Source: Patescibacteria group bacterium
Lineage (GTDB): Bacteria > Patescibacteriota > Minisyncoccia > Phycocordibacterales > UBA9973
NCBI GenBank assembly: GCA_040388575.1
Contig: JAZKBO010000003.1
Span: forward strand, 1-52,714
Direction of reading: 5' to 3'
Length of the DNA stretch: 52,714 bases
In this document: one piece after another, positions 1 through 52,714 of the stretch
Layout: every line of letters begins with the position of its first letter
How positions within the stretch are numbered: position 1 is the first letter of the stretch
Notes under the pieces: model-generated
The model's input: only the letters and a program-made list of their open reading frames with translations
The model's database searches: none
What the model was told of the DNA's origin: nothing
Program-made: the position numbers and the translations under genes

Positions 1-95
1 CAAGGTGGTACCACGGTTCGACTGCGCTCACCGCGAGCGACAAGAGACTCGTCCTTGAATTATAACTTCGGTTGTAATTTGAGGACGAGTTTTTT
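1..95 (+). promoter_or_regulatory. T-box riboswitch, 3' part (antiterminator + terminator), upstream of ileS; truncated by window start
   Basis: CAAGG-TGGTACC-ACG (1-15) is the T-box bulge consensus and pairs with CGT-CCTTG (50-57). A competing 20-bp hairpin (47-90, cTTCGg loop) is followed by a T-run. It lies directly upstream of an aminoacyl-tRNA synthetase gene. Confidence 0.9.
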
Positions 96-101
96 ATTTT
101 T

Positions 102-3100
102 ATGGCAGAAGAAAATTCTAAAAAAAGTGAGGCAGCATTGAGGGAAGAAAAGGTTCTAGAATTTTGGTGTGCGAATAAAATTTTCGAAAAGTCACTAGAG
201 CAGACAAAAAAGGGTAAAGAATTTATTTTCTATGAAGGCCCGCCGACGGCTAATGCCAAGCCAGCCCTCCACCACCTTGAAGCTCGAGCTTTCAAGGACG
301 CAGTTCCGCGTTACAAAACCATGCAAGGCTTTCATGTCCGCCGCAAGGCCGGCTGGGACACACATGGTTTACCAGTTGAGCTTCAAGTTGAGAAAAAGCT
401 TGGCTTTAAGTCCAAAATTGATATCGAAGCGTACGGAATTGCAAAATTTAACAAAGAATGCAGAGACAATGTTTGGGAGTATATTAGCGACTGGAATAAA
501 TTTACCGAGCGCAGTGGTTACTGGGTGGATAAAGATAATCCATATGTAACGTACCACAATGATTATATTGAATCCGTCTGGAATGTAGTTAAAGAGGTAG
601 ATAAACAAAAACTTTTATATAAAGATTATAAAGTAGTGCCGTGGTGCCCACGTTGTGGCACTGCGCTTTCCTCCCACGAGCTTGCGCAAGGGTATGAAGA
701 AGTGAAAGATCTTTCGGTTTATGTGAAATTTAAATTAAAAGGAGTTGAAAATGGATATTTTTTAGCCTGGACGACGACTCCATGGACTCTGCCGGGTAAC
801 GTGGCGCTTGCAGTGGGGAAGGATATAGTTTACGTGGAAGCAAAAGTCAAAAACGGAGATATGAACGAGATTTTAGTTCTAGCAAAAGACAGACTCGCGA
901 TATTGCCCGAAGGATATGAAATAGTTGCCGAGCATAAAGGTAGTGAAATGGTAGGCATGGAATATGAGCCACTATTTCCATTCATACAGCCAACGGATAA
1001 AACTTTCAAAATTTATACTGCAGACTTTGTAAATACTACAGACGGTACGGGTATAGTGCACACCGCAGTGATGTATGGGCAGGATGACTTCGAGCTCGGG
1101 ACGAAAGTGGGGCTACCGAAACAACACTTAGTAAATCCTGAGGGTAAATTTATTAAGGGTACTGGATTCCTCGAGGGGCGTTATGTGCGCGAGGTAAATG
1201 CAGATGGCAAGCCGACACTCGCGGTGGATATAATCGATGACTTAAAAAAGCGGAACTTATTTTTCAAACAAGAAAATTACAAACACCAGTACCCACATTG
1301 CTGGCGTTGCCACACTCCGCTCATCTACTATGCACGGGATTCTTGGTATATCAGGATGTCTGACCCAAAAGTAAAAGATAAATTAATTAAAGAGAATAAA
1401 AATATTAATTGGGAGCCAGCATATACTCGTGATGGACGCTTTGGCGAGTGGCTGCGCGAGGTGAAAGACTGGGCAATATCCCGCGAGCGTTACTGGGGCA
1501 CGCCGTTACCAGTGTGGGTATGTAGTAAATGTGACAAGAGGCATGTAGTTGGAAGTATTGAAGATTTGAAAAGTAGAACTAGGAGGTCATGCAACCGCTA
1601 TTTTGTCATGCGCCATGGTGAGGCTGAAAATAATGCTGCAAATATCTACTCTTCAGAGAGAAATAAATACCACTTAACGGAACTTGGTAAAAGCCAGGTG
1701 GAAAAAACTGCTAAATCATTAAAAAAACAAAAAATAACTACAATTTACTGCTCCCCAGTGTTGCGTACTCGTGAGACTGCCCTCATGGTCGCAGATTTGA
1801 TCGGTTTTCCAAAAGATAAAATAATTTACTCTGATGATATAAGGGAGCTTGAATTTGGAGATTTTTCTGGTCACTCAGTTCAAGAATATTGGGACCACGT
1901 TAATAGTAAGCCATGGACCTTCGATACCAAGATCCCAGGCGGGGAGAGCTACCAAGATACTAAGAACCGCTTCGGTAAATTCCTTTATGAAATTGATGAA
2001 AAGCATAAAAACGAAAATATTTTAATAATTTCACATGGAATTTCTATGGAAATGATTCCGGCCGTAATCGAAGGCGCGGACAAAGAGCGGTCTCTCGAAC
2101 TTTTTCATCACGCAGTAAACAACAAGCCAGCTGAACTTAATCGGGAGCATGATTTTATTCGGTTGCCGCACAATGAGGACTATGAATTAGACCTTCATCG
2201 TCCATATATAGACAACCTAGAACTCTGTTGTGACTGCGGTAATGTTATGACCCGTACCAAGGAGGTGATGGATGTGTGGCTGGACTCTGGGGCGATGCCT
2301 TTTGCCCAAGACCATTATCCATTTGAGAATAAAAAGTGGGTGGAGGGTAAAGGCTATCCGGCTGACTTCATTAGTGAGGCTATCGACCAAACCCGCGGCT
2401 GGTTCTACACCCTGCACGCAGTCGGAATATTGATGGGGCGGGGTAAGGCGTATAAAAATGTAATTTGCTTAGGCCACTTGCTCGATGCCACCGGTAAAAA
2501 AATGTCCAAGTCAGTCGGCAATATTGTGGACCCTTGGGAAGTCATGGATAAATATGGGGTGGATACATTGCGATTATGGATGTATTCGGTAAATCAGCCT
2601 GGGGAGTCGAAAAATTTTGATGAAAAGACAGTCGCCTTACTCCAGCAACAAGTTTTCGGGCTACTTTACAACGTCTTGGCGTTTTACGAATTATACAGGG
2701 ATGCAAAAATAGAAAATAATACGAGGCCGAGCTCAAAAAATATTCTGGATGTTTGGATTTTGGCGCGGCTGGATGAATTAGTTAAACTTTCGACCGAAAA
2801 TCTGGATAATTATAAATTACTTGAGCCGACGAGGGCCGTGAAGGATTTTGTGGGCGACCTTTCTACTTGGTACTTGCGTCGCTCGCGCGAGAGGATGAAA
2901 GAAGGGGATGCAGACGCGAAGGCAACTTTATATTTTATCTTGAAAACTTTATCTAAACTGTTGGCTCCATTTGCGCCCTTTGCTGCCGAGGATATTTGGC
3001 TTAAATTAAAAAATGAAAGTGATGTGGAGAGTGTGCATTTAGCCCCATGGCCAAAGGAAGGTAAAATAAATTCGAAAATTATTGAGGAAATGGGGATGAC

Positions 3101-3578
3101 TCGGGAAGTAGTTTCCTTAGGTTTGGAAGCTAGGCAGAAGGCGAAGGTCCAGGTGCGTCAGCCACTCCAATCAATATTCATTCAAGACAAAAAATTTGAT
3201 GCACTGGAAAAAAATCCAGAAATGTTAGGCCTTATTAAGGAGGAACTAAATATTAAGGATGTTATTTTTGACCACTCATCTAAGAAAGGCGCTGAAAGCG
3301 TGGTAATAGATATAAATATCAGTGCCGAATTAAAACAAGAAGGTAACTATCGCGAGCTTTTGCGCGCGATTCAGGATATGAGGAAGAAACAAGGGCTCAC
3401 CCCAAGTGACGTCATCACACTAACAATTGAAACTAATGATGTCGGTAAAAATTTAATCCAAAAATTCGAACAGGATATGAAGAAGGTTGTCTTAGCTTCC
3501 AAGATTGAGCTAGCTCAAACTGAAGGGGAAGAAGCAAATATCTCCGGGCTGTTATTTAAAGTTAAAATTTCAAAATAA
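102..3578 (+). CDS. ileS: Isoleucine--tRNA ligase (type 2) with inserted histidine-phosphatase domain
   Basis: GPPTAN..ALHH, GWDTHGLP, WTTTPWTL, DWAISRERYWG, DQTRGWFY and KMSKS motifs; internal RHGE...SP..R...SHG segment. Confidence 0.97.
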   Translation: MAEENSKKSEAALREEKVLEFWCANKIFEKSLEQTKKGKEFIFYEGPPTANAKPALHHLEARAFKDAVPRYKTMQGFHVRRKAGWDTHGLPVELQVEKKLGFKSKIDIEAYGIAKFNKECRDNVWEYISDWNKFTERSGYWVDKDNPYVTYHNDYIESVWNVVKEVDKQKLLYKDYKVVPWCPRCGTALSSHELAQGYEEVKDLSVYVKFKLKGVENGYFLAWTTTPWTLPGNVALAVGKDIVYVEAKVKNGDMNEILVLAKDRLAILPEGYEIVAEHKGSEMVGMEYEPLFPFIQPTDKTFKIYTADFVNTTDGTGIVHTAVMYGQDDFELGTKVGLPKQHLVNPEGKFIKGTGFLEGRYVREVNADGKPTLAVDIIDDLKKRNLFFKQENYKHQYPHCWRCHTPLIYYARDSWYIRMSDPKVKDKLIKENKNINWEPAYTRDGRFGEWLREVKDWAISRERYWGTPLPVWVCSKCDKRHVVGSIEDLKSRTRRSCNRYFVMRHGEAENNAANIYSSERNKYHLTELGKSQVEKTAKSLKKQKITTIYCSPVLRTRETALMVADLIGFPKDKIIYSDDIRELEFGDFSGHSVQEYWDHVNSKPWTFDTKIPGGESYQDTKNRFGKFLYEIDEKHKNENILIISHGISMEMIPAVIEGADKERSLELFHHAVNNKPAELNREHDFIRLPHNEDYELDLHRPYIDNLELCCDCGNVMTRTKEVMDVWLDSGAMPFAQDHYPFENKKWVEGKGYPADFISEAIDQTRGWFYTLHAVGILMGRGKAYKNVICLGHLLDATGKKMSKSVGNIVDPWEVMDKYGVDTLRLWMYSVNQPGESKNFDEKTVALLQQQVFGLLYNVLAFYELYRDAKIENNTRPSSKNILDVWILARLDELVKLSTENLDNYKLLEPTRAVKDFVGDLSTWYLRRSRERMKEGDADAKATLYFILKTLSKLLAPFAPFAAEDIWLKLKNESDVESVHLAPWPKEGKINSKIIEEMGMTREVVSLGLEARQKAKVQVRQPLQSIFIQDKKFDALEKNPEMLGLIKEELNIKDVIFDHSSKKGAESVVIDINISAELKQEGNYRELLRAIQDMRKKQGLTPSDVITLTIETNDVGKNLIQKFEQDMKKVVLASKIELAQTEGEEANISGLLFKVKISK

Positions 3579-4222
3579 TGCGCCAGGTTTTAGATATCTA
3601 TAAGGAATATAAAATAATGCCTAGCTTGCAGATGCACATGTTGCGCGTGGCAGCGGTGGCCAGCATCCTTTGTGACAATTTAACAGTGCCGATAAATAAA
3701 GAGGAGATGGTAACTGCATGCCTACTTCACGACATCGGTAATATCATAAAATTCGACATGACTATATTCCCAGATTTTTTTAAACCTGAAGGTGTGGCTT
3801 ATTGGCAAGCAGTCAAGGATGAATTCATAAAAAAATATGGTAACGATGAGCACAAGGCTAGTGTTGAAATCGTGAAAGAGCTTGGATGTAATGAGAGAGT
3901 AATCGAGATAGTGGATAGTATTGATTTTAGTAATTTTTATAGAAATCGGGATAGCGAAAATATGAGTTTTAAAGTTGCAACATATGCTGATGCACTGGTG
4001 GGTCCGTACGGTGTCGTTTCCTATGAAGAGAGAATGGAGGATAGTAAGAAACGTTACGCGGCTGTAAATAAAGGCAGGGAGGTAGAACGAGCGCGATTAG
4101 TCGAGTGTGGTGCAGAAATGGGGCGACAAGTTTTTTCACATTGTAAAATAAAGCCAGAAGACATCACAGACGAAGCTGTGGCTCCTATAATAGAAGAGCT
4201 TAAGAATTTTGTGATAAAATAG
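3578..4222 (+). CDS. HD-domain metal-dependent phosphohydrolase
   Basis: HMLRV...LLHDIGN...H...YAD motif pattern; TAATG overlap with the ileS stop. Confidence 0.8.
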   Translation: MRQVLDIYKEYKIMPSLQMHMLRVAAVASILCDNLTVPINKEEMVTACLLHDIGNIIKFDMTIFPDFFKPEGVAYWQAVKDEFIKKYGNDEHKASVEIVKELGCNERVIEIVDSIDFSNFYRNRDSENMSFKVATYADALVGPYGVVSYEERMEDSKKRYAAVNKGREVERARLVECGAEMGRQVFSHCKIKPEDITDEAVAPIIEELKNFVIK

Positions 4223-4226
4223 GATA

Positions 4227-4808
4227 GTGAAGAAAGTCTATATAATCCATGGATTTGGAGGAGTACCCAATGGGGGCTGGTTTCCATGGTTAATGAGAGA
4301 ATTAGCCAAAGAGAGCATTTTCGCTTGTTCCTTGCCTATGCCAAATACAAATAATCCGAATGTTACGGAATGGGTAGAGGCAATTGGTTCATATATCGGT
4401 GAACCATCCAAAGACACGATAATTGTTGGGCATAGTTTAGGAGTTCCTGCCATATTGCGTTATCTTGAGTCACTTAAAAGTGGAACAAGTATCGGGGGTA
4501 TTTTATTGGTGTCTGGCTTTATCGAGCCGTTAGAAACTGAGAATCCAAAAAGTGAATTCAGAAAAATAGATAATTTCGTTAATCCTCCAATTAATTTTGA
4601 AAAAATAAAAAATATTTCACACGAAGCAATTGTTTTACATGGCGCTAAAGATTTAATCGTTCCATTTTATCATGCAGAAAAAATATCAAAAGGCTTAGAA
4701 TGCAAACTCATAAAAATTGAGAATGGCGATCATTTTAGTCAAAAAATAGAACCAATTTGTTATGAACTTCCTGAAGTATTAGAAGCGCTTAATGAAATGA
4801 CGAAATAA
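4227..4808 (+). CDS. RBBP9/YdeN-family alpha/beta hydrolase
   Basis: IIHGFGG, WFPWL, GHSLG nucleophile elbow, D..VP and late His; GTG start. Confidence 0.85.
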   Translation: MKKVYIIHGFGGVPNGGWFPWLMRELAKESIFACSLPMPNTNNPNVTEWVEAIGSYIGEPSKDTIIVGHSLGVPAILRYLESLKSGTSIGGILLVSGFIEPLETENPKSEFRKIDNFVNPPINFEKIKNISHEAIVLHGAKDLIVPFYHAEKISKGLECKLIKIENGDHFSQKIEPICYELPEVLEALNEMTK

Positions 4809-5326
4809 TGGGAGCTCAAAATATTTGTGAAGGTATTAAATATACAATCTCGGCGACAAATACTATTGCGTTGCCAATCTCATTAGAAAACCTACCAAAG
4901 GAAATTATTGTCAACGGGAAAAAATTACTACTTAAGCCCTCTTTTCATGTCAGCTTGGTCTGTATCAATGAAATCATAAATAAACACAACATCACAATTT
5001 TGAATTTTGTGGATTCAGTGGTGCAAGATTTCTGTGATTTTGTAAGTAAAAATGATATTAAACTTTTAAGTTATCTTAATGAATTTAAATTAGTAACAGA
5101 TAATAATGATAGGGACTGGCACACTGTAGTTGTTTTATGTAAGGTTTCAAACCTTGATAAATTCTTTGATATTGTAAATAGTAAATATAAATTGGAGATA
5201 GAATATCCGCCTACCCATATAACTCTTTACGTAACAGAAGCAAAACCTGGCATTTTTCTCACGGATGCAAAGGATGTAAAATATTTAACTAAGCCTATTC
5301 CAAATCCAATTGGTCGTGCATTATGA
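4808..5326 (+). CDS. 2H phosphoesterase superfamily protein (2'-5' RNA ligase / cyclic phosphodiesterase-like)
   Basis: Two HxS/T motifs (FHVSL, THITL) about 90 aa apart. Confidence 0.7.
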   Translation: MGAQNICEGIKYTISATNTIALPISLENLPKEIIVNGKKLLLKPSFHVSLVCINEIINKHNITILNFVDSVVQDFCDFVSKNDIKLLSYLNEFKLVTDNNDRDWHTVVVLCKVSNLDKFFDIVNSKYKLEIEYPPTHITLYVTEAKPGIFLTDAKDVKYLTKPIPNPIGRAL

Positions 5327-5338
5327 TAAAATAAAACT

Positions 5339-5959
5339 ATGAAGATTACAAAACTCGAACAATCAGGTTTTATTTTTGAAACTGACAAAGGTTTCAAGCT
5401 GGCTGTTGACATTGGTACTTATACACCGATTGAGGAATTGGTGGGCGTGAAGGTGGATGCCATGATTGTTTCCCACATTCACCCGGATCATTTTTCCTTA
5501 GAACATATCAAAAAACTTTCACCTACTAAATTATATTTAAACGGCGAATGCATCGAAGCTTTAGGTGAAGAAGATATTACTTCAGAGGTTGTGACGATAA
5601 AAAGTGGCAAGGACGAAATGATTAATGAAATAAAAGTACAAATCTTCGAAGTTGATCATGGGCCGAACGTGCGAACAAGGCCTAAGGAAAATTTTGGTTT
5701 TCTTTTCACGATAGATGGACAGAATGTTTATTTCGGCGGTGATATTTTTTATCCGTCCGGCATGGATGTGACAAACCTGGAAATTGATTATGCACTATTG
5801 CCCGTTGGTACTCATTACACTTTTGGCCCTGAAGAAGCTTTTGCCTTTGCTAAAACTTTCAAAAAAATCGGCAAGGTCATCGCTATGCACAACCGAGGCG
5901 TACAAGAAAAAACTAATGAATTTTTAAAATTAGCTGAAGGTAACTTTATGGCGGAATAA
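5339..5959 (+). CDS. MBL-fold metallo-hydrolase
   Basis: SHIHPDH motif, FGGD, LPVG..YT, MH. Confidence 0.85.
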   Translation: MKITKLEQSGFIFETDKGFKLAVDIGTYTPIEELVGVKVDAMIVSHIHPDHFSLEHIKKLSPTKLYLNGECIEALGEEDITSEVVTIKSGKDEMINEIKVQIFEVDHGPNVRTRPKENFGFLFTIDGQNVYFGGDIFYPSGMDVTNLEIDYALLPVGTHYTFGPEEAFAFAKTFKKIGKVIAMHNRGVQEKTNEFLKLAEGNFMAE

Positions 5960-5963
5960 TAAT

Positions 5964-6398
5964 ATGCAACAAGAAATTATTGATTTTATAAATAGTAAGG
6001 AGGTGGGGGTTTTGGCGTTGGAGATGATGGATGGCTCGCCACACGGGGCAACAATACACTTTGCCTTAAGTGATGACAAAAAAACATTTTTCTTAGAAAC
6101 ATATCGGGAATACCGCAAGGCGGAAGCTCTTTTTGGCCGTCCTCAATCTCGAGCCACTTTAGTTATTGGTACGGACGAGAGTGTTAACCAAACGCTTCAA
6201 ATGGATGGAACTGTGCAGATAATCAAGCCGGAGGATAAAGAGCTTTATGACAAAGTATATTTTGGAAGATTCCCTAAAAAATTAGAAAAGTCTAAAGACC
6301 CAAAGTTTGTTTTCTTTTCTTTTGTGCCCACCTGGTGGCGTTACACTAACTTCAAGGGGGCTAATGGCAAATTAATAATAACCTCAACTGATAAATAG
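5964..6398 (+). CDS. Pyridoxamine 5'-phosphate oxidase-like FMN-binding protein
   Basis: GVLA...DGSPH, T...RK, TLQMDG, PTWWRY pattern of the split-barrel family. Confidence 0.7.
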   Translation: MQQEIIDFINSKEVGVLALEMMDGSPHGATIHFALSDDKKTFFLETYREYRKAEALFGRPQSRATLVIGTDESVNQTLQMDGTVQIIKPEDKELYDKVYFGRFPKKLEKSKDPKFVFFSFVPTWWRYTNFKGANGKLIITSTDK

Positions 6399-6399
6399 T

Positions 6400-6930
6400 A
6401 TGCACCATATTTATCACACGGAGGGGATAATATTAGGCAGCAGGGGCTATGGTGAAGCTGGCAAATATTATTCAGTTTTTACACGGGACTTGGGTATGAT
6501 TTACGCTTCCGCTCAAGGTGTGCGTAAAATATCTTCCAAATTGCGTTTTGTTTTACAAGATTATGCTTATTTAAAAATTGATCTGGTGCAAGGTAAGGAC
6601 TTTTGGCGTATCATTACCGCGGAGAAAACTGGCTATCTGGAAAAGATTACCAAAAAAACTGAAACTTTTAAAATATTCAACAACATCGCCCGCTTACTCA
6701 AGCGCTTACTACCGGGGACGGAAGCCAACGAGCCTTTATTTCAAGCAGTAGTAAGTGGATTACTCGATTTGGAAAATGCTCATACTAAGGAAGAGTTCGA
6801 AGATCAGGAAATTGGCCTCGTACTTAACATTCTTAAGAAGCTGGGTTATGTTGAGGGCGGCCACGAGGCTGCAAGTAGAGCCCAAGCGATTTCACTAATA
6901 AATCGAGTCCTTAAGGAAACTCATTTGTAG
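6400..6930 (+). CDS. recO: DNA repair protein RecO (short, no Zn finger)
   Basis: TEGIIL...GEA....FTRDLG.I.A.AQGVRK..SKLR N-terminal OB-fold signature. Confidence 0.85.
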   Translation: MHHIYHTEGIILGSRGYGEAGKYYSVFTRDLGMIYASAQGVRKISSKLRFVLQDYAYLKIDLVQGKDFWRIITAEKTGYLEKITKKTETFKIFNNIARLLKRLLPGTEANEPLFQAVVSGLLDLENAHTKEEFEDQEIGLVLNILKKLGYVEGGHEAASRAQAISLINRVLKETHL

Positions 6931-6949
6931 AATATGTTACAATATATAG

Positions 6950-8881
6950 ATGGAGCCTGGCGAAGGAGATAAATTAAACCGAATAGAGGAATTAAAAAGG
7001 AAGCTTTTCAGTAGAAATTATCAAACAAAAATAGAGCATCGGGAAAGTTTTACTGACATGAAGACTCCCAATATACCAGCATCCTGGGGGGAGGGTGTTC
7101 AAGTTGCCAAGGACTTAGGTGAAAAGTTTTTTCAAAAGACGACTTTTTTTAAAAAATTCTTCCTTTTCTCGCTAGGAATTTTTGTTCTTGCGTTAGGCTA
7201 TGCCTCTTATATGTTTTTTGTGTCGGGCAATACCGTTTCTAATGACAATATAGATATTTCTATTCTAGGTAATGCTTTTACTGCTGGTGGGGAGGAATTA
7301 CCACTTCAAATAAGTGTTACTAACAAGAATACCTCACCGCTTCAACTGGTGGACTTGGTAGTTGAATATCCCAAGAGCTCGGAGACTCTGTCCGGCTCCG
7401 ATACCGAACGCATCCGGGAATCATTAGGCACAATAGATGCTGGGGCGATACGAAATGAAAATATTAAGGTTGTACTTTTCGGTGAGCAGGGCACAGTGAG
7501 GCCAATTAAAGTTTCTATCGAGTATCGTGTGGAAGGTTCCAACGCAATTTTCGTCAAAGAAAAGTCTTATGATGTGAATATAAACTCAACACCGATTAAT
7601 CTATCAGTAGATGCGCCCGAAACTGCGAGTTCAAATGATGAGATAAGTTTCAACATCAAGGCCGCATTGAATGCCACCAGGCCTGCCGAGAAAATATTAC
7701 TCAAGGTGGACTATCCAGTTGGCTTCCAATTTGTTAAAGCTAACCCCATGCCTTCTTTTGGTAACGGGGTATGGGACCTGGGCGACTTAGCCCCAGGGGC
7801 CGAGAAAAATATTTCTATAGAAGGCAGGATGTTGGACGTTTTTGACGGCGAAGAAAAGATTTTCAAAATCTGGACGGGTACTCAATCTGCCGCAGACAAA
7901 GCTGCTATAGACGTAGTTTTTAATTCCCTAGAGCAAAAAATTACAATCAAAAAGCCGCAAATCGAAGCCGGGCTTTATATTGATGGCGTGCACCAGAGGG
8001 AGTACCAAGGCTATTCTAACACCCCCATTACTGGCGAGATACGTTATGCTAATAATCTCGACACCACAATAAATGATATGCAAATACGGGCTACAATTAC
8101 TGGCAACGCTATTAATCGTAAAACTATCAATGCCCAGCAAGGGTTTTTTGACTCCTCTACAAATACAATAGTTTGGGATAAAAATTCATCTAGTAAATTT
8201 CAGGAAGTGAATCCAGGGGATTCCGGCTCGGTAACTTTTTCTTTCACGCCTCTTTCCTTACTCTCGGCCTCCGATGGGCTACTCTCAAGCCCTTCGATCA
8301 ATATCGATGTTAAAATTTCTGGCAAACAGGCGCAGGAAGGCTACGATACCCAAAACTTAAGTAACACGGAATCATCCGTAATTAAAATTATCTCTGACTC
8401 TGGTCTCGCTACCAAAGCACTTTACTTCTCTGGTCCATTTAAAAATACTGGCCCAATTCCGCCACAAGTTGAAAAAGAAACAACATACACTGTGGTCTGG
8501 TCACTTTCCAACACCGCCAACAGTATTTCTAAAGCCCAAGTTCACTCTACCTTGCCTTCCTGGGTAAATTTCGTCGGCAAATTCTCTCCTTCTACTGAGG
8601 ACCTTACCTACAATGCTTCAACTAAAGAAATAACTTGGAACGTGGGGAATATTCCTAGGGGTGCAGGCATTACCACCGCCGGTAGGGAAATTTCATTTGT
8701 AATTTCCCTTTCTCCATCACTCTCGCAGGTAAATACTGCGCCGACAATCATCAATGATGCAGTTTTGACTGGGCATGATGATTTTGCTAATGTGGATGTG
8801 AGAGTTAACAAAGGTTCGCTCACGACCAGGCTGGTGAATGATCCGGACTTCCCGCCAAGTGGGGATAGAGTAGTGGAATAA
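6950..8881 (+). CDS. Single-TM membrane protein with large beta-rich (Ig-like/DUF11-like) extracellular region
   Basis: One TM helix near aa 70-90, repeated WDLGDL.PG / W.VG.I..G beta modules. Confidence 0.6.
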   Translation: MEPGEGDKLNRIEELKRKLFSRNYQTKIEHRESFTDMKTPNIPASWGEGVQVAKDLGEKFFQKTTFFKKFFLFSLGIFVLALGYASYMFFVSGNTVSNDNIDISILGNAFTAGGEELPLQISVTNKNTSPLQLVDLVVEYPKSSETLSGSDTERIRESLGTIDAGAIRNENIKVVLFGEQGTVRPIKVSIEYRVEGSNAIFVKEKSYDVNINSTPINLSVDAPETASSNDEISFNIKAALNATRPAEKILLKVDYPVGFQFVKANPMPSFGNGVWDLGDLAPGAEKNISIEGRMLDVFDGEEKIFKIWTGTQSAADKAAIDVVFNSLEQKITIKKPQIEAGLYIDGVHQREYQGYSNTPITGEIRYANNLDTTINDMQIRATITGNAINRKTINAQQGFFDSSTNTIVWDKNSSSKFQEVNPGDSGSVTFSFTPLSLLSASDGLLSSPSINIDVKISGKQAQEGYDTQNLSNTESSVIKIISDSGLATKALYFSGPFKNTGPIPPQVEKETTYTVVWSLSNTANSISKAQVHSTLPSWVNFVGKFSPSTEDLTYNASTKEITWNVGNIPRGAGITTAGREISFVISLSPSLSQVNTAPTIINDAVLTGHDDFANVDVRVNKGSLTTRLVNDPDFPPSGDRVVE

Positions 8882-8882
8882 T

Positions 8883-10097
8883 ATGGCAGATCAAGATGAC
8901 AACTTAATGGAGAAAATAGTTTCACTCTGCAAGCGTCGCGGCTTTGTCTTTCAAGGTTCTGAAATTTATGGCGGCCTCGCCGGTACCTACGACTGGGGCC
9001 ATTTTGGCGTTGCGCTGAAAAATAATATCAAGCAAAATTGGTGGAAGAAATTTGTGGAGGCTAGACGCGATATGTATGGCGTAGATGCAGCCATCCTTAT
9101 GAATGGCAAGGTCTGGGAGGCTACGGGCCACGTCGCTAACTTTGCTGACCCACTCGACGGAAAAGCCTTTAATACTATGCTTAAAACCCAAGTGGGAGCA
9201 CTAAAGGACGAAGTTACTACGTCGTATCTGCGCCCTGAAACTGCCCAGGGCATGTTCGTAAATTTTAAAAATACCGTGGATGCTTTTCACCCCAAGTTGC
9301 CATTCGGTATGGCGCAAATAGGTAAAGCTTTCCGGAACGAAATTGCGCCGCGAGATTTCCTTTTCCGTCAGAGAGAGTTCGAACAGATGGAAATAGAATA
9401 TTTTATCAGAAGCGAAGATTGGGAAAAATATTTCGAATATTGGAAAGACGAAATGATGTCATGGATGGAAGAAGTAGGAATCGACATGAGTAAAGTCCAT
9501 GAGCTTGATGTCGAGGAGAAAGATCGCGCGCACTATTCCAAAAAGACAATAGATTTTGAATTTGATTATCCATTCGGGCGCAAAGAACTTTTCGGACTTG
9601 CTTACCGTACTGATTTCGATTTAAAAACTCACAAACTTGAATATATTGATGAAGAAGGTGGTGGTAAAATCACCCCGCATGTTATTGAGCCGTCCTTCGG
9701 CGTGGATCGCTCGGTATTGGCGGTGTTACTTTCAGCATATACGGAAGATGAAAAAGGTGGAGAAGTGCGTGAATTTTTAAAATTAAAGCCAAACATTGCG
9801 CCAGTAATTTGCGCGGTGTCGCCACTACTAAAAAATAAGCCGGAACTCGTAGAATATGCTAATACTAAAGTTTTTGCGCCGCTCAAGGAAGAGTTTGGCC
9901 GCGTAGCTTGGGATGATAATGGTAACATTGGTAAAAGATATCGCCGGCAGGACGAAATAGGCACGCCATTTTGTATTGTTATTGATTTCGATACTTTGAC
10001 TGATAATTCCGTAACTGTTCGTGATCGCGATACTGGTGAGCAAGAGCGCATCAAGGTAGAAAATTTGAAAAATTATATAAGTGAGAGGATAAGTTAG
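8883..10097 (+). CDS. glyQS: Glycine--tRNA ligase, alpha2 (eukaryote/archaea-like) type
   Basis: LCKRRGF, YLRPETAQG, GKAFRNEI, REFEQME, IEPSFGVDR, RYRRQDEIGTP. Confidence 0.96.
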   Translation: MADQDDNLMEKIVSLCKRRGFVFQGSEIYGGLAGTYDWGHFGVALKNNIKQNWWKKFVEARRDMYGVDAAILMNGKVWEATGHVANFADPLDGKAFNTMLKTQVGALKDEVTTSYLRPETAQGMFVNFKNTVDAFHPKLPFGMAQIGKAFRNEIAPRDFLFRQREFEQMEIEYFIRSEDWEKYFEYWKDEMMSWMEEVGIDMSKVHELDVEEKDRAHYSKKTIDFEFDYPFGRKELFGLAYRTDFDLKTHKLEYIDEEGGGKITPHVIEPSFGVDRSVLAVLLSAYTEDEKGGEVREFLKLKPNIAPVICAVSPLLKNKPELVEYANTKVFAPLKEEFGRVAWDDNGNIGKRYRRQDEIGTPFCIVIDFDTLTDNSVTVRDRDTGEQERIKVENLKNYISERIS

Positions 10098-10109
10098 TAT
10101 GAAATCAAA

Positions 10110-11378
10110 ATGAAGTTCAGTAAAAAAGTTCTAAATAACGGCTTAAGGGTTATTACCATTCCGATGAAGGATAATCCTACCGTTACTGTACTAGTTTTAG
10201 TAGAGGCCGGTTCAAAATATGAAGAAAAAAAGTTAAACGGTATATCTCATTTCCTCGAGCATATGTGCTTCAAGGGTACTATTAAAAGACCCAAAGCCAT
10301 AGATATCTCTAAGGAATTAGACTCTCTTGGTAGCCAATACAATGCCTTTACTGCCCAGGAATATACTGGGTATTACGCCAAGTCCGCTTCTAGGCATTTC
10401 AAGCAAATATTAGATGTCGTCTCTGATATTTACCTCAACTCCACCTTCCCGGAAGCTGAAATGCAAAAGGAAAAAGGGGTAATAATCGAAGAGATAAATA
10501 TGTATGAAGATATGCCCCAGCGACATGTGCAGGACCTATTTATGAAGTTACTTTATGGTGATCAACCTGCCGGCTGGAATATCGCAGGCGAGAAAGCCAA
10601 TATTCTTAAAATGAAGCGGGAGGATTTTACGCTTTACAAAGGTCAACATTATTTGCCGGGAGCTACTACACTTGTCGTCGCTGGTCATATTAATAAAAAT
10701 GAAGTTCTCAGAGAAGTAAAAAAGATTTTTGGCCATTTAGCGCCAGGGGTTAAGGGAGGAAAATTAAAAGTAAAAGAAAAACAACTGCAGAGTGCAGCCT
10801 TAGTAAAGTATAAAAAAACAGATCAGACTCATTTTGTGCTTGGCGTGCGGACTTTCGATTTATTTAATAAAAAAGATCCAGCTCTCTTGGTCCTGTCTTC
10901 CATTTTAGGTGGCGGTATGAGCTCACGGCTTTTCCAGAAACTTCGAGAGGAAATGGGGGTGGGATATTATGTGCGTGCGTATAATGATGTGTACACCGAC
11001 CATGGATTTCTGGAAATTTCAGCCGGAGTAGATAATAAAAGAATTGAGGAGGTTATTAAAGCAGTACTCGCCGAGTGTAAAAAATTAACCAAAGTTAAAG
11101 TTGATGAAGAAGAATTAAATAAAGTTAAGGAGTACTTAATAGGGAATATGAAGCTCTCACTAGAGTCGAGCGACGACATTGCCAACTTCTACGGCGGACA
11201 AGAATTATTAAAACGTGAATTGAAAACCTCTGATGAAAAAGCCGAGGAACTGCGCAAAGTTACTGCAACGCAAGTACAGTCACTAGCGAAAGAAATATTT
11301 AAGAATAATAAATTGAATTTGGCATTAATCGGGCCATTCCAGAACAAGGAAAAATTCTTAAAAATCTTGCATTTCTAG
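10110..11378 (+). CDS. M16 (pitrilysin-family) zinc peptidase
   Basis: HFLEH inverted zincin motif, NAFT, GGGMSSRLF..LRE. Confidence 0.93.
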   Translation: MKFSKKVLNNGLRVITIPMKDNPTVTVLVLVEAGSKYEEKKLNGISHFLEHMCFKGTIKRPKAIDISKELDSLGSQYNAFTAQEYTGYYAKSASRHFKQILDVVSDIYLNSTFPEAEMQKEKGVIIEEINMYEDMPQRHVQDLFMKLLYGDQPAGWNIAGEKANILKMKREDFTLYKGQHYLPGATTLVVAGHINKNEVLREVKKIFGHLAPGVKGGKLKVKEKQLQSAALVKYKKTDQTHFVLGVRTFDLFNKKDPALLVLSSILGGGMSSRLFQKLREEMGVGYYVRAYNDVYTDHGFLEISAGVDNKRIEEVIKAVLAECKKLTKVKVDEEELNKVKEYLIGNMKLSLESSDDIANFYGGQELLKRELKTSDEKAEELRKVTATQVQSLAKEIFKNNKLNLALIGPFQNKEKFLKILHF

Positions 11379-11414
11379 GTTTTTGATTTTGGCTATTTGT
11401 GGTATTATGTTTTT

Positions 11415-12488
11415 ATGCCACAGAGGAGCCCTATTACTAATTTATCTATAACCACCGGTAGCATGATCCGGGCTGCCCTCGTGCTCATAAGTATATTTTT
11501 AATATGGTTTTTACGTGATTTAATCTTGGTTATTTTGACTTCGATAATCATTGCTTCATTCGTGGAATCCGGGGTGCCATACTTTGAAAAAATGCGTTTA
11601 GGCCGAGTCTTTGGAGTAGTTATCTTGTATGCTGTAACCATACTGATTCTAGTAGGGCTCTTTTATCTTTTTGCACCGCTCCTCATTACCGAAATATATA
11701 ATTTTTCTAGCGCGCTTTCTACTTATGTGCCTGGAGTATATTTCTTGAATTATTTCCAAAATGAAGCCTTTTCTGGAGCTAAGGATATAGTTGCCACCCT
11801 CTCGCACAATCTTTCATTCTCTTCGCTAACTCAAGTGTCCAAAGCATTTATTGAAAATCTTTCTGGCGGATTCTTCAATACTCTCTCTATCGCTTTCGGC
11901 AGCATCTTCAACGTTGGTATGATCATACTTATTTCCTTCTACCTTTCCATTCAAGAAAAGGGCATAGAAAATTTCTTAAGAATTATTTTACCTATCGAAC
12001 ATGAGGACTACGTAGTGGATTTATGGAATCGTTCTAGCAGGAAGATCGCGTTGTGGGTGAAGGGGCAACTGTTGCTAGGCCTTGTAGTAGGAGTGCTCAT
12101 ATATCTAACTCTTTCACTCCTTGGTACCCAATACGCTCTACTCCTAGCAATAATTGCCGGTGTGATGGAGCTTATCCCATATGGCGTGCTGGTGGCCTTG
12201 ATCCCAGCTATTGCTTTTACATATCTATCAGAAGGCTTTGGGAGCGCGTTAGCTGTGGCCGGAGCTTACCTCATCGTTCATCAATTTGAAGTTTTCCTTT
12301 TTGCCCCGCTAATTATTAAAAAAATTGTCGGGCTCTCGCCGATAGTGATCATCTTGGCTGCCTTGGTGGGCTTTGAGCTAGCATCCTTCTGGGGTGTTGT
12401 GCTCTCGATTCCACTATCAATTCTAGTTATTGAATTTACCGACGATATCCAAAAACATAAAAATCTAGCCCGCAATGCAAAAAACTAG
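11415..12488 (+). CDS. AI-2E family transporter
   Basis: Multi-TM with ELIPY.G, HQ.E...P.I....VGLSP, G..L.IP motifs; ATG 11415 chosen because a TGn-TATTAT -10 lies just upstream. Confidence 0.88.
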   Translation: MPQRSPITNLSITTGSMIRAALVLISIFLIWFLRDLILVILTSIIIASFVESGVPYFEKMRLGRVFGVVILYAVTILILVGLFYLFAPLLITEIYNFSSALSTYVPGVYFLNYFQNEAFSGAKDIVATLSHNLSFSSLTQVSKAFIENLSGGFFNTLSIAFGSIFNVGMIILISFYLSIQEKGIENFLRIILPIEHEDYVVDLWNRSSRKIALWVKGQLLLGLVVGVLIYLTLSLLGTQYALLLAIIAGVMELIPYGVLVALIPAIAFTYLSEGFGSALAVAGAYLIVHQFEVFLFAPLIIKKIVGLSPIVIILAALVGFELASFWGVVLSIPLSILVIEFTDDIQKHKNLARNAKN

Positions 12489-13920
12489 TTTCTACCTAAC
12501 TACAACCCTGCCATATGTTAATGCTGATTTACACATGGGGCATGCGCTGGAGTTTGTACGGGCGGATATAATAGCAAGGTATAAAAAGCTTCAAGGCTTC
12601 GAGGTTTTTTTTAACACAGGCACTGACGAGCATGGAATGAAGATTTACGAGAAGGCATTAGCCTCCGGCAAAACTCCGCAGGAATTTGTCGATGAAAGTT
12701 TTACCAGATTTAAAGAATCAGTAAAAATCTTCGGCATGGATGAGGAAATTTTACATTTTGCGCGGACAACTAGTGTGCATCATATAAGCGCGGCTCAAGA
12801 ATTCTGGCAGCGAGTGGAAAAAAATGGATTTATTTATAAAAAAGATTACGAAGCTAAGTATTGCGTAGGTTGCGAGGAGACTAAGCACGACTCCGAAATA
12901 GTAAATGGTGAATGTATCCTCCATCCTGGACGCCCACTAGAAATTATTAAAGAAGAAAATTACTTTTTCAAATACAGCGAGTTTGGCCCGAAGCTTTTGA
13001 AATTTTATAAAGAGAATCCGAATTTTGTGGTGCCGGACTTTCGATATAACGAGATTAAGGCTTTTGTGGAGCGAGGATTACACGACTTTTCTATTTCGCG
13101 CTTAAAAGACAAGCTCCCATGGGGCATTCCAGTTTCTGGAGATGATACTCAGGTAATGTATGTGTGGTTCGATGCACTCACCAACTATATTTCTACTCTA
13201 GGCTGGCCTGAAGAGGAAGGAGACTACAGTAAATACTGGGTTAACGGTAATCCTACTCAATATTGTGGTAAAGATAATTTACGGTTCCAATCCGCAATGT
13301 GGCAGGCGATGTTGATGGCGGCAGGTGTGCCAAATTCACACCAGATCGTTATCAATGGGTTCATCACAGCGGGGGAAGGTGTAAAAATGTCTAAGACAAT
13401 TGGTAACGTGGTTAACCCCACAGAAATTGTAGCGGAATACGGTACTGACGCCTTGCGATTCTTCCTAGCCAAAGAAATTTCAAGTTTTGAAGACAGCCCC
13501 TTCACCATGGAGCGGTTTAAGGATGCGTATAATGCTGGACTGGCAAATGGGTTGGGGAATTTAGCTTCAAGAATACTTACATTATCAGAAAAATACTTAC
13601 CTCAGTGCCCCGAACTTCCAGAAAAGTCTGACCTTACAGAGTATTTTGGCATTTTAGAAACTTTCGATATAAAAAAAGCAACGGACCATGTGTGGGAAAA
13701 GATTGGAGAGCTCGACAAATCCATCCAGGAAACAGAACCGTTTAAAGTTATAAAGGTTGATGAAAATAAAGGTAAAGAATTAATTTCTGATATGGTTGTG
13801 CGTCTCTACACTATTGCTCGCATGTTGAATCCTATTATGCCCGAGACAAATACATTGTTAAAAAAATTAATTAAAGAAAATAAAAAGCCAGCGCAGCCAC
13901 TATTCATGCGCAAAGATTAA
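12475..13920 (+). CDS. metG: Methionine--tRNA ligase (short form)
   Basis: TTTLPYVN..LHMGH, GTDEHG, YVWFDAL, KMSKT. Confidence 0.96.
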   Translation: MQKTSFYLTTTLPYVNADLHMGHALEFVRADIIARYKKLQGFEVFFNTGTDEHGMKIYEKALASGKTPQEFVDESFTRFKESVKIFGMDEEILHFARTTSVHHISAAQEFWQRVEKNGFIYKKDYEAKYCVGCEETKHDSEIVNGECILHPGRPLEIIKEENYFFKYSEFGPKLLKFYKENPNFVVPDFRYNEIKAFVERGLHDFSISRLKDKLPWGIPVSGDDTQVMYVWFDALTNYISTLGWPEEEGDYSKYWVNGNPTQYCGKDNLRFQSAMWQAMLMAAGVPNSHQIVINGFITAGEGVKMSKTIGNVVNPTEIVAEYGTDALRFFLAKEISSFEDSPFTMERFKDAYNAGLANGLGNLASRILTLSEKYLPQCPELPEKSDLTEYFGILETFDIKKATDHVWEKIGELDKSIQETEPFKVIKVDENKGKELISDMVVRLYTIARMLNPIMPETNTLLKKLIKENKKPAQPLFMRKD

Positions 13921-13921
13921 T

Positions 13922-14794
13922 ATGCCAAAGTATATTGATATCCATTCCCATGTTAACTTCACCGCTTTTGATGCGGATAGAGACGAAGTAATTAAACGCG
14001 CATTAGATAATGATACTTGGGTGATCAATGTGGGTACCCAGGTGGATACTTCGCGGAAGGCGGTAGAAATGGCCAATCAATATCCTGAAGGCGTGTATGC
14101 GATTATTGGCCTACATCCGATACATACCGGCGCGTCGTATCATGATAAAAAAGAATTAGGAGAGGAGGGAGCAGAATTTACTTCACGTGGAGAAAAATTC
14201 GATAAAGAAAAATATCGCGAACTTATGAAGGATCCTAAGGTTGTAGGGATAGGGGAGTGTGGGCTCGATTATTACCGCATGGATGCCGATTCAATTGAAA
14301 AGCAGAAGCAGGCATTCATAGAACAAATCGAACTTGCGAATGAATTTAATAAACCCCTGATGCTACATATCCGCAACAATGAAAAAAAAGAATTAATAAC
14401 GGGTGAGGAAGGTAAGCCCAACGCTTACATAGACGCGCTAGAGATTTTAAAAAAGTATTCTAAGGTCAAAAGAGACATAAGAGGTGATGTGCACTTTTTC
14501 GCCGGCAGCACAGAGGAAGCTAAAGCGTTTACTGATTTCGGCTTTACCCTTTCTTTTACTGGTGTGATTACTTTTACTAAGGATTACGATGATGTTATTG
14601 CAGCAACTCCTCTAAATATGATCATGTCCGAGACAGATGCGCCGTATGTGACCCCAGCACCATATAGAGGTAAGCGTAACGAACCTAGCTATGTGCGGGA
14701 AGTCGTTAAAAAAATTGCCCTAGTGAAAGGGCTGCCAGAGGAAGAGGTAGCACAGGCTATCATAGCTACAGCCAAGCGGGTTTTCAATATATAA
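13922..14794 (+). CDS. tatD: TatD-family DNase
   Basis: DIHSH, GLHP, IGECGLDY, LHIR, ETDAPY, RGKRNEP. Confidence 0.93.
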   Translation: MPKYIDIHSHVNFTAFDADRDEVIKRALDNDTWVINVGTQVDTSRKAVEMANQYPEGVYAIIGLHPIHTGASYHDKKELGEEGAEFTSRGEKFDKEKYRELMKDPKVVGIGECGLDYYRMDADSIEKQKQAFIEQIELANEFNKPLMLHIRNNEKKELITGEEGKPNAYIDALEILKKYSKVKRDIRGDVHFFAGSTEEAKAFTDFGFTLSFTGVITFTKDYDDVIAATPLNMIMSETDAPYVTPAPYRGKRNEPSYVREVVKKIALVKGLPEEEVAQAIIATAKRVFNI

Positions 14795-14851
14795 CCATCA
14801 AAATATGCCCTTTGCTTTACTTTTATAGGGCATTTTGATAGTATGAGACAC

Positions 14852-15370
14852 ATGTCAGATAGTGAATTGGATCTACCAATTAAAGGCGAAAATGAGCCCA
14901 AGGACTCGGACAAGCGCGTTTACGAGCTTGGCTATCTTTTGGTGCCTACTATTGCCTCTGAAAATGTGCCAGCTTCCTATAGCAGCCTCAAAGATTTGGT
15001 GGTTTCCTTCGGCGGCGAGGTAATAGCTGATGAAATACCTAAGAATATCCAGCTTGCGTATACAATTACGAAGGTGGTAACTAACGTGCGCACTAAATAC
15101 AATTCTGCATATTTCGGTTGGATTAAATTTTTTATGGATCCAGAGAAAGTTTTAGAATTGAAGAAAAAGGTAGACCTTTCCCCTGAAGTAATGCGATTCC
15201 TCCTCTTAAAGACAGTTAAAGAAAACACAATTGCTACCAAGAGGTTTGTCGGCCGCGATTCAGCATACCGTCGCCCTTCAGCTACTCATAAAACTACGGA
15301 TACAGAGGAAGCAGCACCAATTAATAAGGAGGAAATCGATAAAGAGATCGATGCTATGGTAGCAGTGTAA
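14852..15370 (+). CDS. rpsF: 30S ribosomal protein S6 with N- and C-terminal extensions
   Basis: YELGYLL..., LAY.I, VMRFLL; position in rpsF-ssb-rpsR. ATG 14843 overlaps the -10 box, so 14852 is preferred. Confidence 0.88.
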   Translation: MSDSELDLPIKGENEPKDSDKRVYELGYLLVPTIASENVPASYSSLKDLVVSFGGEVIADEIPKNIQLAYTITKVVTNVRTKYNSAYFGWIKFFMDPEKVLELKKKVDLSPEVMRFLLLKTVKENTIATKRFVGRDSAYRRPSATHKTTDTEEAAPINKEEIDKEIDAMVAV

Positions 15371-15383
15371 ATTAAGAAATAAT

Positions 15384-15842
15384 ATGTATTTAAACAAAGC
15401 AATCATTATAGGCAACTTGACCCGCGACCCAGAACTCCGCTCCCTACCAGGAGGCACGAAGGTGTGTTCGTTTTCAGTAGCAACTAACCGCGTCTGGAAG
15501 GATAAAAATGGTGCTAGGCAAGAAGCTGCAGACTACCACAATGTTGTAGTTTTCGGCCGCCAAGCAGAGACAGTAGCGCAATACATGAAAAAGGGCAGTT
15601 CAATTTTAGTTGAAGGCCGCATGCAGACAAGGAGCTGGGATGATAAGACTAGTGGGGAAAAGAAGTACCGCACTGAAGTAGTTGCCGACCGCACCCAATT
15701 TGGGCCAAGAGGGGGCGAAGGAAATCAGGGTGGTGGCAAAGCTCCATCCGCTGGAGCTCCGAAGGCCGCAGCAGGCTCCGAGGACGTAGACGCTATTGAA
15801 TATCCTGAAGAAGACATTAGCCCTGAAGACATCCCATTTTAA
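15384..15842 (+). CDS. ssb: Single-stranded DNA-binding protein
   Basis: NKAIIIGNLTRDPELR, VEGRMQTRSW, acidic EDIPF tail. Confidence 0.97.
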   Translation: MYLNKAIIIGNLTRDPELRSLPGGTKVCSFSVATNRVWKDKNGARQEAADYHNVVVFGRQAETVAQYMKKGSSILVEGRMQTRSWDDKTSGEKKYRTEVVADRTQFGPRGGEGNQGGGKAPSAGAPKAAAGSEDVDAIEYPEEDISPEDIPF

Positions 15843-15859
15843 TAAAAAATATTAATTAT

Positions 15860-16060
15860 ATGAAACAAGATTACTTTTCTGCAAATAATATAAAATACAT
15901 CGATTACAAGGATATTGAAATCCTCAAGAAATTTCTAAATCCTAACGGTAAGATCGTGGGCCATAGGCGCACAGGGGTAACTTCCAAGAATCAGCGCGCC
16001 CTCGCTGCTGCTGTTAAGCATGCTCGTTTCCTCGGCCTTCTTCCTTTCGTTGCTAAATAG
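15860..16060 (+). CDS. rpsR: 30S ribosomal protein S18
   Basis: IDYKD..L.KF....GKI..RRTG....QR....AVK.AR.LGLLPF. Confidence 0.96.
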   Translation: MKQDYFSANNIKYIDYKDIEILKKFLNPNGKIVGHRRTGVTSKNQRALAAAVKHARFLGLLPFVAK

Positions 16061-16642
16061 TTAGACTCTTTCTACGTAAGCACCCTCCTCAGTATTTATA
16101 GAAACCGTATCGTTTTCGTTGATGAACATTGGCGCGTTTATGGTGGTGCCATTCTCAAGTGTGATAACTTTGTTGCCGCCCTTGCTCGTATCACCACGTA
16201 CTGCCGGCGGAGCTTCTTTGACTTTGAAATTCATTTTAATAGGCAAGGTTATTTTTATTATTTTCTCTTCTTCCTCATCGTTGGTCCACACCAAGGCGGT
16301 GACGTTTCCATTAGCTTTTAGGAATTTTGCAGCATTACCCATGAGCGCTTCGTCTAATTTAAATCTATCGGCTTTATTATTCGGATCACAAAACCAATAC
16401 TCGCCCTTGTTTGTATATAAAAAGGTAACTTCCTTCTTCTCGATATCAGCTTCATCAGCGGACTCGGATACGTGGTAAGTAGCCGCAATAGTTTTACCAG
16501 AAATAAGGCTCTTGAGCTTCACTTGGTTCTGTGGTTTACGCTGCTGGGTGCGGGCTACATGGCTCTCCACCACTTCTGCGGGCTCACCATCGTAAATTAT
16601 TATTTTCTTTTCGCGGATTTCGCTGTATTCCAGTTTTGACAT
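16061..16642 (-). CDS. efp: Elongation factor P (atypical tip loop)
   Basis: VKLKSLISG, PAVRGDT.KGG.K..TLENG....P.FI..., YVER C-terminus. Confidence 0.9.
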   Translation of the reverse strand: MSKLEYSEIREKKIIIYDGEPAEVVESHVARTQQRKPQNQVKLKSLISGKTIAATYHVSESADEADIEKKEVTFLYTNKGEYWFCDPNNKADRFKLDEALMGNAAKFLKANGNVTALVWTNDEEEEKIIKITLPIKMNFKVKEAPPAVRGDTSKGGNKVITLENGTTINAPMFINENDTVSINTEEGAYVERV

Positions 16643-16681
16643 AGTTCCTAGAATATACCGTATTTAATGGATAATTTCCAC

Positions 16682-16710
16682 TTGACAGTAGCGCTGTCTG
16701 CAAGTATGGT
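16682..16710 (+). promoter_or_regulatory. sigma70-type promoter of first TraR/DksA-like gene
   Basis: TTGACA-17 nt-TATGGT, followed by SD GAGGAG (16718-16723). Confidence 0.65.
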
Positions 16711-16733
16711 AAAAAGAGAGGAGTAGTGAACAC

Positions 16734-17114
16734 ATGGTCGTGAAGAAGAAAGAAGATACGCGTAAGGCTGAACTTAAGAGAATTTTGCTCGCCCATCGAA
16801 GCGTGGCGGACGGCAAGATGAAAGATAAGATTGCTGAAACGCGCCAGGCGGGTAAGGGCGAGAAAATCGCTGACGAATGGCATGGTTCGGCGGACGACAT
16901 CAGCCCCCAGCTGGGTCAGGCGCTCTACGAGGAACTTCTGGTCATCGACGCCGCTCTCGGGCGTCTCGAGCAGGACCTCTATGGTCGGTGCTCCGAATGC
17001 GGGCAGGATATCGAAATGAAACGTCTCAATGCATTACCTTTCGCCATTCGGTGCAAGATGTGCGAAGAGGATCACGAAGAAGCTGTCAAAGCGCTTAGAA
17101 GGAAAAGGAGGTAA
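16734..17114 (+). CDS. TraR/DksA-family C4 zinc-finger protein
   Basis: IDAALGRL...YGRCSECG..I...RL.ALPFA.RC..C. Confidence 0.85.
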   Translation: MVVKKKEDTRKAELKRILLAHRSVADGKMKDKIAETRQAGKGEKIADEWHGSADDISPQLGQALYEELLVIDAALGRLEQDLYGRCSECGQDIEMKRLNALPFAIRCKMCEEDHEEAVKALRRKRR

Positions 17115-17115
17115 C

Positions 17116-17159
17116 GGACCGGACAAAGCAGGGGACTGCTTGCCGGTCCCTTTGCTTTT
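17116..17159 (+). terminator. Terminator-like hairpin with an alternative fold
   Basis: AAAGCAGGGGAC/GTCCCTTTGCTTT stem, or alternatively GGACCGG/CCGGTCC. Confidence 0.55.
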
Positions 17160-17176
17160 ATATAAATATCATTAAT

Positions 17177-17205
17177 TTGACAATCTAAATTTTAGAAAGT
17201 ATTGT
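17177..17205 (+). promoter_or_regulatory. sigma70-type promoter of second TraR/DksA-like gene
   Basis: TTGACA-17 nt-TATTGT, then GGGAG (17212-17216). Confidence 0.65.
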
Positions 17206-17225
17206 TTAGTTGGGAGATGATCCTC

Positions 17226-17648
17226 ATGACACCGAAATCGAACGCAGACGCGCGTTATGCTGAACTCAAGCGCATCCTGGAAGAGCGCCGGAGGGAAATC
17301 CTCGCTGACGTACGGAAGAAGATGGAGGATGCGGGCAAGCCTGTGACTGAGGGCGCTACACTTGACCCCGCTGTTGTCGACGAAGCCGACATAGAGGACG
17401 ACATCGAATTCGCGATGATCCAGATGAAGGCGGAGACGCTGCAGAAGATCAACGAGGCGCTGCAGCGGCTCGATGAAGGCAAGTTCGGCTACTGTTTCAA
17501 GTGCGGCGACGAAATCAACGAACGGCGGCTCCGCGCATTACCATTCGCGCTGCGTTGCAAGGACTGCGAGGAAGAGCGCGAGATAGCTGAGCTACGCGAA
17601 AGGCAAGGCACTCGACGATCCAAGGGGTTTATCCTCGACCTCAACTAG
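17226..17648 (+). CDS. TraR/DksA-family transcriptional regulator (C4 zinc finger, coiled coil)
   Basis: INEALQRLDEG.FGYCFKCGDEI..RRLRALPFA.RCKDC; start 17226 or 17217. Confidence 0.9.
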   Translation: MTPKSNADARYAELKRILEERRREILADVRKKMEDAGKPVTEGATLDPAVVDEADIEDDIEFAMIQMKAETLQKINEALQRLDEGKFGYCFKCGDEINERRLRALPFALRCKDCEEEREIAELRERQGTRRSKGFILDLN

Positions 17649-17656
17649 ACGATCAT

Positions 17657-17701
17657 GAACCGGTAAGGAGCAGGAAATGCCCTACCGGTTTCCTGCTTTT
17701 T
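17657..17701 (+). terminator. Terminator-like hairpin with an alternative fold (between dksA-like gene and convergent recA)
   Basis: AGCAGGAAA/TTTCCTGCT plus T-run, or alternatively AACCGGT/ACCGGTT. Confidence 0.55.
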
Positions 17702-18752
17702 AGGCCTCTTCCGCGAATTTTTTCTTGATTTCTTTTAGGATATCGCTGCCGATCTTTTTATTTTCTTTCAGGAATGTTCTAGTAGCATCATAGCCGACTC
17801 CAAGTTTAACTTTTTCGGCCTTCTCGCCAGCTGGTAGGTAAAAGTAGGAATTGCCTGTTTTTTCAATAATTTTAAATTTTTCACCCAAGGCCATGATTTC
17901 ACCTTCTTTAGAAATGCCTTCGTTGTAAATAATATCAAATTCCGTTTGCTTGAAAGGCGCCGCAACTTTATTCTTTACTATTTTTACTCGAGTGCGAGAG
18001 CCAACAACTTCCTCACCTTTCTTTATCTGCGCGATTTTGCGAATGTCTAAACGTACTGAAGTGTAAAATTTCAAAGCCTTACCCCCTGGAGTAGTTTCTG
18101 GATTGCCGAACATCACGCCTATCTGCATGCGGATTTGGTTGATGAATATCACCACCGTCTTAGAACGTGCAACAATTGCTGTGAGCTTGCGGAGCGCTTG
18201 GGACATAAGCCTGGCTTGTTTACCCACATGATATGCGCCCATGTCACCTTCGATTTCATCTTTAGGGGTTAGAGCCGCTACAGAGTCCACCACAATCACA
18301 TCGATTTTACCGGTGCGCACGAGGCTTTCTACTATTTCCAGGGCTTGCTCGCCGTTATCAGGTTGTGAAATTAAAAGATTATTTATATTTACTCCGAGCT
18401 TCTTGGTATATTCCGGGTCCATCGCATGCTCCGCATCAATATATGCGCAAACGCCGCCGAGCCTCTGGGCCTCACCGACGATGTGCAGTGACAGGGTAGT
18501 CTTACCAGAGGACTCTGGTCCGAAGATTTCAATAATTCTCCCGCGCGGTATGCCGCCCACGCCGAGCGCCATATCCAGGCCGATGGAGCCAGTAGGTATG
18601 ACATTGATGTCCACCTTCGGCGAATCGCCGAACTTCATAATGGAGCCCTCACCGAATTTGGTCTGGATGGACTTTAGTGTGTCTTCTAGCATGGTGTCGC
18701 CACCGCCTACTGTTTTGTCTGCCTTCTCTTCCTTTTTAGTTTTCTTTAACAT
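17700..18752 (-). CDS. recA: Recombinase RecA
   Basis: [43 protein letters not shown]. Confidence 0.99.
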
Positions 18753-18755
18753 GGT

Positions 18756-19100
18756 TTAATAAATTAACTGATAATCTTCCTCATCGATATGACCAAATTT
18801 ATCTTCTGCTCTAATACTAATTAAATTATACCCTGGAAGCAAGGCGATATTTTCACTAAAATCCCCACCTTGGCTTACCGATATATCCCTGCCATTTAGG
18901 CTTAATTTATTAGCGTTTTTTGCGTTTCCGGTAACTAAAAGGGGGTTGGTGGTAACCTTTTCCCCGTTTACGATATTAACATTTTTTATTTTAACCCCCA
19001 CTATCAAATCGTAGGACCGAAAGAGGGCATATCCTATCAAAATTACAAAGAAAAGAATTATCCCGGAGATCTTCAGAAGTTTCTTAACATCCTGCGTCAT
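18756..19100 (-). CDS. Small membrane-anchored Ig-like hypothetical protein
   Basis: N-terminal TM, G.F.E.I.L.PG.N.I.I.AED..G beta motif; overlaps the ftsK stop. Confidence 0.65.
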   Translation of the reverse strand: MTQDVKKLLKISGIILFFVILIGYALFRSYDLIVGVKIKNVNIVNGEKVTTNPLLVTGNAKNANKLSLNGRDISVSQGGDFSENIALLPGYNLISIRAEDKFGHIDEEDYQLIY

Positions 19101-21301
19101 ATTATATTATTGCCCGCTTCATCGTGTGAAATTTTCTCCAAGACATCTCGCGGTTTGGCGCCGTCGCCCGGCCCGATAACTCCACGCTCCTCAAGTTTAT
19201 CCATCAGTCGTGCTGCGCGAGCGTAGCCTAATTTCAATTTTCTTTGAAGGTACGAGGTGGAGGCCTTACCGGCTTCGATCACACAGGCTCGAGCTTCCTC
19301 ATACATTTCATCATCATCTTCACTGTCTTCATCCTCGAGTGTGCTTTCAAAAATACTTTTATCTGCGGAAATTGATCCTGAGGTCAGTGCAATTTCCTCC
19401 ATTACTTCATCCCTGTATGCATCTGCTAAATATTTCACCACCTTCTTCACTTCACCCTCGGAGATAAATGCGGACTGCAAGCGCTCGGGTTGAGCCTCCC
19501 CAGAGGAGTACAACATGTCTCCGGCTCCCAGCAACTTTTCTGCACCACCAGCATCTAATATTGTGCGGGAGTCTATTTGTGAAGATACTTTGAGTGCTAC
19601 ACGGGCAGGTATGTTGGCTTTGATCAAGCCGGTAATGACATTCACCTCCGGGCGCTGGGTAGAGACGATTAAATGTATACCCACTGCACGTGACATCTGG
19701 GCAAGGCGCACAATAGCGGCTTCCAGCTCCCTCGGGTATGAGCTCATGATATCCGCTAGCTCGTCGATGATAATGACAATGTAAGGCATGCGGTCAGCAT
19801 CCACTTCAGTTTCGATACCTTCAGCATTTTTCTCCATCTTTTTAGGATTTTTACCCCAGACATTATTATGGTAGGACTCTATATCGCGCACGGATTCCGT
19901 TTCCAATATGTCATAGCGGCGATCCATTTCCTTCGCAGCCCACTTAAGCGCTAGGATTGTCTTCTTAGCTTCAGTGATAACTGGGGTCAGGAGGTGGGGG
20001 ATGTTGTTATATAGTGTAAGTTCAACTCGCTTCGGGTCGATAAGAATAAATTTCAAATCGTCCGGGCCGTTCCTGTAAAGGAGGGAAGTAATAATAGAGT
20101 GTATAGCCACAGACTTTCCTGAACCAGTTGTTCCAGCTACCAGAGCATGCGGCATCTTGGCTAAATTACCAAAGACAGCCTTACCGGATATACCGCGGCC
20201 GAGTGCGATAGTAAGGGGTTTCGGGGAGTCTTGGAATTTTTCGTCACCGAGCAGTGTGGCGAGGCCCACGATAGATTTGGATTTATTTGGAATTTCAATA
20301 CCGACTAGTGACTTACCCGGAATCGGAGCTTCGATGCGGATAGGGTGGGCGGCCAGCGCCAGCGCCAAGTCATTCTGCAGCCCGACGATGCGCGAGAGCT
20401 TCACACCTTCAGCGGGCTTGAGTGCATAGCGAGTCACTGTCGGCCCGATAGTAATTTCATCCATCTCAACTTCAATGCCGAAGTTTGCCAAGGTGCGGCG
20501 GATAATATTTGAATTTGCTTTTACATCTCCAGTATTTGGTTTACCTTTGTCTTCCTCAAGGAGTGAGAGTGGGGGAGGGGTGTAAGTTGAAATTAATCCG
20601 CCACGGCGCTTTTTAATCGGGATTTCTTCCTCAACTGCTTCTGCCACCACGCCTTTTTTAATTCCAAGAGCCTTTTTTATTTTTTCACCAGCGCTCTCCT
20701 CGTCCTCTTCACTTATTTCTTCCTCTTCCTCAACCTCTTCTTCCTCATCTTCCACCTCCGTTTCTTCCTCTTCCTCCACTTCCTTTTTGCCGAATAGGGC
20801 TTTAATTCTTTTCCATAGCGGAACCAAGCTCAACTTGGCATCGAACATTATTAAAATAGAAATTATTAAAATTGCGCCCAGGAAAACCAAACTTGCATAT
20901 GTATCAAAAAGATACATAAAAGGAGTGGATAGAACCATTCCCAATAACCCACCAGAATGAGTACCGGATGCTACGTCGATCATACCTAAACTTGAAAGTA
21001 GAAACATTATACCGCTCACCGTGCGAGTCCAGCCGATGTTTGGTCCCTCTCTTTTTAAAAAGGAGATTCCGATAAGTATGAAGAGGATAGGGAGCAAGAT
21101 ATAACCCACGCCCAAAAGGTAGCCTATTTTATCGTAAACTAAAGTTCCCGCTACCCCCGCAATATGCAAACGCGACATTAAAAAAAATATCGCAAAAACA
21201 AAAAAGATTACTGCCCGTATGCCATGTTTTGTTTCAGTTTTTAGTTTGGGAGTGTTCTCTCGTTCGCGTTCAACTTTTTTCTTATTCCCGCTTTTTGCCA
21301 T
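19097..21301 (-). CDS. ftsK: DNA translocase FtsK/SpoIIIE
   Basis: N-terminal TMs, RIEAPIPGKS, GTTGSGKS Walker A, IDELAD, STQRP, gamma domain LQRKLKLGYARAARL. Confidence 0.98.
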   Translation of the reverse strand: MAKSGNKKKVERERENTPKLKTETKHGIRAVIFFVFAIFFLMSRLHIAGVAGTLVYDKIGYLLGVGYILLPILFILIGISFLKREGPNIGWTRTVSGIMFLLSSLGMIDVASGTHSGGLLGMVLSTPFMYLFDTYASLVFLGAILIISILIMFDAKLSLVPLWKRIKALFGKKEVEEEEETEVEDEEEEVEEEEEISEEDEESAGEKIKKALGIKKGVVAEAVEEEIPIKKRRGGLISTYTPPPLSLLEEDKGKPNTGDVKANSNIIRRTLANFGIEVEMDEITIGPTVTRYALKPAEGVKLSRIVGLQNDLALALAAHPIRIEAPIPGKSLVGIEIPNKSKSIVGLATLLGDEKFQDSPKPLTIALGRGISGKAVFGNLAKMPHALVAGTTGSGKSVAIHSIITSLLYRNGPDDLKFILIDPKRVELTLYNNIPHLLTPVITEAKKTILALKWAAKEMDRRYDILETESVRDIESYHNNVWGKNPKKMEKNAEGIETEVDADRMPYIVIIIDELADIMSSYPRELEAAIVRLAQMSRAVGIHLIVSTQRPEVNVITGLIKANIPARVALKVSSQIDSRTILDAGGAEKLLGAGDMLYSSGEAQPERLQSAFISEGEVKKVVKYLADAYRDEVMEEIALTSGSISADKSIFESTLEDEDSEDDDEMYEEARACVIEAGKASTSYLQRKLKLGYARAARLMDKLEERGVIGPGDGAKPRDVLEKISHDEAGNNII

Positions 21302-21402
21302 AGGGGTATTTTAACACATTTTTTAGCAGATATTCAGCAAGAATAATTTTTTTTATTTGGTTTGTTTTAAGCGGAAACGATTTGTTGTTTTAGACGGACT
21401 TG

Positions 21403-21455
21403 GGAGCGCGGCGGCGCGAGCACGAGGAATTTTTCAGCAGAAAAATATCCGTACC
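21403..21455 (+). repeat. Dispersed GC-rich intergenic element, copy 1
   Basis: GGAGCGCGGCGGCGCGAG...ATTTTTCAGCAGAAAAATA; near-identical blocks at 28350-28408. Confidence 0.7.
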
Positions 21456-21499
21456 GTATAAAGCAATAAATTGTTGAAGCTGGGCCTTGCCTTTTATCC

Positions 21500-22314
21500 T
21501 GTCCTATATATAATGGACAAATGCCAGGAGATGAAAACAAGTTAAAGGACTCCACACAAGGCGCCTCCAATCCTTATCAGACAACTGTAAGTAATATGTC
21601 CTTTTCCTTGTCCTATACTAAAACAAACAAGCTAATTACAGCTCTTTATATGGTCACGGACATCCTAGACCAAAGTGAGCCACTTCGAAATAAATTAAGG
21701 ACATTAGGCACGGAAATCATATCGGACATATACTCCATCTCACTCTTCTCGGACGTTAATAGGTCTATAAAGGTCAGCAATAAAATTACTGAAACTATTT
21801 CCTTCCTTGATCTAGCTGGAGCAGTAAATATTATATCTGGCATGAACTGTAATATTCTAAAAAAGGAGTTTTTTGAACTTAAAAAATCAGTAGAAGAGAC
21901 AATACAAAAAACTGATTCCTTCGAGGTCCAAACAAACCTCGCGGATTACTTCAAAGAGGAATTACCTCCACCATCCCAATACAAACCCTCTAATCAAATT
22001 ACTACGTCCTATAAAAATAACTCTATCAGACATCTTCAGCCCGCAAGGATCGGGGTTCAAAAGGGGAGCACTCTAATGAAGGCTTTGTCCGATATGAGCG
22101 CCACTCGCCAGGGAGGAGCTATTTTAAATGACCTTAAGAAAGAAAGACGAGAAGAGATAATCTCTATAATAAAAAGTTTTTCAAATGATCGCTCCGAACC
22201 CATCGGCGCAACCATAACGGACATCAAAGGTAAAGCTAAAGGACAGCTTGCTACCCACAGTGAAAAAACGTTACAACGAGAGTTGATAGCAATGGTAACG
22301 GACAATGTCCTTTA
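21500..22314. repeat. Array of TAWNRGACA 9-mers in both orientations across promoter and CDS
   Basis: 11 exact copies counted by eye (starts 21500-, 21511+, 21575+, 21609-, 21720+, 22024+, 22086-, 22215+, 22237+, 22296+, 22306-) plus several one-mismatch copies. Confidence 0.85.
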
Positions 22315-22360
22315 CAAGACTGGATCTAAGCGTTGGTCACGCTATTTTGTAACAAAGTAG
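21521..22360 (+). CDS. Hypothetical protein: N-terminal helical bundle + C-terminal winged-helix DNA-binding domain
   Basis: R...II.II......TITDI....SEKTLQRELIAMV...VL.K.G..RWSRY resembles DeoR-like wHTH; promoter TTGCCT-16-TATAAT with ATG 6 nt downstream. Confidence 0.75.
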   Translation: MPGDENKLKDSTQGASNPYQTTVSNMSFSLSYTKTNKLITALYMVTDILDQSEPLRNKLRTLGTEIISDIYSISLFSDVNRSIKVSNKITETISFLDLAGAVNIISGMNCNILKKEFFELKKSVEETIQKTDSFEVQTNLADYFKEELPPPSQYKPSNQITTSYKNNSIRHLQPARIGVQKGSTLMKALSDMSATRQGGAILNDLKKERREEIISIIKSFSNDRSEPIGATITDIKGKAKGQLATHSEKTLQRELIAMVTDNVLYKTGSKRWSRYFVTK

Positions 22361-22550
22361 CCTATTTGGGGTAGTAGGGGTGACTTACGCAATATTTGAG
22401 CCCGAGTTACGTCATTAGCTAAGGACCCTATATTTCATTATGATTTGCATTTTGCTCCTAAATATGCGAATATAGGGTTGTGGATTGATTCTATTATATG
22501 AGTCGACTTTAGCCTTATAAAATAAGCGCTTAAGTTATCCACATAATATA

Positions 22551-22861
22551 TTGCCCTATTTCGGTGGTATATTATAATGGTTCTGTGATTATGTGATGCG
22601 CATGTTTTATGTGCGTTATGTGTCGCAGAATTGAATTTGTTTTTTACTTATGATTTCGTCGAAAAAATCATTCGTTAAAAAGCAAAGGAAAGGTCATTGA
22701 AAACTGAATAGCTATGTTTTCAATGTATGTTTATATCTGTTCATTATTATTTCCGCTGCATTATAATTCATTATTAATTATTAGCGGAGAGGTAATGATA
22801 GGAAAAATACGCTTTTAGTTTTGTCGAAACTAATTAATGGCGTAGCAATTAAAAAAAATTT
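22551..22861 (+). promoter_or_regulatory. Promoter and long structured 5' leader of S-layer-like gene
   Basis: TTGCCC-16-TATAAT (22551-22578); hairpins at 22581-22630, 22695-22725 and about 22741-22800. Confidence 0.55.
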
Positions 22862-24907
22862 ATGAGTAATGTATTAAAATCAAAATTCTTTCTTGGAGTC
22901 ATGATTGTTGCAGCTTTTGCTGTTGTTCTCGCAATGTCTGCGAGCTTCGCTCTTGCTTACACACATTCAGTAACTCTTAAGATGGGTTCAACTGGTTCAC
23001 AAGTTATGAGTCTTCAACAGGCTCTTAACGGAGCTGGCTTTCTAGTTTCTGCAACTGGCGCAGGTTCTCCAGGAATGGAATCAACTTTCTTCGGTGCAAA
23101 AACAAAGGCAGCTGTAATATCCTTCCAAGCAGCTCATGGTCTTACTGCTGATGGCGTTGTCGGTCCTATGACTGGCGCAGCTCTCGGTGGTTCAGTGTCT
23201 GGTAACTTCCCAGCTGGATGTACTTCAGCTTCAGGTTTCAGCACAACCACAGGTATGCCATGTAATAGTGGTCCATCTACTGGTCTTCCAGCAGGATGTT
23301 CTTCTACTATGGGATACAGTATGACTACTGGTCACAAGTGTGATGGTAGTGACACTGGTTCTTCAACAGGCGGAACACTTTCTGGCGGCGAAACTACAAT
23401 CGATAATTTGAAAGTAGAGTCTGCGGACGATACTTCTATTACTGAAGGTGATTCAAAGGCAGAAGTTGCTCAAATCAAATTCACTGTTAAGGATGCTGAT
23501 GCTCAGCTAACTCGCCTTGACCTTGCCTTTACTGCCGGTGGTGGTAATGATGAGACTCGCCCATGGAATACTTTTGACAAGGTCTACTTGATGGATGGCA
23601 GTAAAGTCCTCGCATCAATTGATTCTTCTTCAAAGACTGACTGGGATGAGGTAGGTTCATCTGGTGATTATCGCATTCGTATGTCTGGTATCAATGCTAA
23701 CTTCAATGAAGGCACGCACGCTATTCTTTCAGTAGCTGCTGACGTTGCGGATAATGTTGACTCTGGAAACGATGGTGAGGACTGGAATGTAAAGCTTGAT
23801 GACCAATCATCTTCTACTGGTGCTCGTTTTCTTGACGGCGCTGGGGTAGATACAGTTGATAACGGTTCAGGAAGTGCTGATTTCACAATCGACGCTTCAG
23901 GCGTAAACACTGACGTTACAATAACTAAGGACACTTCAAGTCCTGCAGCTGGTACTTTGCAAGTTGACAATACATCTTCAACTACTGAAACTGTCGCAGT
24001 CTTTAAAGTAAAGGCTGACGCTGACGGTGGTGATGTGAAGATAGATGACTTCCCAATAAGTATTACTGTTGCCAACGGCACCACAGATGGGAGTAAAGTT
24101 ATCAGTGATGTTATGCTCATCGTAGATGGCACAACTTACACAACTGACAACATTGCAGACTCAACTGGTAGTAATGCTACAGATGGCTACTTCCACTTCG
24201 GTGATATCGAAGATGATAATGTAGTTATCAACGCTGGTGATACTATGAAGGTAACTGTTAAAATTAAATTCAAGTCACAAGATGGTGGTACTAACTACTC
24301 CAACGCTGAAACCGTTGTTGTTCAGTCACAGGCCGCTTCAGGTGATTTCGAGGACGCAAGCACTGGGGATGATATCGGCACTGTAAGCGGTACTCCAACT
24401 GCTGAGACCCAACAGCTCTTTGCTGAAGGCTTACAAGTCTCCAACTTCAAAGTTGTAGGCGGTAACCCATCAAAGACTGAGGATACTAACGGTTTGGCTA
24501 CAAAGTTGACTTGGGTAGTAAGCTTCGATGTAACAGCATTTGGTGATACATTTTATATCCCAAAGACTGTTGTTCTAGGTACTACTTCAACTACAGCAGG
24601 TTTGACATACACAATGTATGATGAAACTGCTGGAGCAACAACCACATCCGGAGTAGAAACAGCATCAAGCTTGAGTTCAACTGCTGATGACACTGATCAC
24701 ACCGGTTACTACACTGTGAACGAGGGTGATACTGAAACCTTTACTGCTACAATATCAGAAGGGGCAACAGGTATTACCGCTGGTCACTTTATTAAAGCTC
24801 AACTACAGAAGCTTGGTTATAACACTGATGGCGTAAGTAACGTTACACAGGTTGACCTGCTTCCAGCTAGTGACTACGACACTTTGTCAGGTTCTCTTGG
24901 TAACTAG
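22862..24907 (+). CDS. Secreted peptidoglycan-binding-domain surface (S-layer-like) protein
   Basis: Signal peptide, LKMGS.G..V..LQ..L...FG..T..AV..FQ..HGL..DG.VG..T PG_binding_1 motif, two Cys repeats, S/T/D/G-rich beta body, strongly biased codons. Confidence 0.8.
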   Translation: MSNVLKSKFFLGVMIVAAFAVVLAMSASFALAYTHSVTLKMGSTGSQVMSLQQALNGAGFLVSATGAGSPGMESTFFGAKTKAAVISFQAAHGLTADGVVGPMTGAALGGSVSGNFPAGCTSASGFSTTTGMPCNSGPSTGLPAGCSSTMGYSMTTGHKCDGSDTGSSTGGTLSGGETTIDNLKVESADDTSITEGDSKAEVAQIKFTVKDADAQLTRLDLAFTAGGGNDETRPWNTFDKVYLMDGSKVLASIDSSSKTDWDEVGSSGDYRIRMSGINANFNEGTHAILSVAADVADNVDSGNDGEDWNVKLDDQSSSTGARFLDGAGVDTVDNGSGSADFTIDASGVNTDVTITKDTSSPAAGTLQVDNTSSTTETVAVFKVKADADGGDVKIDDFPISITVANGTTDGSKVISDVMLIVDGTTYTTDNIADSTGSNATDGYFHFGDIEDDNVVINAGDTMKVTVKIKFKSQDGGTNYSNAETVVVQSQAASGDFEDASTGDDIGTVSGTPTAETQQLFAEGLQVSNFKVVGGNPSKTEDTNGLATKLTWVVSFDVTAFGDTFYIPKTVVLGTTSTTAGLTYTMYDETAGATTTSGVETASSLSSTADDTDHTGYYTVNEGDTETFTATISEGATGITAGHFIKAQLQKLGYNTDGVSNVTQVDLLPASDYDTLSGSLGN

Positions 24908-24954
24908 TAATAGTTCTCAATAAACCTACTGGTTGATACACCTTAAAACGTATT

Positions 24955-24989
24955 ACAAAAAGCCACCCTCCGGGGTGGTTTTTTGTTTT
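24955..24989 (+). terminator. Intrinsic terminator
   Basis: ACAAAAAGCCACCC-TCCG-GGGTGGTTTTTTGT. Confidence 0.85.
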
Positions 24990-25019
24990 CTTATAGAGAT
25001 AATTTGCTATAATATAAGA

Positions 25020-27029
25020 ATGAAAGAAGAGGTCCAGAAAATCACTTGGCAGATACGAGCTATGCAAACTACTCTCTACCTCATGGCAGGGCTCATCCCA
25101 CTATATGTCTCCACCAGCCATTTGTTTTCTTTTACCACCTCCAAAGCATTGTTGATGATCCTAGGAGCAGTAATCTTGGCAATTTTTTACTTTTTAGAAA
25201 AGATTTCTGAAAAAGAAACTACCTTACAACTTTCTTTGGTCCATGGATTTTTATTGTTTTATCTTCTATTGATTAGTCTAAGCGCGTGGCATGGTATAAA
25301 CCCTACGCTTTCATTTTTTGGAAATTTAACTAATGGAGTGGGAGTTAATTTGATCATATCGCTTTCGGTACTAGCTGCCGTTCTTGGTTTTCTGATTAAA
25401 AAGGATCCAAAGTTTCTTATACGACTACTTTGCGTCTCATTGATAACTAGCATCATAGTAGCCGTAGGCACATATTTTATTCACACTTTTCCGACTACGG
25501 ATGAAGGCTCAACCCTCGGCAATTCATCATACGCAGGAGCATATTTGTTTCTAAATATTTGTTTTGCAATTATTATCTTTATTTCCCAAAAGAAAATATG
25601 GCAAAAAATACTTACAGGGGTGGGTACAGCAATAATAGTTTTTTCCCCAATATTTTTTAATGTTGCTATTTGGAAAGGCCAAGTAACGCTGGGCAGTATT
25701 TTCCACAACCCCTTGCTTCTTATGGGTTCTGCTAATGGTGCTGGGGTGGGCTTGGTAGTGGCGCTAGTTTTCATTATTTCACTATTTCTAACACGCTCCA
25801 ACAAAAAAACTACACAAAATATCAGTGTTGGAATATTTATTATTTTCCTAATCAGCTTCTTTGTGGTGGGCAGTATGCTTTTAAATCCTAATACTAATCT
25901 TCACCAAAAATACGTGGAACAAAAAACAAACAATAGATTTCTATTTTGGGATATTGCCCGAGAAGGTCTTATAGAGCATCCCGCCTTGGGCGTAGGGATG
26001 AATAACTACAGTTACTTATTTCAAAGTCATTTTACCCCTGAATTTTTAGGGGAGGGCTATCACTATGAACCTTGGACAGACAACCCGCACAATATGTTTT
26101 GGGAATATGCTGCAAACGGTGGAATCCTAGGATTAATCTCTTATCTTATCCTAATCGCAGGGACAATAATTGTTCTATATAAAATATCAGGCAAGGAGGA
26201 TAATCCTGACCAAAGAATCATTGCAATTATTTTAGCAGGTGGCCTCGCTGGATATTTTGTGCAATCTCTTTTCATTTTTGACACGCCCGTGCCGCTCTTT
26301 TTTATGTTTATTATTATAGGCGCCACTATTGGGCTTTCCGAGACCAAGAATATAATATGGCCAAGTAAGTATAATGGTATAAAAATAGCTATCTCCTCAA
26401 TAGGAATTGTCGCAGTTTTAGTGGCATCCTTCTTTATATTTTTTAAACCTTGGGAAGAAACTAAGGCCTGGATAGGGTATACCAATCCCACCACAATTAT
26501 TAATGCTAAAAATACTCCCCAACAAATATCAGGTATGGGCGATGCTGCCGACAGTGCATATGTGGCAGGCAAAATAATTGACCAAATAAACAGTCAACTC
26601 CCTAAAATGACACCGGAAGAAAGAAATTCCCAAATTAAAGTTGTAGCAAGTTTGCTGAATAATCTAGAAGAAGAATTAAAGACAGGAAATGATAATTTCC
26701 GCGGGGAGTGGGTAGCGGGGCAAATTCTCGACCTACTTATATTCCTACAAGGCAAAGCTGACCTAGAATTAATTAAAAAAGCACAAGACCATTTCCAAAA
26801 AGCCTATCAAATAAACCCAAATAACCCTCTTTTATACCTAGATATGTCCCAGTCATATATTTTTGAAAATAAGTTCAATGTTGCATATGGGTGGGTCCGC
26901 GCCAGCATTGCCCTAGCTCCACAAAATCTATACGCTTACAAAATTGCCGGCCGCATACTCCAAGCTGCGCCTAATAAAAGCTTTGAGAACTATGCAAAAA
27001 CAATGATGGCAAGATGGATCAAAAGATAA
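25020..27029 (+). CDS. O-antigen ligase-like (Wzy_C) membrane protein with C-terminal TPR-like region; putative O-oligosaccharyltransferase
   Basis: About 12 TMs, STLGNSSY, R...W...P..GVG..NY, D.PHN...E....GGILG; ATG 25020 follows TGcTATAAT. Confidence 0.78.
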   Translation: MKEEVQKITWQIRAMQTTLYLMAGLIPLYVSTSHLFSFTTSKALLMILGAVILAIFYFLEKISEKETTLQLSLVHGFLLFYLLLISLSAWHGINPTLSFFGNLTNGVGVNLIISLSVLAAVLGFLIKKDPKFLIRLLCVSLITSIIVAVGTYFIHTFPTTDEGSTLGNSSYAGAYLFLNICFAIIIFISQKKIWQKILTGVGTAIIVFSPIFFNVAIWKGQVTLGSIFHNPLLLMGSANGAGVGLVVALVFIISLFLTRSNKKTTQNISVGIFIIFLISFFVVGSMLLNPNTNLHQKYVEQKTNNRFLFWDIAREGLIEHPALGVGMNNYSYLFQSHFTPEFLGEGYHYEPWTDNPHNMFWEYAANGGILGLISYLILIAGTIIVLYKISGKEDNPDQRIIAIILAGGLAGYFVQSLFIFDTPVPLFFMFIIIGATIGLSETKNIIWPSKYNGIKIAISSIGIVAVLVASFFIFFKPWEETKAWIGYTNPTTIINAKNTPQQISGMGDAADSAYVAGKIIDQINSQLPKMTPEERNSQIKVVASLLNNLEEELKTGNDNFRGEWVAGQILDLLIFLQGKADLELIKKAQDHFQKAYQINPNNPLLYLDMSQSYIFENKFNVAYGWVRASIALAPQNLYAYKIAGRILQAAPNKSFENYAKTMMARWIKR

Positions 27030-27077
27030 ATAATTCTTGCTAATCATGGGGTTTTTGTGTAGAGTAAAAAATACATC

Positions 27078-28337
27078 ATGAAATACGATATAGCTAATAT
27101 TGATTTGGCAAAGGCTGGTCTGGCGCGCATCGAGTGGGCAAAACGGGATATGCCAGTGCTCGCAGATTTGGCTAAAAATCTAAAGAAATCAAAATCTTTT
27201 AAAAATCTTACTGTGGCGGCATGTATGCATGTTACCGCAGAAACGGCCAACTTAATTATCGCCATGCAGGCTGCTGGAGCGAAAGTGTCTTTATGTGCAT
27301 CCAACCCGCTCTCAACTCAAGATGACGTGGCTGCGGCATTAGTAAAAAATTTCAACATTCCAGTGTTTGCAAAAAAGGGTGAGAGTAATAAAGAATATCT
27401 GGCGCACTTACAAGCTGTGCTAGATACGGAACCAGATATCACAATGGATGATGGCGCTGACTTAGTTTCTTTAATTGAGTCAAGCAAAAAAATAAAGAAT
27501 AAAATTATAGGCGGTACCGAAGAAACAACTACTGGAGTAACTCGACTTAAATCCATGGCGAAAGATGGCAAGTTACCATTTCCAGTAATTGCGGTAAATG
27601 ATTCTATGACTAAGCACTTTTTCGATAATCGTTATGGCACCGGTCAGTCCACAATGGACGGTATTATTCGAGCTACTAACAAATTGATCGCAGGCTCTGT
27701 ATTTGTGGTGGCCGGCTACGGATGGTGTGGTAAGGGCCTAGCGATGAGGGCACGGGGGCTCGGTGCTAACGTCATAATCACTGAAATTGACCCTATAAAG
27801 GCTATTGAGGGCCTTATGGACGGTTTTAGGGTAATGCCTATGGCTGCTGCTGCCCAGGAAGCAGATTTTATCTGTACCGTTACTGGCAATACGAATGTAG
27901 TGGGGGCGGACGCCTTTAAGGGCATGAAGGACGGCTGCATAGTTTCTAACTCCGGGCACTTTGATGTGGAGATAGATTTGGTAACTTTAAATAAAATAAG
28001 TAAATCCAAAAAGGAAATGCGAAATTTTGTGGAGGCCCACGAGCTCAAAGACGGACGTACAGTATTTATATTAGCTGGCGGGCGATTAGTTAATTTGGGT
28101 AGTGCGGAAGGTCATCCAGCTTCAGTGATGGATTTGAGTTTTTCCAATCAGATTCTAGCGGTAGATTTTTTAATTAAAAATAAAGGCAAACTAACAAATG
28201 AAGTGCATATTTTGCCTGAAATTTTAGACAGAAAAATAGCTAGCTTGAAATTAAAAAGTTTGGGAACAACAATAGACATCCTGTCAAAAAGGCAAGAAGA
28301 GTATATCTCTGGGTGGAAAGAGGGGACAAATGCGTAG
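27078..28337 (+). CDS. ahcY: S-adenosylhomocysteine hydrolase
   Basis: CMHVT.ETA, SNPLSTQD, EETTTGV, KHFFDNRYGTGQS, GYGWCGKG, GHPASVMDLSF. Confidence 0.97.
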   Translation: MKYDIANIDLAKAGLARIEWAKRDMPVLADLAKNLKKSKSFKNLTVAACMHVTAETANLIIAMQAAGAKVSLCASNPLSTQDDVAAALVKNFNIPVFAKKGESNKEYLAHLQAVLDTEPDITMDDGADLVSLIESSKKIKNKIIGGTEETTTGVTRLKSMAKDGKLPFPVIAVNDSMTKHFFDNRYGTGQSTMDGIIRATNKLIAGSVFVVAGYGWCGKGLAMRARGLGANVIITEIDPIKAIEGLMDGFRVMPMAAAAQEADFICTVTGNTNVVGADAFKGMKDGCIVSNSGHFDVEIDLVTLNKISKSKKEMRNFVEAHELKDGRTVFILAGGRLVNLGSAEGHPASVMDLSFSNQILAVDFLIKNKGKLTNEVHILPEILDRKIASLKLKSLGTTIDILSKRQEEYISGWKEGTNA

Positions 28338-28349
28338 CATTTGTCGGCC

Positions 28350-28408
28350 GGAGCGCGACGGCGTGAGGCGGGGTCGCGAGATTTATCAGCAGAAAAATAC
28401 TAGTGACC
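28350..28408 (+). repeat. Dispersed GC-rich intergenic element, copy 2
   Basis: GGAGCGCGACGGCGTGAG...ATTTATCAGCAGAAAAATA; preceded by hairpin GACAAATGC-GTA-GCATTTGTC over the ahcY stop. Confidence 0.7.
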
Positions 28409-28418
28409 TAAATAATTT

Positions 28419-28940
28419 ATGAAAATTGTGATCACTGGCGCTCAAGGTGTGGGTAAAACTACACTAGCCTCGCAAATTAATAAAGATTATCCTGACTTTA
28501 AAATCCTTCCGGAAGCAGCGCGGTTGGCGAAAGATGCCGGCTATAACCTCGACCACACTGCCACAGTTGAAACGGAACATTGGCTCATCGCAAAGCAAAT
28601 TGAACTAGAGAGTGAGGAGAGTAAGTGGGTAGCTGATCGCTGCAGTATAGACCTACTCGCATACATTCAACATTTATTTGCGGAGGAAGCAGCCCTAATT
28701 GAATTTGCAACCCGGACACTTGTGCCAAGATTTAGTAATTATGATTTGGTGCTATATTTGCCAAGTGGCGAATTTGAAATTGAGGATGACGGTGTGCGGA
28801 CAACTGATATTAAATTTCAAGAAGCTATAGATAAGCGTATTAAGAATATTTTAAAAGAACACAAAATTGAATTTATTACAGTAGTTGGAACACCGGAGGA
28901 GAGGCTTTCGAAAGTTAAGGATTTGCTTAAGCATTATTAA
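28419..28940 (+). CDS. AAA_28/NadR-like P-loop ATPase or kinase
   Basis: GAQGVGKTT, PEAAR, DRCSID..AY, EDDGVR. Confidence 0.8.
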   Translation: MKIVITGAQGVGKTTLASQINKDYPDFKILPEAARLAKDAGYNLDHTATVETEHWLIAKQIELESEESKWVADRCSIDLLAYIQHLFAEEAALIEFATRTLVPRFSNYDLVLYLPSGEFEIEDDGVRTTDIKFQEAIDKRIKNILKEHKIEFITVVGTPEERLSKVKDLLKHY

Positions 28941-28970
28941 TTTTATAGTATATATAGACTTCATACATTT

Positions 28971-30035
28971 ATGTTTTACAAGCACAAAGATAGCTATACA
29001 GTGGAGTCGGTAACCTCAGGTCACCCCGACAAAGTTTGCGATCAAATCTCTGATGCTATTTTAGATGCATATTTGGCCAAGGATCCCAAGAGTCGCGTGG
29101 CGGTGGAAACCTTCGGAGGCCATGGCAAGCTGGTTATCGGTGGGGAAGTAACATCCCAAGGGGATGTGGACTATGTAAAAATTGCGCGCAAAGTGTATAA
29201 AGATATCGGCTATAAAAACAAACTTCAAATTTCAGCACATATTGTTAAACAGTCGCCGGATATAGCCATGGGGGTGGACCACGGTGGTGCGGGTGATCAG
29301 GGTATTATGTACGGCTTTGCCACCAATGAGACACCAGAATTTTTACCTAAAGGTGTAGTCTTGGCGCATAAACTTGCAAAAAGATTAGAAGAACTGCGCA
29401 AAAGTGGAAAAATTAAATGGTTAATGCCAGACGGTAAAACTCAAGCAACGTACATGAATGGCAAATTAAAAACTGTACTTGTAAGCACCCAACACACCAA
29501 GGGCATTAAGCCAGAGGAAATAAAAGAAGAGATAACTGAAAAAATAATTTTTCCACTGTTATCAAAAAAAGAAAAAGCTACGGTAAAAATTCTGGTTAAT
29601 CCAACCGGTCAATTCATCCAAGGTGGCTTCGAGGCTGACACCGGACTTACTGGTAGGAAGATAATGGTAGATACCTACGGCGGCCTCATCCCTCACGGCG
29701 GCGGCTGTTTTTCTGGCAAGGACTCGACCAAGGTGGACCGTTCCGGTGCCTACATGTGCCGCTTTGTGGCTAAAAGTCTTGTGGCCTCAGGTTATGGTAA
29801 GGAAGCTTTAGTTTCCGTAGCCTATGCTATAGGCATGGCGGAACCGCTCATGATTGAGGCTATTAATGAAAAAGGGCAGGATTTATCCTCGATTGTACGT
29901 AAGAACTTTGATTTTAAACCACTAGCGATAATTGAACGCCTTGGCTTACGCAAGCCCATTTTCAAACAAACTGCGGCTTATGGCCATTTTGGCAATAAAA
30001 ATTTACCTTGGGAGAAAATTAAGAAATTAAATTAA
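28971..30035 (+). CDS. metK: S-adenosylmethionine synthetase
   Basis: ESVT.GHPDK.CDQISD, GAGDQG, GLTGRK, GGG.FSGKD.TKVDRS, AAYGHFG. Confidence 0.97.
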   Translation: MFYKHKDSYTVESVTSGHPDKVCDQISDAILDAYLAKDPKSRVAVETFGGHGKLVIGGEVTSQGDVDYVKIARKVYKDIGYKNKLQISAHIVKQSPDIAMGVDHGGAGDQGIMYGFATNETPEFLPKGVVLAHKLAKRLEELRKSGKIKWLMPDGKTQATYMNGKLKTVLVSTQHTKGIKPEEIKEEITEKIIFPLLSKKEKATVKILVNPTGQFIQGGFEADTGLTGRKIMVDTYGGLIPHGGGCFSGKDSTKVDRSGAYMCRFVAKSLVASGYGKEALVSVAYAIGMAEPLMIEAINEKGQDLSSIVRKNFDFKPLAIIERLGLRKPIFKQTAAYGHFGNKNLPWEKIKKLN

Positions 30036-30037
30036 AT

Positions 30038-30976
30038 CTATAAAACATATTGAAAGTATTTAATTGTTTCTTTTAGCCCGTTGTCTAGCGAAACAATTGG
30101 ATTCCAGCGCAATACTTTTTTTGCCAGAGCAATATCTGGTTTACGCTGGCGAGGGTCATCCTTCGGTAGGTTTTTAAAAATGATTTTAGATTTTGAAGAA
30201 GTCATTTTGATAATTATTTTTGCAATTTGCAAAATAGTTTTTTCATTAGGATTGCCTAAGTTAACTGGCCCAGTTATGCCCCCATTCATTAGCTTATGAA
30301 GACCAATTACCATATCTGTTATGAAACAAAATGATCGGGTCTGGCTACCTTTACCATAAACCGTGATATCCTTTGCTTGTAGGGCTTGTACTATAAAGTT
30401 AGAAATAACTCGTCCGTCGTTAACGTCCATTTTGGGACCATAAGTATTAAAAATTCTTGCAACTCTAATTTTAATTTTATATTTTCGTTCGTATTCAAAA
30501 AATAAAGTTTCCGCTAATCTTTTTCCTTCGTCATAACAGGCCCGTGGACCAATTGGGTTAACATTACCGTTATACTTTTCATTTTGCGGATTCTGTAGCG
30601 GATCCCCATAGACTTCAGAAGTTGAGGACTGTAGGATTTTGGCTTTATTTTTTCTCGCCAATTCTAATACATTTAGTATGCCAATAGTGTTTGTTTTTAT
30701 CGTGTGTATGGCATCCTTTTGATATGCAGTGGGAGAGGCAGGACAAGCAAGATTATAAATTTCATTTATTTGCTCTTTAAATAAAAGTGGCTCAACGATA
30801 TCTCCTTCAATAAACTGAAAATTATTTTTCTTCAGCAATGATTCAATATTTGTCTTCTTTCCGGTCGATAAATTGTCCAATCCAATTATTTTACAATTCT
30901 CCTTCTCAAGGAGATATTTGCAAAGATGACTACCTATAAAACCTGCGCAGCCAGTAACGAGTATTGTTTTAGTCAT
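30038..30976 (-). CDS. UDP-glucuronate decarboxylase (UDP-xylose synthase) family SDR
   Basis: TGCAGFIGSH, LACPASP, STSEVYGDP, ACYDEGKR, DDPRQRKPDI. Confidence 0.9.
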   Translation of the reverse strand: MTKTILVTGCAGFIGSHLCKYLLEKENCKIIGLDNLSTGKKTNIESLLKKNNFQFIEGDIVEPLLFKEQINEIYNLACPASPTAYQKDAIHTIKTNTIGILNVLELARKNKAKILQSSTSEVYGDPLQNPQNEKYNGNVNPIGPRACYDEGKRLAETLFFEYERKYKIKIRVARIFNTYGPKMDVNDGRVISNFIVQALQAKDITVYGKGSQTRSFCFITDMVIGLHKLMNGGITGPVNLGNPNEKTILQIAKIIIKMTSSKSKIIFKNLPKDDPRQRKPDIALAKKVLRWNPIVSLDNGLKETIKYFQYVL

Positions 30977-31069
30977 ATGGAGCTCCATCATATCATTTCA
31001 TCTGGGTCAATTCAATAATAAAAAACACCTCCCTTCACCTTATATAGATTTTTTGCTATGATGATATAC

Positions 31070-32134
31070 ATGAAAATTGCCCTAATAACTGGCTCAAATG
31101 GCCTCATTGGCAGTGAGTCGGCTAAGTTTTTTGCTCAAAAAGGATTCAATATTGTGGGCATCGACAACGATATGCGCGCGTACTTCTTTGGTAAAGAAGC
31201 GAGCACTGAAAAAAATTTAAGGAAGTTAGAACAAGAGTTAGGTGAGAAATTTAAACCTCATGATGCTGATATTAGGGATTATAGTAAAATTGAAAACATT
31301 TTTTCAAAGTATGGCAAGGATATTAAAATTGTAATTCATACCGCGGCGCAGCCTTCTCATGATTGGGCGGCACGGGAGCCGTTTACTGATTTTGGAGTCA
31401 ACGCCCTCGGAACCTTAAATATCCTAGAAGCCACCAGGAAATATTGCCCAGATGCTGTTTTTATTTTTACCAGCACCAATAAAGTTTATGGTGACACGCC
31501 CAACGACCTGCCATTAATTGAAAAAGAAGAAAGATGGGAAATAGACCCTAACCACCCCTTTGCTCTACGCGGCATCGATGAATCAATGAGCATCGACCAA
31601 TCCAAACATAGTATTTTTGGCGCAAGTAAAGTAGCAGCAGACGTGATGGTCCAAGAATATGGTAGATATTTTAAAATGAAAACAGGAGTCTTCCGGGGAG
31701 GGTGCTTAACTGGGCCGGCCCATAGTGGTGCGGAATTACACGGATTCTTATCTTATCTAGTCTTATGTGCTGTTAATAAAAAACCATATACAATTTTCGG
31801 CTACAAGGGTAAACAAGTAAGGGATAATATTCATAGTCATGATTTAGTCAATGCATTTTGGCAATTTTATGAAAATCCTCGTTCTGGCGAGGTTTATAAT
31901 ATGGGGGGCTCGAGGCATTCCAATGTTTCAGTCTTAGAAGCGATTAGATTAATCAAAGAGTTATCGGGGCATGAACTAGAGTACTCCCTCTCCGATGAAG
32001 CCAGAAGTGGTGATCATATCTGGTACATAAGTGATGTTCAAAAATTTAAAAACCACTATCCTGGTTGGAAATACGAATATGATATAACTACTATTTTGAA
32101 GGAAATTATCAATGCTGCTGAAAATAAATCATAA
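31070..32134 (+). CDS. NAD-dependent epimerase, CDP-paratose 2-epimerase (RfbE)-like
   Basis: GSNGLIG, AAQPSHD, STNKVYG, FGASK, GKQVRD. Confidence 0.8.
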
Positions 32135-33021
32135 TGATAATCGTTAGACTAGGAGGAGGCATGGGTAATCAAATGTTCCAATATGCCGTTGGTCGAGCTC
32201 TTTCTGTTAAAAAAAATGTTGCTCTCGGCTTAGATCTTACTTATTTACTAGAGCGCGTCCCTAGGCCAGCGTGGCATAAGTTTGTATTCCGCAACTTTGA
32301 CTTAGGTGTTTTTAACATTTCTGCCGAAATTGTTTCTGCAAAAGAAATTCCTTTTATCTATAAGCCTTTCTTTTCAGGTAAAGTAATGTTGCTTTTTGAT
32401 GCCTTGCGAAGAAAAGTATTCAAATTTCCGGGAACTGAAAAATCTTTTCAATATGATCCAAATGTATTTACTTTGGGATCAAATTCATACCTGCAAGGGA
32501 ATTGGCAAAGTCCTAAATATTTCATTGGGATTGAAGATATAATCCGTAAGGATTTTTCCCTCAAGAAGCCCCTTAGTGATAAAGCCCTAAAGCTCAATGA
32601 TGAAATACAAGCTACTATTTCTGTGTGCGTAAATATACGCAGAACTGATTTTGTTACTAGTTCCTTCCATGGTATATTCGGAAAAGAGTACTATGATAAG
32701 GGAATTGAACATATTGCAGAGTCGCGCTCAATTGAAAAAATATACGTATTTTCCGATGATATGGAATGGTGTAAAGAAAACCTGCACTTCAATTACCCTA
32801 CTATATTTGTGGGTCATGAATATGCCGGCGCCCAGTTCGAGGAGTATCTAATGCTCATGAAAGCATGTAAACATTTCGTTATCCCCAATAGTTCTTTTGC
32901 TTGGTGGGCGGCCTGGCTTAATACAGATACTGATAAAGTAGTAGTAGCTCCGAAGCGATGGTTCCTAGATGATTCAATTGCTACAGACGACCTCATACCG
33001 AGAGAATGGGTTCGAATATAA
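32134..33021 (+). CDS. GT11 alpha-1,2-fucosyltransferase family protein
   Basis: GGMGNQMFQYA, G.WQS.KYF, NIRRTD, FSDD..W, NSSFAWWAA. Confidence 0.9.
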   Translation: MIIVRLGGGMGNQMFQYAVGRALSVKKNVALGLDLTYLLERVPRPAWHKFVFRNFDLGVFNISAEIVSAKEIPFIYKPFFSGKVMLLFDALRRKVFKFPGTEKSFQYDPNVFTLGSNSYLQGNWQSPKYFIGIEDIIRKDFSLKKPLSDKALKLNDEIQATISVCVNIRRTDFVTSSFHGIFGKEYYDKGIEHIAESRSIEKIYVFSDDMEWCKENLHFNYPTIFVGHEYAGAQFEEYLMLMKACKHFVIPNSSFAWWAAWLNTDTDKVVVAPKRWFLDDSIATDDLIPREWVRI

Positions 33022-33030
33022 ATTATATAT

Positions 33031-34119
33031 ATGAATATAAAGGAATATTATAATAAATGGCTAGAGAGCGAGTATAAATCAGGATCCATTGGTCCTGTCT
33101 CGGCTGCTTCTCTTGCCCCTCTTAGGTCTAATAAATGGTGGCGCTTTTTAATGAGCATGCTTGGCTACAGGGTTAAATCCGTAATCAAGTCACTTGCAGG
33201 ATTCAGAATTCTTTTCGGCTGTCCCGTTGGCGCTGATGAAAAAAAAGTAGCGATAAGCTACCTAGACTATATTTTTTCACACAATCCAGAAATTGACCCT
33301 CATTCCTTCGTAGAAGGAAGCATGGAAGTAATAACGCACATTTTAAATAGCCAGTTTCTTTTTGCCCATGAAAGTCGCATACCTTGGTCTAAATTATACC
33401 CTGGTGAAAAGCTGGGGGAGTTTTATGATGCTCATAAAATGCATCAAAAAATGATCAAAATACATGGCAATACTTATACTTACAAAAATTTCAAAACAAT
33501 TTTTCCAAGTTTTGAGCATAGTGTTCTCGCTAATAATTGCAGCATGGACCATGTACCCAAAGAAGTTGTAGAAAAGTTAAAGGGTACAATATTTGTCGAT
33601 TGTGGTGCGTTCATTGGCGACAGCGCATTTGTCCTGCGGCAATTCCAACCCTCTCTTATTGCGGCACTAGAGCCAGATAAGAAAAATTTCGATATTTTAA
33701 TACAAAATATAAAGTTAAATGGTATGCAAAATGTTACTCCTTTAAAATATGGGGTGGGGGACAAAGAGGGTAGTCTCAAATTTTCCTCAGAGGGTATTTC
33801 TTCCCGTATCACTAGTGAGGGGAATAGCGAAATATTAATTACAAGAATTGATGATTTGAAAAATACACTTCCAGCTCTGGGGAAAATAGGATTAATAAAA
33901 ATGGATATCGAGGGCCATGAACAAAGTGCTCTCCGGGGAGCTGAGGCAACAATAAAAGAAAATTCTCCAGTCTTGTTAATAGCTATATACCACTCAGGAC
34001 AAGACTTTTTTGAAATACCACAAATAATAAAACAACTCAATCCAAAATATAAAATAAAAATTGTTAACGCAAGCATTCTTACCCCACTGTATGAAAAATA
34101 TCTAGTTGCTTATATATAA
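33031..34119 (+). CDS. FkbM-family methyltransferase
   Basis: VDCGAFIGDS, LEPD..N, IKMDIEG.E..AL.GA...I....P.L.I.IYH. Confidence 0.88.
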   Translation: MNIKEYYNKWLESEYKSGSIGPVSAASLAPLRSNKWWRFLMSMLGYRVKSVIKSLAGFRILFGCPVGADEKKVAISYLDYIFSHNPEIDPHSFVEGSMEVITHILNSQFLFAHESRIPWSKLYPGEKLGEFYDAHKMHQKMIKIHGNTYTYKNFKTIFPSFEHSVLANNCSMDHVPKEVVEKLKGTIFVDCGAFIGDSAFVLRQFQPSLIAALEPDKKNFDILIQNIKLNGMQNVTPLKYGVGDKEGSLKFSSEGISSRITSEGNSEILITRIDDLKNTLPALGKIGLIKMDIEGHEQSALRGAEATIKENSPVLLIAIYHSGQDFFEIPQIIKQLNPKYKIKIVNASILTPLYEKYLVAYI

Positions 34120-34123
34120 CATA

Positions 34124-34864
34124 ATGAGACTGCTTAAAAAAATTCGCTATATAGTATATCTCTGGATAAAATTTATCTTTATTCTCGGAGATTATTTTAA
34201 ATTTATTTCTAAAGATAAGTTAAAGAGAGCGCCGGTAAAACTGTCACATATATATCCGCGATTAGGTGACAAAACCCAAAAAACTCATGTGGAAAAACAA
34301 TATGTGTACCATATTGCATGGGCTACTAGATGTTTAAAACAAATTAATCCTAAAAAACATAGCGATTTTGGGTCCTTACTTTACTTTTCAGTGGTAGCTT
34401 CCGCTTTTACCCCAGTTGATTTCTACGATTTTAGACCAGCTGAGTTAGATATTCCTAACCTAAATTCGCAATTTGGTGATTTAACCCATTTAAATATTGC
34501 TGATAACAGCTTAGAATCTGTGTCATGTCTACATACTGTGGAGCATGTGGGACTTGGCCGCTACGGGGAACCCATCGAGCCGGAAGGTGATTTGACAGCA
34601 ATTAATGAATTAAAGAGGGTTGTCCAAAAAGGGGGCTCACTCCTGTTGGCCGTGCCCATGGGCAAAGAGCAAATGACGGAATTTAACGGTCATCGTATTT
34701 ACGAATACAATAAATTCATTAGTTATTTTACAGAATTTGAATTAGTGGATTTTAGTTATATACCAGAGCGGGAAATAAATGGTGATATGCTCTGGCATAC
34801 TACACCTGGAGTCATCGGTAACGATCACCTAGGTTGCGGATGCTTTTGGTTTAAAAAAATATAA
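34124..34864 (+). CDS. DUF268-like SAM-dependent methyltransferase-fold protein
   Basis: SC.H.VEHVGLGRYG.P..P.GD..A..EL.RV, FN.HRIY. Confidence 0.75.
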   Translation: MRLLKKIRYIVYLWIKFIFILGDYFKFISKDKLKRAPVKLSHIYPRLGDKTQKTHVEKQYVYHIAWATRCLKQINPKKHSDFGSLLYFSVVASAFTPVDFYDFRPAELDIPNLNSQFGDLTHLNIADNSLESVSCLHTVEHVGLGRYGEPIEPEGDLTAINELKRVVQKGGSLLLAVPMGKEQMTEFNGHRIYEYNKFISYFTEFELVDFSYIPEREINGDMLWHTTPGVIGNDHLGCGCFWFKKI

Positions 34865-34869
34865 TTTTT

Positions 34870-35772
34870 ATGGAAAAACTTATATCAATAGTTGTGCCAG
34901 TTTATAATGCTGAAAAATATATAGGAGAAACCCTCCATTCAATTGTGAGGCAAACATATAAAAACTTTGAAGTATTGGTGGTAAATGACGGCTCTATTGA
35001 TAATTCGGCAGATATCATAAAAGCTTTTGCAGATAAAGATTCCCGTATAAATTTAATCAATCAAGTAAATAAAGGGCTCTCTGGGGCTCGCAATACCGGC
35101 ATGGCACAGGCCAAGGGGGAGTATATCGCTATAATAGATTCGGACGACTTAATGCTTCCAAATAAAATAGCTTCACAATATGCCTGGCTAGAATCCCATC
35201 CAGAATACGACATAACTTATTCCAATCTATATTATTTTGTGGATAAAAAAGATGGCATATATCTATATTCAATGCCACATCCCTCTGGGCAAATATATCA
35301 AGAAATCTTAGAGTATGGTACTTTTATTAATCCAAATACAGTTTTCTTTAGAAAAAAATTATATGAAAAACTTGGCGGTTTTGAAGAAGGCATGCGTCGA
35401 ACCGAGGATTTGGATTATTGGCTTACCTTGGCTTACAACAAAGTAGGTTTCCTTTATCAACCCGAATATCTTACTCTATACAGATTGCGTAAGGACAGCA
35501 TTTCCGCAGACAGTATTCCGGTTTACCAAACAACTTTAGAGGTTTTCGAAAAACAACTGAATCGAAAAGGTAACGAAGAGTACAATTCCATAATTACAGC
35601 TCAAATTAAAAAAGCAAAAACTAGATTGGCTTTGGCCCATTTAAGAAAAGGTAATAAATTTATCGATAGATTATATAAATTATTAAAAGGATTAAAGTTT
35701 AAAACTCATTTTAAGTCAATCCATAACAGTGAGGTAGAGAATTTCCTACTATTAGTTACTAGTGGTAACTAA
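34870..35772 (+). CDS. GT2 glycosyltransferase
   Basis: SIVVPVYN, VNDGS.D, GLSGARN.G, DSDD, ED.DYW. Confidence 0.92.
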   Translation: MEKLISIVVPVYNAEKYIGETLHSIVRQTYKNFEVLVVNDGSIDNSADIIKAFADKDSRINLINQVNKGLSGARNTGMAQAKGEYIAIIDSDDLMLPNKIASQYAWLESHPEYDITYSNLYYFVDKKDGIYLYSMPHPSGQIYQEILEYGTFINPNTVFFRKKLYEKLGGFEEGMRRTEDLDYWLTLAYNKVGFLYQPEYLTLYRLRKDSISADSIPVYQTTLEVFEKQLNRKGNEEYNSIITAQIKKAKTRLALAHLRKGNKFIDRLYKLLKGLKFKTHFKSIHNSEVENFLLLVTSGN

Positions 35773-37083
35773 GCCTGCCTCCTTTTTACCTATAATGATC
35801 CCAGCAACTATCCACACCCAAGGAAGATAAAATAAATAATCATTGAAACAAATTCCTACAAGTAGGCCAAGCCATAGGCTCGCCAACAATATATTTTCTT
35901 CTGTTTTTTCTTCCCTGTAAAGAAATTTACTAACAAAAAAAATTATACAAATAAAAAGAAGCAGTAGTAACCAACCCCCGCTTAAGGCTGCTTGCAGGAA
36001 AGAATTATGAGCTGCCGCAGACCTGCCGTCAGCCTCCATGATTGCGTTCGTGGTAGTAGCATATTCTGGGCCCAGCCCCAGTGGATTACGGATCGAAAGC
36101 ATAAGGGCTCGAGGCCACATATTCTGACGATTTTGATGAGCCAGAATGGAAGGTGACTCTACTATAGCAATTTTAATAGCGTCTTTTAATTTTATCTCAT
36201 CTAATCGCCGGGGATCTGGCGCGCTCGGTATTACCGCAGGGAAGACCCTATCTAGAACCATCACTTTAGCATTGTGAGGAAGAATAACAAAGGCAATACC
36301 CATTCCAAATAAAGCAATAACTATGAAAAATAATAATTTTTTAATTCTGGAGAAGAGGGGCTTTATATGTATAGTTTGCAGAAAAAACATTAAACCTAGA
36401 GATATAACAAATGCAATCCAACCACCACGGGAACCAGTCCAGAGTAATAATGAAAAAGAAAGCACAGCAAGAATAATAGCCAATAATTTTTTCCAGGATT
36501 TAGGTAAAGAAAATGCAAGATTACTAAAATATATGGATGGGATTAATAAAAAGGTTGCTAGGACATTTTGGTTTCCTTGTAAAGCAATTAAAGAATTATT
36601 ATTCCCCATAAGTCCTAGCCGGAAAGCCACCTCAGGAATGAATAAAAAAATGCTAAAAACAATAATAGGACACATACTTAATAATACTTTTTTTCGAAAT
36701 AAAGGCTCTCCACTAAAATATATATGAGCAATAGTCCCTAGAAAAACAATTATAAGCAAAATAAAATCTTTAATGATGGCTAGTGCGCCTACACTACTTC
36801 TACTATATTCTAATATACCCATAAGGGTACCGATAATAAGGAAAGCCAACATTATCAAAAAGACTTTTCCATATTTTTTAAATAGTTGGATAAATTTAGG
36901 ATCAATACCCAAGAAAAAAGAACAAAATAATATTAAGCCAAAAGCGAGCAAGGTAAAGAATTCAAACGGCTGCAAAGTGTAAGGCTTTATAATTCCAATT
37001 TTAATAATTAAACCAACATCCGCTAGTAAGATGAGTGATTGAATTATATTATTTATTTTTTTCTGCCCAATAATGAGTTCCAT
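35752..37083 (-). CDS. O-antigen ligase/polymerase (Wzy/WaaL-like)
   Basis: Multi-TM, TGSRGGW, R...W......NPLGLG, AHNSFLQ. Confidence 0.8.
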   Translation of the reverse strand: MELIIGQKKINNIIQSLILLADVGLIIKIGIIKPYTLQPFEFFTLLAFGLILFCSFFLGIDPKFIQLFKKYGKVFLIMLAFLIIGTLMGILEYSRSSVGALAIIKDFILLIIVFLGTIAHIYFSGEPLFRKKVLLSMCPIIVFSIFLFIPEVAFRLGLMGNNNSLIALQGNQNVLATFLLIPSIYFSNLAFSLPKSWKKLLAIILAVLSFSLLLWTGSRGGWIAFVISLGLMFFLQTIHIKPLFSRIKKLLFFIVIALFGMGIAFVILPHNAKVMVLDRVFPAVIPSAPDPRRLDEIKLKDAIKIAIVESPSILAHQNRQNMWPRALMLSIRNPLGLGPEYATTTNAIMEADGRSAAAHNSFLQAALSGGWLLLLLFICIIFFVSKFLYREEKTEENILLASLWLGLLVGICFNDYLFYLPWVWIVAGIIIGKKEAGLVTTSN

Positions 37084-37187
37084 GAATCTTAATGTATAGA
37101 GCACAGTCTAACATGATGCTCTGGATTAAACCATACAAATAGGGTATAATTTAGCCCTTAAAGGGCTAAGGCTATATTAGAAAGCAC

Positions 37188-38204
37188 ATGATTGTAGTAC
37201 GAGCACCATTTCGAATAAGTTTCGTAGGAGGGGGGACAGACCTACCAGATTTTTACCACAAGCATCCCGGACGAGTTATCTCAGCTACAATTAACCAATA
37301 TATATACATAGTTATTAATCCTACTCCTATGGTAAGTAAGGTGTCCGCGCGCTATGTTTTGTCAGAAACTGTTGATCATCCCAACAAACTTAAACACACA
37401 AGAATAAAAGCTGCCCTCAAGGAACTAGGTATAATGAGTAATATAGAAATAGGATCCTTTGCTTCTATTCCTGCGAGGACTGGCTTAGGGTCATCATCCA
37501 GCTTTTCAGTAGCTTTAATGAAAGCACTCAATTTACATAAAAATAATAAAAAGCTTTCTCCGGGCGAGACAGCTGAGGCAGCATGCCGACTAGAAATAGA
37601 TTTATTGGGTGAACCAATTGGCAAACAAGACCAATATGCAGCTGCGCACGGAGGGTTTAATATTTTTCAATTTAACCCTGATGAAAGTGTAGATATTAAG
37701 CCAGTACTTTTAGGGTATAAAGCCAACTCTCTTTTAGAGGATCATATGCTTTTGTTTTATACTGGCATCACGCGTTCGGCCTCAAAAGTATTAGGTAAAC
37801 AACGAATGAGCATTAAAAAAAAGATAAAAGACTATCAAGAAATGACCGAAATGGTTCCTATTTTTGAAAAGGAACTACTTGCCGGAAATATGAAGAATTT
37901 GGCAAAGTTGCTACACCAGGGATGGCTGAAAAAGAAGAGTTTGTCAGCGGGCATTTCAAATCCTTTAATAGACAATCTATACCAGTCAAGCCTAAAAGCA
38001 GGAGCATGGGGCGGTAAAATCCTAGGTGCTGGGGCGGGAGGCTGTTTAATGCTGATTGCTCCCACAAAAAAGCATAAAGCAATTCGTGCTAAAATGGTTG
38101 CACTGGCCAAGAAAAACAAGCTAAAAGATTTCCAGGAAATTCCTGTTAAGTTTGTCCAAAGCGGCGCAGAAGTTTTATTCAACGATAATCATACCGTCTT
38201 ATGA
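37188..38204 (+). CDS. hddA: D-glycero-alpha-D-manno-heptose 7-phosphate kinase (GHMP family)
   Basis: APFRISFVGGGTD, GLGSSS, GKQDQY, GKILGAGAGG; adjacent to gmhA/gmhB. Confidence 0.85.
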   Translation: MIVVRAPFRISFVGGGTDLPDFYHKHPGRVISATINQYIYIVINPTPMVSKVSARYVLSETVDHPNKLKHTRIKAALKELGIMSNIEIGSFASIPARTGLGSSSSFSVALMKALNLHKNNKKLSPGETAEAACRLEIDLLGEPIGKQDQYAAAHGGFNIFQFNPDESVDIKPVLLGYKANSLLEDHMLLFYTGITRSASKVLGKQRMSIKKKIKDYQEMTEMVPIFEKELLAGNMKNLAKLLHQGWLKKKSLSAGISNPLIDNLYQSSLKAGAWGGKILGAGAGGCLMLIAPTKKHKAIRAKMVALAKKNKLKDFQEIPVKFVQSGAEVLFNDNHTVL

Positions 38205-38806
38205 AGACTTACACCACCGAATTTCTAGATGAAACCAATGAAGTAATCTCGGGTTTAAATTCCGAAGAGATAGCTAAAGCTTTAAAAATTATTCAAGCTA
38301 CATATGAGCGAGATGGGCGAATTTATATTTTTGGAAATGGTGGTTCGCTTGCGCTTGCTACACATTGGGTCAGTGATTTTAATAAAACCGTCTTTAGTCA
38401 AGATTTAGACCGGCCTATTAAAAGATTTCAAGCAGTCAGAGTCCCATCCACGGAGGCAGAGTTAACCGCATGGGCTAATGATATAGGATACGACATGGTA
38501 TTTGCTGGACCTCTTCAAAATTATCTTTCAGATAATGATTGTGTTATTGCTATTAGTAGTTCGGGTAATTCTAACAATATTATTAAAGCAGTTGAATTAG
38601 CAAAGAAAAGGCATATTCCTGTTATCGGGTTATCAGGTTTTGATGGAGGGAAGCTTGCAGAACTTGCCGATGCAAAGATTGTGGTTAAAACTAAAAAAGG
38701 ACGGTACGACCTAGTAGAGCCTGCTCACGCAGTGGTACTCCATTTAATGACTAAATACTTCCAGGATTACTTTAATCATTTAGCCACAAAGATTTCCCGT
38801 AAGTAG
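38201..38806 (+). CDS. gmhA: Phosphoheptose isomerase (SIS domain)
   Basis: FGNGGS, TAWAND.GY, ISSSGNS.N, GFDGG. Confidence 0.85.
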   Translation: MKTYTTEFLDETNEVISGLNSEEIAKALKIIQATYERDGRIYIFGNGGSLALATHWVSDFNKTVFSQDLDRPIKRFQAVRVPSTEAELTAWANDIGYDMVFAGPLQNYLSDNDCVIAISSSGNSNNIIKAVELAKKRHIPVIGLSGFDGGKLAELADAKIVVKTKKGRYDLVEPAHAVVLHLMTKYFQDYFNHLATKISRK

Positions 38807-38810
38807 ACTC

Positions 38811-39386
38811 ATGAAAAAATCCATAAAAACTCCAGTAGTATTTCTGGATCGAGATGGAGTTCTAATAAAAAGAGCCGAACTCACTTGGAAAAAATCACAA
38901 CTAGAACTTCAGGATGGGGTTGTTGATTTTATAAAATTCCTAAATAAGAATAATATTCTAGTTATTGTTATAACCAACCAGCCTGTGGTGGCGCGAGGGT
39001 TAATTACTGAAAGAGGAGTTAAAGAATTACATGAAATTTTACAAAAGCGTTTAAAACAGCGGGGAGCATATATCGATAGGTTTTATTTTTGCCCCCACCA
39101 CCCTAATGCCACACTGCCTAAATATCGCAAGAAATGCGATTGCCGAAAACCAAAAATTGGTATGTACAAACAGGTTGCCCGCGATTTTTCAATTGATTTT
39201 AAAAAAAGTTTTACCATTGGTGACATGACCCAAGATATTCTGGCAGGGAAGCGTGCTAAAACAAAAACCATTTTATTTTTAAAAGGACATGGTGGTAAAG
39301 ATGGAAAATATAAGGTAAAACCACACCGCCAAGCAAATAATTTTAGAGAGGTTTTTAAATTTTTTAAAAAATATGAATTCAGCTAA
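38811..39386 (+). CDS. gmhB: D-glycero-D-manno-heptose 1,7-bisphosphate phosphatase (HAD IIIA)
   Basis: FLDRDGV, TNQ..VARG, CPHHP....C.CRKP, IGD...DI. Confidence 0.88.
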   Translation: MKKSIKTPVVFLDRDGVLIKRAELTWKKSQLELQDGVVDFIKFLNKNNILVIVITNQPVVARGLITERGVKELHEILQKRLKQRGAYIDRFYFCPHHPNATLPKYRKKCDCRKPKIGMYKQVARDFSIDFKKSFTIGDMTQDILAGKRAKTKTILFLKGHGGKDGKYKVKPHRQANNFREVFKFFKKYEFS

Positions 39387-40101
39387 AATTACAAAAGCAA
39401 TTATTCTATCCGCAGGATTAGGGACTAGGCTTCGACCCCTTACGGAGGGTATTCCGAAAGTTATGGTTCCTATTTTAGGTAAGCCATTACTCCTGCATCA
39501 TATTGAGCAGCTCAAAAAACATCGAGTAACCGATATATTCATTAATCTCCATTACTTACCGGATGTCATTACTGATTACTTTGGGGACGGGTCTAAGTTT
39601 GGAGTTAATATTACTTATAAACTTGAAACACCAATAATTTTAGGCACTGCGGGAGGAATCAAAAGCTTTGAGGAAAAAATCCAAGATAACTTTTTTGTTG
39701 TTTATGGCGATGTGTTTAGTCTGCTAGATTATTCTAAAATGGCAAATTATTTTTTTACAAAAAAGGATGCAATTGCAGTGAGCGTAGTAGGGGATACTGA
39801 TCACCCAAAAGATTCAGACCTTGTCGAAATGGGTGATAATGGAAAATTTATAAAACTATACCCCAAACCACATTCCGTGCTACCGCTACAATATAAATCA
39901 CTGAAAGCGGGCTTCATCTTTAGCCCAAAGATTTTTAAATTTATCCCAAAAGGTATTTATTCAGAGATAGATCATGAACTTTTACCTAATTTATTAAAAG
40001 CTGGAGAAAAAGTCTATGGTTATGAATTGCAAGAATACATGAAGGATATTGGAACTATTGAACGATACAAGGAAGTTGAAGCTTTCCTCCGCAACCAGTG
40101 A
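39373..40101 (+). CDS. hddC: Sugar-1-phosphate nucleotidyltransferase (HddC-like)
   Basis: LSAGLGTRLRPLT..PK.M, LGTAG, YGD, DIGT; context of hddA-gmhA-gmhB. Confidence 0.7.
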   Translation: MNSAKITKAIILSAGLGTRLRPLTEGIPKVMVPILGKPLLLHHIEQLKKHRVTDIFINLHYLPDVITDYFGDGSKFGVNITYKLETPIILGTAGGIKSFEEKIQDNFFVVYGDVFSLLDYSKMANYFFTKKDAIAVSVVGDTDHPKDSDLVEMGDNGKFIKLYPKPHSVLPLQYKSLKAGFIFSPKIFKFIPKGIYSEIDHELLPNLLKAGEKVYGYELQEYMKDIGTIERYKEVEAFLRNQ

Positions 40102-40111
40102 GTCAACCTTC

Positions 40112-40139
40112 TTGACTTTTTGTGGTTTTCATGTATAAT
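40112..40139 (+). promoter_or_regulatory. sigma70-type promoter of Cys-rich orphan gene
   Basis: TTGACT-16-TATAAT, SD-like AAGGGG upstream of ATG 40183. Confidence 0.6.
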
Positions 40140-40182
40140 TACGACGGCACCTAAGAAAACGGTGGCCAGAAAGGGGATTGCT

Positions 40183-40488
40183 ATGGACCATAGCAACCTT
40201 ACGTGGGAGAAGAAGTGTACCCACAGTCAGTGTGAGCACGGCATGTGCCTTGACCACGGACCCGAGTGGGAGAACATCGGTGAAGCACAACGCGAACCAA
40301 ATCCAGGAATCTTCGGCAAGAAAACGTATTGGATGCGGAGATGCTGCGGTAAAGCGATGGCGCGGTACCTGGTGTTTCAAACTCAGCGGTGCAAGAAGTG
40401 CGGGAGAGCTCAAGACAAAGTTCTCCTCATCATCGCTCTGTGTCTCTGCTGCGGTCGCAAATTGACATACGTTAGCGACCCCAAATAA
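40183..40488 (+). CDS. Small Cys-rich (putative Zn-binding) hypothetical protein
   Basis: 101 aa with 10 Cys (C..C, CC, CKKC, CLCC); own promoter, SD and 3' hairpin. Confidence 0.65.
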   Translation: MDHSNLTWEKKCTHSQCEHGMCLDHGPEWENIGEAQREPNPGIFGKKTYWMRRCCGKAMARYLVFQTQRCKKCGRAQDKVLLIIALCLCCGRKLTYVSDPK

Positions 40489-40502
40489 AAGGGGTTCATT
40501 AA

Positions 40503-40534
40503 GTGGGGCTGCGAGAGGAATTTCGCAGCCCCAT
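40503..40534 (+). terminator. Strong hairpin after Cys-rich gene
   Basis: GTGGGGCTGCGAGA-GGAA-TTTCGCAGCCCCAT; T-tract weak. Confidence 0.55.
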
Positions 40535-40581
40535 ACTCATTTCTATTCGATTTTTGTGTATATTTTTGGTATAGTGTCTCT

Positions 40582-41520
40582 ATGAAAATTATTGTTACAG
40601 GAGGAGCGGGATTCATTGGCTCACACGTAGTGGACCGGCTTTTGACAGATGGGCATGAAGTACTCGTGCTTGATGATTTATATCTTGGAAAAGAAGAAAA
40701 TATCTCCCATAATGCTGAAAATAAATCCTTCAGTTTTATAAAAACTGATATTACCGAGCAAGAAAATTTAAATAAAATTTTTAATGATTTTAAACCCGAA
40801 TGCATTTTTCACTTGGCGGCCAATTCTGACATTGGGGCGGGGGCTTATGATATGTCCGTGGATCTAAAAAGAACGTTTGGTACTACCATTGCCGTGTTAG
40901 AAGGTATGAGGGTGACAGGCGTAAAGAAATTAGTTTTTGCATCTACCTCTGCCATTTATGGCTCACTTTCTGGAAAATTATCTGAATCAAGTGGCCCACT
41001 TTTACCGGAATCTAACTATGGTGCTGGTAAATTAGCTTCGGAGGCATTCATTGCATCCCGGGCGAATGTAGATGGTATCCAGGCATGTATTTTTAGGTTT
41101 GCAAATGTATGTGGACCCAGGTCTACCCACGGAGTTTTCTTTAATTTTATTAAGTTTCTTAAAGAAGACCCTACTCAAATTACAGTAGCACAAAACGGCA
41201 AACAAGCTAAACCTTATGTCTATGTCTTAGATTTAGTGGATGCCATTATGCTGGGGTGGCAGGGGGGCAAGGAGCGCGTCAACTTATACAATATTGGTAA
41301 TCAACCTATTGTTTCTGTTAATGAAATTTTGGAGTTTATTCTTAAAGAAAAAAAAATTTCTAATATAAAAATAAATTATACTGGCGAGCCAGCGTGGCCG
41401 GGGGACGTAGCAACCTATGTATTCGATGACTCAAAGATTCGATCATTGGGCTATAAACCCAAATATACTGCCACGGAGGCTTGTGCCTTAACGGCTAAGC
41501 AGTTGATACATGGAGTTTAG
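40582..41520 (+). CDS. NAD-dependent nucleotide-sugar epimerase/dehydratase
   Basis: TGGAGFIGSH, HLAAN, STSAIYG, YGAGK. Confidence 0.9.
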   Translation: MKIIVTGGAGFIGSHVVDRLLTDGHEVLVLDDLYLGKEENISHNAENKSFSFIKTDITEQENLNKIFNDFKPECIFHLAANSDIGAGAYDMSVDLKRTFGTTIAVLEGMRVTGVKKLVFASTSAIYGSLSGKLSESSGPLLPESNYGAGKLASEAFIASRANVDGIQACIFRFANVCGPRSTHGVFFNFIKFLKEDPTQITVAQNGKQAKPYVYVLDLVDAIMLGWQGGKERVNLYNIGNQPIVSVNEILEFILKEKKISNIKINYTGEPAWPGDVATYVFDDSKIRSLGYKPKYTATEACALTAKQLIHGV

Positions 41521-42362
41521 TTGCCTTTCTTAGCAAGCGAGACTCTTTTAGCTTTAAATAGCAAAATATCTAGTCTCTGCGTGTAGGGCAAATATATATA
41601 AATTCTTTGTAGGTAATTAAAAATAAGCGCAAGAATAAAATTGGGATAGAATTTACGGTACTTTTTAATAAGTTCTAGACGGGTTTGGCTAATATTCACA
41701 CGATTTTTTATTGAAAGACCACGTGCACCGTAAAATCTTGCAACACTAAACGAGGGCAGGTTACGCAATTTGCCATACTGCCCCATGCGCATCCATAGAT
41801 CCCAGTCTTCTGCATCCTTAAGTAGTACATCATAGGAGCCAGTCTTATCCAATACGGACTTCCGAAAAACAACACTAGGATGGATAAAAGGGTTGCCAAA
41901 TAGCATCCTAGCTCGGATAGATTTATCGGACTCTGGGGTTCGATATCTAAATATTTCATGCCCGTTTTCATCAACTAAGGTGGCACCCGTTCCCACAAGC
42001 ATATATTCTGGGTTGGACTCAAGAAAATTAATTTGCTTTTCTAGTTTAGTGGAGTCTTGCCAAGGGTCATCATCATCAGCACGGGCTATGTACACCCCAG
42101 AAGCTACCTGTGTTCCCTCATTAAGCGAACGAATAATTTTTAAGTTTTCTGAGTGATTGATTATTTTAATGCGGGGTTCTTTCATGGAAGCATCTAAAAG
42201 TACCTGGGCCGTATCATCTCTCGAGCAGTCATTAATTATTATTAATTCAAAGTTGGTATATGTTTGCGAAGTAATGCTAGCTATTGTTTTAATTAAAAAT
42301 AAAGAGCGATTATGGGTTGGCAATATAATAGATACGAGCGGTTTGAGTTTTCCAGTATTCAT
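41517..42362 (-). CDS. GT2 glycosyltransferase
   Basis: SIILPTHN, INDCS.D, ARADDDD, HPSV.FR, AEDWDLW. Confidence 0.9.
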   Translation of the reverse strand: MNTGKLKPLVSIILPTHNRSLFLIKTIASITSQTYTNFELIIINDCSRDDTAQVLLDASMKEPRIKIINHSENLKIIRSLNEGTQVASGVYIARADDDDPWQDSTKLEKQINFLESNPEYMLVGTGATLVDENGHEIFRYRTPESDKSIRARMLFGNPFIHPSVVFRKSVLDKTGSYDVLLKDAEDWDLWMRMGQYGKLRNLPSFSVARFYGARGLSIKNRVNISQTRLELIKKYRKFYPNFILALIFNYLQRIYIYLPYTQRLDILLFKAKRVSLAKKGN

Positions 42363-42363
42363 A

Positions 42364-43821
42364 CTATTTATTTTCTGCAAAAAATATGCCCTTGATTTCA
42401 TATAAAGTTGAATCCCTTAGTGCCAGTAAAGTTAAAAAATAAAATATGGCAGCGAATAGTACTGTATATATAAAATATACATGCAGTGCATTTCCCAGAA
42501 GGCATACTAAAAACATTAGAAAGCCCGCTAGAAAAGGTTTTTTTAATGTACCTCCTATAGTAAATCCACTCACTTTTTTTATTCGAAACCCGATTAAGAG
42601 TGTCACAAAACAAAGTGAAATAAGAGTCGCAATAGCTGAACCAAGAGCGCCAAACATGCGAATCAAGAAAATATTTAGGACAATATTGATACATGCCCCG
42701 ATGCCGGATGCTTTCACTAGGACTTTTTGCTCATTGCGCGCAAAGATAGCGTTCGAAAGGATCATGGATGGAAATGCAACCAAAATCATTAAATTAAATA
42801 TCTGAAATATTTTTATGGCAGGAAAGTATTCTTGGCCTAATATCAGTAAGATTATATCTTTTGCAAAAACAATACCACCAAAAGCTATGGGTATACCAAT
42901 AATAAATGCTGTTACGATAGCTTTTTGTAATAGGGATGCAAATTTATCTCTATCGGCTCCTAGCCTCGCGAGGGCCGGGAATATGGCCATAGATATTATA
43001 GAGGGAACTACAAGTATAAATTGGTATAAACGTTGTCCTGCTGCATAGAATCCGATTTCTTCCGGTGTACGCCAAAGCCCCAGCATATATACGTCAGTAT
43101 TAGCCATTATGCTTCCTATTAGGCTAGTAAAGGCAAAAGAAAATGTTACGGCGGATATGTAACCAACAAGATTCCATTGAAAATACTTTGCCTCAAATAA
43201 AATTCTTTTTCTTATAAAGATAAAAAGTATGATACAGCCAACAAAACTACCCAAGAAATAAGTAATAGCCAAGGATTTTGGCTCCGGGTGATGACTGATT
43301 AATATTAGGCCAGCAATCAAAATAACAAGACTTGTTATAATTTTTGCAAATGCTTCCCATTCCATTTTTTCAAAGGCGCGGTTAAAGGCTAGGCCAAATT
43401 CACGCAAAGAGTCGAAGAATAAAATAAAAGCTATTAAATAAAGTATCGGGGGAGCATCCTTGACGGTTGCAATCAACGGACCAAAAATTATTACCCCAAT
43501 TGTGCTTAGAGTGAGGACGCTAATTTTAATAAAAAAAGCAGTGGAGACTAATTGCTGATGGTTTTCTTTGCCTTGAGTAAGTTCCCGGGTAATATATGCG
43601 CTCAAACCAAAATCGGAAAAAATCATCAAGAGTCCGCCGATACCCAGTGCATATGAAAATACTCCCCAACCTTCCGCACCCAATACACGTGCCGCATACA
43701 CAACCACGAAAAATCTAAGAAAGCGTGAAACCAGTTCACCCACAACTAACCAAATAGTATTTTTAGCAATCGTTTGTTTCGAGTTCGTGTTAACTAAAAG
43801 AAAATTTTTAATACGGTCCAT
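42364..43821 (-). CDS. wzx: Wzx-type polysaccharide flippase
   Basis: AKNT.W, ARVLG...G, DFG, D..MLG.....GFY.A; 12-14 TMs. Confidence 0.88.
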   Translation of the reverse strand: MDRIKNFLLVNTNSKQTIAKNTIWLVVGELVSRFLRFFVVVYAARVLGAEGWGVFSYALGIGGLLMIFSDFGLSAYITRELTQGKENHQQLVSTAFFIKISVLTLSTIGVIIFGPLIATVKDAPPILYLIAFILFFDSLREFGLAFNRAFEKMEWEAFAKIITSLVILIAGLILISHHPEPKSLAITYFLGSFVGCIILFIFIRKRILFEAKYFQWNLVGYISAVTFSFAFTSLIGSIMANTDVYMLGLWRTPEEIGFYAAGQRLYQFILVVPSIISMAIFPALARLGADRDKFASLLQKAIVTAFIIGIPIAFGGIVFAKDIILLILGQEYFPAIKIFQIFNLMILVAFPSMILSNAIFARNEQKVLVKASGIGACINIVLNIFLIRMFGALGSAIATLISLCFVTLLIGFRIKKVSGFTIGGTLKKPFLAGFLMFLVCLLGNALHVYFIYTVLFAAIFYFLTLLALRDSTLYEIKGIFFAENK

Positions 43822-43822
43822 A

Positions 43823-45133
43823 TTAGTGAGTAAAAATTATCTGCAACGTCCTGAGGAAAATACCAAGATCCATAAATATGTTACGATTTTTTAGATAATA
43901 AAGGTCATATTCGAATTTTTCTTTGGAATCCATAACATTCCCAGCATAACGGAATTTAATTTGTGCCCATCCCGTAAAACCCGGAGCAATAGTATGCCTT
44001 AGGTGGTAATAGGGGATTTCTTTTTCTAACTTTTCCACAAATTCTGGGCGCTCTGGACGAGGGCCTACTAACGCTATATCCCCTTTAATAATATTGAATA
44101 GCTGCGGAAGCTCATCTACATGAAGTTTCCTCATTACTCTTCCGACAGGCGTAACGCGCGGATCATTCTTAGCTGACCATTCTGGTCCATTTTTTTCCGC
44201 ATTAGGAATCATTGAACGAAATTTATGAAGTCTGAAAGTCTTGTCATTTTTACCTACTCTTGTTTGGGAATATAGAATGGGGCCGCCACCTGAGATTTTA
44301 ATAGCAATGGCTATCAGAAGGAAGAGTGGGGAAGTGATAATTACAAGAATTATCGCGACAAGAGCCCCGAACACCTTTTTGATTTGATCGGAGGCATTTT
44401 TATCTTGGGAGCGGATATTGTGCATAAACCACCCTTCATCGATCGCCTCTATGGGAATCTTGCTCAATATATCCTCATAAGCATATGCAAGATCTAATAC
44501 TTCACCTTCTATCTCATGCAGTTTTCGGAAGCTTTCTTCTTTTCGCCAGATTTCTTTAGAAACAATATACACCGCAGGCAATTCCTTTTTATGTAGAGAG
44601 TCTAATTCCGGTAGCGAGCTGTAAATACCATCAACAATAAATCCAGATTGTGGAAAATTTTGCATATAGTTAGCCAACTCGTTTATTTGGGGTAAGGTAC
44701 TGGAAGCACTTACCAGAAAAGCAACCCTTTTTCTAAAATAAAAAGAAAAAATACTATAAAAAATCCTTCGCCATACAATAAAAAATATTATTCCCCCTAA
44801 AGAAAATATTAGTAAATTTGTTTTAGGAGTTATGCCAAAAAAGGGAATAGTATAAAAGAAAATTGCGCCTGTCGCCGCTGCCACAATAAAAGCAAAAAAT
44901 ATTCTTCGCAAATGCGGGATTGTAGGTCGAGTAGCTTGAGGGTCATATAAATTAAATATAAAAAATATTGTAATCCAAGTAAGACTAAGGATAGTAAATG
45001 GCAAGGCATGAATACCTATAATTCGACTAGTGACCTGGCCGTAAAATGCTATATGTATCATTGCATAGAAAGACACTCCCAGCATCAGTACATCTCCAAG
45101 GAGTAAAAGTAGAATTCTTGGCCCGTTTTTCAT
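43823..45133 (-). CDS. Priming polyprenyl-phosphate glycosylphosphotransferase (WcaJ/WbaP family)
   Basis: KFRSM, DPRVT.VG..MRK..VDELPQ.FN..KGD...VGPRPE, PG.TGWAQ, YDLYY. Confidence 0.93.
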   Translation of the reverse strand: MKNGPRILLLLLGDVLMLGVSFYAMIHIAFYGQVTSRIIGIHALPFTILSLTWITIFFIFNLYDPQATRPTIPHLRRIFFAFIVAAATGAIFFYTIPFFGITPKTNLLIFSLGGIIFFIVWRRIFYSIFSFYFRKRVAFLVSASSTLPQINELANYMQNFPQSGFIVDGIYSSLPELDSLHKKELPAVYIVSKEIWRKEESFRKLHEIEGEVLDLAYAYEDILSKIPIEAIDEGWFMHNIRSQDKNASDQIKKVFGALVAIILVIITSPLFLLIAIAIKISGGGPILYSQTRVGKNDKTFRLHKFRSMIPNAEKNGPEWSAKNDPRVTPVGRVMRKLHVDELPQLFNIIKGDIALVGPRPERPEFVEKLEKEIPYYHLRHTIAPGFTGWAQIKFRYAGNVMDSKEKFEYDLYYLKNRNIFMDLGIFLRTLQIIFTH

Positions 45134-45204
45134 TCTATTACTATAAGGTTTTAGGGATAATTAAACAAGTTGCGGAATGTAGCCTTTTTGCGTAGTATGG
45201 GTTT

Positions 45205-46101
45205 ATGGATAAGACCAAAGGCCATGGGGAGAAAAATTTACTGTCTAAAAATCTAATAATTACTGCGGTAGTGGTGCTCCTTGGATTGGCAGGTATATAT
45301 TTATACATCAATTATCGTACGAATTTGCTTGCCCAAGAGATAAAAAATACCAATGATTCTCTGGCGACATTACTGCAAGCCTCGGATGATAAGATAAAAA
45401 GCATTGCCGAGATATTGTCCGGCAACCTAAGTGATGAACAGCAAAAAAATAGCTACTTAAAAGACCAGCTTGGTGAGATCACTAATACAGTAGGAGCGCT
45501 GGAAAAATTAAGCACCACCGACCCAGAACTTCTTAAAAAATACTCCAAAGTTTATTTTCTAAATGAGCACTATGTGCCGGTGTCTCTCACTGATATAGAT
45601 AAAAAATATCGAAGCCAGAGTAGCACCAACTTTCAATTTCACTCCGACGCGTTGCCTCACCTAGAAGATTTGTTTAATGCCGCACAAGATGACGGTATGA
45701 CCCTCTTAGCGCAATCTGCATATCGATCCTTTGCCGCGCAATCCGTTTTAAAAGCAACTTATAAAGTTACTTATGGTGCGGGTACGGCCAACCAATTCTC
45801 TGCAGATCAAGGCTATTCCGAACACCAGCTGGGGACTACACTTGATTTTACAACTGAAAAGCTCGGAGGTAATTTAGAAGGTTTCGACAAGACGCCGGAA
45901 TATGCATGGCTACTAGAAAATGCATATAAATATGGATTTGTCATATCCTACCCAGCCAATAATACCTACTACAAATTTGAGCCTTGGCATTGGCGTTATG
46001 TGGGAGTAAAACTTGCTAAGAGGCTCCATGAAGATAACACATATTTTTACGGAATGGATCAACGCATCATAGATACATATTTAGTAAATATATTTGACTA
46101 A
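45205..46101 (+). CDS. M15B D,D-carboxypeptidase (VanY-like), membrane anchored with coiled coil
   Basis: SAYRS, SEHQLG..LD, EPWHWRYVG. Confidence 0.9.
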   Translation: MDKTKGHGEKNLLSKNLIITAVVVLLGLAGIYLYINYRTNLLAQEIKNTNDSLATLLQASDDKIKSIAEILSGNLSDEQQKNSYLKDQLGEITNTVGALEKLSTTDPELLKKYSKVYFLNEHYVPVSLTDIDKKYRSQSSTNFQFHSDALPHLEDLFNAAQDDGMTLLAQSAYRSFAAQSVLKATYKVTYGAGTANQFSADQGYSEHQLGTTLDFTTEKLGGNLEGFDKTPEYAWLLENAYKYGFVISYPANNTYYKFEPWHWRYVGVKLAKRLHEDNTYFYGMDQRIIDTYLVNIFD

Positions 46102-46102
46102 C

Positions 46103-46288
46103 ATGGGGGATTTACTGTTCAATCTTTGGTTTATGGTTGCGATTCTCCCTTACCTTATCTTTATGGAAGGGTTTCATAAACTGAAGAAATTTCTAGCAAA
46201 GAGGGGAATAGATTTTACTTTACTTCACTACTACCTTTTCTTCCTCATTATTCTACTCATTGTGCTAGTTTTCATCCAATACGGGTAA
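46103..46288 (+). CDS. Small two-TM hypothetical protein
   Basis: Hydrophobic 61-aa ORF starting 2 nt after the upstream stop. Confidence 0.55.
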   Translation: MGDLLFNLWFMVAILPYLIFMEGFHKLKKFLAKRGIDFTLLHYYLFFLIILLIVLVFIQYG

Positions 46289-46313
46289 TTTACTTTGTGA
46301 TATAATTATATCC

Positions 46314-46457
46314 ATGACCGGGCATTTCCTAAAGACAGTGGTTGTATTTTCAATAATGATAATTTTGGGTTTGGCTGGGGTAATACTACTTAAATATATG
46401 GATAGAAATGGGGGAGAGAAGTTTCAGATTTGGAGTAGCTTTGGTCTTGGAAAATAG
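46314..46457 (+). CDS. Small single-TM protein (47 aa), not in ORF track
   Basis: MTGHFLKTVVVFSIMIILGLAGVILLKYMDRNGGEKFQIWSSFGLGK; TGaTATAAT 7 nt upstream; stop abuts the next ATG. Confidence 0.6.
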   Translation: MTGHFLKTVVVFSIMIILGLAGVILLKYMDRNGGEKFQIWSSFGLGK

Positions 46458-47330
46458 ATGGATAATATAGAAAACCCAAAGGGTATCCCAAATAACTTAG
46501 AATCTAAAGAATACCTAGAAGGTCTTGTTATCGCTGCCCTAGAAAGAGCCCTGGGGATTCATGACAACTTGGGTGTCTCTGGTGAAGAGACGGTGGAGAA
46601 AAACCAATTTGGGGATACTGCACTGAGGGTAGATGTTGAATGCGAAGAGGCTGTCCTTAATTTTTTAAAAGAAAAAAATTTTCCAATTCGGGTTATATCT
46701 GAAGAGCATGGAACCGTAGATATTTCATCCAATCCTCGCTATTTAGGGATTCTTGATGGCTTAGATGGTTCAGGCGTTTATAAAAAAGAACGTGGTGTGG
46801 GGCGATACGGAACTATGTTCGCTATTTTCAGCAATACCAATCCTGTTTACGGTGACTATGCAACTAGCGGAATTATGGAACACACTAGTAAAAGATTGTT
46901 TTTTGCGACAAAGGGTGGCGGAGCTTTTATTAAGGAAGCTGGCAAAACTGTGCCCATTCATTCTTCAGGAAAAAAGACAGTTGGTGCGGAAACTAGAGCA
47001 GGTATTGATGAATACTTTGAAATAAACAGAAGAGTATTTTCAGAAAAGTTAAAAGGAATACAAACAAACTTCGGCGGGGCGTCTTGTATATATTATGCAG
47101 ATGTAGCCTGTGGAAGAGCTGATTTAGCCCTAGAATGCACTCGTAAAAATAATCTAGAAATTGCTGTTGCATATGGGCTTATATCCGAGGCAGGTGGAGT
47201 GATTGTTGATCTTAGCGGTGAAACTATAGGAGATAAAAAATATCTTGAATTTGGTCAAGAAGATAAGTTGCCCATAGTAACTGCTGCGACTAGGGAACTA
47301 GCTCTAAGCCTTATTTCACACATAAAATAA
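46458..47330 (+). CDS. Inositol monophosphatase/FBPase superfamily protein
   Basis: D...E, SEE.G, LDGLDGS, VA.GRAD, EAGG; the usual WD is LE here. Confidence 0.8.
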   Translation: MDNIENPKGIPNNLESKEYLEGLVIAALERALGIHDNLGVSGEETVEKNQFGDTALRVDVECEEAVLNFLKEKNFPIRVISEEHGTVDISSNPRYLGILDGLDGSGVYKKERGVGRYGTMFAIFSNTNPVYGDYATSGIMEHTSKRLFFATKGGGAFIKEAGKTVPIHSSGKKTVGAETRAGIDEYFEINRRVFSEKLKGIQTNFGGASCIYYADVACGRADLALECTRKNNLEIAVAYGLISEAGGVIVDLSGETIGDKKYLEFGQEDKLPIVTAATRELALSLISHIK

Positions 47331-47368
47331 GGACTTGCTAAATAAAAGTATTGTGCTAAAGTATTGAT

Positions 47369-47438
47369 ACCGCAAAGAAAGCAGGCCAACAAATAAGCCC
47401 TGCCCAGTGGGTCGATTCGGCGGTTTTGCCGTTTTTTT
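47369..47438 (+). promoter_or_regulatory. L10 leader (r-protein autoregulatory RNA) with terminator-like hairpin
   Basis: CCGCAAAGAAAGCAGG...CCTGCCCAGTGG resembles the L10-leader core (AGACAGCAGG/CCTGCCGAGG); followed by CGGCGG-TT-TTGCCG plus T7, directly upstream of rplJ. Confidence 0.7.
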
Positions 47439-47469
47439 ATTGGCAAAACCAAGAAAGTAGACGAAAAAT

Positions 47470-47952
47470 ATGTTACAAAAACCAAGAAAAAATGAAATGA
47501 TGAAGGAGCTAGAGGGAGCTATGAAAGATGCTTCTTCAGTTGTATTCGTTAATTTCCATGGAATGAAAGTATCGGACGAGACTGCACTCCGCCGAGACCT
47601 ACGCAACCAAGGAGTAACTTACAAAGTATTCCGTAAGACTTTGCTCAAGCGCGTACTTACAGGGAAGGCTGAGGGCACCATACCAGAGCTAACAGGTGAG
47701 GTAGCGGTAGCCTTTTCACCAGACGAGACTGCATCCGCTCGTGAAATTTACAATTTCCAAAAGACTCATAAAGATTTACTTAGCATTCTAGGTGGAATCT
47801 TTGCAGGGAAATTTGTAGATGGCGCTTACATGACTGAAATCGCGACAATTCCAAGTAAGGAAGTCTTGCTCGGAAAACTGGCATTCTTGTTCAAGAGTCC
47901 TATGCAGCGTTTTGCTATAGCACTTAGTGAGGTGTCAAAGAAGAAAGCTTAA
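47470..47952 (+). CDS. rplJ: 50S ribosomal protein L10
   Basis: F.G..V.....LR..LR, KV..KTL..R, IA.IPS.E.L. Confidence 0.95.
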   Translation: MLQKPRKNEMMKELEGAMKDASSVVFVNFHGMKVSDETALRRDLRNQGVTYKVFRKTLLKRVLTGKAEGTIPELTGEVAVAFSPDETASAREIYNFQKTHKDLLSILGGIFAGKFVDGAYMTEIATIPSKEVLLGKLAFLFKSPMQRFAIALSEVSKKKA

Positions 47953-47979
47953 ATTATTAATTATTAACTAAATTATAAA

Positions 47980-48348
47980 ATGATAAACAAAGATACATTG
48001 TTAGAATGGTTAGACAAGGCAACAACTCTTGAACTCAATGAAGTTGTAAAGGCAATTGAAGAGAAGTTCGGAGTTTCTGCGGCTGCTATGGCAGCTCCTG
48101 CCGGCGGTGCCGCTGGTGCTCCTGCTGCTGAAGAGAAGGATGCATTTACTGTAGTCCTTGCATCAGCCGGTGAGCAGAAGATAGCTGTTATGAAGATCGT
48201 TAAGGAAGTTCTAGGTCTGGGATTGAAAGAGGCTAAGGACCTCGTAGACGCGGCTCCTTCAACCTTAAAAGATGGCATGAAGAAAGCTGAAGCTGAAGAT
48301 GTTAAGAAGAAAATCGAAGCTGTAGGTGGTAAAGTGGAATTGAAATAA
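47980..48348 (+). CDS. rplL: 50S ribosomal protein L7/L12
   Basis: [33 protein letters not shown]. Confidence 0.97.
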
Positions 48349-48365
48349 TATTCTCAAGAGAGTAT

Positions 48366-48405
48366 AGTAAAAGCATCCCGAGCGAAAGCAAAGGATGCTT
48401 TTACT
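48366..48405 (+). terminator. Terminator-like hairpin after rplL
   Basis: 13-bp stem AGTAAAAGCATCC/GGATGCTTTTACT. Confidence 0.65.
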
Positions 48406-48409
48406 TTTT

Positions 48410-50008
48410 ATGAGACAAAAAACAGCTCTAATTTCCGTATATAACAAAGAAGGCATAACTGAATTTGCCAAGGAGCTATCCGATTTAGGTTGGAAGATAA
48501 TTTCTTCCGGCGGTACCGCCAAGCACCTAGCCTCTGCTGGGGTTCCAGTTACGGACGTGGCGGAAATTACCGGTATGCCGGCAATCCTCGGCCACCGAGT
48601 TGTAACTCTGCATCATAAAATTCATGGTGGACTTATGGCTCTCGATACTCCCGAGCATTTAGCGGAAATGGAAAAATATGGAATTCCGTGGATAGACATG
48701 GTTTGTTGTGACTTGTACCCACTGCAAGAGGAAGTACTTAATCCTAATGCCACACGTGAGAGTGTTATAGAAAAAACAGATATTGGTGGCCCCACTATGA
48801 TCCGCTCTGCTCAAAAAGGGCGACGTATCACCATCTGCAATGTTGAGGATAGAGCAAAAGTTATTGAATGGTTAAAAAGTGGCAACGAGAATCAGCAAGA
48901 TAGAGAAGAATTTTTAAATAATTTAGCCGCGAAAGCAGAATTTTATATTGCGCGTTATGTGGCTACCTCTGCCTACTATCATAGCGATGGCAAAGATAAA
49001 AGTATTTTCGGCGAGCAAGTTATCGAAGCTGCCTATGGTGAAAATGCATACCAAAAACCAGCGGGGCTATTTACTAATGCTCATGGCGATATCCTAGGAA
49101 TTCCAAATTGGAAATTAGTAGCCGGCAGCCCACTTTCCTACAACAATATTTGCGATGTAGACCGTATGATCCAGACCATGACCCACATCGGGGCTGGATT
49201 TGAGAAAAATTTCGGCAATATCCCTTCAATAGCTATTGGCGCCAAGCATGGCAATGCCTGTGGCGTAGGAGTAAGCGAGCCCGCAATTGATGCAATAGAT
49301 AAAATGCTACAAGGTGACCTGCGCGCGATTTTCGGCGGCTCGGTTATGCTAAATTTTGAAGTGGATGAAAAACTAGCGGAAGAATTAATACATAGGTATG
49401 CAGGCGAGGGGAGGCGTTTGCTTGATATTGTTGCAGCTCCTGCGTTTTCCACCGAAGCCATTGAAATACTTTCCCGTAAAAAAGGTAAATGTCGACTCTT
49501 AACCAACCCCGCAATTAAAAAAGCTGGGGTAGCATCACTTGATGTCGAGCCCCGCTTCCGTTATGTGCGGGGCGGATTTTTACAACAGCCAAATTATACT
49601 TTTGTACCAGAAATAAATAACAAGGACGTGATTCTGGCCTGGGCGATAGGAGCAACCTCTAACAGTAATACTGTTACTTTGGTAAAAGATGGCCGGCTAG
49701 TGGGCAATGGTGTGGGCCAGCAGGATAGGGTAGGTGCAGCTAAGCTCGCTATCTTTCGTGCCGACGATGCAGCAAAATTTGCAAATCCGAATGTTGAGGA
49801 AGCTAATTTAGCTGATGCTACTGCTTACTCGGACAGCTTCTTTCCATTCCCTGACGCACCGCAAGTACTTATCGATAGGGGAATTAAAACAATTTTTTCA
49901 ACCTCTGGCTCAGTTAATGATGAAAAAATTGTTGAACTTTGTAAATCTAAAGGTGTAAACCTAATAATGCTACCCGACACTGAAGCTCGGGGCTTTTATC
50001 AGCACTAG
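48410..50008 (+). CDS. purH: Bifunctional AICAR transformylase/IMP cyclohydrolase
   Basis: ALISVYNK, SSGGTA, DIGGP..IRSA, YGEN..Q, LSYNN..D, KHGNACG, GQQDRV, SDSFFPF.D. Confidence 0.92.
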   Translation: MRQKTALISVYNKEGITEFAKELSDLGWKIISSGGTAKHLASAGVPVTDVAEITGMPAILGHRVVTLHHKIHGGLMALDTPEHLAEMEKYGIPWIDMVCCDLYPLQEEVLNPNATRESVIEKTDIGGPTMIRSAQKGRRITICNVEDRAKVIEWLKSGNENQQDREEFLNNLAAKAEFYIARYVATSAYYHSDGKDKSIFGEQVIEAAYGENAYQKPAGLFTNAHGDILGIPNWKLVAGSPLSYNNICDVDRMIQTMTHIGAGFEKNFGNIPSIAIGAKHGNACGVGVSEPAIDAIDKMLQGDLRAIFGGSVMLNFEVDEKLAEELIHRYAGEGRRLLDIVAAPAFSTEAIEILSRKKGKCRLLTNPAIKKAGVASLDVEPRFRYVRGGFLQQPNYTFVPEINNKDVILAWAIGATSNSNTVTLVKDGRLVGNGVGQQDRVGAAKLAIFRADDAAKFANPNVEEANLADATAYSDSFFPFPDAPQVLIDRGIKTIFSTSGSVNDEKIVELCKSKGVNLIMLPDTEARGFYQH

Positions 50009-50062
50009 CCCTGTGCAAAACTATCGCTTGCAATATTTTTAGGATGTGGTACAATATACCAT

Positions 50063-50458
50063 ATGAAAAAATACATCATTTTAGGGCTATTAGCACTAAG
50101 CGCGCTGGTTCCAGCTGTTTCTTTTGCTTATGTCCCAGGCTGTCCACCAATGGCTTTATACAACTTCCTAACTGGTGAGCCATGCATCACTACTGCTCCT
50201 TCGACTTCAGTTCCTACAGCAAGTAAAGTTTTAGGCGCTCATACGTATAATTTTACCCTACAGTTAAAGTTTGGAGATACAAACACCGAAGTAACCGAGC
50301 TTCAGAAATATTTACAAAGTCATGGATACAGTGCTGGACCGGTTGATGGAATCTTTGGGCCTACATTAAAGAGGGCAGTAGTAGATTTCCAAACATCTAT
50401 GAATCTTTGGGCAGATGGGATTGTGGGAAGCTCAACTCGCGCGATTCTAAACCAATAA
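50063..50458 (+). CDS. Small secreted peptidoglycan-binding-domain protein
   Basis: Signal peptide, Cys motif, LKFG....V..LQ..L..GY....DGIFG.....AV..FQ....L..DGIVG. Confidence 0.85.
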   Translation: MKKYIILGLLALSALVPAVSFAYVPGCPPMALYNFLTGEPCITTAPSTSVPTASKVLGAHTYNFTLQLKFGDTNTEVTELQKYLQSHGYSAGPVDGIFGPTLKRAVVDFQTSMNLWADGIVGSSTRAILNQ

Positions 50459-50510
50459 AAATCAACTCCGTACGCTTGTCTTTTCCTGAAAAAGGGCTAG
50501 AATAAAGCCT

Positions 50511-51092
50511 ATGCAAATTCTCGGGAAAATATTGGGCAGCGAGGCCAAAGTCAAAATAATGCGCCTTTTTTTGCTCAATAAAAGCAAAGGCTTTAAAGTT
50601 GCGGAAATAGCTAAAAGGAGCAGGGTATCGCCGGAGACTGTCCGCCGGGAACTCAAGCAGCTGGCAGCTGCTAGCTTTGCTAAGAAAAAGTCGGAGGACT
50701 GGCACTTTAACCCAATATTTAAATATAGTAGGGAAATTGAAGATCTACTCATCAATACCGACACCATCGACACGGAAGGTATTGTAAATACCTTCAAAAG
50801 TTCTGGTAAGATCAAATTAGTGCTAGTTTCTGGAATTTTCATGAAAAATAAGGATAGCAGGATAGATCTCTTAGTAGTAGGGGATCAAATGAAGAAGGGT
50901 AAAATAGAGGAATCTATACGCAAGCTAGAAGCTGAGATAGGTGCAGAGCTGGTTTATGCTATTTTTGAAACAAAAGAGTTCCTGTATCGTCTAAATATGT
51001 ACGACAAACTAGTTCGAGATATTTTGGACTTCCCTCATGAGGTACTTATCCAGGGTAAAGAGTTATCCACACAAACCCTCAAAAAAGCCTAG
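50511..51092 (+). CDS. HTH + degenerate nucleotidyltransferase-fold protein (putative regulator)
   Basis: LGS..KVK..RLF, EIAKR......VRREL HTH; IDLLVVGD, LEAEIG.EL.Y. Confidence 0.6.
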   Translation: MQILGKILGSEAKVKIMRLFLLNKSKGFKVAEIAKRSRVSPETVRRELKQLAAASFAKKKSEDWHFNPIFKYSREIEDLLINTDTIDTEGIVNTFKSSGKIKLVLVSGIFMKNKDSRIDLLVVGDQMKKGKIEESIRKLEAEIGAELVYAIFETKEFLYRLNMYDKLVRDILDFPHEVLIQGKELSTQTLKKA

Positions 51093-51173
51093 AAATTGGT
51101 ATAATACTCCCATAGCACTTTATAAGGTCGAAACTTAAAAAGTTATTATTAATTAACCGTTTTTTAATTTACT

Positions 51174-51863
51174 ATGAATAATATTTGGGTCTCATGGGGT
51201 GATGTTTTCAATGCTTCACTTCAGAATTTGTGGTGGGGGTTCGTTCAATTTACTCCTAAGCTCATCGTAGCTATCGTCCTGTTCATAATCGGCTGGGTAC
51301 TAGGCAACTTGGTTGCTAAGGCTTTCGAACAAGTTTTGACCGCCCTTAAGGTGGACAAGCTTTTCCAGTCAATTGGTGCAGACAATATGCTAAGAAAGGC
51401 TGGCATCACCCTTAATTCCGGCTATTTTGTCGGACAATTGGTTAAGTGGTTCGTAATCATTGTTTTCTTACTACCATCACTCTCCCTAGTAGGGCTCAGT
51501 GAAGTAGGGGATTTCCTTCGATTCGACGTACTTGGCTTCTTGCCTAAGGTTATCGTTGCTGCTCTTGTCCTAATCATTGCTGCCATTGTTTCTGACGGTA
51601 TTTCTGCCGCAGTTTCAGCTGGAGCTAAGGGTATGGGCGTATCTTCAGCAAATATGTTTGGCACAGTTGCTAAATATGCTGTTTGGATATTTGCTTTCAT
51701 AATCGCTCTAGGCAAACTTGGCCTTCAGGATTATATGAGCACTCTTTTCACTGGAATAATCGCTATGATATCACTTGCTGGCGCTTTGGCCTTCGGCCTA
51801 GGTGGCAAGGAAGTGGCTGCCCGGTTCCTGAACAAGTTGAGCGATGAAGTTCATCATCACTAA
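51174..51863 (+). CDS. Conserved TM-helix repeat protein (MscS/CmpX-like)
   Basis: Two F.P..I.A repeats, ALAFGLGGKE.A. Confidence 0.8.
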   Translation: MNNIWVSWGDVFNASLQNLWWGFVQFTPKLIVAIVLFIIGWVLGNLVAKAFEQVLTALKVDKLFQSIGADNMLRKAGITLNSGYFVGQLVKWFVIIVFLLPSLSLVGLSEVGDFLRFDVLGFLPKVIVAALVLIIAAIVSDGISAAVSAGAKGMGVSSANMFGTVAKYAVWIFAFIIALGKLGLQDYMSTLFTGIIAMISLAGALAFGLGGKEVAARFLNKLSDEVHHH

Positions 51864-51881
51864 ATAGACTTTTAAGTTTCT

Positions 51882-51914
51882 AGAAAAAGCCCCCTAAAGT
51901 GGGGCTTTTTCTTT
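51882..51914 (+). terminator. Intrinsic terminator
   Basis: AGAAAAAGCCCC-loop-GGGGCTTTTTCT. Confidence 0.85.
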
Positions 51915-51963
51915 GCCTTTTTGTTGTCCCCAGGATATGAACAAAGCCTTGTTTTTAAAGGAT

Positions 51964-51992
51964 TTGACATCTATTTTGCTTTAGTATAGTAT
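51964..51992 (+). promoter_or_regulatory. Promoter of 23S rRNA transcript
   Basis: TTGACA-17-TAGTAT, after an upstream terminator and before the rRNA leader. Confidence 0.7.
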
Positions 51993-52004
51993 GGTTTAAT
52001 CAGT

Positions 52005-52046
52005 ATGATTATTAACAGAAACAAGCAAAAAAGGCGGCTACCTTAG
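52005..52046 (+). CDS. Putative leader peptide MIINRNKQKRRLP
   Basis: 13-codon ORF just after the predicted TSS; its last codons overlap the 5' arm of an antiterminator. Confidence 0.4.
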   Translation: MIINRNKQKRRLP

Positions 52047-52067
52047 CAGACTTTCTTTTGTCTGTAG

Positions 52068-52090
52068 GCCGCCCGAAAGGCGGTTTTTTT
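52068..52090 (+). terminator. Conditional terminator in the 23S leader
   Basis: GCCGCC-CGAAA-GGCGGT + T6; its 5' arm can instead pair with GGCGGCT at 52033-52039. Confidence 0.65.
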
Positions 52091-52255
52091 GTTGAAAATC
52101 ATACTACGTAATTTGAAAACTTAAATCTGTCGGGCATTATAGAGAGGGTCTTTTCCGCCCAGACAGGAGTAAGCTTGGTAAGTATTTGAGTCTCCAGCGG
52201 TGGGGATATAGTATTTATTGAGCTTTGTTTTGTGAATGTGGTTTTCAAATTTCTT

Positions 52256-52714
52256 AACAGGAAATTTAAGGGCGTACGGTGGATGCCTAGACTAAAAGTG
52301 GCGATGAAGGACGTAGCATAGCTGCGATAAGCTTCGGGGAGGTGTGTAGCAACCTTTGATCCGAAGATTTCCGAATGGGGAAACCCTGTTGAGTAAACCT
52401 CAACAATCTTTTACGCAAGTAAAAGGAGCATACCCTGGGAAGTGAAACATCTCAGTACCAGGAGGAATAGAAACAAATATGTATTTCCTAAGTAGCGGCG
52501 AGCGAAAAGGAAGAAGCCCAAACCGAAGTAGCAATACTTCGGGGTTGTAAGGTAACAATGTTTATTTAATTAGAGAGGAGTCAAAAAACAAATTATTAGC
52601 TTAAGTTGCTGGAAAGCAGCACCATAGAAGGTGATAGTCCCGTGAGCGAAAATAATTTGTCTCTTTTATTGTTATTCTTGAGTACCCCAGGACATGAATG
52701 GCCGGGGGGAATCC
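52256..52714 (+). rRNA. rrl: 23S rRNA, 5' portion (runs off the window; start approximate)
   Basis: TAAGGGCGTACGGTGGATGCCT, GCGATGAAGGACGT, TTTCCGAATGGGGAAACC, GAAGTGAAACATCTCAGTA, AGTAGCGGCGAGCGAA conserved 23S blocks. Confidence 0.97.

What the first reader, a model, noticed from the sequence alone, without database searches (positions are those of the whole stretch)
21487..22360. Winged-helix gene beside ftsK is paved with about 17 copies of one 9-mer: a possible self-bound iteron/centromere-like system
Seen: TAWNRGACA occurs exactly 11 times in about 815 bp (21500-, 21511+, 21575+, 21609-, 21720+, 22024+, 22086-, 22215+, 22237+, 22296+, 22306-). One-mismatch copies lie at 21543, 21597, 21654, 21695, 21768 and 22005. 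The copies fall on both strands and in different reading frames, so the protein sequence does not explain them. A rough composition-based expectation for this span is well under one copy. One inverted pair straddles the -10 box (TATAAT 21509-21514), and another sits in the wHTH-coding region (22296-22314). The product has a C-terminal wHTH. Inference: the protein binds its own locus at many sites, giving autorepression plus a large nucleoprotein array, as with plasmid iterons, parS/parC or MatP/matS-type sites. Its divergent position from ftsK-recA hints at chromosome organisation, segregation or replication control in CPR bacteria.
Basis: partly seen in the sequence, partly recalled or inferred. 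Interest (0 to 1): 0.86.

Follow-up and report, generated by a model that had tools for sequence, protein, structure and literature searches.

The report
Regulator gene paved with one motif
A DNA-binding protein gene found only in one group of ultra-small (CPR) bacteria carries about a dozen copies of one 9-letter DNA word across its promoter and coding sequence, kept there by selection on silent codon positions, most likely as landing sites for its own product.

Summary
TAWNRGACA occurs 66 times in the 713,652-bp genome, and 11 copies lie in 815 bp here. The motif refines to TAWHGGACA: 24 in the genome, 9 in this locus. Synonymous-codon permutations never reach the observed GGACA count in 12 of 14 related genes (p 0.0015 in the other two). 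Both orientations are enriched, and rare codons (ACG, TCG, AGG) are used exactly where they build a site. The paving is family-wide but graded. It is dense in 34 of 41 loci where the gene sits divergent to ftsK. It is thinner but still about 3 times expectation in 41 loci elsewhere. Two inverted copies bracket the -10 box of a leaderless promoter.

The protein joins an N-terminal Avd/23S-rRNA-IVS-type four-helix bundle, a disordered linker and a C-terminal winged helix. Solved relatives of the bundle are pentamers.

Best reading: a multivalent autorepressor that grips an irregular site array on its own gene. No binding was shown. Origin or terminus roles are not supported: there is no skew switch, and dnaA lies on another contig. 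A ParABS-type centromere lacks its adjacent NTPase, and a canonical ParB lies elsewhere, but a landmark role is not excluded. I rate it a new variant of a known kind.

The parts
21487..21492 (+). -35-like hexamer TTGCCT of the gene's promoter
   Evidence: Sequence. A TTGMNT hexamer 16-17 nt upstream of the -10 in most of the 14 related loci. Promoter function is inferred.
21500..21508 (-). Upstream operator half-site TATAGGACA (TGTCC on +), between -35 and -10
   Evidence: TGTCC lies at this place in 11 of 14 related loci.
21509..21514 (+). -10 box TATAAT, 6 nt before the ATG (leaderless-type promoter)
   Evidence: All 14 loci have a -10-like hexamer 6-9 nt before the start codon. The genome holds 135 TANAAT-N4-8-ATG starts with a peak at N6 (76), and only this one has GGACA in the spacer.
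21511..21519 (+). Downstream operator half-site TAATGGACA, between the -10 and the start codon
   Evidence: GGACA lies here in 9 of 14 loci; 4 more have a one-letter variant.
21521..22360 (+). CDS of the 279-aa four-helix-bundle + winged-helix protein. It is single copy in the genome and matches no Pfam, NCBIfam, PADLOC or PHROG family.
   Evidence: More than 1200 homologues, all labelled 'hypothetical' or 'HxlR'. 2382 cluster representatives at E<=1e-3.
21602..21940 (+). Codes residues 28-140: four-helix bundle of the Avd / 23S rRNA IVS protein type
   Evidence: AF2 pLDDT above 90. VIA-align: 2gsc Z 15.2, Avd 4dwl Z 14.8, 8ub7_B Z 14.4, 2rld Z 14.2. Foldseek TMt 0.72-0.85. hhalign of the 82-sequence family profile against 20 PF05635 proteins: probability 96.1%, E 3.6e-9.
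22112..22357 (+). Codes residues 198-279: winged helix-turn-helix. Recognition helix 248-260, wing 264-277.
   Evidence: secondary structure. Z 9.1-9.7 to Z-alpha, IclR-type, TtgV and SelB winged helices. Invariant K249, Q252, R253, R271, W272, Y275.
21575..21583 (+). Site TATCAGACA (AGACA variant)
21597..21605 (-).
21609..21617 (-). Site TATAGGACA, over codons L-S-Y
21654..21662 (+). Site TCACGGACA over V-T-D-I. The Thr codon is ACG.
   Evidence: ACG at this column in 10 of 14 genes, against an 8.2% background share.
21695..21703 (+). Site TTAAGGACA over R-T (AGG ACA)
   Evidence: AGG in 9 of 14 genes, against 7.6% background.
21720..21728 (+). Site TATCGGACA over I-S-D-I (TCG GAC)
   Evidence: TCG in 9 of 14 genes, against 6.2% background.
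22024..22032 (+). Site TATCAGACA (AGACA variant)
22086..22094 (-). Site TATCGGACA
22215..22223 (+). Site TAACGGACA over I-T-D-I
22237..22245 (+). Site TAAAGGACA
22296..22314 (.). Head-to-head pair TAACGGACA / TAAAGGACA (GGACAATGTCC) inside the wHTH-coding part
17700..21301 (-). Divergent neighbours: ftsK (19097-21301), a 114-aa gene (18756-19100) and recA (17700-18752). ftsK has its own leaderless-type promoter (TAAAAT-ACCCCT-ATG).
   Evidence: Pfam. Same order in 13 of 13 close loci. ftsK is divergent-upstream in 41 of 82 family loci. The promoter is read from the sequence.

Best explanation
The gene encodes a DNA-binding protein confined to Paceibacteria. It has three parts: an N-terminal four-helix bundle of the Avd / 23S-rRNA-IVS family, a roughly 60-residue disordered linker, and a C-terminal winged helix. 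Solved members of the bundle family are pentamers, so it is the likely oligomerisation hub.

I propose that the 9-bp word TAWHGGACA is this protein's own recognition site. Two inverted copies bracket the -10 box of its leaderless promoter, so a bound protein would shut off its own transcription. About ten further copies lie through the coding sequence in either orientation and at irregular 10-30-bp spacings. Selection at synonymous positions keeps them there.

This arrangement gives a multivalent oligomer with flexibly tethered DNA-binding heads one high-avidity landing pad, and it is the only such cluster in the genome. The expected result is steep, cooperative negative feedback and a nucleoprotein body covering the gene, 160-220 bp from the ftsK-recA promoter.

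Shown: the motif, its selection, its confinement to the gene, the promoter geometry, and the predicted folds. Inferred: that the product is the binder, that it oligomerises, and that binding represses.
For: (1) Local excess. 11 of 66 genomic TAWNRGACA and 9 of 24 TAWHGGACA lie in 815 bp. This locus has 12 GGACA per 900 bp; the next window has 7.

(2) Selection on DNA rather than protein. The observed GGACA count exceeds all 2000 synonymous permutations in 12 of 14 genes, with p=0.0015 in the other two. Rare codons are used where they build a site: ACG in 10 of 14, TCG in 9 of 14 and AGG in 9 of 14 genes, against 8.2%, 6.2% and 7.6% background. Flanks are biased regardless of frame: T at -4 in 83%, A at -3 in 72%, W at -2 in 97% of 358 sites.

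(3) Double-stranded target. Both orientations are enriched: 94 against 33.3 and 48 against 11.1. One promoter half-site lies upstream of the transcript.

(4) Turnover with a maintained count. 142 sites occupy 58 aligned positions, 33 of them private to one gene, yet each gene holds 8-14.

(5) The motif travels with the gene. Excess over permutation is 302 against 79.6 in 41 ftsK-adjacent loci and 97 against 32.9 in 41 loci in other contexts. Flanks stay at 0.20-0.47 per kb.

(6) Operator geometry. TGTCC lies between -35 and -10 in 11 of 14 loci, GGACA between -10 and ATG in 9 of 14, and both in 7 of 14. Of 135 leaderless-type starts in the genome, only this one has GGACA in the spacer.

(7) No sign of a wider regulon that would point to another global factor. 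Intergenic GGACA density is 1.09 per kb against 1.18 coding.

(8) A protein fit for the job. The winged helix has its invariant residues on the recognition helix and the wing. The bundle is related to Avd/PF05635. Avd is described as pentameric (10.1101/344556, passages read). For Xcc0516 I saw only a reference title, 'five four-helix bundles', in the reference list of PMC10053308.
Against: No binding, oligomer state or repression was measured; every functional step is inference. Ordinary autorepression needs one or two operators, so simple feedback does not by itself explain why about ten further sites are kept inside the CDS.

Some family members carry few or no sites. Nine of the 41 non-adjacent loci have 0-1 copies of the 9-mer in gene plus upstream. 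A complete array-poor genome has no cluster anywhere. Yet the recognition helix and wing look the same in site-rich and site-poor members. The array is therefore not essential to the family, and no protein-DNA covariation supports self-recognition.

The bundle is not detected by the Pfam PF05635 model. The narrower profile gave only 14.6% hhalign probability. Pentamer formation is carried over from relatives, not shown.
Confidence: 0.55

Rival explanations
1. Chromosomal landmark or centromere-like body. The array's main purpose is structural. The protein coats its own gene to form a unique nucleoprotein mark beside ftsK-recA that is used in chromosome organisation, segregation or division. 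Autoregulation is a by-product.
For: This is the single dominant cluster in the genome. Dense arrays occur in 34 of 41 loci where the gene is divergent to ftsK, against 1 of 41 elsewhere. About ten sites beyond the promoter pair exceed what feedback needs. Centromere-binding wHTH proteins exist: TubR appears as a weak Foldseek row at rank 41, E 0.21.
Against: No partner NTPase is adjacent. A canonical ParB is encoded elsewhere. ftsK adjacency changes only once on the protein tree, so the association gives one independent contrast. Site-poor relatives and a complete genome without any cluster show the family works without such a body. The locus is not at a skew switch.
Confidence: 0.15
2. The sites belong to another DNA-binding factor that silences or times this gene. 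The gene's own product does not recognise them.
For: No binding data exist. The wHTH surface is equally conserved in site-poor relatives. No covariation between protein and motif could be found, because the family is confined to one class: 13 of 401 phylum-level genomes matched.
Against: The motif excess follows the gene into different genomic contexts. It stops at the gene's borders, where flanks hold 0.2-0.5 per kb. A separate factor with such a motif should have other targets, yet intergenic density equals coding density and no second comparable cluster exists. A repressor site pair on the promoter of a wHTH gene is the classic mark of autoregulation (general knowledge).
Confidence: 0.12
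3. Reservoir of auxiliary operators for the divergent ftsK-recA operon. The array raises the local concentration of the regulator so that it controls the neighbouring division and repair genes.
For: The order recA-small gene-ftsK | gene is conserved in 13 of 13 close loci and 41 of 82 family loci, with 105-378 bp between the two starts. Dense arrays occur almost only in that arrangement. A few loci have an extra GGACA 65-125 bp upstream.
Against: No site lies at the ftsK promoter in the window; the nearest is about 160 bp away. Extra upstream sites are not general. The association is phylogenetically a single event.
Confidence: 0.1
4. Iterons of a replication origin lying inside the gene of its initiator, as in lambda O/ori or iteron plasmids.
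For: Many copies of a short word lie inside the gene of a DNA-binding protein. A DnaA-box-like TTATCCACA and AT-rich DNA lie 175 bp downstream.
Against: GC skew stays positive on both sides, and the genes on both sides are on the + strand. dnaA is on another contig. The sites are irregular in spacing and orientation. The gene is a single-copy, vertically conserved chromosomal gene with stable synteny and no phage or plasmid signal. The DnaA box sits just upstream of the -35 of a promoter for a conserved leader RNA.
Confidence: 0.03
5. An RNA-level signal or a compositional/codon artefact.
For: The GGA-containing words could recall RNA-protein sites. The gene uses unusual codons.
Against: The antisense orientation is even more enriched: 4.3-fold against 2.8-fold. 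One half-site is upstream of the transcript. Within-gene permutations keep codon content and still fall far short.
Confidence: 0.02

Closest known systems
Avd (DGR accessory variability determinant) and PF05635 '23S rRNA intervening sequence' four-helix-bundle proteins (PDB 4dwl, 8ub7, 2gsc, 2rld)
   Same: The N-terminal 110 residues have the same fold: Z 14.2-15.2, rmsd 1.8-3.0 over 103-113 residues. They align profile-to-profile with PF05635 proteins of the same bacterial class: 96.1%, E 3.6e-9. Free-standing PF05635 genes are common in this class, in 122 of 201 genomes.
   Different: The domain is not recognised by the Pfam model. It is fused to a linker and a winged helix. No reverse transcriptase (PF00078) was found in this genome and no DGR parts lie nearby, so it does not work as a DGR accessory. 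Pentamer formation is not shown for it.
Autorepressors with extra operators inside coding sequence
   Same: A repressor site at the promoter, plus sites downstream of the start that strengthen repression by cooperative binding.
   Different: Those systems have one intragenic operator with fixed geometry. Here 8-14 short sites lie at irregular spacing and orientation through the regulator's own CDS. They are maintained by synonymous selection and by turnover across many genera.
Centromere-like arrays bound by small DNA-binding proteins (ParR-parC, TubR-tubC, SopB-sopC, ParB-parS inside spo0J; recalled)
   Same: Many copies of a short site are bound by the product of the adjacent or the same gene, giving a large nucleoprotein complex. 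TubR is also a winged-helix protein.
   Different: No motor gene is adjacent. The sites are not tandem or regular. The setting is chromosomal, single copy and not near an origin. A canonical ParB is present elsewhere.
Iteron origins inside initiator genes (lambda O / ori-lambda; recalled)
   Same: Repeated binding sites lie within the coding sequence of the protein thought to bind them.
   Different: There is no sign of an origin. The sites are 9 bp and scattered over 0.8 kb in both orientations, rather than a compact block of direct repeats.
MatP/matS
   Same: A sequence-specific chromosome-associated protein with multiple sites, functionally linked to the division site.
   Different: matS sites are spread over a macrodomain. 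Here the sites pile up in one gene. The predicted fold has no ribbon-helix-helix.

Membership tests
Avd / PF05635 (23S_rRNA_IVP) four-helix-bundle family (N-terminal domain) | Up-down four-helix bundle of about 110 residues superposable on solved members | tested here: met
   VIA-align: 2gsc Z 15.2, 4dwl Z 14.8, 8ub7_B Z 14.4, 2rld Z 14.2; the next unrelated bundle scores 12.4. Foldseek TMt 0.72-0.85.
Avd / PF05635 (23S_rRNA_IVP) four-helix-bundle family (N-terminal domain) | Sequence-profile relationship to the family | tested here: inconclusive
   The Pfam HMM gives no hit for this protein or for 113 relatives. hhalign with the narrow profile A1: 14.6%. hhalign with the 82-sequence family-wide profile: 96.1%, E 3.6e-9 over 102 columns. 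I read this as remote homology that fails the curated threshold.
Avd / PF05635 (23S_rRNA_IVP) four-helix-bundle family (N-terminal domain) | Homopentameric barrel | not testable with these tools
   Pentamers are reported for Avd (10.1101/344556, passages). For Xcc0516 I saw only a title in the reference list of PMC10053308. Nothing here measures the oligomer state of this protein.
Winged helix-turn-helix DNA-binding domains (C-terminal domain) | H1-H2-H3 plus beta-hairpin wing fold | tested here: met
   AF2 pLDDT 91-97 over residues 200-279, with helices 197-220, 232-238 and 248-260 and strands 264-267 and 274-277. Z 9.1-9.7 to Z-alpha, BlcR, TtgV and SelB winged helices.
Named wHTH regulator families (DeoR, HxlR, IclR) | Match to the family's Pfam model | tested here: not met
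   0 of 113 family members match any of these at E<=0.01. Only automatic labels exist: 'HxlR' from one source, and HTH_DeoR on 12-87% of members of neighbouring Atlas clusters.
Iteron-type replication origin | Position at a replication origin (skew switch, gene-orientation switch, initiator/DnaA context) | tested here: not met
   Cumulative GC skew rises throughout the 52.7-kb contig. Genes are on + on both sides. dnaA is on contig C1.
Iteron-type replication origin | Directly repeated, regularly spaced iterons | tested here: not met
   Both orientations occur. Neighbour distances are spread mainly over 10-30 bp with no dominant value.
ParABS / ParMRC / TubZRC-type partition locus | Adjacent partition NTPase gene, with the centromere next to the operon | tested here: not met
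   The neighbours are ftsK and a PG_binding_1 surface protein. The only ParB_N match lies on contig C2. ParA, ParM and TubZ families were not searched genome-wide.
MatP/matS-type macrodomain organiser | Sites dispersed over a large chromosomal domain | tested here: not met
   9 of 24 TAWHGGACA lie in 815 bp. The other 15 are scattered over 6 contigs without a domain pattern.
Classical autorepressor | Operator overlapping the regulator's own core promoter | tested here: met
   Half-sites at -24..-20 and -6..-2 relative to the inferred start. At least one half-site is conserved in 13 of 14 loci, and both in 7 of 14. Occupancy and repression are not testable here.

The most novel reading that the evidence does not exclude
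A pentameric hub carries five flexibly tethered winged helices. It condenses on the roughly 0.85-kb DNA of its own leaderless gene, possibly in cis as it is made. This builds a unique, heritable nucleoprotein body beside the ftsK-recA operon. Paceibacteria would use that body as a chromosomal landmark that couples division or DNA-repair gene expression, or FtsK action, to the state of this locus. The gene would serve at once as coding sequence, operator array and structural element. This is not a member of any described partition, iteron or nucleoid-protein system.
Probability: 0.15. Interest if true: 0.88.

Novelty: new variant of a known kind. Interest (0 to 1): 0.72.

Why it matters
Regulators of the CPR/Patescibacteria are almost wholly uncharacterised, because the organisms are hard to grow. 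This case offers a protein family of more than 1000 members with no Pfam model. Its probable DNA target can be read directly from comparative genomics, and it can be tested in vitro without culturing the organism.

It is also an unusually clean example of strong selection on synonymous sites for a DNA-level function. Rare codons are fixed wherever they complete a 9-bp word, and new copies arise as old ones decay.

If the bundle really is an Avd-like pentamer, it would give a worked example of how a multivalent binder reads a loose 'cloud' of short sites instead of a fixed operator. It would also give a first cellular role for a fused member of the enigmatic PF05635 family. The link to ftsK-recA, if functional, would bear on how these tiny cells control division and repair.

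Tried and rejected
Oligomer prediction. Complex prediction on residues 28-140 with 4 copies gave 'no answer' (score 0.23, mark 0.42). It is neither support nor evidence against.

Sequence search of the PDB with the family profile found only spurious armadillo-repeat rows at E>=0.002.

Rfam found nothing in 21000-23200 at E<=1.

Motif-shift and covariation test. A group of five site-poor relatives showed CGGATA/TATCGG enrichment. Inspection showed the same two positions in close kin plus 1-3 ordinary TATCGGACA sites, so there is no independent evidence of a changed motif. A phylum-wide search for more distant family members to test covariation found the family essentially confined to one class. 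Of 401 genomes, 13 matched; two high-scoring 'other-family' genomes may be mis-binned contigs.

Second targets. The next GGACA cluster lies in a CCA-adding-enzyme gene on contig C1: 7 per 900 bp, all on one strand and over K-D-I-type peptides. I treated it as the tail of the distribution. Two intergenic TAWHGGACA copies (C1:620, C2:76909) have no clear gene link.

RNA evidence. Two metatranscriptome runs (X3, X10) carried no contig over the gene itself. These are assembled contigs, so this says nothing about expression.

ftsK association. The count is striking (34 of 41 against 1 of 41), but there is only one independent contrast on the tree, so no statistical claim is made.

Literature. Five searches were run. 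Four used these terms: Patescibacteria/winged helix/four-helix bundle; accessory variability determinant/pentamer/four-helix bundle/intervening sequence protein; Candidate Phyla Radiation/leaderless/promoter; Parcubacteria/transcriptional regulator/binding motif/autoregulation. The listings showed no paper on this family or motif. I read only passages of PMC10053308 and 10.1101/344556. Supplements were not consulted.

Rows dropped or selected:
- L065 was left out because of N in the CDS.
- Of 60 further genomes with hits, I fetched 40. The 20 left out were the weakest hits or had in-frame stops.
- My start codons for L003, L005 and L012 (9 nt) and L010 (57 nt) were too far upstream. A few promoter sites were therefore counted as CDS sites.
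Full report
WHAT IS THERE. The window is contig C3 of a 713,652-bp, 9-contig genome. Its relatives are labelled Paceibacterota/Nomurabacteria. The stretch 21487-22360 holds a promoter and a 279-codon ORF, 21521-22360 on the + strand.

Shuffles of the window give 6.73 +/- 2.44, and none of 100 reaches 15. In the whole genome there are 66 copies. The background outside this spot is 0.077 per kb, or about 0.06 expected in 815 bp. The next densest 875-bp window has 4. An unbiased k-mer scan makes GGACA the most enriched 5-mer, at 12 against 1.11.

I took 358 sites from 35 related genes. The flanks are strongly biased whatever the frame or strand: T at -4 in 83%, A at -3 in 72%, A/T at -2 in 97%, and not-G at -1 in 97%. 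The word is therefore TAWHGGACA. The genome has 24 copies and 9 are here.

IT IS A DNA-LEVEL SIGNAL UNDER SELECTION. The sites fall in all three frames and on both strands. I compared 14 genes: the window plus 13 loci at 41-53% protein identity.

- The number of GGACA/TGTCC in the CDS is 8-14. It exceeded all 2000 within-gene synonymous permutations in 12 genes and had p=0.0015 in two. Permutation means were 1.6-6.9. Resampling from the neighbours' codon usage gave the same picture.
- Both orientations are enriched: sense 94 against 33.3 expected, antisense 48 against 11.1. This argues for double-stranded DNA, not RNA.
- Rare codons are fixed where they complete a site. Thr at the V-T-D column is ACG in 10 of 14 genes (background share 8.2%). 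Ser at I-S-D is TCG in 9 of 14 (6.2%). Arg at R-T is AGG in 9 of 14 (7.6%).
- The 142 sites occupy 58 aligned positions. Six positions are shared by at least 7 genes (51 sites), and 33 are private to one gene. Some sites are old and others keep arising while the count per gene stays put.
- Where T-D-I lacks the site, a neighbouring M-D codon pair often carries one.

PROMOTER. In all 14 loci a -10-like hexamer lies 6-9 nt before the start codon, so the mRNA should be leaderless. TGTCC lies between -35 and -10 in 11 of 14 loci. GGACA lies between -10 and ATG in 9 of 14, and four more have a one-letter variant. Both are present in 7 of 14.

In the window the layout is TTGCCT (21487-92), 16 nt, TATAAT (21509-14), GGACAA, ATG. 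The half-sites are at about -24..-20 and -6..-2. The genome has 135 TANAAT-N4-8-ATG gene starts with a sharp peak at N6 (76). Only this one has GGACA in the spacer, so GGACA is not a generic start element.

THE PROTEIN. No Pfam, PADLOC or PHROG family matches, and NCBIfam gave only a weak sub-threshold row. None of 113 relatives matches a Pfam family meaningfully. The family is large: more than 1200 proteins at E<=1e-3 in one search, and 2382 cluster representatives in the other. It is single copy here.

It is essentially confined to one class. It was found in 90 of 301 class genomes with a single-sequence query, and in 13 of 401 genomes in a phylum-wide sample.

AlphaFold2 with 113 sequences gives pLDDT 80.7. 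The model has a four-helix bundle (residues about 28-140, pLDDT above 90), a disordered stretch (about 145-180), and a winged helix (about 198-279, pLDDT 91-97). The invariant residues K249, Q252, R253, R271, W272 and Y275 sit on the third helix and the wing.

The bundle's four best structural matches are all from one family: Xcc0516 (2gsc, Z 15.2), Avd (4dwl, Z 14.8; 8ub7_B, Z 14.4) and BT_0352 (2rld, Z 14.2). Foldseek agrees. PF05635 proteins are common as free-standing genes in this class (122 of 201 genomes), though none was found in this genome at E<=1e-5.

A narrow family profile aligned to 20 of them with only 14.6% probability. A profile of 82 diverse family members gave 96.1%, E 3.6e-9 over 102 columns. 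I read the domain as a divergent relative of PF05635/Avd. Avd is described as a pentameric barrel (10.1101/344556, passages). For Xcc0516 I saw only a reference title, 'five four-helix bundles', in the reference list of PMC10053308. No reverse transcriptase was found in this genome, so a DGR role is unlikely.

CONTEXT. Upstream and divergent lie ftsK, a 114-aa gene and recA. Downstream lie a peptidoglycan-binding surface protein and a Wzy_C protein. This order holds in 13 of 13 close loci.

GC skew does not switch in the contig, and genes are on the + strand on both sides. dnaA and a ParB gene lie on other contigs. Intergenic GGACA density equals coding density, at 1.09 against 1.18 per kb. 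The only other modest cluster is 7 per 900 bp in a CCA-adding-enzyme gene. The gene itself is therefore the one outstanding target in the genome.

ACROSS THE FAMILY. I analysed 82 loci. They comprise 14 close loci, 29 auto-fetched, and 39 of the 40 I chose from 60 remaining hits; L065 was dropped for N in its CDS.

- ftsK is divergent-upstream in 41 loci.
- An array of at least 7 GGACA (CDS plus 60 nt upstream) is present in 34 of those 41, and in 1 of the other 41.
- On the protein tree, ftsK adjacency changes only once. This is one independent contrast and not a statistic.
- With the 9-mer WAWNRGACA, the paving proves family-wide but graded. ftsK-adjacent loci have 8.69 per kb in the gene plus 200 nt upstream, against 0.20 per kb in flanks. 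The others have 3.12 against 0.47.
- Against synonymous permutation the totals are 302 against 79.6 (37 of 41 genes at p<=0.02) and 97 against 32.9 (12 of 41).
- Some distant loci carry the copies mainly upstream, for example L038, L019 and L023.
- The most divergent members have none.
- A complete 836,981-bp genome of a site-poor lineage has no outlier cluster anywhere. Its maximum is 8 per 900 bp, within a smooth tail.
- The recognition helix and wing look the same in site-rich and site-poor members.

HOW IT MOST LIKELY WORKS. Five features fit one reading:
- a winged-helix gene whose core promoter is bracketed by an inverted pair of the motif;
- a motif excess that starts at the promoter and stops at the stop codon;
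- an excess that follows the gene into other genomic contexts;
- irregular spacing (mostly 10-30 bp) and either orientation;
- a long flexible linker between a probable oligomerisation hub and the DNA-binding head.

Together these fit a multivalent autorepressor. Each head reads a short word weakly. Only a cloud of words gives high avidity, and the cell keeps exactly one such cloud, on the regulator's own gene. Occupancy of the promoter pair would block RNA polymerase. The internal sites would add cooperativity, and possibly roadblocks, and would hold a store of the protein at the locus.

The motif, its selection, its placement and the predicted folds are shown. Binding by the product, oligomerisation and repression are inferred. 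I put this at 0.55.

The main rivals are these:
- The body on the gene is the point, as a landmark beside ftsK-recA.
- Another factor binds the sites (0.12).
- The array serves control of the divergent ftsK operon (0.10).
- An origin or iteron role (0.03).
- An RNA-level signal or artefact (0.02).

COMPARISON WITH KNOWN SYSTEMS. The system works like an autorepressor with auxiliary operators. It resembles centromere and iteron arrays in having many sites for the product of the same locus. It fails their membership tests: no origin context, no regular direct repeats, no adjacent motor, no domain-wide spread (see the membership table).

I found neither the fusion of an Avd-type bundle with a winged helix nor an array of about ten sites held inside a regulator's own CDS by synonymous selection in the four answered literature searches I ran (listings only).

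LIMITS. There are no experiments. The complex-prediction job gave no verdict (see Tried and rejected). The RNA data are assembled contigs. Gene starts in four loci were mis-set by 9-57 nt.

Noticed in passing
window 22575-22861 (and L001, L002, L004, L006-L010, L013 downstream of the gene): The intergenic stretch before the PG_binding surface-protein gene (435-671 bp across the 13 loci examined; 501 bp in the window) is strongly conserved and looks like a structured leader or small RNA. RNAalifold predicts 45 pairs, 10 with compensatory changes (for example columns 91-94/116-119). Blocks such as ATTTCGTCGAAAAAAT, GGTCATTGAAAA and TACGCTTTTAGTTTTGTCGAAACTAATTAATGGCGTA are invariant. Rfam has no match. 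A 209-nt contig of a soil metatranscriptome run (X3) is identical to 22622-22830.
   Followed up: partly
window 22535-22543, with the promoter-like TTGCCC...TATTATAAT at about 22551-22579: A perfect DnaA-box word TTATCCACA sits just upstream of the -35 of the promoter for that leader RNA. It is present in all 13 related intergenic regions examined. The genome holds 23 such words. This may mean DnaA-dependent control of the downstream surface-protein gene.
   Followed up: partly
window 22444-22478: A second conserved promoter-like block, TTGCATTTT-N10-AAATATGCGAATAT, lies downstream of the gene's stop codon in most related loci. Its function is unknown.
   Followed up: no
whole genome (G000): Leaderless-type gene starts seem common. 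There are 135 TANAAT-N4-8-ATG starts opening ORFs of at least 100 codons, with a sharp peak at a 6-nt spacer (76). ftsK is one of them (TAAAAT-ACCCCT-ATG at 21301-21316, minus strand).
   Followed up: partly
window 21405-21460: A GC-rich stretch between ftsK and the gene shows about 10-fold higher depth than its surroundings in two DNA metagenome runs (X2, X4), with contigs running off unlike on both sides. It is single copy in this genome. It may be a short element shared by many organisms or contexts. Other loci have different hairpin-like elements at the same place.
   Followed up: partly
G000 contig C1:1145-1450 (outside the window): Five same-strand GGACA copies lie within 300 bp of a CCA-adding enzyme/HD-domain gene, over K-D-I/K-G-H peptides. 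Two more copies lie upstream near a tRNA gene. This is the second-densest cluster in the genome. It is probably chance, but it was not tested in relatives.
   Followed up: partly
class-level genome sample: Free-standing PF05635 (23S rRNA IVS / Avd-like) genes are abundant in this class: 122 of 201 genomes, with up to 9 matches per genome. None was found in the window's own genome at E<=1e-5.
   Followed up: no
L160 (G370:C96) and L161 (G660:C65): Two genomes filed in other families of the phylum carry near-full-score copies of this family (E about 1e-100). One is a 2.1-Mb, 150-contig bin. These may be mis-binned Paceibacteria contigs rather than a wider distribution.
   Followed up: no

Follow-up and report, generated by a model that had tools for sequence, protein, structure and literature searches.

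A putative ribosome-mediated transcription attenuator ahead of a stand-alone 23S rRNA gene in Patescibacteria

Leader-peptide attenuators of amino acid operons (trpL, hisL, pheL and thrL; RF00513, RF01859 and RF00506) combine a short 5′ ORF with an intrinsic terminator. One strand serves both their terminator and their antiterminator, and once a ribosome has reached the stop codon the antiterminator arm is covered and the terminator can form. The leader of a patescibacterial 23S rRNA gene described here is alike in these respects. It differs in having no regulatory codon run, no conserved peptide and no 1:2 segment, in its near-leaderless start without a Shine-Dalgarno (SD) sequence, and in that the regulated gene encodes an rRNA. 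Tandem regulatory codons were not found; the peptides differ among lineages, and only a K/R-R ending recurs. A trp-type leader that is left untranslated undergoes super-attenuation, whereas read-through is expected from the 23S leader. In pyrBI-type attenuation the ribosome itself stands in the way of the terminator hairpin, and the leader ORF extends into the terminator or across it, whereas 22 nt separate the stop codon of the 23S leader from the terminator arm. An Rfam scan by E-value of positions 51860-52270 gave only terminator-like matches below their gathering thresholds, the best being Phe_leader (23.7 bits against 55) and Trp_leader (15.6 against 41). In the scan at the gathering threshold the 23S rRNA was the sole match.

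Attenuators with a leader ORF that respond to stress or antibiotics have been described for bmrB-bmrCD (PMC4191407), mef/mel (PMC4335068), yxjB (PMC6851288) and the topAI uORF (PMC12121999). In the available parts of these reports, as in the 23S leader, the behaviour of the ribosome on a short upstream ORF picks the terminator or the antiterminator. The systems treated there control resistance or toxin genes through stalling at particular codons or peptides, whereas the target of the 23S leader would be the 23S-5S rRNA, and no conserved stalling determinant is present. A further relative is rrn leader antitermination by boxB-boxA-boxC with NusB, NusE, NusA, NusG and SuhB, as set out in the accessible portion of PMC4807359. 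The 23S leader resembles it in its position in an rRNA leader, in a boxA-like block (52112-52125) and in the presence of a NusB gene. According to the same portion, rrn antitermination makes polymerase resistant to termination after boxA, whereas in the 23S leader a putatively ORF-switched terminator stands before the boxA-like block.

Unlinked rRNA genes are common in Patescibacteria, and the resulting stoichiometry problem has been stressed (10.1101/705046); the available part of that report names no such leader mechanism for subunit balance. Full-text literature searches, judged by the abstracts of the papers retrieved, gave no description of a translated leader ORF or attenuator before an rRNA gene. 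Ribosome synthesis is paced by the transcription of rRNA, which in model bacteria is controlled at the promoter. Nomura and co-workers reportedly proposed in the 1980s a ribosome feedback model in which surplus translational capacity lowers rRNA transcription, and in E. coli this feedback is held to work on initiation at the promoter, by way of NTP and ppGpp. The 23S leader would act directly, via translation of the ORF and a terminator.

The window analysed here is the whole stretch of 52,714 nt that makes up contig JAZKBO010000003.1 of assembly GCA_040388575.1, and all features below lie on its forward strand. The closest relatives of the PurH protein encoded in the window are labelled Candidatus Nomurabacteria, Paceibacterota or Patescibacteria group, in keeping with the Parcubacteria named in the first-pass annotation. 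The 5′ part of the 23S rRNA gene was located at 52256-52714 (Rfam match over 445 model positions, 311.8 bits), where it is cut by the contig end. The rest of the gene is on contig C8 of the same genome (C8:1-633), followed by the 5S rRNA gene (C8:1156-1262). The 5′ strand of the 23S processing stem occupies 52237-52263, and its reverse complement occurs immediately beyond the 3′ end of 23S (C8:607-633); in relatives this reverse complement is found ~3.6-3.9 kb downstream. Linkage to 16S was judged from relatives, because the 16S gene is unassembled in this genome. In the relatives the 16S and 23S genes lay either on separate contigs or on a single one at a distance of 10-46 kb, so that the 23S-5S unit stands alone, unlinked from 16S, the situation in which the first-pass annotation of this DNA had thought such feedback useful. 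No tRNA was found within the window. The preceding gene (51174-51863) is followed by a terminator of its own (51882-51912).

The leader elements lie ~165 nt ahead of the 23S start. A promoter (TTGACA at 51964-51969, 17-nt spacer, TAGTAT at 51987-51992) scored 10/12 in a consensus scan, close to what is expected of a sigma-70 promoter, and was the best site in 51000-52714; transcription would start near 51999. The leader ORF (52005-52046; ATG at 52005, TAG at 52044-52046) consists of 13 codons and a stop and reads MIINRNKQKRRLP. Its 5′ UTR is ~6 nt long and carries no SD sequence, and the base at -1 is T. The antiterminator 5′ arm (GGCGGCU, 52033-52039) lies within codons 10-12. Hairpin 1 (52046-52065; GCAGAC/GUCUGU with the loop UUUCUUUU, -6.0 kcal/mol) is enclosed by the antiterminator, and its first base is the last base of the ORF stop codon; the stem is formed by (G)CAGAC at 52046-52051 and GTCTG(T) at 52060-52065. 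The shared segment GGCCGCC (52067-52073) is the antiterminator 3′ arm, and its part 52069-52073 doubles as the 5′ arm of an intrinsic-terminator-like hairpin at 52069-52090 (CCGCC at 52069-52073, CGAAA, GGCGG at 52079-52083 and U7 at 52084-52090), so that the two helices are mutually exclusive. The terminator core has a predicted energy of -7.7 kcal/mol and its extended form one of -10.9 kcal/mol, and the site was flagged as terminator-like by the scan. When the sequence was read directly, the promoter, the 13-codon ORF, the hairpin with its T-run and the competing pairing were all at the positions given in the first-pass annotation, save that the stem core of the terminator begins at 52069 and not at 52068.

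The 106-nt leader was predicted to fold at -32.1 kcal/mol, compared with -20.7 ± 3.2 kcal/mol in 200 shuffles (z = -3.6; equalled by 0 shuffles). The minimum-energy structure was the antiterminator, with 52033-52039 paired to 52067-52073 around hairpin 1, and not the terminator. Free RNA from 51999 to 52092 likewise folded as the antiterminator (-26.2 kcal/mol), as did nascent RNA to 52078 (-20.3 kcal/mol). When 52029-52058 was kept unpaired, corresponding to a ribosome with the stop codon in its A site, the terminator formed with 8 pairs, extending into the U-run, and masking of 52030-52055, as had been suggested in the first-pass annotation, flipped the predicted fold from antiterminator to terminator in the same way. 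The forced terminator state was 2.1 kcal/mol above the antiterminator state; by these calculations the two states are nearly isoenergetic, balanced as a switch needs. No upstream partner for 52033-52039, which would allow a 1:2 anti-antiterminator pairing, was present in the minimum-energy fold, the free RNA being in the antiterminator state. A 9-bp pairing of 52003-52011 with 52097-52105 was dropped as due to chance, being absent from relatives on inspection by eye.

Briefly, the following course of events is proposed. Polymerase would start near 51999, and the first ~47 nt of the RNA would comprise the 13-codon ORF with its very short leader. With no ribosome on the ORF, 52033-52039 would pair with 52067-52073 once the latter was transcribed, and this helix would close around hairpin 1 and sequester the terminator 5′ arm; polymerase would then pass the U-run, reach the boxA-like element at 52112-52125 and transcribe 23S-5S. 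A ribosome at the stop codon (52044-52046) would cover ~52029-52058 and leave the arm unable to pair. With the arm masked, 52069-52073 would pair with 52079-52083 before U7, and transcription would end at ~52088-52091. An untranslated leader should mean read-through, because no upstream segment is able to sequester the arm. More tentatively, the signal may be the capacity to start translation, that is, free ribosomes, in which case a surplus of ribosomes would lower 23S-5S output. Initiation by free ribosomes is the simplest signal, since the peptides are unconserved and the recurrent residues are only the arm itself.

We consider it probable, with room for doubt, that a ribosome-mediated (leader-peptide) transcription attenuator of this kind gates the stand-alone 23S-5S gene, translation of the leader giving the terminator and a lack of translation giving read-through. 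From the sequences compared below, the layout is real and is conserved from genus to phylum, and is best read as ribosome-mediated attenuation newly applied to an rRNA gene. The ORF would be translated and the U-tailed hairpin would terminate, and hairpin 1 may nucleate the antiterminator helix or pause the polymerase. The kinetics count against this mechanism, being tight: a ribosome would have to load onto a leader of ~6 nt and get through 13 codons in the time that polymerase takes to transcribe ~90 nt.

Leaders of the same genus were collected with nhmmer. Matches were obtained in 156 of 212 genomes, a tally that counts three genomes (G076, G121 and G122) supplying no leaders, and 97 leaders were recovered. 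Of these, 94 were distinct; 92 belong to the genus and 2 to other families. DNA similarity within the genus begins exactly at TTGACA (query positions 99-105). An ATG stands at the aligned place in all 92 distinct genus leaders, and the ORF has 12 codons in 75 of them, 13 in 16 and 26 in one (L071, through a 42-nt in-frame insertion). In 67/92 leaders frame +2 is likewise free of stop codons across this 12-codon stretch, and frame +1 is so in none, so that openness of the ORF is by itself weak evidence at genus depth. In the 90-row genus alignment, from which L071 was omitted, only two gaps occur within the ORF, of 3 nt each (L103 and L009), and gaps of 1-4 nt are frequent directly past the stop codon.

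The helices are also maintained within the genus. For hairpin 1, 97.8% of the cells in the 90 sequences are paired, with changes on both sides at 3/5 pairs, and its loop is U-rich and conserved. The terminator is 97.1% paired, with covariation from CG to UA at the loop-closing pair. Taken jointly, hairpin 1 and the terminator are 97.4% paired with both-side changes at 4/10 pairs, and their covariation score was reached by 0 of 500 shuffles. The antiterminator in fixed register has 80% of its cells paired, against 31-45% when it is slid; its covariation in the genus is modest, 6-7 of 500 shuffles reaching two of the measures for the helix set. A T-run of at least 4 follows the hairpin in 90/90 sequences and is mostly of 6-7 T.

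The absence of an SD sequence from the leader ORF is no objection, since the genome makes no use of such sequences. Of 419 long ORFs of this genome, 11.0% have an SD-like 4-mer ahead of the start, compared with 12.6% of random places. The sequence before these starts is poor in G, and the base at -1 is T in 54% of them. CCTCC was absent from the 16S 3′ ends of genus relatives (0/12 windows, 10 of them in register), and PMC9297842 describes some Parcubacteria as having lost the anti-SD motif.

The peptides themselves are conserved no further than the RNA arm dictates, 68 distinct ones being found among the 92 genus leaders. This bears on the possibility that the attenuator hardware reads another signal, such as charged Arg- or Lys-tRNA, an antibiotic that targets the ribosome or translation stress in general. 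In its favour, the ORF has AGG CGG at its end, and no Arg codon of the genome is rarer than CGG (8.6% of Arg codons, 3.1 per thousand); K/R-x-K/R endings are common among the leader peptides, and leader-ORF attenuators for drugs or stress are on record for bmrCD, mef/mel, msrD, yxjB and topAI, as far as the accessible parts of those reports go. However, the basic codons are the arm, and a ribosome stalled on them would mask it just as a finishing one would, giving no discrimination, and the early codons, at which stalling would lead to read-through, vary among the 68 genus peptides and are unrelated across families. Sensing of such a signal is thus unlikely. Stalling at +X+ motifs (KQK/KRR), which the first-pass annotation had brought into its scheme, is not needed either: the arm sequence AAGCGG/AGGCGG accounts for the K/R-R ending, and stalling is superfluous because a ribosome halted there would mask the arm just like normal completion.

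For comparison across the order, 80 upstream regions, about one per family, were taken from 251 genomes scanned (203 with a 23S 5′ match), and thirteen earlier regions were added, for a total of 92 regions. The criteria for ORF and terminator were set after the genus pattern was known, the promoter and terminator finders were simple purpose-made scripts, and the compared leaders are kin, so that the counts given below overstate independence. A terminator-like site was found in 86/92 regions, very often as CCGC...GCGG followed by a T-run, and a clear promoter-terminator pair 55-100 nt apart in 75/92. The remaining 17 regions comprise 6 without a terminator-like site and 11 missed by the automatic rule, two of which (L015 and L017) show the layout by eye. 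The consensus promoter is TTGACA-16-TATACT, with a mean score of 10.4 of 12 and scores of at least 9.5 in 68/73.

An ATG ORF meeting the rule (at least 6 codons, start 4-24 nt after the -10 element, end 12-45 nt before the terminator) was present in 69 of the 75 paired leaders, against 11.7% of dinucleotide-preserving shuffles; of the other 6, four have a GTG or TTG start and two have no ORF. The ORFs range from 7 to 16 codons with a mode of 12. The distance from the stop codon to the terminator arm, 22 nt in the window, is mostly 24-30 nt across the order. T stands at -1 in 55/73 starts, and an SD-like 4-mer was found in 2/73. The codon phase of the arm base that pairs with the terminator is the same in 54/73 leaders, with the stop 1-3 codons past CGG; since ORF length varies, changes in the length between ATG and arm must have kept the frame.

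These regularities of the ORF weigh on a second alternative, by which the ORF is untranslated and the leader is an RNA-only or protein-binding switch, governed by how fast polymerase moves, by a Nus factor or by a free ribosomal protein. Such a switch would agree with helices that are supported independently of the ORF, with two nearly isoenergetic states, and with the conserved U-rich loop of hairpin 1, the NusB gene of the genome and the boxA-like block downstream. It leaves unexplained, however, the ATG, which is kept in 92/92 genus leaders and found in 69/75 across the order against 11.7% of shuffles, and equally the codon phase (54/73), the restriction of indels to 3 nt, the T at -1 (55/73) and the constant distance from stop to terminator. 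It is accordingly regarded as rather improbable.

The pairing between the ORF and the terminator was compared among lineages by means of duplex energies, in which the last 20 nt of the ORF, the stop codon and 3 nt were set against the terminator 5′ arm with an 8-nt flank. In 73 leaders the ORF 3′ end paired with its own terminator arm at a mean of -11.5 kcal/mol and with the arms of other lineages at -8.6 kcal/mol, and the own-lineage mean was reached by 0 of 5000 permutations. The 5′ part of the ORF gave a mean of -3.7 kcal/mol, and the terminator hairpins had a mean of -8.0 kcal/mol. In L012 the helix is extended by the lineage-specific pair GGCGGAUACAC/GUGUAUCCGCU (-22.3 kcal/mol), and other lineage-specific extensions were seen in L153 (-20.6 kcal/mol) and L195 (-19.0 kcal/mol). 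This arm-level covariation across lineages is, among the comparative evidence, the strongest support for the predicted antiterminator being real. As the first-pass annotation had supposed that an alignment of related upstream regions might reveal, relatives keep a short ORF, a terminator and a lineage-specific antiterminator pairing 5′ of 23S.

Outside the order, 59 genomes were sampled, of which 7 belong to the same class and 52 to other classes of the phylum. A terminator-like site 5′ of 23S was found in 35/59. An ATG ORF (6-26 codons, ending 12-45 nt ahead of the terminator) together with a terminator and an arm duplex of -8 kcal/mol or lower was present in 17/59, against 25/700 (3.6%) in the shuffled control; if GTG and TTG starts are allowed the count becomes 24/59, a rule that admits more chance matches. 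The arms are sometimes wholly different sequences, as in L278 (-25.6 kcal/mol) and L279 (-20.4 kcal/mol). Where the rRNA genes are of the linked type, with a spacer tRNA or a 16S end 5′ of 23S, the element was found in 0/8 genomes, against 24/51 of the others.

On this distribution a wider proposition can be put forward tentatively, as one that may well prove wrong: across much of Patescibacteria (CPR), free ribosomes might repress synthesis of their own large-subunit rRNA via a near-leaderless mini-ORF and a terminator, and, with no such device at 16S, 50S output might be tuned to the 30S/70S pool in genomes with unlinked rRNA genes. The element would then be ribosome feedback in hard-wired form. 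If true, rRNA synthesis would be governed in a different and very direct way, with the ribosome as gatekeeper of its own RNA, and this principle would be conserved over a large section of the bacterial tree, most of it uncultured. It would offer an answer to the problem of subunit balance in organisms with unlinked 16S and 23S genes, as well as a new structured RNA element for the annotation of CPR genomes and a simple in-vitro handle on direct ribosome feedback. Should translation inhibitors turn out to affect the element, it would also be relevant to the ways in which these episymbionts deal with the antibiotics they meet in nature.

Ordinary promoter-level control is available in this genome besides, as it encodes two RelA/SpoT-domain proteins; the two ORFs rule out missing ppGpp as a rationale for the device. 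The genome also encodes NusB. No Rho RNA-binding domain was found in it (marker completeness 100).

The first-pass annotation had further considered that the true rRNA promoter might lie downstream of 52090. No such promoter was found, and no conserved promoter was detected between the terminator and 23S: the best sites there have a mean score of 7.9, against 7.95 in shuffles, and sites reaching 9.5 after the terminator occur in 3/73 leaders, against 5.4% in shuffles. A second promoter candidate in the window (TTGAAA-16-CATTAT, 52113-52140, 9/12) was rejected, its -10 element being unconserved in the genus and such sites being at shuffle level. The promoter at 51964-51992 is thus the single one seen for both leader and gene. 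No second copy of the leader was found in the genome with nhmmer, the only other match having E = 2.2; the unit is single-copy, and its position is always ahead of 23S.

These results also speak to a third reading, in which promoter, basic peptide of 12-13 aa and terminator form an independent micro-gene or sRNA acting in trans and 23S is transcribed by leak-through. The unit is self-contained and its predicted terminator strong, and trans-acting attenuator RNAs and leader peptides are on record, as in the available part of the work on Sinorhizobium trpL. Set against this are a peptide that is unconserved across families, a single copy that always stands ahead of 23S, the lack of any other promoter found for 23S and a conserved antiterminator, which is sensible only if read-through is wanted. 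A trans-acting unit is therefore very improbable.

The leaders of the 16S genes were used for comparison. In genus and order they begin with a 5′ hairpin, which is followed by a CTTTGA(A/C)AA block. A leader ORF was absent from them by the same rule in 27 order-level leaders (0/27) and by eye in 12 genus leaders. A terminator-like site was present in 7/27 order-level 16S leaders, and a competing arm in none. That the 23S leader is a plain rRNA leader, whose hairpin is a boxB-like or 5′-protective stem ahead of boxA and not a terminator, is scarcely credible, for although this arrangement of the 16S leaders favours it, the T-run of at least 4 is kept in 90/90 genus sequences and in most of the order too, and 16S leaders have the terminator-like site in 7/27 and the ORF or competing arm in none.

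Ribosome-mediated attenuation remains the preferred reading, and its proposed read-through product would carry two further conserved segments between the terminator and the 23S gene. The block (T)TTGAAAACTTAAA at 52112-52125 is kept in 14/14 genus sequences, and within it TTTGAAAAC at 52112-52120 is conserved in the genus; by comparison with the boxA consensus we take the block to be a candidate boxA-like element. A boxA-like motif lies 3′ of the terminator in 47/73 order-level leaders, and also 3′ of the 5′ hairpin in 16S leaders.

Four sequencing runs, all in the form of contigs, were compared with the window. Two RNA libraries of two studies yielded contigs spanning 52019/20-52098/105, although assembled contigs show no ends, strand or level. 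The RNA contig of X5 (80 nt) has 0 differences and that of X3 (86 nt) has 2 differences. In the same two runs cover was absent on 51800-52016 and 52141-52233. The DNA contig of X1 ends at 52098, the same place as the RNA contigs.

The second segment lies farther downstream in the spacer, where the block GGGTCTTTT occupies 52146-52154; its GGTCTT is present in 14/14 genus sequences and, by eye, also in other families.

The Rho RNA-binding domain was not found in the own genome (scored 100% complete), and because of this, intrinsic terminators may be its sole termination route; NusB is present even so. The standard terminator of this genome consists of five G-C pairs and a T-run, as exemplified by the symmetric hairpin A5-GCCCC...GGGGC-T5 at window 51882-51912, which ends the membrane-protein gene lying upstream of the leader and could be active on both strands. 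The leader terminator in front of the 23S rRNA gene (52069-52090) is built alike.

Upstream of 419 long ORFs of the own genome, a Shine-Dalgarno signal was absent, and in its place the sequence was A/T-rich with T at position -1. In relatives from the genus (L031-L040), the 16S 3′ end (last 40 nt) reads ...GTGGAATAATTC, and CCTCC was not found in it. Translation starts must be picked by another rule.

Variants of the leader peptide, which usually ends in K/R-R, were observed in relatives. In six leader peptides from other orders and classes (L221, L223, L225, L233, L239, and L242), the K/R-R ending (AAG CGG) is replaced by S-G (AGC GGC, then stop). In these leaders the GCGG arm, the 3′ part of the ORF able to pair with the 5′ strand of the terminator, is unchanged but lies in a different reading phase, and this arrangement is kept within those groups. 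Separately, the leader ORF of a single genus member (L071, on contig G092:C13) carries a 42-nt in-frame insertion, giving MNTTRNSLPSSRSAKAGLLPGLKRRH*; despite the insertion, the KRR ending and the stop position are as usual.

Between the leader terminator and the 23S gene (from 52256), two spacer blocks are conserved genus-wide, namely GGGTCTTTT (window 52146-52154), which is present in other families too, and (C/G)AGCGGT (window 52196-52203). Around the 23S gene, a 27-nt inverted repeat was located at window 52237-52263 and at positions 607-633 of C8, the own-genome contig carrying the rest of the gene, and this repeat presumably forms a processing stem. Copies of the repeat in relatives are spaced approximately 3.6-3.9 kb apart, exceeding plain 23S length. 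In the 3′ part of the own-genome 23S gene (C8:1-633), apparent extra sequence separates conserved blocks, and in the relatives G003, G025, and G027 the match to the 23S 5′ domain is split into two pieces 100-170 nt apart. Insertion sequences and introns are on record for CPR rRNA, and the extra sequence in C8 and in the split matches is likely of this kind.

In the 16S leaders (L031-L042 and L290-L319), a hairpin is located at the very 5′ end of the transcript, with CTTTGA(A/C)AA approximately 20 nt further on. The hairpin is followed by T4-5 in the genus and stands without it in most other families.
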